From assembly GCA_001724245.1 (NCBI GenBank), contig MEDX01000023.1, positions 1-45,053 of the forward strand: a DNA stretch of 45,053 nt, read 5' to 3'. This DNA is from Fonticula-like sp. SCN 57-25. Taxonomy: Eukaryota. The translations under genes were made by a program, and so were the position numbers. A model generated the notes under the pieces. It was not told the origin of the DNA. It did no database searches and saw nothing but the letters and a program-made list of their open reading frames with translations. Positions 1 through 45,053 of the stretch are shown here, piece after piece; within the stretch, counting starts at the first letter, position 1; every line of letters begins with the position of its first letter.

Positions 1-1226
1 TAAAGAGCGCACGTTTCCGAGGTTGAGGGCGTTGCAGCCGTACGCGAGCTGGTCGGCGTGCGACACCTTGATAATGTTGTAGTTATTCTCCTCTGCATAC
101 CTTGAAAACTCGACGTCTCCCCTCGCCTTGACGTACGACTTTGTGGTCTTATCGCGCACGTACTCGTCGACGAGGCGCCTGTGCGGGCTGTCCTCGCCGA
201 TCATGTCCTCGTACATGAGGCAGAGGTTCGTCCCGAGGATGTTGAAGACGCAGTCGAGGTGCATGCGGTCCTGGTCCTTTTCAAAGTCGTCGCGGACGAC
301 CGCCACGCGGCGCGTCCCAAAAAGGTCATTGTCCATCATGTACTGCACGGCCTCCATGTTGGAGCGCAGGCCAATGCCGATGAAGCAGAGGTCGGGGCCA
401 GCGGGGAAGTAGTCGCCGCCTTCGAGCCGCCCAGGCTCGGGGATCTCGCCCGCAATCGTGAAACCGAGCTTGCGGAAGCAGAATTTGGTCAGATCGACCT
501 CGTTCTGACGCTGCGCCGAGCTGAGCCGCCCAAAGACAATGCCCTTGCGCGTCGTGATCTGCTGATCGCGCATGAAGACGAGGTTGCTGAGCGGCTTGAA
601 GGCATAGGACGCCGTAAAGTGAGTGTCGCGGTCCGACGGCTCAAGCGTCACCGTGGGGTTTGTCATGATAATGTCGAGCAGCTGCTCGGGCGACATGGCC
701 TCAACGACAACGCGCTTGTAGGTGTCGGTGAGGTAGTAAGAGTCCTTCTCGGACAGCTGCGACGCATCGCGATCAAGCGCGTAGTGGAGGCAGCGCATCG
801 CGTACTCCTCAAGGGCAACGCGCGCACCGACATTCGTGTCAGTGTCCATCAAAAGGATCTCGCGGAGATCAAGCACGCGGACGCCTGGACATCATCGGTG
901 AGCACACTACAAGAATAAATGCGGCACGAACCATAGTCCTCGAGGACCTTGCGAAAGTTGTTGTGCTGCTCCAGGACCAGCCGGAGGTTAATAGGCTTCT
1001 CATAAAGCGCACCGGCGGGGTGCATGCTCCCCATCAGCTTGCCGAGGCCGGGCTTGGACAGGATGACAAAGTTGGCCGGGTCGTCCTCATGATCCTGCGT
1101 GGTGGACAGGGGAAAGTTGCCATGCGCAGAGCGCACATAGTCGGGGGAAAGCTCGTAGACGAGCGTCGCAGTGCTTGCACTGGACACAAGGCGGCCCTTG
1201 TTCGCTACGCGAGATGCCTCAGACAT
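1..1226 (-). CDS. Arginine deiminase (eukaryotic type), 3' end beyond window
   Basis: Exon 1 (ATG 1226) joins across a 47-nt GT-AG intron (885-931) to a long frame absent from the ORF track: GVRVLDLREIL...NLVFMRDQQ...GRLEGGDYF...GIGLRSN...DRMHLDCVFN...QLAYGCNALNLG. FxRD, LEGGD and MHLD are ADI/amidinotransferase-fold active-site motifs. The catalytic Cys would lie outside the window. Confidence 0.88.
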
Positions 1227-1284
1227 CGAAGTGAGTCAATCGACCGTCGGTGCCGGGGTGGGAACGAAATGCGTGCATCGTCGC

Positions 1285-1354
1285 CTGATTCCCTTCTGAT
1301 TACTCCTGATTCCCTGATCGTGCCTGATCTGATTCCCTCTGATCCTGGGCTGAT
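1285..1354. repeat. Eight CTGAT copies in the 144-bp divergent ADI/PCID2 intergenic region
   Basis: CTGAT starts at 1285, 1296, 1306, 1314, 1324, 1329, 1339 and 1350. Confidence 0.8.
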
Positions 1355-1370
1355 TTCGAGGCGGGCAGCG

Positions 1371-2906
1371 ATGGCGGCGTACCCGAGGACGCTCCAGCTC
1401 TTCCTAGGGGCCGTGGCCACGGCGGCCGAGGACGAGGACGGTAAGCGCTTGGCGTCGCTCATGCATCTCTTTCCGGTTCCGCGCGAGAGAGCGGAATGGC
1501 TCCGGAAGGCGCGATCGGTACGAACTTGCGCCCGGCCCGCCGCCACTGACAACCGCGTAGGCGGACCTCGAGGAGGCGATCAGCAGGCGGCTGGACGCTC
1601 CGTTTGACGAGATGGTGTATGCATTCCTTCAGACGGCGCAGTTGCTAGAGTCGGGGCAGCTGAGCGCGGCGTTTCAGCTGCAAGTCACCTATTGCAAATA
1701 TCCGCTCATCCTCGTATATTACCGTTGTGTCCGTGTGTGTTGCGTTATTTGGTGGATCACTGCTTTATTTCATACTTTATTGCATGCGTTTTGTTCCTTG
1801 ACTTGGTCGTACTATGATGCTAGGAAGCATGGGCGAGTGGGAGCGGTGGTGCGTTCCGCTGATCTGCACGGCGACGGCAGACCTCAGGCAGGTCGCCGCT
1901 CTGGCTGACAAGGCCGCTGGCACAAACGAGTGTCTCAACGACACCTCGCGTATTGTTCTAAAGTTTTTTAATATCTGCGCAACGGATCGGTGCGTTTTGG
2001 TGCATGCTTTCCTATGCGCTTACCCGGTGTGCGCAGTGCCCCGCTTGAGACATCGAAAAAGTGGGGGACGCTTTACATTGCCAACGTTGCCTTTCGCATT
2101 TTCTATTTTGTGCGGAGTCGAATAATTGTTTTCGTTCTGCTTACTTTTTTCACAGCTCAAACAACCGCGCATGCTTCCGAGCATATTCCGCGTTTTGAAC
2201 CTTCCCGGCTTCCCGCTGCTCGAGTTCCCGCAGTCGCAGATTGTGACGCTAAAGTACTACTCGGGGCTCACGTCCTTTTACGAAGAGCAATACGAAAAGG
2301 CGCACGAGGATTTCATGTATGCCTTCCAGCACTGCCCTCGCAACGCCATTAAGAACAAGAGGTATGCAACCGATTGCATACTTAATTCCTGTTCTAATGT
2401 GCATTTAGGACGCTGCTGCTATACTTGATACCCACGCGCCTTATTATCGGGCGCTCAATGTCAAAGGGGCTTCTTCGCAAGTACAACATGAACATATATA
2501 CGGCCATCATGCAGTGTGTCCGCCAGGGCAACCTCGGCGGCCTCCGCGCAGCCGTCGAGAGCCGTCGGGACACATTCGCGCGCCTGCGCTTGTTGCTCGC
2601 CATGGAGCGAATCGAGCTCAATTGCATTCGGTCGCTGCTGCGCAAGACGCATGTGCTGACGGGCACGGCGGCGCGCCTGCCTTTGGCCAATGTGAGCACG
2701 GCGTTCGCCGTCGCGGGCGAGCAGCTGGGCGACGAAGAAGTTGAGGCAATTGTTGCGCGTTTGATTGACATGGTGCGCATTAAAATGGTGCTATTGTAAT
2801 GCTGACTATGTGGCAGGGTTGGGTCCGAGGATATATTGCAAAGGAGAAGCAGCTGATCGTGCTCAGTCAAGCAAACCCCTTTCCCGGTGCCGTCAACCCT
2901 CTGTAA
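1371..2906 (+). CDS. PCID2: PCI domain-containing protein 2 (Thp1/Csn12-like, TREX-2 subunit)
   Basis: Seven exons give ...FFNICATDRAPLETSKKWGTLYIAN...FPQSQIVTLKYYSG...AFQHCPRNAIKNKR...EVEAIVARLIDMGWVRGYIAKEKQLIVLSQANPFP*, a typical PCID2 pattern. Intron 2 is AT-AC. Confidence 0.92.
1698..1812 (+). other. U12-type (minor spliceosome) AT-AC intron in PCID2
   Basis: 5' end ATATCCGC; U12 branch sequence TTCCTTGAC at 1794-1802; 3' AC at 1811-1812. Removal joins TGC AA|T ATG in frame. Confidence 0.9.
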
Positions 2907-3086
2907 ATTCTCTTTTTGTACACAGAAACGTGGTAAAAAATGTACAGTACACATGCTATGGAACCACTTCCTATACTTTTTGTTTCTTTTACTTTTGCTT
3001 TGCTCGCATCCAACGAAAATTCAGCACGCCCACACCGCGTCGGTCCAGTCATCCACGATCAACAATCCCACGTGGATTTATGTGAT

Positions 3087-3112
3087 ATGTGACGTCACGC
3101 GTGACGTCACAT
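3087..3112. promoter_or_regulatory. 26-bp perfect palindrome with two CRE sites (TGACGTCA) upstream of NDUFS1
   Basis: ATGTGACGTCACGCGTGACGTCACAT, ending 49 bp before ATG 3162. Confidence 0.6.
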
Positions 3113-3161
3113 CAAGAACCGACTTTTTTCCTCCCTTGGTTGGGTACACCGCGAGGTAGCA

Positions 3162-5487
3162 ATGCTGGCCGCCGTGGTCCGCGCTCGCGCCGCTCGGGTG
3201 CTGAGCGTGCGCGCCTTTGGCAGCACAACTGGTACGTTTTATGCTCTTTTCATTTTATATAATGTCTTTTATTTTTCCTTCTTTCTTGTCGCTTGCGCCA
3301 CGCCTGTTCAATGGTCGTTGACCTCTCGCTTTTGCAGGTCGCCTTCAAGCGACGGCGGTTCCCCCGCCGCCGCCGGGCATGGAGATTGAGGTCGACGGCA
3401 TGAAGGTGACCGTCCCCCCGGGCACCCCCCTTATTGTTGCGTGCGAAAAGGCCGGTGTTGAGATTCCGCGTTTCTGCTACCATGAGCGCCTTGCCATTGC
3501 CGGTAACTGCCGCATGTGCCTTGTGGAGGTGGAGAAGGTGCCGAAGCCGGTTGCGTCGTGCGCGTACCCCGTTTCGCCCAACATGAAGGTCAAGACAAAT
3601 ACGCCTATGGTGAAGAAGGCTCGCGAGGGTGTTATGGAGTTTTTGCTCGCCAACCACCCGCTCGATTGCCCCATTTGCGACCAGGCTGGCGAGTGCGATC
3701 TCCAGGACCAGTCGATGGCCTATGGCCAGGACCGCTCGCGTCTCCGCGAGGTTGCTGCTGGCAAGCGTGCCGTTGAGGACAAGAATTTTGGCCCCCTCGT
3801 CAAGACCAGCATGAACCGCTGCATTCACTGCACGCGCTGCGTGCGCTTCGCCACCGAGGTTGCCGGCGCCGAGGAGCTCGGCACCAGCGGCCGTGGTAAC
3901 GATATGCAGATTGGCATGTATGTGGAGAAGATTCTCGACACGGAGCTCAGCGGCAACATTGTCGATCTTTGCCCCGTCGGCGCCCTCACCGCCAAGCCGT
4001 ACGAGTTCACTGCCCGCCCGTGGGAGCTCCGCCACACCGAGTCCGTCGATGTGCACGACGCCCTCGGCAGCAACATCCGCATCGACTCGCGCGGTAACGA
4101 GGTCATGCGCATTCTTCCGCGCGTCAACGAGGCTGTCAACGAGGAGTGGATCGCCGACAAGACGCGCTACTCGTACGACGGTCTCAAGCGCCAGCGCCTG
4201 ACGAACCCGCTCATCCGCGTTGGCGACTCGTTGGAGCCCGTCTCGTGGGAGACTGCCTTTGACCGCATCCGCGAGCGCATCGTCCAGCTCCGCGGCAACC
4301 AGATGACTGCCGTTGCCGGCCAGCTCGCCGACGCCGAGTCCATCATGGCGCTCAAGGACCTCTTCAACCGCCTCGGCTCCGACAACCTGCTCTTTGACGG
4401 CGAGACCGGCCGCCCGTCGCACGGCGCCGACCTCCGCGCGTCCTACTCGTTCAACTCGACGCTCGCCGGCGCCGAGTTTGCCGACCTTGTGCTTCTCGTC
4501 GGCACGAACCCCCGCCACGAGGCCCCGCTCCTTCAGTCGCGCTTCCGCAAGTCCTACGTGAGCCGCGGTGCCGATTTCGCCCTCATCGGCGAGCCGGCCA
4601 AGCTCACCGTCGAGTACGACCACCTCGGCACGTCGCCCAAGGATCTGTACGCGGCGCTCGATAAGAAGCATCCGTTCGCCAAGCGCCTCGCCGCGGCCAA
4701 GCGCCCGATGATCGTCGTCGGCGCCGATGTTGCCAACCGCGAGGACGGTGACGCCATTTTTGCCGCCATCCACGCGCTTCGCGAGAGCGTCCCGGCGCTC
4801 CAGACGCCCGAGTGGAACGGCGTTTCGGTTCTGCAGCGCAGCGCTGCTCGCACCGCCGCGCTCGATCTCGGCTTCACCCCCGGCCAGAATGCCGTTCTCG
4901 GTGCCGAGGGTCGCCAGCTTATGTTCCTTCTCGGTGCCGATGATGTGTCGCCAAAGGACATCCCCGCCGGCGCCTTTGTCGTCTACCAGGGCCACCACGG
5001 CGACGTTGCGGCGCACTACGCCGACGTTATCCTCCCCGGCGCCGCCTACACGGAAAAGGTCGGCACGTACGTCAACACGGAAGGCCGCGCTCAGCGCACC
5101 CGCGTTGCCGTGAGCCCGCCTGGCAATGCTCGCGAGGACTGGCAGATTATCCGTGCGCTCAGCGAGATGCTCGGCCTCCAGCTGCCCTACGATGACGCTG
5201 CCGGTATCGGCGCGCGCATCGGGCAGGTTGCCCCTCACATCCTCGAGGTGGACTCGCTCCAGCCTGCCTACGGTGCGGATCTCCTCACGGTCGCCGCCAA
5301 GGAGGCCGCCGCGCGCCCGGAGAGCCTCCAGGCCAAGAAGGACAACAGCGGGCGGCCGTTCGCGCTCCCGATCAAGGACTACTACCTGACGGACGCGATC
5401 TCCCGCTCGTCCCGGACGATGGCCAAGTGCTCCGCTACATACACACATGGCAACAAGTCGTCTCAGGCTGCCGCCTCGGCCCATTAA
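3162..5487 (+). CDS. NDUFS1: NADH:ubiquinone oxidoreductase 75 kDa Fe-S subunit, mitochondrial precursor
   Basis: Arg/Ala-rich presequence exon, intron 3232-3337, then IPRFCYHERLAIAGNCRMC, HPLDCPICDQAGECDLQ and CIHCTRC Fe-S motifs. Confidence 0.98.
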
Positions 5488-5877
5488 ATGAATTTACCAT
5501 AGCAAACATGTCGTCGCGCATGGAAATCTCCAAGCATTCTCTTGGATCTCTACCTTTCTTTTATACCCATTTCGTTTAATACACCTTTTTATCGGTTTTA
5601 TCACTTTTTCATTGCACACGCGCTCCGCCATCGATAGAGTCAACGATGACGCGATGGTGAACCTGCCGCTTTCTTTTCACTATTTTGTTTCCAAACAACA
5701 CAGTGTGATAATTCTTGGTTCGTCCTACGCGACATGAAATGCCCCTCCAGTAATTCACGAATACTCTGGTGAACCCTGATTGGTGGATTGCTTTACGACA
5801 GATTTACCAAGGGCAAGGCTTTGCACCGGCTCCCTTCCTTCGCCCCCAGGACCGCACGCGGCCGATTCTGGGTTACG

Positions 5878-8214
5878 ATGCCCCCAAAGTCTTCGCTAAG
5901 TAATGGAATTACTGTGAGTCCCAGCGGTTTGGAAGAATTGCTGTCGGGGTCGAAGCGCTCGGCGAATGCCGAGTCGCGGCCGCTGAGGCTCGTTGCCGAC
6001 AGCCCGCATGGCGACACCACGACGTACAAGAACCATCTGCTGGGATCCGCGCAGGGCATGAGCTTCACGAGTCGCTTCCATGTGCTAGTTCCGGTTTGCT
6101 TGCTGACGCTTGTCTTGCTTTTTACCGCGATTTTCCGCTCGACTGCGTACGGGAGGTATTCAACGTGCCTCGAGGAGGGTGGAGTGGCCAAGCTGCTCGA
6201 CTCTTCCAACTCGAGCTATATTTCGTTGAACGAAACTTCTTCCGAGCTGCTCGAACCTTCCGAACTGCTCTTTTACTGCATACCTGTGAACGCGACATCC
6301 GACGAGGCTGCCGTCAATTCGTTCAGCACATTTGTCTTTTGGCTTGACGCGATGCCGCTCTATGGCCTGGTGATCTGGTCATTTGTCATTATTGTTCGAC
6401 TTCTTCTTCAGCGTTTGTCGAAGGAGCATTCCATTTTGCCTGGTATTGTATTGTCACAGTACGAGAGCATCCCCAGCAGCAAGGATTCTTTCGAAGACGG
6501 CGACCCCGAAGGCGGCTCCTACAGTAGGCGCGCCAGAGCTTCCACGATGGATGTTGGCATTATTGGCAAGAACGAATGTTCCTGCGGCGTCCCAATCCTT
6601 GAGGATGGCACCGGCCATTCCGCCAACCAGCGCGACACCATTGTGAAAAGGTATCATCTTCACATGCTTATGGAGCTGGGACAGAAGGTGTGCCCTTGCC
6701 CACCTTGCCATGCCATGTTTGAATCAGCAGTGGCGGATAACGCATTCAAGCCTGACCAGCCCGTGCCGCCAATGCTTGGCATTGATGAAACTGCGCCATT
6801 CTGGTTCAGCCCGAGGGCGCTCTTCAATCTCTTCTACAAGGCACCGGCACACCAAACAGAACTGTATGTCAACTCGCGCCACGGTGTTCAGATAGCCGGG
6901 TTCATCGTCTGCGGTTATTTGGTGTCGCTCATGTTTGCGATTGCACCGACCGCGATGCAGGTATGCCGTAGCCACCTTCCGCTCGAGGAGGCCGCCGGCA
7001 TGGTCTGCCCGTTCTCCCCGATCCAATCGTTCTCCCAGTTTTCTGGCTCCTGCGATTCGTGCAGCATTGCAGTGATATCATTGTCAAACGCTGCGTTCGG
7101 ATGGTTTGTTGGCGCCATGTTCTTCATCGCGCTCGCAAACGGCTGGCAGCCGTCCGACACAACCGCATCATCATATCAGGCAAACGCCCGCGAGCTGTAC
7201 GAGTCCCATCCCAACGCCGTCCGCATTCTGAGCGCCGCGCTCAAGTCGGCCAAGGAGGACAAGAAGTTGCAGTCGCATTCGGCATTTATGAAATGGCGCT
7301 TTGGTATTATCGCCTCAATGGCGACATCTATCCTGCTGTTTTTCGCACTCTATGCCGGAAGTTTGATCTATCTACTCTTTGGCCGTTCCTCTGCAAATAC
7401 TGCGGAAGAGATTATGGAGCTCTTTTCGGAGAATCCCGCGTTTTGGGCTGGCTGCGTCCTTGCTGTAATTTCCAGCGCAATCGCCATGGTAATCATTCTT
7501 CGCTGCATTTACGTCGAAGCGATCACAGCGCTGAAGCGGCCTCTTGTGGAGCAGATTCACCTAACCTCGCTGCTCGACCCTTCCATTCTGTTTACCTCGC
7601 CCGACGATCGCCCGATTGCAAAGTCGCCGGACGAGGTTGCGAATCGCTTTGACGAGGATCGCGCATACATTGCGGACTGGCTTCGCGCGCGCCGTTTTCA
7701 TTACAGATTCATTGCAAACTTTGAGCTCAAGTCTGTTCAGGCGTTCTTGGTGGGTTTGGTTGTTGTAAGCGTCACTTGCCTCGTGCTGGCATACGTGAAT
7801 GTGGCAACGCAAAGCTGGGATATTGATGTTCTTCTTTTCCCGCTGAGCGTGCTAATGATCTATATTGCCATTTACGCGGCAATGGTGCTGGTCACCTACT
7901 TGACCCTTATAATCAAGCTGCTGGGGAGCGATACCGCGCAGCTTCTCGTCTTGCACGCGTACTCGTACCTTTGCTACAGCCGCGAGTTTATCTATCGGGT
8001 GGAGCCGAGCGTGGGTCAGCTTGTTGGAGCAGAATATAAGGCGTTCCAGGCGTTCATCATGCACGTTTCGTCTATGCTCAGCACCGACTATATCGAACCG
8101 CACGCAGTTATCTTTGGGTTTACTGTGCACAAGAGGTACAAGACCCTTGCCCAGTCGTATCTCTTTTCCGCCGCTGCTTCGCTCGTTGGAATCCTCTACA
8201 GCCAGCTTGCATAA
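5878..8214 (+). CDS. Intronless multipass membrane protein (778 aa), candidate PHTF/GRL-like 7TM ion channel
   Basis: About nine hydrophobic segments. IADWLRARRF...LKSVQAFLV and the terminal PHAVIFGFTVHKRYKTLAQSYLFSAAASLVGIL resemble recalled PHTF/DUF3537 motifs. The ORF is secure; the family call is by eye. Confidence 0.6.
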   Translation: MPPKSSLSNGITVSPSGLEELLSGSKRSANAESRPLRLVADSPHGDTTTYKNHLLGSAQGMSFTSRFHVLVPVCLLTLVLLFTAIFRSTAYGRYSTCLEEGGVAKLLDSSNSSYISLNETSSELLEPSELLFYCIPVNATSDEAAVNSFSTFVFWLDAMPLYGLVIWSFVIIVRLLLQRLSKEHSILPGIVLSQYESIPSSKDSFEDGDPEGGSYSRRARASTMDVGIIGKNECSCGVPILEDGTGHSANQRDTIVKRYHLHMLMELGQKVCPCPPCHAMFESAVADNAFKPDQPVPPMLGIDETAPFWFSPRALFNLFYKAPAHQTELYVNSRHGVQIAGFIVCGYLVSLMFAIAPTAMQVCRSHLPLEEAAGMVCPFSPIQSFSQFSGSCDSCSIAVISLSNAAFGWFVGAMFFIALANGWQPSDTTASSYQANARELYESHPNAVRILSAALKSAKEDKKLQSHSAFMKWRFGIIASMATSILLFFALYAGSLIYLLFGRSSANTAEEIMELFSENPAFWAGCVLAVISSAIAMVIILRCIYVEAITALKRPLVEQIHLTSLLDPSILFTSPDDRPIAKSPDEVANRFDEDRAYIADWLRARRFHYRFIANFELKSVQAFLVGLVVVSVTCLVLAYVNVATQSWDIDVLLFPLSVLMIYIAIYAAMVLVTYLTLIIKLLGSDTAQLLVLHAYSYLCYSREFIYRVEPSVGQLVGAEYKAFQAFIMHVSSMLSTDYIEPHAVIFGFTVHKRYKTLAQSYLFSAAASLVGILYSQLA

Positions 8215-8545
8215 AAAGGGCGCATAATACTAGATAGCTCGACCAACGCGTGGGTCGCTTTTATCGATAGTTTTACATCAAGTTTACCCAGAATATTTTA
8301 ATACTGCCGGCAGATACTATGCTTGTGCAGCAAACAGAACCATAATAATAGATAGCATTTTCCATCACTTTCCATGCGTAAAGCACGGTGGCCCTTACTG
8401 AGCGCAACAAGCTGCGGTGCTCTTTGTATTGCGTAAACAAGACGCACATTGTGCGCGCGCGGCCGCCGCCCGACCGCAATGATCCGCCTTGATCAGTGTC
8501 AATATGGTGTGTCAGCAAAGCGATTTGTGACCGGCCACCCACCGG

Positions 8546-9825
8546 ATGGCGTGGGGTGCGCCCGCGTCGTGCCGCGTGGCGACGGGGGCCGAGTCGTATG
8601 GGCGCTACGTAGTGGCCGACCGCGACATGTCGCCTGGAGACGTGGTGCTTGACGTGCTTTCATATGCCTTTACAATCTCTGATGCCCATCGGAAACGAGT
8701 GTGCGCGTGGTGCATGCGGTGGAGCGCCGACGGTCGGCTGCCGCTCTCCTGCTCCAAGTGTGACATTGTCTACTTTTGCTCGCAGTCGTGTCTTGATATG
8801 TGTATGAACGCGTCGCTTTTAGGCGGCGATCACGCCCGCGCTTGCGGCCTGTATCGCCGAATCAACTCGTTCGCCTCGTCCAAGGATGCCGCTGCGGTGC
8901 TTCGCCTCGTCGCGCAGCTGAACCACCGCAAGCACCAGGAGTCAAATGGCGCCGCGCTTTGTATTGATATATGCTCGGCCTTATTTGACCCTTCCTTTGT
9001 TCCGCCTCCTGCGATCCCGCTCGCGATCCCCCCGATCGGCCAACTCGAGGCTCTCTCGCTTGATGACTCACCGTCCACGACGGATAGTGGCGATCCCGCC
9101 CCTGCCGTCCCGCTCGAGCCCCCTTTCTACCATGTCGTTCCAACGGCAGAGCAGGCGCAAGAGCGCGCTGCCCGCACCGCCTCTCTTGCGCAGCTTGTTC
9201 AAGACGACGGCGCCCCCCAGCTCGTCCTTCGCCCTCCCACGTGGGCCGACGTCGACCTCCTCGCGCACCACCTCGCCGACTGGCCTGCCGACACTGCGCG
9301 CCAGTGGAAGTGCGTTTTATTTGGCATATGTTCATAGTTTCATTGACACAATACTGCAGGAAAGACGTCCGATTTCTGAGTGAAGCGCTCAATGCCGCTG
9401 GCTTTGGCTGTGATGAAACGGGCGTCCTTGAGCTGGTCGGCAAGGTCGAGAGCAACAGCTTTGGGCTTTGGTCGTCTTCTGGTGTCCCTTTTGGCCGCGC
9501 GCTTGTCCCACTTGCGTCCTACTTTAACCACTCGTGCGACCGCAACTGCGCTGTCGAGCAGGACACTGCTTTCGGTCACATGCGGTTTCGGGCCACACGC
9601 GACATCCGCAAGGGCGAGGAGCTGACGATCAGGTATGCGGGTGCTGGCGTGCCGGTGAGCCGGCGCACCGAGCTGCTGCAAGAGGGATACTACTTTACAT
9701 GCATGTGTGCGCTGTGCGTCGCCGAGCGCGAGCAGCCCGGGAGGTCAAAGCATACGTACGACAAAAGCACGCGGGGAGAGCATAAGCCAAAACAGCTGAA
9801 GAAAAAGGCATTGTACACCAGGTAG
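8546..9825 (+). CDS. SET and MYND domain (SMYD-like) lysine methyltransferase
   Basis: Split SET start (YGRYVVADRDM), MYND Cys pattern (CAWC, CSKC, FCSQSC), SYFNHSC, GEELTIRY and post-SET FTCMCALC. One intron near 9310-9359. Confidence 0.9.
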
Positions 9826-9903
9826 CATTCAATACAATAATTATCATTTTTGAAAAAGGTCGCAAATTTGATAATATAAATACATTGGTTAATTTGTACA
9901 CGG

Positions 9904-10951
9904 TTAAGCATGGCCGATGGGCACTGACGATGGCGTGGACGCTGCCGACGTCGATGACGGCACCACCGCGGCAGCCATTGCGCCGCTTGCCTGTGTCTGC
10001 ATGACGCGCGCGCTAACGCGCTTGCAAATGTCTGCGATGACCGGGTTCGTGTCGGGCTCGAGCTCGTGCATGATCGAGTATGCGTTGAGGATGTCTTGCG
10101 TCACCTCGAGGATTTCATTGACGTCCACGTTGAGTTCTGCAAACCACTGCGCGACGGTCTCCACCTGCGCTTCGTTATCGTCGCGCATAGTGACTGCAAT
10201 GTAGATTGCCGCGAGGCTCACGAGGAACGGGGGGTAGAGCAGCGACGCGTCGGTGCGCAGCGAGTCGTTGACGACGCTCCATGCAGTCTGTAAAAGATGC
10301 GGCGCGTTGAGGTCGTGGAGGTACTGCGTTAGCGGCCGGTATGGATGGTAAACAATTAAGTAGCAGTCGAGATCTTCGAGAAGGTACAGCTCGCATTCCA
10401 GGATGTCGCGCTCCGTGTACTGGTAGTCCTTGATGGGCGTCTCGGCGATCGCGGCTTTGGTCTTGTCGAGAATCGTGCGAGCGACCTGGGCGCACTCTTC
10501 TACCTTGCACGCAAGGTAGAGACATGTCGGTGCAACTAGAAGCGGATCAACCTCTAGCATCGTATTCCTGTAGTGATGTGAGCAAATCGCTGCAGAAAAA
10601 AGGGGCCCGCGTACTTTACATAAAAGCGTTTAAAGTAAACGACGGCAGTTGCCACTACTTGCTGCCGCACCTGATGCTGCCGCGCTTGCCCAATCATTTG
10701 AATAACTACGCAGTATATTTGTTAGCGCTCGTGTATTGAAGAAGTGCAGCAGTGCCGTACGGCGGACGCAAAACAGCTTGTAGCGCTGCACCTCTTGCGC
10801 CGTCAAATAATGGTAATTCAACGCATCATTTTCGCGAATTGTTCTCCGGTCAACCAACCAGTGGTTACTGCACTCAAGTCAGCTCGCGCAGTCCAGAAAA
10901 AGGGCAAACAGTCGCGTACCAATGCGACGAAAGCCAAAAGTTGGCCGCCAT
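9904..10951 (-). CDS. CCNC: Cyclin C (Mediator kinase module)
   Basis: MAANFWLSSH...RQQVVATAVVYFKRFY...DPLLVAPTCLYLACKVEE...YLIVYHPYRPL; three GT-AG introns. Confidence 0.96.
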
Positions 10952-11036
10952 GCCCGCAGCGGCGCAATCAGATAGGAAGGATCACGTGGCCGTTGTTGAA
11001 ACGGCATCTTTTCCCGCCACCAGGAACCAAACGGCC

Positions 11037-11517
11037 ATGCTCGCGCGGTATCGGGGCTACGCCCTCGAGATCAACACGGCGATCGAGACGCCGATGATGC
11101 TGTTGGCGTTTCTTGCGCCTCGTTTTCTTTTCTGCTTTCTCCCGGCTGATATGACGCTGCCGGCGTACCTGTACGGGGCTGCCATCGCTGCCGTGGCGGC
11201 GACGTCCGCGTCGGCCATCGGTGCGCACTCGTATTCTGTTTACTTTGCTAACGTCTGCGCGTCAAATAGCGTCGGGTGACGAGACTGCGCGTCGCGTTGC
11301 TGCGCGTGGCGTCGTGGCGTATCATATCATGATCATGGTTGTGGCCTTTCTCTGCCTCTTTTCCGGCGCCCGCTTGGTGCTCCCGTCGCCGTACGACACG
11401 TTCGAGTGGCGCGTGGCGCAGGTGGCCGCCGTGTGTGGGGCGCATATTCCCTTGTCATATCTGTTGCTTTCCTACTCCTTTTACGGTGACTACGTTCCCA
11501 AGGGTAAGCGCTCGTGA
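11037..11517 (+). CDS. Hypothetical membrane protein (143 aa, about 4 TM), C-terminal KxKxx
   Basis: Two exons (intron 11221-11269) join in frame; hydrophobic segments; ends PKGKRS. Confidence 0.7.
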
Positions 11518-11724
11518 GCGCGCCCTCCAATGATTGTATTGTATTGTCAAGCGAATCGACTAGCTTGTAACCTACTTGTGGTGTAAGCGGGTTTGAATAA
11601 CAGTTTTACTTTAGTTCTTCTTGTGCGCATAATTATATCTGTATAGGTAAGTGAATTCGGCGAGGGTTTCGTCGCTTGCACTGATCAAAAATACACTGTT
11701 TTGCAACGTTCGAGATGAAAAATA

Positions 11725-11736
11725 TATCGTATGACA
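11725..11736 (+). promoter_or_regulatory. SRE-like element upstream of INSIG
   Basis: TATCGTATGACA, identical to a 12-mer upstream of cytochrome b5; CCAAT boxes follow at 11877 and 11929. Confidence 0.5.
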
Positions 11737-12106
11737 CTGTTCCTTCTCCTAGCGCATTCCAATGTTTACCTCTAGCCCCGCCCCTCGCCCCGTCTCCTTG
11801 AATAGATACATTGTTAACTGCGTCTACTGCTGCTAGCCAAGCTGCTTTCTCGACTATTTTTGAAAGTTTGAATCAGCCAATCAGACGCGCCCGATCCGAT
11901 TTATTGTGTATGGCACCACCGTTATGGGCCAATGGTATCAACATATCCACGTGGCCGCATCGCTGGCGTTCAGAGTTGCCAGGTGGGCTGACGGTGGGCT
12001 GTTCTGTTGACGCGGGGCTTGTTGTTGCGCGCACCGCACACGGAGTGCTCGCTGGTTTTCCTCCTCTGTAGACACCGCCCCTTGCTTTTTGTTGTCGCTT
12101 CTTGTC

Positions 12107-12814
12107 ATGTCGCCCGGCGCTACCGACGCGTCAGTGATGAATTTTACCGCGCTCGACTACAGCGCGTCGTCGTCGCCTCGGCGGTCGCATGGCGGCTCCG
12201 ACGCGTTCCAGTCTGCGTCGGTAAAGCTGGCGAGCGCGGTTTTGCTTCTCATGACGATGGGAGCTGTTCTCTCGACGATGTTTGCGCTTCTCCTTTCACA
12301 GTACAAGGTGACTGTTAACCCGCTGATGGCGGCGATCCCGCCGTGGGTGCCGCTCGTGTGTGGCCTGAGCGCGGTCCTGGTTGGTTACGCGTACCCGTTT
12401 GTTGACGCGCTCGTGCTCGGCCGGCCGCTGCGCTCAGACATGATCCCCGGCTGGCCGGCGGTCATCCGCGCGATCGGCGTCTTTTTGGGCGTTAGCTACG
12501 GCGCTTCAAAGCTGTCGTACGCGTTTTCCGTGCAGCTCGCGTTCGCCACGGCGGTCGTCGCCGTCGGCCTGTGGTACTTTTTTGACAAGACGTCGCACGG
12601 GTTTCTGCTCAGCTTTATCGTCGCCGTTGCCGGGACGGTGTGCGTGCGCCTCTTTGTGTCGTCGGGCTCCTATGGGTTCGTCAAGGCCGACTTTTTGGGT
12701 GTCCGGTCGTGGATCCCGTGCATCTTTTTCGCAGCCGGCGTCGTCTTTGGGGCGACAGGGAGGAGGCTGGCAGTATACCAAGGGCTTCACTTTGGAACAA
12801 AGCTGAAGCAGTAG
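12107..12814 (+). CDS. INSIG: Insulin-induced gene protein (INSIG)
   Basis: PPWVPLVCG...GYAYPFVD...WPAVIRAIGVFLGVSYGASKL...LWYFFDKTSHGF...DFLGVRSWIPCIFFAAGVVFGATGRRLA matches the INSIG six-TM pattern. Confidence 0.95.
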   Translation: MSPGATDASVMNFTALDYSASSSPRRSHGGSDAFQSASVKLASAVLLLMTMGAVLSTMFALLLSQYKVTVNPLMAAIPPWVPLVCGLSAVLVGYAYPFVDALVLGRPLRSDMIPGWPAVIRAIGVFLGVSYGASKLSYAFSVQLAFATAVVAVGLWYFFDKTSHGFLLSFIVAVAGTVCVRLFVSSGSYGFVKADFLGVRSWIPCIFFAAGVVFGATGRRLAVYQGLHFGTKLKQ

Positions 12815-12959
12815 CCCGCCAACTTTTGCACAGGCCGCTTCGTATATGTTTGTGTACAATTGCATTTTTGTTAGCATCGATCTAGATAGTGCGTGTATGT
12901 TACATTGAGATATGATACATGAATAGGATACAGTAAACATAATATACATATATCATACA

Positions 12960-15697
12960 TTACAGCTCGGTAATCGTGTCGGCAAACTCGGCCCGCAGAA
13001 TGTGAAGCGTGCGCATTGTGAGCGCCACCATGTACCTCGATCGCCGCTGGTCGTCGAGCGCGCGGCTCAGCTCTGGCCGGCCAAAGAGGGCGAGCACACG
13101 GCGCTGGTCCTCTACCTGTCCCTTGGCAGCCAAGTGCACTGTAAAAATATTTAGAACACAATGAGCAGTAAGAAATTAGCGCGTACGTGCGACGATCTCG
13201 AGTGCCGCTGGCTCGTAGAGGCACTCGACATGCGGGCTCGCCGCGCTGCCCATCTGCACGGCCAGTCGCACGTACTCTAAACAGGCGCTCACCTGTACAT
13301 TCTGGCACAGCAGCGCAGCATAAAGAAACTCTAAAGAAAAGTTAGCGCGTGATTCCTATCGTATATAAGCGCACCGTTCAAATGATCGCAGCACGAAATC
13401 ATGAGGTGCCACACGACAAAGCGCGGCGCTTCGGGCCGCAGCTGCCTCGCGGCATTTCCCGACGTGTCAACCGGTTTCTCGGGCCCGCCCAGCAACGGGA
13501 TCCGATCCTGCCAGAGGACGCGCTCGGGCAAGTCCGACTGAAGCAGGTTGGCGAGCGACTCGCGGTACTCGCGCGCCCAGAACGACAGGAAAGCGCGCAG
13601 GAGAATGACGTTTGAACGCTCGCGCTCGCGCAGCCACTCGTCCACAAGGTGCCTGCACAGCAACGCCGCCACGCGGCCGTACGAAATAAGCGCGCGGGAC
13701 GCGTCCGGGGCGGGCCACGCGGACTTTACATCCTGCGGCACCTTGGCCGGCAGCTCGCTCGCGTCGAGCAGCAGCATATAGAGCGGCGCCACCATTGGGT
13801 ACAGGCCGTTGACGCACTCTGTCGGCGTCATCGAAAAGGGATGCGGAGCCACTGACGGCGTCTTGGCAGCGCCCTTGTCGTCCACGTAACCTCGAACGGC
13901 GACGGCGACAAAAAGCTGAAAGAGAACAAGCGCGTCGGTCGCGCTGAGGGACTCGACGAGGGGGAGGAGAGCCGCGCTACTTGCTTCCAGGTCGTCGGCC
14001 GCGGCGATGCGCAATGTAATATCGCGGGCAGTTGCGGCCAAGGCGCGCACGGCCGCAAGGTCGTTGACGATCGGCGAGCCGCCGGGCGCCGCAGTCTTTC
14101 CATGCATCGCAGCCGACACTGTCGCGATTGTGTCGCGGGCCTGCGCAATCTGCCACGCGAGCGCGCCGACTTGAATGACGAGGCGCGCTTGCGCGACGTG
14201 TGCATCGGCGGCACCGCACCGCGCAAGGTGAGCGTCGACGGCGTCGGCAAAGCGCAAAGAGGCGTCGTCCGAAAGGACAGCGTGTACCGCGGCGGCCTGC
14301 GCGAGCACCTTGACTGGCAGCAGTCCAGACGACGCGTTCAGGCACCACATTGCATTCTCGGAAAGGACGCCATCGTCCATCTTTGACGGATCCAGGCGAC
14401 GCGCGGCAAAGTCGCATTGAAGCAGGCCGACGGCGGCCGACGCGTGGTTGCCCGACGACGACTCGTTGGCCGCTACGATGGAAAACATTTGGCGCGCAGA
14501 GGCAATCTCGCCGCGCGCCAAAAGGCGCGAAGCAGTCGCGAGCAAAAGGACGCCCGAGTCGGACGGAAGGAACGTCGGCGGAAGATTCGCGGCGGCGCTT
14601 TGAAGCGACACCGTGTCCTTGGCAGCGAGCACATCGCGGACGCGCAGCAGCATGTCGACACCTTTGGCGCTGCGCCGCTGTTCGCGACCGACGGCGCGGA
14701 CGCCCGCAAGGCCGGCAATTTCGTGCTCGAGATCCTTGTCGACGCTCCCGACAACGTCAAGCAAGTCGGGCTGCGCGCGAATCTTTGCCAGGGCGGGGAG
14801 GCCAAAGGCCGAAGCGCGGCCGGCCGGGCGGCGGAGGGCAATGCACGCGCGCAAACGGACAAACTGTGCGTCCGTCAGGCGCGGCGCAACGCGGTCACAC
14901 AGCGTGCATAAAAGCGCCACGGGGACGGACGAAAGCGAGGCGGCGTGGCAGAGCGCGTCCACATTGCTCTCGTCAGCGGCAGCCAGGGCGAGCTGGATGG
15001 GCGTTGGTGACGTTGGCGAGCCCGTGGCAAGCGCGACTATGCGCTCAAGTCCTTCGAGTGTGCGTCGTTGAGAGTCGGAGACCCGCATGTTTGAGCGTTG
15101 GAGGTCGGGCACGCGCGCTAGCAGCTGCTTTGCTTCATCCATTGCGTCGACGCGCACATAGTAGGAGGCCACCTCGATGAGCGTGGCGAAAGAAGCTGAC
15201 GCGCCGAGCGAGTCAAGGCAAGCAACAAGCTCATTGGCAACGTCGGAGAGCGACGTGAGGGGCTGGTTCCGCGGCGGGGCGCCGCTGATCTTGAGGTCGG
15301 CGAGGGGCATCGCGACGCGGACCCGCAAAAGGCCGCGGCATGCCCACACGGTTGATTCTAGCGTATTCTGCGCCGCAACGGCGCTCAACAAAAAGGGACG
15401 CAATGCCGGCGACAGTTCAAGTGCTTCTATCTCGTCATGCGACAAGCCGCACTGCATAATCACCCGGGCGCTGAGAGTGAGGAGTGAGCGCTCCCACTTT
15501 GTCGCCTCTGGCGTCGGCTGCTCGAGCAGGGTCCTGTACTGCGTCCTCTCTGTCATTTGCCGCACAAGATCCACCGCTGTAGACCTAGACGCCTCTGAGC
15601 GGTTGACATTCGCAGCCAAGACGTCCACTAGTGTGGGGTCCGCTAAAAGCTGGAAGAACTCGCTGGGCAGCTCCGCCGCCACCGCAGCAGCCTCCAT
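12960..15697 (-). CDS. INTS8: Integrator complex subunit 8-like
   Basis: N-terminal EFFQLLADPTLVDVL...AVDLVRQM...ERSLLTLSARV and spliced C-terminal MISCCDHLNEFLYAALLCQ...ALEIVALHLAAKGQVEDQRRVLALFGRPELS parallel recalled human INTS8 termini (WFEFLL..., MIKCCSLLNCHTQVAILCQ...IGQTELN). Two introns near the 3' end. Confidence 0.75.
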
Positions 15698-15822
15698 CGC
15701 CGCAAACTGCAATCTAGTTTACGAAACCGGATTTTATTGACGCCATGTTTCTGTAAAAATTCCCATCTGATTATTCTCTGCGTGGTCGGGGCGAGGCTCG
15801 ACGCTGGTAGCGTGTGCCGGGA

Positions 15823-16777
15823 ATGATGTTAGAGTGCACGCGCGATGGGCTTGTGCACATTGCGCTTTGGACGGCGCTCTTTTTCGTTGTCCGCGTCGCA
15901 TTTGCCGGCCCGTTCACTCGCTGGGTTCTTCCCGTACGGCGCTCGCTGATCTCGCGTGGGCGGTTGCTGACAGTGCGTTTGTCGAGCAGCAGCTCGAGGG
16001 CGAAAAGTCGCTGCTATGGAGTAACACCGCCGTGAGCTATATCCACGCGGTTATTGTTGCCGTTGGCAGCAGCTACCTGTACGCGATCGGCTGCGCCGCG
16101 TCGAGATCGCTTACATCGCCGTTGCTAGATTCCTGAGAGAGCCTGCCTCGCGTGCCGATCTCATCTACACGCAGAGCGACGTCGCTCGCCATGTGCTTGC
16201 CCTCTCGACTGGTACGTTGCTTTTGTCTCGTTTGGATTTGTGCTGATCTTGGGTTTCAGGGTACTTTATCGCAGATACGTTCGACATGCTCCGCAACCGC
16301 CTCTACTTTAGGGTTCCCTCGATCTACCTCCACCACGGCATCGTGCGTTGCCCACACGCTTTATTTTCACTTGCTCATGGTGCTTTTCTCTAGATCCTCG
16401 CCACATTCGTGTCTGCATGCGCCGTGTGCCTGTTCCACCCCTACATGGTCGGCACGCTCCTCGTCGAGATCAACGGCGTGTTCCTCCACCAGCGCGGTCT
16501 CTGGAAGGAAGCCGGCCGCAACACGTCGTCTCTCCTCTACCGCATTAACCTCTTCTTCCTTTTCGCCACGTTTTTGCCGTTCCGCATGGGCGTCCACGCC
16601 TACCTCTTCTACCGCGTCATCATCGACTACTACGCCTTCCCGACGCTCTACTCTTTCGCGCTCGCATTCGGCGGCCTTCTCATCATGAACGTGTACAATA
16701 CCCACCTGCTGCGCGGCCTCTACCGCTCGGACATTGCAAAGCGCAGGCCCAAGGTGACTCCTACCAAGGCCGAGTAA
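15823..16777 (+). CDS. TLC (TRAM/LAG1/CLN8) domain membrane protein, TLCD1/2-like
   Basis: WSNTAVSYIHA...STGYFIADTFDM...YLHHGI...LLVEINGVFLH...FLPFRM; four introns; ends TKAE. Confidence 0.88.
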
Positions 16778-17044
16778 TGTAGACGGCCAATACTAAAAAA
16801 ATGGGGCATTTTGCCTTTCGTTGCCTATTTTTTGCGTCTTTTTTGATTAATACATAATTCCGTTTGTTTACCTTTTGAGCACGCTGTCCATGGCTCGCCA
16901 TTCGCACGCGCAAATTGCGGCGCTCTTTGCTTTGGTAAAGTATGTGGGATTCGGTGGCGGCGCTCAGCCAGCAACGTCACCTTCAAATTGACCAATCAGA
17001 TCGCTTCATCCGTCGTTGTTTTTTCCCTTTGGCGGCGGGGCGGC

Positions 17045-18396
17045 ATGGACGGCTCGTCGGGGTCAGCGATAGTATCGCTGGCTGTCGGCGTTGGCGCGGC
17101 CCTCTACTTGCTTTATTCTCGGGGAGTCGCAGGCGATGTTCATGCGCGCGATGGCCGAATGGAGCATCATCAGCGGTCGAGGGGAAAGGCGAGCAGCACA
17201 AGCAGCGTGGATTCTGTAACGTCGTCGTCTTCGTCCTCGGGATCATATAGGCAGTCGTCTGTGAATTCGGTTCGTTCATTCGTAAAGCGATAGTATTAGT
17301 ATTAACACATGTGTGCAGGTGGCGAGGCGGCAGCTCTTTACTGAAACGGAGGATGAAGACGTGCGAGCTTGGCGGGAGCGCAATTTGGTAATTAACGGTC
17401 GGCCTGTAGGATGAGGATTTTTTCGAAGATTTGTCGTTCCGCGGAGTCGATCCCGTTCTTCGCCTTGTTCGCCCGAATGACGACGTTAGCGGGTTTGTCT
17501 TTGTTGCTTTTGTCTTTGTTTTTATTGACATTTCCGCCTGTCAGGCTCGAAATTCTTGATGATGACTTTGATGAGCGCGCCCGCCGTCGCCTTCCTCACC
17601 GCGCCCCCCTCACGTCTACTCCGATCCCGTCCTCGCGCCCTGTCTCTCTTGCGCCGCAGTCGGCGCCGTCGCGCGTCCCGTCGCACTCTTCGACGCCCGG
17701 CAGCAACGGATCGCACCCGCTCACGCCCGTCCCGCAGCGTGTTCGCCCTGCCACCGGCGCGCAGACTGCCATGCGCGCCCCGAGCAGCGGCGCGTCCAAG
17801 ACGCCCGGGAAGCGGTCCGGCGGCCGCGGCCCCTTCCTTATCCGCAATTTGAACTCTACGATGACAGCAAAGGTGCTCGGCGAGATGACGTACAACCCCG
17901 AGTCGTGCTCGTGGGAGGGCAACGACGAGGCGGCGAGCATTTTTGACCAGCCTGCGCCGCGTGCGCGCCCCGCCCTCGTGTCGAACTTTGGCGGCGCGTC
18001 GAGGCCGCAGGTCGTGAACGGCATGGTGTACGACCCCAAGCAGCGGCTCTGGCTCGGCAACGAGGCCGAGGCGGACCCCTTCAAGGACATTGACGCCTTG
18101 CCCACATCAGAGGACGCCCAGTCTGGTCACTGTGCGTTGTTGTTTCTCTTGTGGCATTTGACTAATTTTCGATGTAGTGAGCGGCGGAACGGCGTTTACG
18201 GTGACGCCGGCAATGATGGAAAACTGGCGGCAATCAGAGGTGCAGCATAAGCGCCTGGTGGCAAACTGGCAGCAGTTCCAGAACCTCGACCACCTCGAGC
18301 ACCTCCACATGATTCGCGATGTACGCTTCTTTATTGTGTGTGGCTTGAATATTGACTTTCTGTGCGCCGTAGATCGCCTCCAAGCTTTCGTCATAG
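17045..18396 (+). CDS. Byr4/Bfa1-like GAP scaffold (SIN/MEN) with a hydrophobic N-terminus
   Basis: Two imperfect repeats, GEMTYNPESCSWEGN and NGMVYDPKQRLWLGN, plus PALVSN and DPFKDID; five GT-AG introns. Confidence 0.75.
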
Positions 18397-18716
18397 TCGA
18401 GTACATTTAGCTTTTATATTGTATATATTATGCCCATTATATCTGTTTTTCGTTTTAATAACCAAGGTTCTTTTTGCCATTCCACGGTTCCACTGTACCT
18501 GTTGCCGTATATATTACAGTTTCCATTATTGTGTTTCGATTCCCACGGTTGGCTTCTCGATTGTCGAGACGTTCGATTCCCGCCAGATTTCCAATCAGGG
18601 CACCAATCAAACGCATTCATCGTGCACGTGCACCACGCGGCCATGACGTTGGGCGACAACATCTGAGGCGGGCTGCGCCGCACTTGCACGCGTTCTCGTC
18701 CTTGGCGGTGCATACC

Positions 18717-20120
18717 ATGTCGCGGATCGGCACTATTGCGCTGGTTGCGGCGCTCGCCGTGCTGGCGAATGCGCAGTTTGAGCTCAAGTACCACATGGCG
18801 TCCAAGACGGCGTACTACCCGCTGCAGTCGTTTGAGGATCACACGCCGGCCCCTGCTGGCTGCACCCCGCGCCACGTGAACCTGGTGGCGCGCCACGGCA
18901 CGCGCAACCCTGGCGATGGCGATATCGAGTTCTTTGACGAGCTCGAGGCCAAGATTGCTTTCTATGCTGAGGACATCAACCCGGATCACGCTTGGATGCT
19001 GTCGTACCGCAACCCGTTCGAGATGGCCAACGAGGGCAAGCTCCTCCCGATCGGTCGCCAGGAGCACTACGAGATGGCGCAGCGTTTCAAGAAGGCTTAC
19101 CCGACCGTGTTCAACCACTCGTACGACAGCGACCGCTTTGCCTTCCGTGGCACCCAGGAGCAGCGGTACGCTCATTGCACAACTCTTGTTTCGCGTCGCT
19201 AATACCCCCTAGTGCTGGTCTGAGCGCGTCTTCGTTCGGCTTTGGTCTTTTCGAGGGCGAGGGCACGCTGGGCGAGTCCAAGTTTGAGCCCGTCTTTGTG
19301 CTGTCCGACACCACTGAGCAAGACAACATCCTCCAGTACTATGAGAACTGCGATCTGTACGTCGAGATGGTCGATAACAACGACACTGCCAACCTCGAGA
19401 CTGAGATCTACATGTCGATGATTCTGCCCGACATTGCCGCCGACCTGACCCGCGCGCTGACTGTGAACGGCGCGTGGCAGGTGACTGAGGACGAGGCGTT
19501 TGGCATCTACGCCGCGTGCCAGTTTGACGCCACCATCTTTGACAAGACTGACGAGTGGTGCAGCTTCTTTACCCAGCAGCAGATCGAGGACTTTGAGTAT
19601 GCCGAGGGTACGTTAAATAATTGTCGGCGCATTTTGGGTTTGGTGGCTGACTCATTTCGTAGATCTTGACGACTACTACACCAAGTCGTACCCCTACGAG
19701 ATCAACTACCGCATGACGTCCGAGCTCATCAAGGACGTTGTCTTTGCCATGCAGGACGCGCAGGCCAACGAGACGCCGCAGAAGGCCAGCCTTCGCTTTG
19801 CCCACTCGTCGACGGTCGTCCCGCTGTTTGCGGCGTTTGGCCTGTTCCGCGACGAGCCCCTGCTCCGCGCCGACTCGTCCGCGAGCGCCATTGCCGCCCG
19901 CCAGTTCAGGACGTCGATCCTGTCGCCCATGGGCACCAACTTTGCCTTTGTGCTGTACGACTGCGGCGAGGAGACGGACGCGCTCGTCAAGGTGCTCCAC
20001 AACGAGATGGAGATCACCGTCGCCGGCTGCAGCGACATCTACTGCCCGCTCCAGCAGTTTGTCAGCGCGTACGAGTCGTACGTGTCGGCCGACTTTGAGG
20101 AGGTTTGCGCGTTCCCTTAA
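18717..20120 (+). CDS. MINPP1: Histidine acid phosphatase, MINPP1/phytase-like, with signal peptide
   Basis: Signal peptide, RHGTRNP catalytic motif, LRFAHSST; two introns. Confidence 0.85.
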
Positions 20121-20229
20121 GGAGTGCGAGGGAGATATGCGATGAAAATAAGGCATGAAATTGTACACGGTAGATATGGAAATAAAGAGAGAGAAAGCGA
20201 GCAAAAAGGAAATAGACTGAAATGCGTCG

Positions 20230-20690
20230 TTAATGTATTACCGGCAGGAGCGGCCGCGCCATGATATTGTCAAAGTCCAGCGTGCGGTCAAGCTCGTCGT
20301 CGAGCTCGCCAACCAGCGTGCTGTGCGGGCATGTTAGAGTGCGGGTCAAAGGGAGATTACGCAGCGTACATGGTGTCGCCGCGAACAATATAGAGGCCGA
20401 GCGGCATCAGCTCGACGCCCTGCGACTCGGAAAAGATGCGCTCGTGTGACTCGGCGAGAATAAGGTTGAGCGTTTGGTCGAACCCTTTCAGCGTGCCCTA
20501 TGATAGAGTTGTCAGTTGGCGGGCGGCACGGTGGACGAGGTGCTACGTACGACGATAATGCGCGCGTCATTTGTCACAACCAGCACCGTCTCTGTAAAAC
20601 AATAAAACAGGTCAGCACGCTCACATACGTACACATAAAATAGCGAAAGGAACGAGGCGCACGGTCGACAAGATGCTGCAGCTCGGACAT
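20230..20690 (-). CDS. LSM8: U6 snRNA-associated Sm-like protein LSm8
   Basis: Four exons: MSELQHLVDQTVLVVTNDARIIVGTLKGFDQTLNLILAESHERIFS...PLGLYIVRGDTITLVGELD...PLLPVIH. Confidence 0.95.
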
Positions 20691-20758
20691 TGCGCGCGGC
20701 CACCGGTCTGAAAGAGAACGAAACGACAATCCACGTGGCCACATTCGGACCAGCCATC

Positions 20759-21160
20759 ATGCCGCAAGGGTCGTCCTCGAAGCCGCCAAAGCTTGCGCCC
20801 AAGATGAAGCGCGCGCCCACGGCGACGCGTGGCCGTACGTAGAATACACTATGAGCAGGGAATGGGAGTTGGTGGTGTTGCTTTTAGGGACTTGACGGTT
20901 GATGGCAATGTCTCACGTTGTTTCCGAACAGGCAAGGCGATTGCGCCTAAGAAGCCACAGCTCGTGGCCCAGGCCAAGCTCCAGAAGGTGCGTCGCTTGC
21001 TCTGCTATTCATGCCTTTTGCTTATTTTATTTCTCTGCAGCAATTGAGCAAGGCTGTCAACGAGCGCTTTGAGGGCGCGCTTGTCAGCAAGGCGAGTCAG
21101 CACAAGGCGCTCCGCGTGCTCAAGGAGGCCAAGCCGGACACGTCCGCCACCACCGCCTAA
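20759..21160 (+). CDS. C19orf53: UPF0390 / Leydig cell tumor 10 kDa protein homolog
   Basis: Three exons: MPQGSSSKPPK...RGRKAIAPKKPQLVAQAKLQKQLSKAVNERFEGALVSKAS...LRVLK. Not represented intact in the ORF track. Confidence 0.85.
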
Positions 21161-21298
21161 GCTTGAAACTCAGCGCCTTTTGCTGCAAGTCGCTCTTTTT
21201 GTGTAGTAAACCTGTTCTGACCCCTTTCTTTTGTGTGGCGCAAACGTTTGTTCAAAGTAACAATACATTGGTGTGTGTGTACATATTCGTCAGCATGA

Positions 21299-23922
21299 TC
21301 ATGCTAGGCTATAAAAGGGATACCCGCCGGTCTGCTCAAACTCTTCGTCGAGCAGCTCATTGTCTTGCTCCTCGTCCTCGACAATGTCTAGATGCACCTC
21401 GGGAAGCGGCGAGCGCCAATAGTTGAAATCATTGAACGTCTCGTCGAGATCGCGCGTCTTGCCGGTCAGCGGCGGGAACATTTGGTCCACAATGTCATTG
21501 AGCGCAATGTATCTAGAAAACATGCGTTAAAAAGATTATGTTAACAAATGTGCGTACGTTGATTTATATGTCTCGGCGAGCTCGAGCTTGATATCTCCCT
21601 TTGGGTTGATTGTAAAGATGCGCTGGACCGGCACGCGGACCGCGCGGTACGACTCTGCGTCGGTCGACCTGTTGCCAAACCCAGCGTAAAAAGGCGCCTG
21701 CGACGGGAACAGGTTTGCAATATCGCGCAAGACTGCAATCTTGAATTCCTGCGGCCGCTTCTGGATAACCTCGCGCGTAAAGGCGGCGAGGAGGCGGTCA
21801 GGCGCGCAGATGCACGGCCCGTCCGGGAGGCGCCACCCGCCCGACTGCTCGACCCACTTTAAAAACTCTTTTGTATAGCTGCTCTGCCCGATCGCGCGCG
21901 ACGTCACGTAGATAATCCTGTAACCGTTCTTGGCAATGTTCGAGTAGAGGTTGGCGACGCCGCTGTGCGTCCAGTCCTTGCCGACGGCCGTGAACAGGTG
22001 GCCCATAACATCTGACTTTGTGATCGTGCCGTCAATGTCGCTGATCACGACCTTGACGTCGTGATTCCAGAGGTACAGCGTGCAACGACACGCAGGCTCG
22101 CCGTTCGTGTTGCCGCCAACGAAAAACTCGATCGTGTTGGCGCCGTCGCGCAGCGGCAGCGCTTTCTGTAATCACACAGTCAGCACAAAAAGCAGTCGCA
22201 AAAAACCAATAACGCACCAGCTGCTCGGACGTAAGGCGAACCGACTTGGCGTAGTGGATCGCCGGCGGCCTCGCGGTGGAGCTCTTGGGCGGCGACGTGG
22301 CCAGCAGTGCGGCCGACGACGGCGACATGGCCAGCGCAAAGTGGTCTTCCTTGGGCGACTGCGACGCCGAAGCGGGCAGTGTCGTCGCAGAGGCCGACGC
22401 AATCGGGACGGGCACCGAAGTCTATGCAAAAATTATGTTAGAAAAGCCAAAATAACGGCCGTGGCGCGTACGGGTCTCGTCAGGGATTCCGACTTGCTAG
22501 TAAGCGCGTCTGTGATGGACATTTCCCGGCGGAGGTTGCCCGTCTCGAGGTCCTTCTTTGACCCACCAGTAGGCGTGGCCGTGCCGCTGTTTGCGTCCTT
22601 CTTGCCGCCCCAGAGGCCCGAGAACCACCTCGAGCCACCGCCAGGCGCGGCCGACGTTGGCGTTGCGGGAATCGCCTGCTGGCCCGGAGCGCCCTGCGCC
22701 TTACCATCGAGCAGCGCCTTGAACGCGTCACGCGTGATTGGCTGACCAAAGACGACGAGCGAGGCGATGAGCGGCGCCGCGACGGACCAGCGGAAAAAGT
22801 GGCCGTCGATGCGGACGGCGAGGTTGGGGTGCGCGAGGATGCCCGGCATCGAGCAGAGGTCCTCAAAGCTGATGCGGTTGGCCTCGAAAAGCGCCTCGGC
22901 CGTGGCGGCGTCCTGCGCCGGGCGGAGGTCGCTGTAGCACAGGGACAGCGCAATGTGGTACTTGTGCGACCAGTCAGGGCAGTGCGCGAGGCCGAGCGGG
23001 AGCAGAGGGAGGTCGGGGTCACCCGCGGCGTCCATCGAAATGGGGCCGGGAGCAAAGGACGGTGAAGAAGTGGAAAACTCGTCGCTGTCGGCGGGCGGCA
23101 GGGGCTGCTGCTGCTCCTTCATGGGCAGGCCACCCCACTGCCAGGTCCACTCGCCGGCCGGGGGGGACATTGAGAGCGCATCAGCGGACGACGATGCAGA
23201 GATCGGCTGGTCGGGAAGCACAAGGTCCTCTGTCGCAGACGAAAACCGCGGCACTAGGTGTGATTTAGTAAAAAAACAACGAAAAGAATGCGCGCACAGT
23301 CGCTGGCAGCGCTGCTAAAGGAGGTGGTGCGCGTGGGCAGCGGCTGCGATTGGCTCGTGAGGTGGCCGCTCGGAGGGCTACTCAACTGGTCGTGAGCAAA
23401 AACGTCGTGCGACTGGCTCGAGTCCAGCTTGCCCGAGTCGGGCGACGCCGCGTCAAGGGAGAGGGGGGAGATGTCGGCGCGGCCTTCGTTTGGGATTTGA
23501 ATAGGGGAAGTTGCGATTTCGAGCGGAACGGGACGCTATGAACGAAATAAAGAGAAAAGCAGCGTCAGTTATCAAAATATGTATATAATTCAAGTCGTAC
23601 ATTCGTCTCGACGACGAAAAAGCCTTCGCCGGCCTCGCCGACTTTCATCGACAGGTCAACGATTTCTCCATTAACACGCACGTCGACCTGCAGAGACCGG
23701 AACGAATCAGCGACTGGTTCAGAAAAAGAGCGTGTTGCGTACCCTAATATCGGCGGTTCTAAGCACCTTGAGCTTGCCAAAACGCACATGGAAGGGCGAG
23801 CACACGAGGTCGCCGGCTTCGTTGCGGATCACAAGCACATCTATGGCGCCGCTGAGTGTCGCGGGGTTCATCTCGCGGTAGAACGTGCTCACCGTCGAGA
23901 TGGTCCGCTTAACGTAATCCAT
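21299..23922 (-). CDS. LPIN: Lipin / phosphatidate phosphatase (Pah1)
   Basis: [15 protein letters not shown]...[13 protein letters not shown] motif [28 protein letters not shown]. Multiple introns. Confidence 0.97.
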
Positions 23923-24127
23923 GATTGCACAACACTATAAAACGTGTGCAACCACAACAGGCCCCGCTTGAAACCAGAAGAAATAGCAAGCGGTGCTGTA
24001 CAGGATCACCGCGAGTTGGCTTGTTTGGGGCTTGGGGTGAACAGGAGGAGAGAACCGATCGTGCAAACTAGTTTGCTGAATGGGGGGTGAACAGGGGTGT
24101 ATCAAATCGATCTACCCGCAGTGCACC

Positions 24128-24144
24128 CTTGAATTTGGCGCGAA
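24128..24144 (+). promoter_or_regulatory. Adjacent CHR-like (CTTGAA) and E2F (TTTGGCGCG) sites
   Basis: CTTGAATTTGGCGCGAA ends 18 bp before ATG 24163. Confidence 0.55.
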
Positions 24145-24162
24145 CTGTTCGAGTGCGCGACG

Positions 24163-24639
24163 ATGGCCAAGGCGAAGCGACAGGCAAAGGCCCGCGGCGC
24201 CGCAGCAAATGCTGCGCCCGCAAAGGAGGAGAAAGTTGACAAGACGGACGAGGTGGAGGAAAAGCCGGTGAGCGAAGAAGAGACCGCGGACGAGATGCAG
24301 GAGGTGGCGCAACCGCGCCGGTCATCGCGCGCGCGCTCGTCAGCGGGCAAGGTGCCCGAAGTGACGAACGAGAAGCCCCTTAATGCTGCTGCGCATGCGA
24401 TGCAAGCAAAGTCTCCGAGGGCGACGCCGTCTCCCCGCAAGGCGTCGACGCCTTCGCCGCTCAAGAGGAGCGACGCCAATAGCGACTCGACGAGCGATGC
24501 GTCGGCCACGCCGACCAAGCGGAGAAAGACGCTTGCAATTCAAAAGCTGGAGGATACGACGCCCGAGTATCTCGACCGCATGAAGAGCTTTTTCGAGAAC
24601 GAAGTAGACTCTTTTGAGGTTCCGGTCGACTTTGCATGA
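24163..24639 (+). CDS. Sororin-like protein (disordered, C-terminal sororin motif)
   Basis: Low-complexity body with S/T-P sites; ends PEYLDRMKSFFENEVDSFEVPVDFA, resembling the sororin C-terminal motif. Confidence 0.65.
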   Translation: MAKAKRQAKARGAAANAAPAKEEKVDKTDEVEEKPVSEEETADEMQEVAQPRRSSRARSSAGKVPEVTNEKPLNAAAHAMQAKSPRATPSPRKASTPSPLKRSDANSDSTSDASATPTKRRKTLAIQKLEDTTPEYLDRMKSFFENEVDSFEVPVDFA

Positions 24640-24793
24640 GCGTTTTCTTTTGTCGGTTCATTTCGTGTTGTATTTTGAGGCATTTCTATCTGGTGTTTGA
24701 TACTTCGGGTACTTTATAAATATACTTTTGCTAAACACTGAATATCGGATAAAACTTTCACTGATGGTACACACGAGCGCCTGAGCCTGCCGA

Positions 24794-26162
24794 CTAGTTT
24801 GGCATGTTCATCGGCAGCGACGCAAACATTTCCTTGAAGACGACCTTGTCCCTCTCCGCGCGGAGCTGGTCGGCCGCGCGGAACCCGCCCGTCCTGCGCA
24901 GCCCCTTTTCATTGATGAACTTTTTGATGTGCTGCGCGGGCGACGCCAGGCTGATTCGCCGCCGCACCTCGGCCTGGTGCTCGGCGGACGCCGCCTCGAT
25001 GGCCTTTAGTCGCTTGATGTGCGGCGCCTTTTCCGCGTCGGGCGGCCGGATGGCGTTAATCTGCGCAAACATTGACATGCGCGCCTCTTGAATTCCCTCG
25101 ATATCCTGCACGGGCGCCACCAGTACGCGCATCGTCTCGACGACGGGCGTCGTGGGCTCGGGCGCCGGCGCGAGGACGGTAGCGAGCGCGTCCTCGGCCT
25201 CGCAGAGCAGGTCCTCAATGTCGCCCAGGCGGCCTTCGTGAGCCTTGAAGCGCGCCTGGTCGGCGAGAACGACCTTGAGCTCCGCCTCCCAGTGCTTCTT
25301 CACGTCCGCCTTGGCGTCCTTTGTGAAGCGGTTCGCGTGGCGGTCAAACACGACACGCGCCTTGCCGAGCGCTGTGCGGAGGTCGCCAAGTGTAGAGGGT
25401 GCAGGGTGGGCGCGGCGGCGCAGCAGGTCTGTCTTCATCTTATTCGAAGTCTCCACCAGCGATGGGAGCGTCGAAGACAATTGCTCGGCGTCCGCGTCAG
25501 CGCTGTCAAAGGACAGCGCGTACCGGACGCGCGTCTGCAGCTGCTCGTCCTCGCGTAGCAGCCGCTGTACAGGAGAATCTACGTGTACGTCAGCACACTA
25601 GCATCATGGCCATTAACGTACCGCGCGAGCTCACGGTGAGCGTCTGGATAGCACCGATGGCCTCGGCTCTTTGGGTGGCCAGCTGCTGCATCGAGTACAT
25701 GACGCTAGCACGAAGGGCGTCAAGGCCGCGTCGAAGGACCTCTGTCTGGTTGCGCTGGACGCGCAGCTTATCGAGCAGGGCGCGGCGTTCGGCGGCCGAC
25801 ATGCCCGACGACGTGTTGGCTGCCGCACGACCGCGAGGGTTCCAGTCGTCCGGGGCATGCAGCCGAAGAAGCGAGCCTTCAATCAAATCGTCCAGGGATT
25901 CCAGCTCAAAAAAGATACCGCAGTCGGGATCGCGGATGTAAATCGGAGGAAAGTCAGCCGCCTCCAATGTAAAGGCAAAGCGCTGCTCAAAGAGGCGGCG
26001 CAGCGATGGCAGCACGGGCGCATCTGCCTCAAACGATGTCTTGCGCGTCTCCCGGCCAACCTGCAAAAAGAGACGCTTTACACTAACATGGCGGTCTGTG
26101 CCGTGTTAGTGCCAGATAACCACGCGGCTACGCGTACCATCGGTTAAAACCTGTGACGCCAT
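24794..26162 (-). CDS. Bud6/Aip3-like actin nucleation-promoting factor
   Basis: MASQVLTDDRHVSVKRLFLQVGRETRK...LRRLFEQRF...FPPIYIRDPDCGIFFELESLDDLIEGSLLRL and KKHWEAELKVV are AIP3-domain motifs; two introns. Confidence 0.85.
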
Positions 26163-26336
26163 CGCCGGCTGCAGGGGTGACGAGACCAAAATATGCAGAC
26201 TTGCATATTTGCGAAATCCGGGGTAAATCCGGGGTGGTTTTGGGCCAGAGCTGTCCTAAAAAGGAAATTCACGAGAATGGGCCAATCAGAGGCGATCAAT
26301 CCAGTTTTCCCGCGCGACACGAACCCGACGAGAGCG

Positions 26337-27176
26337 ATGAGCGCGATTCGGGGAAACCTGGCCGACGTGACGGCTCGCATGGCCACGGTGGCAGGTGGTC
26401 GGAGCGTCAATTTGGTAGCAGTAAGCAAAACCAAGCCCGCCGCCGATGTCCTTGCCGCGTACGAGGCCGGCCAGCGCCACTTTGGCGAAAACTACGTGCA
26501 GGAGCTAGTGGAGAAGGCCCCGTCGCTCCCGAGCGACATCAAGTGGCACTTTATCGGGCATCTTCAGACCAACAAGGCAAAGATGGTGGCCGCCATTTCT
26601 AATCTTTACATGGTCGAGACGGTCGATAGCGAGCGTCTCGCCAATGCGCTGAACCGCGCGCTGCCCGACAACGCGTCGCCGCTTCGCGTGCTCATTCAGG
26701 TCAATACAAGCGGCGAGGACGGTACGTATTGTATTTTTCTTGGTTGTTGTAACACATTTTTTGCAGCGAAAAGCGGAGTGGAGCCGTCGGCGTGTGCGAC
26801 GCTGGCTCGCCACATCCAGTCGAGCTGCCCAAAGCTGCGGTTTTCCGGCGTAATGACGATAGGCAGCGTTTCCCAGTCGCTCAACGAAGACGCCCGTCCC
26901 AACCCTGACTTTGCAGTATGTGGAATATTGTTGCTTTAATTGATATTTACGCATTGGTGTGTAGCGCCTTGTAGAGTGCGCCAAGTCGGTCGCGAGCGAG
27001 CTCAACATGCAGCCGAGCGAGCTGGAACTATCAATGGGCATGTCCCACGACTTTGAGCACGCGGTCCGCCTTTCTTTTTATTAATTTATTTTGCTCATAC
27101 TTGCCTGTAGATTGAAATGGGCAGCACGTCGGTTCGCGTGGGGTCGCGCATTTTCGGTGATCGCGTGTATGCATGA
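26337..27176 (+). CDS. PLPBP: Pyridoxal phosphate homeostasis protein (YggS/PROSC)
   Basis: LVAVSKTKP, HFGENYVQE, WHFIGHLQTNK, LSMGMSHDF, GSTSVRVGSRIFG; three introns. Confidence 0.97.
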
Positions 27177-27258
27177 AAGCCGCCTGTAGCGCAAAACTTT
27201 ACAATAGAGCATATTTATACTGTCGCGTTTTATATATTAAAAATGGCTTTACACATAC

Positions 27259-27837
27259 TTAAAAGTAGGTGGTGTACACGATGGCAATGATGATGGCCAG
27301 AGGCGCGAGGTACACAAGCGGGCTAGGAGAAAAAGGTTAGTGAAAGTGCAGAACAAACAGACTGCGCACTTGGGGCCCTGCTGCTGCTGAGTGGCGCGGA
27401 TGGGCTTGAGCGTGGTGGGCTTGGCAGCCGCAGCCTTGGTCTCACCGGCCTTTAGGTGTGCGTGAGAACCATGTCACAGGGGAAAGAGAGATCATACATC
27501 AACGTAGCCGATGATCATCTTGTCGGCCATGTCGCGGGCCTCCTTGGAATGGCCAACATCGTCAAAAGCCTCAGTTCCGTCCTTGCCGGACTGCTCGAGG
27601 AGAACCTCCTCACCTCCGGGATGCTACAAAGGCGCCGCAACGTTAGTTGCCTCACTTCGCCGTTTCCCCACGCACCTCAGTGGCAAACTTGGAGAGGTCG
27701 AGCACCTTGCCGTTGATGATGGACCAGCAGTCGCCGGCCTTGTTGTGGAGGGCAACCTCCTCAAGGGTGTACTTTTTCAATTCGCTACAGCCGCCGCGTT
27801 AGAACGCACGCAAAAAAACCGCCCCGCCGTACGCCAT
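27259..27837 (-). CDS. CYB5: Cytochrome b5, tail-anchored
   Basis: [17 protein letters not shown]...[26 protein letters not shown] plus C-terminal TM; four introns. Confidence 0.96.
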
Positions 27838-27953
27838 GTCAGTGGGCAGCTTGTTGAACAGCAGCAAATGGTTGCCGCAAGGCTGTGACAAGACTCTTTC
27901 GGCCAATCAGATCTCGTCGCGCAATGCGATAGCGCACCATGTGATTGGGAGTT

Positions 27954-27965
27954 TGTCATACGATA
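27954..27965 (-). promoter_or_regulatory. SRE-like element upstream of cytochrome b5
   Basis: Minus strand reads TATCGTATGACA; CCAAT boxes at 27944-27948 (minus) and 27903-27907 (plus). Confidence 0.5.
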
Positions 27966-28081
27966 CATGTATCGCAAGCTCCATGACACAATATATGCGC
28001 AGGAAAGCGAGGCGCGTTTTGCATTATTGGCAGCAATGGCAAGTACAATATAAACAGACATAATGAGAAAAATGGAATGGG

Positions 28082-29176
28082 TTATGCTTGCTTTTCGGAA
28101 CCACCGTTTTTTGGCGTGCTCTTTGGCTTGTTGTTCGAAACATACGGGCGCTGGGTAAAGGTCACGGATAGGCCGATGACAACGTCCTGGGGCCTCTGAA
28201 CGGTGGCCTGGGCGGATGCAATGACCCGGAGCCACATGAAAGGGAGCGGAATCATGGACACTGCGGCCGCCACGCCGGCGCTACCCCTCGAGTCAATGCG
28301 GCCGTAGAGCTGCAGGTTGTTAGCAAGCTCCCACGAACCGCCGAGCCGCAGCGTGCGCTTGATAGGACCAGCATCATTGTCGGCGGCGGTGCGCTCGCTT
28401 TCGGGTACCCTCTCAAGCTCAAAGTCGCCGCCAACGGATACCCGCCGGCCGTTGTAAATGTGCTCCTGAACATACGCACCGCGCACGAATCTAAAGCTTT
28501 CACGCGTGCGTGCGCTCATCTGGTAGCGGATCTTGTTGTCCACGTCCACGCTACCATAGCTGACTCCTGCGTCAAGACATACGTCAAAACGGCGGTCTGC
28601 ATAGCGGTAGTAGTCGGGGACGGGGATCGCGGAAGCGATGGCAGAAACGCGCAGGCGGGAGCCGAGCGGAACAACGACCGCCGCGCTCAAGTAGTCTTTC
28701 GTGGGCAGAAAGCGCCCAGACGCCGTGAGCATGCATCGCGCAAGGTTGAAGCCACCATCGAGCGCGACGTCGGCTCCGCCAGTCTTTGTCTGCGCGACGG
28801 ACCCGAACAGGAAGGCAGGGGTCTCGACTGTCCCCGCGCGAAAGTCGAGGGCAAGTGGCGAGTCTGCCTCTGTCGAGGCACGCGCATGCATGCTAAAGTT
28901 CCCCTCCTCGGCCATTAGTTCCGCGTGCGACGTGACCGAGTGCTGCTGCTTTGAGTTACTGGGCGGCACCAGCCTCAGGGAGCCGAGCGCGCGGACATGC
29001 GTGTCCGGATGCAGCAAAAAGTGCACCGACGACTCGCCAAACGGCGCGTTCAGCAAGTCACCCGCAAGGTCGCGCTCAAATGGCGAGCGTGCGCGACGGA
29101 AAAAGCTCGACCAAGGCGCGCTCCGCACCCCCGCGAGCTCGTCCCACTGCCGTGCCTGCTCCCAGTTGATGTCCAT
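28082..29176 (-). CDS. Predicted beta-barrel outer-membrane protein (eukaryotic porin superfamily; OM47-like or Mdm10-like)
   Basis: Intronless; many amphipathic strands (LDAGVSYG, VSVGGDFEL, LRLGGSWEL, LQLYGRIDS, VVIGLSVTF) and no long hydrophobic helix. Alternative ATG at 29206. Confidence 0.55.
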   Translation of the reverse strand: MDINWEQARQWDELAGVRSAPWSSFFRRARSPFERDLAGDLLNAPFGESSVHFLLHPDTHVRALGSLRLVPPSNSKQQHSVTSHAELMAEEGNFSMHARASTEADSPLALDFRAGTVETPAFLFGSVAQTKTGGADVALDGGFNLARCMLTASGRFLPTKDYLSAAVVVPLGSRLRVSAIASAIPVPDYYRYADRRFDVCLDAGVSYGSVDVDNKIRYQMSARTRESFRFVRGAYVQEHIYNGRRVSVGGDFELERVPESERTAADNDAGPIKRTLRLGGSWELANNLQLYGRIDSRGSAGVAAAVSMIPLPFMWLRVIASAQATVQRPQDVVIGLSVTFTQRPYVSNNKPKSTPKNGGSEKQA

Positions 29177-29211
29177 CGCCAGAATGCAAACTGTCGTAGT
29201 TTGCATCAATC

Positions 29212-29904
29212 ATGGCTGATCTCGACGATGTCGTCGTGCCGGCCGACCTCTACGAGGCGGTCCAGCTCGTGCTAAAGTCCTGGCCGCTCCTCCACCTCTC
29301 CGTCACGAACGAATGGGGAGGGCCCGATACCAAGGAGAAGGCCGAGTGGCTTGCGGGCGTGCTCGGGCAGGTTCTCGCCGCGCGTACGATCCGTTCGTTT
29401 GAATCCCACGTGGGCTGACGCGCTGCTGTGCTGCTTGCTAGCCAAGAAGATTGAGGTCTTTGGGGTCGAGGACATCCTGGACGACATTATGAGCGAAGAG
29501 TTTGAAGTTGTCGCCGACGACGGAAGCATTGCGCAGGTGGCTCGCCTGCTCGTCCGGTTGCGCGATGAGCTCGCCGCCGGTGACGAGAGCGGGCTGGTGG
29601 AGCTGCGCGCAAGGCGGACTGCCAGCGGCGACTCGCTCAAGGCGGCGCTCAAGGGCAGCGCAGCCGATGCGGTGCGTTTATTTGTCTGGTTTTAGCTGGT
29701 TCTGACGGCGGATCGCAGAGCGCTGGCAATGACGATGAGGACGTTGACGAGGAGGGTGGCGAGTGGGAGGACGAGGACGCCGCAATGGACGGGGAGGCCC
29801 CTAAGGCGTCGTCTTCTAGCGCCTCGACAAAGGCGGAGAACAAGAAGCCCGAGCCCGACGCCGACGGTTGGACGACTGTTCCCACCAAGGGCCGCCGCCG
29901 CTAA
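29212..29904 (+). CDS. TSR2: Pre-rRNA-processing protein TSR2
   Basis: WPLLHLSVTNEWGGPDTKEKAEW (WGG motif), EFEVVADDGS, acidic tail ending DADGWTTV; two introns. Confidence 0.95.
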
Positions 29905-30043
29905 AGCGCGGTTTTGCTAGTTTTCACCGACTTGTACATAGCGCAGTTTCATATATTGGTTGCATCAGCTGTGAGCAGAGTCTGTTTGACCACAATTTGT
30001 ATATTCAAAGAATGCTGTTTGTACAAAGAAGCACGGGGCGAAA

Positions 30044-30513
30044 CTAAAAGAGGGCCGTGAAGTCGCGCGAAAGAGTGATAAGCTCATTGTAGTTCTTCAT
30101 ATCTGCACACAAAAATGAGCCAATGTTTGGTGAAATAGCTCGAGGTCGTACCAAAGTCGTCGCCAAAGCTCGTGGTGGCGAGCTCGCGGACGCTGAGATC
30201 GGGCGAGACGTCGCCGATCACCTCGATGAACTGCGAGCTGTACTGCGCACCCTACACAAAAGCATTAGCCAAACAAAGCGTTACAACCTTGTATGTGTCA
30301 ACGCACGGGGAGAGAGTGGACAGTCACCTGGCCGCCATCGCTTGTCTCGAGCACAACATTACCCTGGTTCACCTAGACGACAGTGTCAGCACGGCGACAT
30401 CCCGCCCATCAGGGCCATCGCACCTGCACAAGCTTTCCAACGAGGCGGACACGCTGGTCCACAAACTGAGACAAAAGCGCCTTGTTGACACGCGGGGTCG
30501 TCGTGGATTCCAT
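30044..30513 (-). CDS. RPA3: Replication protein A 14 kDa subunit
   Basis: Four exons: TPRVNKALLSQFVDQRVRLVGKL...SDGGQVTV...FIEVIG...FGDDFDMKNYNELI. Confidence 0.92.
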
Positions 30514-30546
30514 GTCGTCTGTGCCTTTCCAGAGGTGGCGCTCGGA

Positions 30547-30558
30547 TTTCGCGCCAAA
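30547..30558. promoter_or_regulatory. E2F-type site in the RPA3/PDCL3 divergent promoter
   Basis: TTTCGCGCCAAA; reverse CHR (TTCAAA) at 30593-30598. Confidence 0.6.
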
Positions 30559-30603
30559 AAGCAGTGATGTTTCTGCGTCGGGTTTGGTCGTTTTCAAACC
30601 AAC

Positions 30604-31296
30604 ATGCCGGGCGTGGTGAGGGAGACGACGGAATGGGAGGACATTCAGCGCCGCTTTGGCAACCTCCCTCCGGCCGAGCTCATTGTGGACGACGAGGCAC
30701 TTGGCGTGCTTGCTGATGAGGCCGCTGACCGCCACGAAGAGTCCAAGTACGACGACATGGACGTGGACGACATTGACGCGCTGCTGGATGAGGCCGAGGA
30801 CGCGGCCGACGACGAGGACATGCGCTTCCTCGCAGAGTACCGCTCGCAGCGCCTCGCCGCTCTCTACCGCGAGGTTGAGCGCGGCGTTGTACGAACGCTC
30901 GAATCGCGTGACCAGTTTGCCGAGCGCGTGACGCGTGCGCCCCCAGGTGAGACGGTCGTCGTCCACCTGTTCCGGGAGCGCCTCACGCCGTCCGACATGA
31001 TGGACGCCGCCATCGTCCTCCTCGCGCGCAAGTTTAATGAAATTACGTTTTTCCGGATGGCCTCTACGACATGTATACCTGGCTATCCCGACGCGAACCT
31101 CCCCACCCTGCTCGTCTACCGCGATGGAGTGGTGCGCAAGACACTCGCCGGCCTGACTCGCTTTGGCGGCCCGCGCATGACGCCCGACGACGTAGAGTGG
31201 GAGCTGGCCCAGGAGGGCGTGCTCCGAACCGAGCTCGAAGAAAACCCGCACATTTCGACGCACAACCGCGTGTTTGTAAATATCCAGCGGTCGTGA
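30604..31296 (+). CDS. PDCL3: Phosducin-like protein (PhLP2/Plp2 subgroup)
   Basis: TTEWEDIQRRFGNLPP, VVVHLF, CIPGYPDANLPTLLVY; single exon. Confidence 0.93.
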   Translation: MPGVVRETTEWEDIQRRFGNLPPAELIVDDEALGVLADEAADRHEESKYDDMDVDDIDALLDEAEDAADDEDMRFLAEYRSQRLAALYREVERGVVRTLESRDQFAERVTRAPPGETVVVHLFRERLTPSDMMDAAIVLLARKFNEITFFRMASTTCIPGYPDANLPTLLVYRDGVVRKTLAGLTRFGGPRMTPDDVEWELAQEGVLRTELEENPHISTHNRVFVNIQRS

Positions 31297-31445
31297 CCGC
31301 GCGCGTAACGTTTTGTACAAGTATTGTTGTATTAAAATTGCATAGAAACAGCGACAAAACAGGCGAGCCGAGGGATTTCCATCCCGCATGGCTATTGATA
31401 CGAAATGAAAATGAAGCAAACAAACAAAAAAACTACTCGAGCAGA

Positions 31446-33714
31446 TTATTTAGCGGCAAGGTCCGACTGCTCCTTGTCCTTGTCGACGAACGGCAGCAGC
31501 TTCTTGACCATAAAGTACGGGCGCTCGGCCGAGCCGTCGTTGCGCTCAATGTCTTCGCAGAAGCAGATGAAGATGGTGCTGATGGCCATGCCCATGACGC
31601 ACATGAAGCAGTAAGCCACACCGTACGCGAGGATCATGATGATCATCACGGGGTAGATCCAGAACGTCGGGTTCGTGGCGTAGTTGATGATCATGTAGTT
31701 GCCCGCGATGCCGGAAAGCGCAGTGATCGAGAGGCAGGCAATGAACAGCACAAAGTCGCCGACCTTGGTGACAACGGCAATGCTAAAAATAAATGTGAGC
31801 AAGCTGCTGCGGCGAAATGCAATATGCGTACCGGATGACGTTGCGCACAATGAGCGAGAACGCCTTGCGGGCGGCCTTGCAGAAAGAGTAGCCATACACA
31901 GCAATCTACAAGGCATGGTAAGCGACGCACAAGGCTACCGTGCAGGCATATACCTGGATGTACGCGTTCTTGTTGAGGAACTTGATGAAGCGCTCAAAGC
32001 ACCACATGATGCACTGCATGCACTTGACGCAGATGTTGGCGACGGCGTTGCCCGACTTGGCGGTCTGGCGCTCGAGGCGGTACAGCAGGTAGCGGATGAC
32101 CTGCACAAGCGCGAGGATCATCGAGCCGAGCGCGAGCGAGCCGAGGTGGTAGCGGAACACGCGCCAGGTGCTGCGCGCAATGATGAACCACGGGAGGCTC
32201 TGAATGATTGCGTGAGTAAAAATAAAAGGCGACGAAAAAGGCGCACCTTCTTGTCGAGCGTCCAGTACCACTGGGCGACCGAGCCAGCGACGGCAGTGTC
32301 GCCGATGGCAATGATCATGTTCCAGCCCCAGAAAAAGCCCATCAAGGCGTATATCTGCAGGTAGTTGTACAGGCTGCGAGCGAGAGTTGGTTTCCAGCAA
32401 ACAACATGCAAAAGCGTACTAGTTGCTCTGGAAGGTGTAGGCCGGGCTCGAGCCCATCTGGAAAGTGACCTCGGTGATCTCGCCGGCAGTGGAAAGATAC
32501 ACGAGGATAAAGACAAAGAAGCCACCGAGGAGACCAAGGAAGATGGACTTGACGAGCGGGTAGAACAGCAGCGACGGCATCTTGAGCACGGCGCGGCTCG
32601 CCACCTTGATGATGGCGACGGCGAGCCGGATGCGCTTGAAGAGGAAGATCAAGGTGAAGAGGAGCAGCAGAGTGATGACCGACAGGATAATGGCGCAGAC
32701 CAAGAACGTCGTCGTGTTGTAGACGTACGTGTCGAGGCCGGCAAGGGTGAACTGCCTGCCGAAAAAGTCGTAGCCATTGTACAACTGCGAGGGCAACATT
32801 AGCGTTGTCAATAACCACGCGATGTGCGTACGTTGTAATAGTTGTACCAAAAGTAGGCAGTGGCGGCAATGGATGTCGCAACGATGGCCAGGATGGTGAA
32901 CCAGACAACAACGCCGGTCAGAGCCTGAAGGGCGAGGAGCCAGATAAGCGCGCATCCAACAGCAACAAAGAAACCAGCCAGGATAATCCTCCACTCATTG
33001 TAGATATCACGGCCGAGCTGCATCGAGATGCCGTAGCTGTTGAGCACGTTGACGATTTCCTGCTTAATGTAATCGGCTGCGAGCGTCATGTTGGCAGTGG
33101 CGTTGGTGTTCACCAAGTCAGGAATGCAGCGCATAAAGACTGAAAATAATGGTAAGTAAGGGCGCGCGCGCTAACAGTGGGGGCGTACAGTCGGTACTCT
33201 CAAAGGCATACACGACGCACTGGCCGCTCAGGACGAACGCCTCGAGCTGCGTGCCGTTGGCGGGGGTGTAATCGTACGCGCAGATGGACTTGTTCAACTT
33301 GACGTCAAAGTCGGACAGGAACGTGGTGGTCTCTTCGGGGCACTTTGCAATGCAGACGCCGGAATCATTGTAGGCGATCGGGTTGAGGTAGTACAGGTAG
33401 GGCAGGTTGGTGTTGTCCCTGCCGCCCTTGTTGGTCGTGCCGCAGAGATCGCCGTTCATATCAGTGCCGTAAATAAGACGCATGGGGTCGCCCCTGTTGT
33501 ACGCAAAGCCCGCCAGGACAAACATGCCGACCCAGTAGAGGATGAAGAGGATGAGCCAAAAGACGTCGCGGCACACGCGGTTGGTCACCGGGTCCGGAGC
33601 CTAATCGGCGCCCGTTAGCGCCGCGCCAAGACGGCCACGAGATCGTACCGTCGGGCCCTTCCTCATCTCGGCCTTGGCGGCCATTTCGACCTCCTCGCTC
33701 TTGGTCTTGGCCAT
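31446..33714 (-). CDS. Choline transporter-like protein (SLC44/CTL)
   Basis: NRVCRDVFWL, GDPMRLIYGTDMNGDLCG, KRIRLAV, RYHLGSLALGS, KFLNKNAYI, TIFICFCED; multiple introns. Confidence 0.95.
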
Positions 33715-33943
33715 CTTCGCGCCCAAGTCACCGGCAGACGACCTTCGCGCGAAGAACAAACTAAAGGGACAAACAACCGACTTCCAGACAACTCACTTCC
33801 GAAAAAGCAATGTGGGGCTCACGCTGATTGGTCAAAAATGCATCTCATTGACAGGCATGTGGCAAGCCTGTGATCGCGATGCCGTTACAACTTTGAAAAA
33901 CGGTCGATTTGAACTTGTCTCGTCTTGACTCGCCGCCGCAAAC

Positions 33944-34693
33944 ATGATGCAGATGCAGCACGCCATCGATGCGCTCTTCAGCGACCTCGCGCAAAAGGCG
34001 CGCGTCGTGGAGGCCGTTACGGCCGATATCCGTGAGCGTTCTGAGCAGCGCAATGTTGAGGAGGCGAGCAAGCAGAAGCAGCTGGACGTTGTGAACCGCA
34101 TCAAGGAGGATGCCGAGGTGCTGCAGGAGCGCATCGGTGAGGTCCGCAAGTGGCCGTCCGTTCTCTTTCCCTTGAGCGAGCTTGCTATTGCTACCGACAC
34201 GATGGTGGCGAGCATGAACCGCGAGATGGCCGCCATCGAGGAGCGCCTCATGCAGTACGGCTACGTTCCGCCGGCCGCTACCGAGCCCGCTGTGAATGAC
34301 GAGAACCGCCAGCCAGAGAAGGCTGCCGAGCCGACGCCCGCGCCGAGTGTGCAGGCAAAGGAAAGCGAATCAATGCCCGATACGCCGTGCACTGGCAAGG
34401 CGGTCCAGGAGCCGACGACGCCGTCAAGCGTGCGCTCTGTCGGCGACCACCGCACTCCCACGCTGGAGGATTTCGGGATCTCGAGGGTACACCTCACGGC
34501 TCAGAAGCGCCCGACCGGGCTTGGTGTTGCTGCGCCTGTGTTTGGCAACATGGACGACTCGCTGGATGAGGTTGACGAGGATATCGACACCCTCTATATG
34601 ACCACCAAGGCGCAAATGCTGCTCTGCAGCGCACCCGTGGTCGGCGCTCTCCCGCCGCAGACGCCAGGAGCGCCCGCCTCTCTTCTCGCTTAG
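33944..34693 (+). CDS. SKA3: Spindle and kinetochore-associated protein 3-like
   Basis: N-terminal coiled coil ending IEERLMQYGYVP, followed by TPTLEDFGIS; both are SKA3 hallmarks. Confidence 0.8.
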   Translation: MMQMQHAIDALFSDLAQKARVVEAVTADIRERSEQRNVEEASKQKQLDVVNRIKEDAEVLQERIGEVRKWPSVLFPLSELAIATDTMVASMNREMAAIEERLMQYGYVPPAATEPAVNDENRQPEKAAEPTPAPSVQAKESESMPDTPCTGKAVQEPTTPSSVRSVGDHRTPTLEDFGISRVHLTAQKRPTGLGVAAPVFGNMDDSLDEVDEDIDTLYMTTKAQMLLCSAPVVGALPPQTPGAPASLLA

Positions 34694-34761
34694 TTTTTCT
34701 CGCATTTGTATAAATATATTTTTCAAACATTTCTACAGGGCCCAATGTACGGGCACATTTG

Positions 34762-36967
34762 CTAAGAAAATTGCGTCTCCTTTAGCGTCCGCGACGACGT
34801 GCTCGGACCTCGCTCTGTGGACGAGTCGATATACATGACGTTTGCCGGCGCCTGGGCTACCACCCGCTGCTGCTTGTCCACCCGTGGCCTTTCAAACCCT
34901 CTTGAGCGAGGCTGCGTGTCGCCATGATGCTGCATAAACGCTGTTGTCCGCCGCACCGGAATGTCGACCTGGCGCTCTTCGCCGTCGGTGACCGTGGCAC
35001 GGAGCACGTTGGAGCCACCCTCGTGCAGTGCAAGCGCGTCGGCCATGCTGTCTGACCATATGCAAGTGGGCGTCCCACGCTGTAGGAAATAGGCCGCGCA
35101 TTCGGCGAGCGGCATGCCCTGCGGCCCGAGCCCGAGTGAGCCGTCGACGCTGAGGTGCACCGCGTTCGACACCAAGGCGAGCACGACGCCCTGCTCCTGC
35201 TTTTCAATGACGGTGGTAATCCAGCGGCTGATCGTGCGAGCGTGCTTGTTGGCGTCCTTTGCAGCGTCGAGGGCGCGGAGCACTGTCGCGGTAATGACCA
35301 GGACGTGTTTTTTGCCGCCGCCCTGAACGATCCGCTTGCAGATGGCTAGGTTCTCAACAAGCGCCGTCGAGTCTACAACAATGTGCTCAACGCTGCGCTT
35401 GGCGCTCGCGGTGCCCTCAAGCTCGCGGACCTCGCTGCGAAGCCGCTCCGCCGCCATCGATGTCATGAGGCGCGCAGCGCGGCGCTGCTGGGCAACCTCC
35501 TGATGCCTGTGTTAGAGCAAAGAATACTGCAGAAAGAGCGTACTGGGCTGGTCACGCGCCATTCGCGGTCCTGCAAGTGAATAGCCGACACGCGCTCAGC
35601 GGCAAGAACATATGCGCAAAGACGCAGTGTGCGCGCGCGCTCGGCCTGCGCCGCCTCTGGCGATGTTGACGGTACACATAAGACACGCCAATCTTCTGAA
35701 GGCACGAGCGTGGCGACGGCCGACCCGCAGCGCTGCTTCATGAAGGGATCGAGTAGTGCGAGACCGCTGAAAAGAGCGTCCTCGTCGCACCATAATGGTA
35801 CATGAGCGGCATCTTCAGCTGGAAGAGCATTCAAAACGTCGCAAAAGGCGGGGTAAAAAGCCTGCGCACACAATTAAAACACGAACAATCGACAACGAGC
35901 GCCGTACCTGTGCGCCTGGGCATGTGCGGCGCTCACCGGCAATGTCGCGCGGCGCGTCTGTGTAAGAGTCCACAGCAACAGCAAGCGCCGACATTAGCAC
36001 AGACAGCGCTGGCAGTACAGCCTCTGCATTGGATGAGTATACTGCGGCCAGTGTCGTGGCGGTTCTCATGAAGGCATCGGCAAATGCTGGTGTCGCTTTG
36101 GAGTCACAAAAGGCCGCGAGAACAGCCGCCACAAGCGCAAGGGCATCAACTCCCATAAATGGAGCAGGAAGCGGACACGCAAGAAGAAGCGAAAACGCGT
36201 CCATTCTCCCGTCGTGATTGGTGCCTTCGCCACCGAGTGACCTGTACAAACGGGATAAGGAAATGTGCCAAGACGATCCCGACGACTCGGTCAAGCTGGC
36301 GAGCTGCTCCGCCAAGCTGGCAGAGGCCGTGTGCTTGTCACTAAAAAGAACACTGGGCCTATGTCAGTAAAGAACAACAGACTAGGTCACTCGCACCTTA
36401 AAGAGAGGTGCAGCACGGCCAGGGAGGCTTCCTCGCGACGCACGGCGGCGTTGGCAAGATGCAGGTGCGCTCGCGCAGGCGAAACAAATGGAACCATTAG
36501 CGAGGACGCTATTAAGCGCATGAAAAGTTTGGAATTGTCGCCGTTTACGTAGCGCTCGAGATCGCTCAGGCGCATTAGAGACTCCTGCAGCTGGACAGCC
36601 GCGACAGCTGGCGAATCGGGGCCATTTGACAAGGTGCGCGGGAGTGCGGCAAACTGGTGCTCGACGGCGGATACTGAACTCAGTGCCAAAAGAGTATAAA
36701 AGCCATGTGCCTCTTGCGCCGCTTCAGCGCTCTTCTTGGCAAGCGGGTAGTAGCACTGCTTCCAGAGCTTCGACAAGCGGTCAGTCATCGCGCCCACCGA
36801 AGCGGCCTTTGCAATCTCGTCGCTCAGTGTATCTCGAATTCTGGGCAAATTCGTTAGAAACAAGTTCAAACAGAGACGTATTGTTCGTACTGCGCCCGCA
36901 ACAGCTCGATGGCCTCTGTGTCGAGGGGTGATGCCGACATGAGCTGCCGCAGCTGGCGCTCTGCCAT
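34762..36967 (-). CDS. SMG5: SMG5-like nonsense-mediated decay factor (Est1/TPR plus degenerate PIN domain)
   Basis: LWKQCYYP, LMRLSDLERY, RRAARLMTSMAAERLRSEVRELEG (SMG5-like helix), PIN HIVVDSTAL...VLRALDAAK...ARTISRWI; four introns. Confidence 0.75.
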
Positions 36968-37084
36968 GTTGTCACCGTCCAATGCAAACTGCAATCTGAT
37001 CAGGGGTTGGCATTTGGCCGGGTTATGGGTCTCACATTGGCAACAACACTATGCAATGGAAAGGTATTATTGTACATGCGCTAG

Positions 37085-40000
37085 TTATACAAAGGTTGCC
37101 CTGAGGGACACAATCTGGAAGGGCTTGAAGGAGATCGGGGCACTACGGTTGCCCTCAAATGCAATGGCATCTCCCGCATCCTCCAAAATATTACACAGCA
37201 CGAGCGACTTGAGCGACCACGCAAACTCGAACGAGACACTGTCGCGCCCCCCGTACGCTTCGTACGCACGCACAATAACTGCGCTGCTGTCCTCTGACTG
37301 CTTGAGCGTCTCAACGAGCACATACTCTGATTGGTGAACGCCATGCGCGCGGACCCAGGGCGCAGCCGTGCGAATGGCGGCAAAGTCAATGAGCGGCGCG
37401 TTAAAGTCGGCCGCGCGCTGCACCACGCGCCCCTGCGCAAGCGTCCCACTAAACGTGCCGAGCGCGTATCTGAACGTGTGCCTGCCCATGTCGCACGTGT
37501 CGTCTGGCGCCTTTGGCGAGCGCAGGAGCGATAGCCCCATGTCGGCCCCGCGGCAGCTGTAGCCGTGCTTGGAGTCATTGAAGAGCACCACGCCGAAATT
37601 GTCTTCAGACAGAGCGGCAAAGCGCTGTGCGCACACTTCAAACTTTGCCATGTCCCATGACGTGTTGGCGTGCGTCGGGCGCTTGACGAGGCCCCACTGC
37701 GTCTCGTATACGGCGTCGGTCGCGCCAATGATGTCAACCGGAAAGTGCGTCTTTAGCATCGTGCGGTTATCATGCCAGTCGACCGATGAAGAAAAGGCAA
37801 CTTGGCGAGCATCGCATTCCAGAGAAATTTCTTGTTCCCACGTAGAGTGGTCCGACAGCTTGCCTGACACGCGGACGCACGCACGCAGTGGACCAGAAGA
37901 CAGGAGCTCAATGGTCGGGAGACACTCACGCAGCGGGGAACGATGCGACTCGCTGTGGTACACTTCGACATCCCACGCGTCCCAAAAAAGCGGCACATCC
38001 GAGTACATGCGGAGCTCATTGCCCGGGCTTTTCAACACCTCCCTGCCGCCGTCGAGCTTGTCGATCAGCGACGAAAGCTCGCCGCTCGCGTTGATGGTCG
38101 CGCGCAGATAGGCATTCTCGAGAACCACTTGGCCGTCGGAAGCAGTACTGGCCGAGACGGGCTCGCTGGGCGACGTCCGCGCCGACACTGGCACTGCGCT
38201 ATAGGGAGGCAGGGTGTCGAGGTAAACTAGCACACCGCCTTCAAAGGCCTGGGTGGTGCCGGTCGACCCAGCAGCAGCCTCCTCTGGCACGAGGATGACC
38301 GACGCGTCCCTGCGTGTCCCGAGCATGTTGAGCGCCGCCAGCGAAGTGTCCTTGCTCGATAGCGCTTTGGTCGCATCCTGCATGACGCTCGCCGCGGCGT
38401 AGCCAGCGTCGTCGTACAGGCGCATGACGTCCTCGTAGACAGACGCGATCGACGTCCCCGGGATGACGTCATGGAACTGGTTCAGCAACAGTGACTTGTA
38501 CGCGTCGCGCAGCGCATCAGCAGGGTACGGGAGCTGTGCCGAGAGCAGCGCTGCGACAGAGAGCGCCTCGGCGAAGCGGAGCCGCACCTGCAGCTTGCGG
38601 TTTCGGAGCTTTGTCAGCGCCTGGCTCGTGTACGTGCCGCGGTGGAGCTCGAGGTAGAGCTCGCCGGACCACGTGAGCAGCCGGTCGCGCGACTTGGCAA
38701 ACGTGTCAAAGGCCTCGACAGGGTCGGCAAAGCGCGCGACAGCGAGGCCCTGAAGGGAAGAAGAAAGGCGCACGCGCTCGATGTGGTCGGCAGTGGGGCC
38801 GCCGCCGCCGTCGCCAAAGCCAACCAGGTGAAGCGCGTCCGCGCAGCGCTCCTTGTCGCGGTGGTTCTTGGTAATGTCGCACAATTCCTCGACAGTAGCG
38901 CGGCCATTGTACGTGTTGCCAGGGGGAAAGTGGACGAGCACATCGGATCCGTCCAGGCCCTGCCACAAAAATGTGGTGTGGGGAAACTTGTTGATCAGAT
39001 TCCACGACAGTTTCTGCGTGAGGAAATAATCCATGCCGGCTTGCTTCATGAGCTGCGGAAGCTGCGATGCATATCCGAATGTGTCGGGAAGCCAGAAAAT
39101 ACTGAGCAAGGTCAGCAAGGGTAGAGCGAATCAAAAGGCCATACCGTGACCGCGTGCCAAACATTTCCTGCATATAACCTTGTCCGTACAAAAACTGCCT
39201 CACTAGTGACTCGCCGTCGGGAATATTACAATCCTTCAAAGGCGTGAGTGAAATGTATCGCTAGCGACGTGATCGTACCATCTCCACCCAGGTTCCGCCG
39301 ATAGGGATAAACTGCCCGGCTGCCACTTTTTCCTGAATGCGTGCAAAGAGCGCCGGGTAATCCTGGCGCACCCTAAATTGATGGTTAATACAAAAATTAT
39401 GCATGTATCTGCGTACCATTCAAACTGCTGCATCTGGGAGCAGGCAAACTTGTACTCGGGGTAGCGGTCCATCAGGGCGATCTGGGACGCCCACGACCGG
39501 GCACACTTGCGGCGAGTCTCGGCATACGGCCAGAGCCACGCCGTATCAATGTGGCAATGACCCACAATAAATGCAGAATTGAGCGGCGAGCTATTGCTCA
39601 GCGCTTGCACCGCATGCTCGGCCAGCTCGATGCATCGGTCGATCGACGCGTCATCGCGACGATACGCGTTTACAATGTCGTTTGCAGATGTAAGCGCGCG
39701 CGCGGCTGCAACGCTGTCTGGCGGAAGAGATGCTGCCATGCCGCTGAGAAGCTCAAAGTACCGCCATAGTTTGCGACCCTGCGCGTGGGGGGCGAGTATG
39801 CGTGCCGAGGCGAGTCTGAACGTGCGGTTGGGGTCAGGCGGGTTGATCATGCCGGCGTTGCCAACACCAAATAGGCCGTTGCAGGACATTTCAATGTATA
39901 CGGTCGTGGAATGCGCCAGTAAGAGCTCGAGCGGGACCTCGACGCGGCGATCGTCCCCGTCGCCCCCTGTCAGCCCCTGGATTGGGGTCCCGGCGGCATC

Positions 40001-40333
40001 ATAGACCAGTGCCTCGGCAGAGCAATCCCACTCGAGCATCAAACCAGAGACGTCTGTAAACTCGGCTGGCAGCTGAACTTTAACCACAAACCAATGCGTC
40101 GACCACGACGGGCCGAACGAGTCGCCAACGGCGCACGGCTGAAAGGCGGCGTCGCTCTTGTCCACATCCGCAAACAGAGGGCGGCCCTGAACGTGCTGGA
40201 CGCCGAGCTCGAGTACAGAGTCGGGTAGGACGCGCTCGACAAGCTTGCTTCGAAGGTTTATGTCCGCAAAGTAGATCGGCGACACGAACTTTTCGAACCG
40301 CTCGAGCGTCACCGCCCTGTGCTTCTGCATCAT
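37085..40333 (-). CDS. MAN2C1: Cytosolic/vacuolar alpha-mannosidase, GH38 (Ams1/MAN2C1)
   Basis: [55 protein letters not shown]. Confidence 0.97.
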
Positions 40334-40378
40334 CGTCGTTTACAGCAGCCAAGGTCAGTTTGCACGTCAGATTGCATT

Positions 40379-40390
40379 TTTGGCGCCAAA
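40379..40390. promoter_or_regulatory. Palindromic E2F-type site upstream of CTF8
   Basis: TTTGGCGCCAAA ends 6 bp before ATG 40397. Confidence 0.55.
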
Positions 40391-40396
40391 CTCGCG

Positions 40397-40771
40397 ATGG
40401 TGCAGGTTCCGGTTCGTGTTGCGGCCGGCGCCGACGCTCGTGGGCAATGGGCGCTGCTCGACCTGCAAGGGGCCGTGGAGTCGAACGTTGACGACCTGAG
40501 AAATGTAGAGCTCGGCGAGATCACGTTTGCTGAAAACGGTACTGCGGTAATGGTTGTCGGGCGGCAGCGGCTGGAGGGCAAGCGAACTCCCCTAAAGGTC
40601 CCGCTGGCTGTTCTCGAGAGGCAAAGCGACGAGCATGGGACCTCGTACTCTGTCGTTCACCTTTTGAAGGAGAAGGTCGTGTTTCGTTTGCGCCCTCAGC
40701 CTGTCATCTCGGAGGATCTCAAGGGCAAGAGCACGCGTACGCGGATCCCGGAAGTTTTGGACGTTTGCTAA
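40397..40771 (+). CDS. CHTF8: Chromosome transmission fidelity protein 8
   Basis: MVQVPV...WALLDLQG...VGRQRLEGK...LKVPLAVL...KVVFRLRPQPVI. Confidence 0.93.
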   Translation: MVQVPVRVAAGADARGQWALLDLQGAVESNVDDLRNVELGEITFAENGTAVMVVGRQRLEGKRTPLKVPLAVLERQSDEHGTSYSVVHLLKEKVVFRLRPQPVISEDLKGKSTRTRIPEVLDVC

Positions 40772-41033
40772 CTTTTTGCAGTCCGGTAACCAGGAATACA
40801 TATATTGTCTTGGTACTACACGTGGTGTCAAGCAAGCGGGTGTAGCCAGGTGCTTTGTTAATGTTCCAGTTTGGCGAGGTTGCATCGGGATGGTAATGCC
40901 GTGTTGACTTTTTTGTATCATATAGTTGGCCGCGCGTGTGTTTACGTGCGCGTGTCTGTGTAGAACTAATATCAGTATTACAAAAACAACGCAGTTTACA
41001 TTAGTTTATTAAAGGGAATGCTATAATGACTTG

Positions 41034-41525
41034 TTAGGCGTCCAGAGCAAGAACGGCCTTGGCAATGCGAGTGAAGGTTCCGCGCTGCTCTGCACTGGCC
41101 TCTGCCGCAGAAGGTGCGTGAACGCAACCTTCCGGGGCGAGGTTAACCCACGTACGCGAACCGTCCGACACCGAGATGGTCATGTCGCTGCGATAAATGT
41201 CCTCGGAACCCGGCGGATCCTCGACCGGGAGACCCCAGATCTCACTCAAGGCTCTTGAAACAGCAAAGCAAGTTAGTTACTATCAGTACTGTTAAACCCG
41301 TTAAAAGGCGCACTGCTTCAGCTCCGACACCCTGGCCTCGTCCACCTGAACCGTCTTGGTTTCATAGTCGGCATCCGTCGGATGGAACGTCTTCTTGGTC
41401 AGTCGCTTGACCGTCGCCGAACCAGATCCCGACTCTGGCAGTGTGAGGTTGATCTGCAACTTGAGCGCAGCTGGCGCGAACCCGCCCACGACGCCCTTGC
41501 GAAGCTCAACCGTAAGCGCCCCCAT
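41034..41525 (-). CDS. Hypothetical soluble protein (143 aa) with GGFAP and PPGSEDIY motifs
   Basis: Two exons joined in frame by intron 41254-41313. Confidence 0.75.
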
Positions 41526-41679
41526 GACGATCGCGACAATGTTGTGACCAAAATGAGGATGACGTCAAACGGTTTGAGGGTTTCCCTCGATACATTCGAG
41601 GGTGCCAAAAAGTGGACCCCCCGCTGAACTGCTTGCAAATCCTCGCCAGATTGCACTGTAATCGCTTGACAGGGTCGAG

Positions 41680-42918
<1,239 letters not shown>

Positions 42919-43120
42919 CCTATAATGGCTCTAGTCAATACCAATTTAGCATTATGATATGCCGTAGTACGATCAACGGGATCCTTGATGACGGCTGTCA
43001 AACAGACCAGATGTTGCCGAACAATCCTGGAACAATCAAAGACGTAAAGATGACACACCATTACCAAGATTTCGTGTATTCTTTTTTTCTCACGACACCA
43101 ACCGGACCTGAACCGGCGTC

Positions 43121-44782
43121 ATGCTGCGAGCGGGAGGGAATGCTGTGAGCCGTGTTGCCACGGCAATTCCTGCCATGCGCGCGGCTGTTACGCTTGTGCC
43201 GCGTAGGCTTGTGAGGTACGGCCTACCGTTTGTTTCTGGCTAATTTTAACGGTTTCCGCAGCCGTTCGCTCGTAACCGTGCCCATCGCAGCCCGCCCCCT
43301 TGCCACGCCCGCGTCCCTCGTGTCGCCCGCGCGCCGCTTTTATGCCAAATGTACATCTCTGGTCTCGTTTTCCTTTTTATTTACGTTTGAGTAGCGTACC
43401 CGAAGCACATGCGCTTGCCGATGCCCGCCCTTTCTCCCACCATGACGGCGGGAAACATTGCGACGTGGGGCAAAAAGGAGGGTGACGAGATCAACCCTGG
43501 CGATGTCTTGGTGCAGATTGAGACCGACAAGGCGACAATGGACTTTGAAAGTACGGACGAAGGCTTCCTCGCCAAGATTCTGGTTCCGAATGGAACCAAG
43601 GATGTGCAAGTGAACGAGGTACGCCCATGGCCTTTTTTACGACTCTTCTGACGATGGCCCACAGCCGCTCGCCATCATCGTTGAGAACCGCGAGGACATC
43701 GCTGCCTTTAGCGAATACTCTCTTGGTGACGAGCCGGCCGCAGCGGCGCCCGCTGCCAGCACCCAGGTCAGCGTGGCCAAGCCGGAGGCCAGCCCTGTGG
43801 AAACGCGCGCTTCGCAGCCCGCGCCGGCCCGCTCTGCCCCTGCTGCGGGCGATCGCATCATTGCCAGCCCGCTTGCCAAGATGATTGCTGCTGAGCGCAA
43901 TGTTTCTCTTTCTGGTGTGACAGGGACAGGGCCCGGTGGCCGCATTGTAAAGCAGGACGTTGTTAGCTACCAGCCGCAGGCTGCGGCCGCTCCTGCCGCT
44001 GCGACCGCGCCGCTTTCCGCGCCGGCTACTGCCGCCACGGGTGACTTTATTGAAGTGCCGACGTCTCGAGTTCGCCAAATTATTGCCGCACGCCTGACGG
44101 AATCAAAACAGACCATTCCCCACTACTACCTCACTGCGGACCTTCGCATGGACAAGCTGATGGAGCTGCGCGCTGCGCTTAACAACACGCTTTCCGAAAA
44201 GGAGGGCAAGATTTCGGTGAACGACTTTGTCATCAAGGCGTCTTCGCTCGCGTTGCTTCGCGTGCCCGAAGTAAATAGCTCGTGGGGCAAGGACTCGATT
44301 CGTCAGTACACGCACGCCGACATCGCCGTCGCCGTTGCCACTCCCTCTGGTCTCATTACGCCGATCGTGCAGCGCGCTGATACGCGCGGCTTGCTATCCA
44401 TTTCGCGGTCTGTGCGCGACATGTCGGCGCGCGCCAAGGAGAACAAGCTTGCCCCTCACGAGTATCAGGTACGCGTGATGTGTTTTTTTTTTATTTGTTG
44501 CTAATGTGATTATAGGGAGGAAGCTTTAGCATTTCCAACCTTGGCATGTTTGGCATGAAGCAGTTTGCTGCCATTATCAACCCGCCGCATGCCGCCATCT
44601 TGGCTGTTGGCGCCATCGAGCCGCGCGTCGTCCCCGACGAGGATGGCGTCACGCCCGTTGTCCGCAACATGATGTCAGTCACTCTGAGCTGCGACCACCG
44701 CGTTGTGGACGGCGCGGTCGGCGCGCAGTGGGTGCGCCAGTTCAAGAGCTTCATCGAGGAGCCCAATACTATGCTTTTGTAA
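43121..44782 (+). CDS. DLAT: Pyruvate dehydrogenase E2 (dihydrolipoamide acetyltransferase), mitochondrial
   Basis: Presequence, one lipoyl domain (MPALSPTM...ETDKAT), E3-binding ASPLAK...GTGPGGRI, catalytic CDHRVVDG; four introns. Confidence 0.97.
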
Positions 44783-45053
44783 CGGTATCAATACACCCAG
44801 TCCTATTTGTTGCTTGTGTATATTTGCGTTGGAGCACGCTATAAGCGGTGCACATTATCGTCAATGAGACCCTCAAAGCGCACACCATGCCGACCATCGG
44901 TTCTGTCACAGTCTAGGGTTGGTCCTTGTTATTAAATTTCTTCAGGTCACTGATCTTTACAAAGAGGAAGAGCAGTGGAGAGTATCAGAGAAAGAACGAG
45001 AGAGATCAGAGAAGAATTGATGAAGATACAGACGAAAATCAGATCAGATTGCA

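What the first reader, a model, noticed from the sequence alone, without database searches (positions are those of the whole stretch)
1698..1812. AT-AC minor-spliceosome intron with a variant 5' splice site, far longer than neighbouring introns
Seen: ATATCCGC...TTCCTTGAC-(8 nt)-AC, whose removal restores the PCID2 frame. At 115 nt it is about 2.5 times the length of flanking U2 introns. Known: the U12 consensus is RTATCCTT with branch TTCCTTRAC, and the minor spliceosome has been lost in many compact genomes and most fungi. Inference: this organism keeps U11/U12 splicing, tolerates GC at +7/+8, and minor introns resist shrinkage. Standard gene finders would mis-annotate this gene.
Basis: partly seen in the sequence, partly recalled or inferred. 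Interest (0 to 1): 0.7.

Follow-up and report, generated by a model that had tools for sequence, protein, structure and literature searches.

The report
Minor introns with a rewritten donor
In an amoeba-like relative of fungi, the rare "minor" introns all start with a rewritten signal that matches a long-puzzling variant of the splicing RNA U6atac rather than the RNA that normally reads it first, which offers a direct test of how these introns are recognised and suggests standard screens would miss them.

Summary
Window 1698-1812 is a 115-nt AT-AC U12-type intron in PCID2; the gene's five other introns are 43-47 nt. The genome (nearest named relative Fonticula alba) encodes U11, U12, U4atac, U6atac and an SNRNP48 orthologue. 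The odd donor is not a tolerated one-off: all 17 minor introns I could define start RTATCCG(C/T)TC, consensus RTATCCGCTCATAC, and textbook RTATCYTT donors are at background (17 vs 16 control). U11 is canonical and mismatches +7/+8. U6atac is the known but unexplained 'CC variant' (GCCGA for AAGGA; Davila Lopez 2008). In the genetically established register the donors are complementary to its nt 6-16, except C+6. Positions +11 to +14, which no intron-defining pattern specified, also follow U6atac. Best reading: the donors adapted in parallel to the CC-type U6atac at the cost of U11 pairing. My searches found no report of this; CC-variant species described so far keep RTATCCTT. Limits: no RNA data, and an incomplete assembly could hide a variant U11. 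This scan earlier noted the same donor in two of these genes (UTP23, ARID2) and called it ordinary. New variant of a known kind; interest 0.7.

The parts
1698..1812 (+). U12-type AT-AC intron (intron 2 of PCID2), 115 nt, phase 2
1698..1711 (+). Minor donor ATATCCGCTCATCC; complementary to U6atac nt 16,15,13-8 and 6; mismatch at +6 and +13; U11 mismatch at +7/+8
1794..1802 (+). Canonical U12 branch site TTCCTTGAC, branch A at 1801; pairs with the genome's U12 with one bulged base
1811..1812 (+). 3' splice site AC, 12 nt counting from the branch A
1371..2906 (+). PCID2 gene, 7 exons (1371-1517, 1561-1697, 1813-1989, 2037-2109, 2156-2361, 2409-2772, 2817-2906), 397 aa; model built by hand, no RNA
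1518..1560 (+). U2-type intron 1, 43 nt
1990..2036 (+). U2-type intron 3, 47 nt
2110..2155 (+). U2-type intron 4, 46 nt
2362..2408 (+). U2-type intron 5, 47 nt
2773..2816 (+). U2-type intron 6, 44 nt

Best explanation
The intron is excised by the minor spliceosome, and in this nucleariid lineage the minor donor consensus has shifted genome-wide from RTATCCTT to RTATCCGCTCATAC. Inferred steps: U12 binds the canonical branch site; U11, helped by SNRNP48, holds the donor through only about +4 to +6 (and +9), which would explain why C+6 stays invariant; U6atac of the CC type then takes over with a long helix (nt 16:+4, 15:+5, C14 opposite C+6 unpaired, 13-6 with +7 to +14). Shown: the signals, the snRNA sequences, the complementarity and its statistics. 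Inferred: that the pairing forms in the cell, that splicing uses these junctions, and that the introns moved towards a pre-existing CC-type U6atac rather than the reverse.
For: U6atac reads GCCGA where the Rfam consensus has AAGGA, nt 1-11 otherwise as consensus; U11 keeps AAAAGGG. Register from the GG14/15CC suppressor of CC5/6GG (PMC4980772 passages). With a pattern fixing only RTATCC, 13 of 83 matches have GCTC at +7..+10. 17 introns (13 AT-AC, 4 GT-AG) have matched ends 10-15 nt from the branch A and open frames on both sides; Pfam names flanks in 10 of the 16 scanned (UTP23, SUI1, KTI12, syndetin, PP2C, GNAT, CUE, FATC, EF-hand, MMR_HSR1; some below cut-off). Unselected positions follow U6atac: +11 A 14/17, +12 T 14/17, +13 A 9/17, +14 C 10/17 (p 8e-10, 3e-3, 2e-4, 9e-5 against intron-body composition), against 12, 14, 3, 6 of 35 non-intron hits with the same first ten bases. 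Mean duplex -11.2 kcal/mol with U6atac, -4.7 with U11; a canonical donor gives -2.3 with this U6atac. Canonical donors with branch site: 17 vs 16 control, none intron-like. U6atac pairs with U4atac and U12 through complementary changes. Intron bodies are not homologous. snRNA contigs match the window in tetranucleotide profile (r 0.80-0.93; window pieces 0.85-0.90) and share one upstream element.
Against: C+6 is invariant (17/17) yet faces C14, and no intron-like G+6 donor turned up among 63 matches (30 fetched). +15 to +18 show no match to U6atac (1, 5, 4, 4 of 17). The C32 intron pairs weakly (-4.8). Species with the same CC variant splice RTATCCTT introns (PMC2396436 section 16; Physarum has 3,648 perfect canonical donors, bioRxiv 2020.10.12.336362 passages), so the long helix is not required in general. 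The assembly is incomplete or lacks collapsed genes (U1 not found), so a second U11 cannot be excluded. The protein margin for this junction is 2.5-3 bits. Ten host-gene names were not in the human/mouse minor-gene table, so ancestry of most positions is untested.
Confidence: 0.75

Rival explanations
1. The donors co-evolved with a variant U11 (5' end complementary to GCTCAT) that is missing from this assembly; the U6atac match is secondary or shared.
For: U1 was not found and no U1, U2, U4 or U5 lay behind the 24 exact copies of the upstream element, so snRNA genes can be missing. U1 co-evolution with major donors is described in Entamoeba and Mastigamoeba (abstract of bioRxiv 2022.06.08.495308).
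Against: The one U11 found is intact, with promoter element and Sm site, and canonical; only 40 of 462 candidates were scored, though. The match runs to +14 along U6atac nt 6-13 and breaks exactly at the known C14.
Confidence: 0.1
2. The extended donor is read by a protein (for example a changed SNRNP48, ZMAT5 or a B-complex factor) and its likeness to U6atac is coincidence.
For: U11 offers only four free nucleotides and proteins flank the site (bioRxiv 2023.12.22.573053 passages); C+6 is not explained by U6atac.
Against: Eight consecutive positions (+7 to +14) equal the Watson-Crick complement in the genetically set register; two deviations are G-U wobbles (G+11 in C160, T+8 in C32).
Confidence: 0.07
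3. The PCID2 stretch is removed as a U2-type GT-AG intron at a nearby junction, or the motifs are chance.
For: In-frame GT-AG alternatives score only about 3 bits lower.
Against: Those alternatives have no GTRCG-like donor; the signature is absent from 300 shuffles; the same 14-nt donor recurs with branch site and matched ends in 16 other genes; mouse Pcid2 has an AT-AC minor intron whose exon ends CCA, which fits phase 2 in the Gln that aligns to the split codon.
Confidence: 0.04
4. The introns share their donor by common descent from one mobile (introner-like) element, or the snRNA contigs belong to another organism in a mixed bin.
Against: Intron bodies share only 12-48-nt T-rich low-complexity matches. 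snRNA contigs match the window's profile, and three of five carry the window's short-intron motif at 0.8-1.6 per kb (0 on the U12 and U11 contigs). NDUFS1 and eIF1 both point to nucleariids.
Confidence: 0.04

Closest known systems
Canonical U12-type introns and the minor spliceosome (U11, U12, U4atac, U6atac, U5)
   Same: RTATCC start, TTCCTTRAC branch site 10-15 nt from the end, AT-AC and GT-AG subtypes, all four snRNAs, SNRNP48; an AT-AC intron in mouse Pcid2.
   Different: Donor +7 to +14 is GCTCATAC instead of TT(T); U11 pairing at +7/+8 is lost; U6atac complementarity runs to +14.
U6atac 'CC variant' ([GU]CCGA) of Trichoplax, cnidarians, Reniera, Acanthamoeba, Physarum, Physcomitrella and oomycetes (Davila Lopez et al. 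2008, PMC2396436, section 16 read)
   Same: Same GCCGA box; pairing with U4atac and U12 kept.
   Different: [quoted passage not shown]
Physarum polycephalum transformed minor system (bioRxiv 2020.10.12.336362, passages read)
   Same: Genome-wide change of a core minor splice signal that complements a minor snRNA.
   Different: Physarum changed the branch site (TTTGA) with U12, keeps RTATCYTT donors and has thousands of minor introns; here the donor changed, the partner is U6atac, the branch site is canonical and about 17 introns were found.
Entamoeba and Mastigamoeba donor-U1 co-evolution (bioRxiv 2022.06.08.495308, abstract read); U6-driven donor shifts in yeasts (PMC10581693, abstract read)
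   Same: Donor consensus tracks an snRNA; the second-stage snRNA can shape donor evolution.
   Different: Both concern the major spliceosome; here the first-stage reader (U11) did not change.
Long minor introns in compact-intron insects (PMC10639083, section 32 read)
   Same: Minor introns several times longer than major ones (D. busckii 189 vs 65 bp).
   Different: Different lineage; shorter absolute sizes (median 121 vs about 45 nt).

Membership tests
U12-type intron | Donor core RTATCC | tested here: met
   ATATCC at 1698; 17 of 17
U12-type intron | Donor +7/+8 TT pairing with U11 | tested here: not met
   G+7 17/17, C+8 16/17; U11 canonical. This is the variant trait; complementarity lies with U6atac instead
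U12-type intron | Branch site TTCCTTRAC close to the 3' end, complementary to U12 | tested here: met
   1794-1802; U12 duplex -8.6 kcal/mol with a bulged base
U12-type intron | Matched termini AT-AC or GT-AG | tested here: met
   AT-AC here; 13 AT-AC and 4 GT-AG of 17
U12-type intron | Minor snRNAs in the genome | tested here: met
   U12 69.3, U6atac 72.8, U11 63.6, U4atac 58.1 bits, all over cut-off
U12-type intron | Minor-specific proteins | tested here: met
   SNRNP48 orthologue at G000:C30; RNPC3, ZRSR2 and PDCD7 not searched
U12-type intron | Position shared with a known minor intron | tested here: inconclusive
   Mouse Pcid2 AT-AC intron with exon end CCA fits the aligned Gln codon; the mouse gene sequence was not seen
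U12-type intron | Excision at these junctions, dependent on the minor spliceosome | not testable with these tools
   Needs RNA reads or knock-down
U6atac CC variant | [GU]CCGA in place of AAGGA | tested here: met
   GCCGA at nt 12-16 (definition)
U6atac CC variant | Sole U6atac of the genome, able to pair with U4atac and U12 | tested here: met
   One full match among 45 scored candidates (the second hit is a 27-nt chance match); duplexes -47.4 and -12.4 kcal/mol
Introner-like mobile intron family | Homologous intron bodies | tested here: not met
   Only short T-rich matches among 17 bodies

The most novel reading that the evidence does not exclude
This nucleariid has an undescribed, recoded minor-intron dialect in which every donor independently moved away from U11 and towards an extended helix with the CC-type U6atac. 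That would be natural evidence that U6atac, not U11, can set the minor donor consensus, would answer the 2008 CC-variant puzzle, and would imply that some reported losses of minor introns are dialects missed by canonical scoring.
Probability: 0.6. Interest if true: 0.82.

Novelty: new variant of a known kind. Interest (0 to 1): 0.7.

Why it matters
The minor donor is treated as nearly invariant, and minor-intron catalogues score against RTATCCTT. A genome whose minor introns all use RTATCCGCTCATAC shows that the signal can be rewritten and could slip through such screens. The CC-type U6atac has been called 'difficult to explain' since 2008 because the introns examined did not pair with it; here they do, over ten of eleven positions. 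This gives a cheap test in the standard P120 suppressor assay of whether U6atac alone can dictate donor choice. It also places a minor spliceosome in a compact genome of the sister group of fungi, for which my searches found no account.

Tried and rejected
No RNA holder was listed for window 1300-3000, so no reads were laid; this is no evidence either way. The word-indexed search for long PCID2 homologues found none; the HMMER search did. U1 was not found by Rfam or behind the 24 exact copies of the snRNA upstream element; not read as absence. A metagenome scan for donor + branch site + AC gave 8 loci: 1 (L163) is the same ARID-gene intron as L061, and 7 lack a spliced frame or intron-like body and were set aside as chance; no second lineage was found. 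Dropped from the intron set: 35 of 51 RTATCCGCTC hits, among them C12 (GC-rich body) and C479 (short frames, AT-AG only). Of the 83 matches, 30 were fetched whole, about a dozen more through other calls, the rest judged from their first 80 nt only. A branch-site-first search (100 of 128 matches listed) with 20 fetched regions and 7 earlier loci showed no minor intron with another donor. A one-mismatch donor search gave 20 hits; the 7 new ones were not minor introns. Position homology of the C280 intron to STXBP5/LLGL could not be checked (empty). The WDR11-like intron appears to lie far from the human WDR11 minor intron (inferred from coordinates and recall), so it is not claimed as homologous. 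Literature searches without a matching report: ATATCCGC + U12 (20 unrelated papers), U6atac + 'CC variant' (only the 2008 paper), minor spliceosome + Fonticula or Parvularia. Subscription journals, bioRxiv supplements and the FigShare species tables of PMC10639083 were not seen and could hold a prior mention.

Full report
Observation. The described intron is there: ATATCCGC at 1698, TTCCTTGAC at 1794-1802, eight bases, AC at 1811-1812. The full signature occurs once in the window and in 0 of 300 dinucleotide shuffles. With five GT-AG introns of 43-47 nt it yields a 397-aa protein whose exon 6 matches human PCID2. Among 231 in-frame alternative junctions it ranks first on an HMM of 68 homologues of 380-460 aa, taken from the 150 hits: 362.5 bits against 359.4 for the best GT-AG. 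The margin is small. Mouse Pcid2 has an AT-AC minor intron whose exon ends in CCA; the table lists it as mouse-only (supplement of PMC6717393, rows seen). The split Asn codon aligns to the Gln of human IVQSF, which fits a shared phase-2 position, but the mouse gene itself was not seen.

Organism. G000 has 9.5 Mb in 749 contigs. NDUFS1 next to PCID2 has Fonticula alba as best named hit (69%, named fungi 57-62%) and groups with it at SH-aLRT 99 in a quick tree of 33 of 120 hits without a holozoan outgroup. eIF1 has Nuclearia and F. alba as best named hits. I take it to be a nucleariid, the sister group of fungi (that placement is established knowledge, recalled).

Machinery. U12, U6atac, U11 and U4atac each have one match over the Rfam cut-off. 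U4atac/U6atac, U12/U6atac and U12/branch-site duplexes form (-47.4, -12.4, -8.6 kcal/mol). All four genes and U6 carry TCCCACAATT about 63-70 nt upstream, and their contigs match the window's tetranucleotide profile (r 0.80-0.93). An SNRNP48 orthologue lies on C30 (the C-terminal match alone is weak, E 0.1).

The donor is the genome's rule. A pattern fixing only RTATCC and CCTTRAC gave 83 matches against 24 control; 13 of the 83 continue GCTC. RTATCCGCTC has 51 hits against 28 control. All 51 were read; 16 have a branch site, matched ends, a T-rich body and open frames across the junction, and one more (C32, ATATCCGTTC) came. These 17 introns are 13 AT-AC and 4 GT-AG, 90-275 nt, median 121. 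Thirteen of the 17 were found by the pattern that left +7 onward free; the four longest were recovered by a pattern fixing +7 only. Pfam names flanks of UTP23, eIF1, KTI12, syndetin, PP2C and GNAT, CUE, FATC, EF-hand and GTPase proteins; labels such as NAA10, OLA1, tomosyn/LLGL, WDR11 and GPR137 are recalled and come from no call. Canonical RTATCYTT donors with branch site and end number 17 against 16 control; all 17 were fetched and none looks intronic. Minor introns with weaker branch sites or above 400 nt would have been missed.

What reads it. U11 keeps AAAAGGG, so +7 and +8 mismatch. U6atac has GCCGA in place of AAGGA, with nt 1-11 as in the Rfam consensus. In the register set by the human GG14/15CC suppressor of a CC5/6GG donor (PMC4980772, passages), the donors pair at +4, +5 and +7 to +14, with C+6 facing C14. 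Positions +11 to +14 were in none of the patterns used to define the set, yet match U6atac in 14, 14, 9 and 10 of 17, against 12, 14, 3 and 6 of 35 non-intron hits; +15 to +18 do not match. All five exact TATCCGCTCATAC copies in the genome are minor-intron donors. Mean duplex energy is -11.2 kcal/mol with U6atac and -4.7 with U11; a textbook donor would give -2.3 with this U6atac. Intron bodies are not homologous, so the shared donor reflects parallel change or parallel retention, not copying.

Mechanism. Shown: sequences and complementarity. Established (PMC3584512 passages; bioRxiv 2023.12.22.573053 passages): U11/U12 recognise donor and branch site together, U11 pairing is short, SNRNP48 contacts the first bases, U6atac then replaces U11. 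Inferred: U12 and proteins recruit the intron, U11 holds C+5/C+6, and an extended U6atac helix fixes the donor. Because the CC-type U6atac is widespread in species with canonical donors, the introns probably moved towards it. Confidence 0.75; a hidden variant U11 (0.1) and protein read-out (0.07) are the main rivals.

Comparison with what is known. It works like, and apart from donor +7/+8 meets the tested criteria of, a U12-type intron. The U6atac is a member of the CC variant of Davila Lopez et al. (PMC2396436, section 16 read), who found that Acanthamoeba and Phytophthora introns do not pair well with it and called it difficult to explain. Physarum, also CC-type, changed its branch site with U12 but keeps canonical donors. 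Donor-snRNA co-evolution is described for U1 (abstract) and U6-linked donor shifts for yeasts (abstract). Longer minor than major introns are described in insects. PMC11347168 (passages) and PMC10639083 (passages and section 32; no mention of Fonticula in the main text) showed no such donor in the parts I read. Searches found no report; the library lacks most subscription journals and some supplements. Two earlier notes of this scan saw the same donor in UTP23 and ARID2 and called it ordinary; I re-derived both introns. One metagenome scan found no second lineage.

Verdict. A real U12-type intron, and one example of a genome-wide donor dialect matched to the CC-type U6atac. New variant of a known kind; interest 0.7. 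RNA confirmation and a complete snRNA inventory are still needed.

Noticed in passing
G000 loci L177, L179, L181, L182, L184, L189, L190 (positions about 1560 onward; L184 about 245, L189 about 580): Seven further loci carry the snRNA-type upstream element TCCCACAATT, most with a second TGAC-like box, followed by GC-rich, apparently structured sequence with no Rfam match: probable unidentified small RNAs. The same element precedes U3, RNase P and a U13-like RNA.
   Followed up: partly
L112:1501-1613 (G000:C748) and window introns 1518-2816: U6 keeps the canonical ACAGAGA box although major donors here often have C at +4 (4 of 5 in PCID2; earlier notes e1-7130540, e1-7130619). U1 was not found, so its match to these donors is open.
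   Followed up: partly
L232:1492-1546 (G000:C201 near 8404-8458): A short GTACGC...AG intron contains CTATCCGCTCATAT 8 nt after its start: possibly the relic of a minor donor after conversion to a major intron, or chance.
   Followed up: no
L004:1501-1693 (U11): U11 has long GC-rich insertions (15 nt in stem-loop 1, about 50 nt in stem-loop 2) relative to the Rfam model.
   Followed up: no
L168:1501-1665 (G000:C531): A gene with two tandem CHHC zinc fingers and a long low-complexity tail; GTSF1-like by recall.
   Followed up: no
window 1-1226, minus strand: Arginine deiminase gene head-to-head with PCID2, 145 nt between start codons (Pfam ADI, E 9e-40).
   Followed up: partly
L002:1501-1622 (U6atac) and L001:1501-1652 (U12): The catalytic triad reads GGC, not the AGC of the Rfam consensus, with AUGGUU in helix Ia; U12 has the complementary bases. 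Recalled as the plant-type form.
   Followed up: partly
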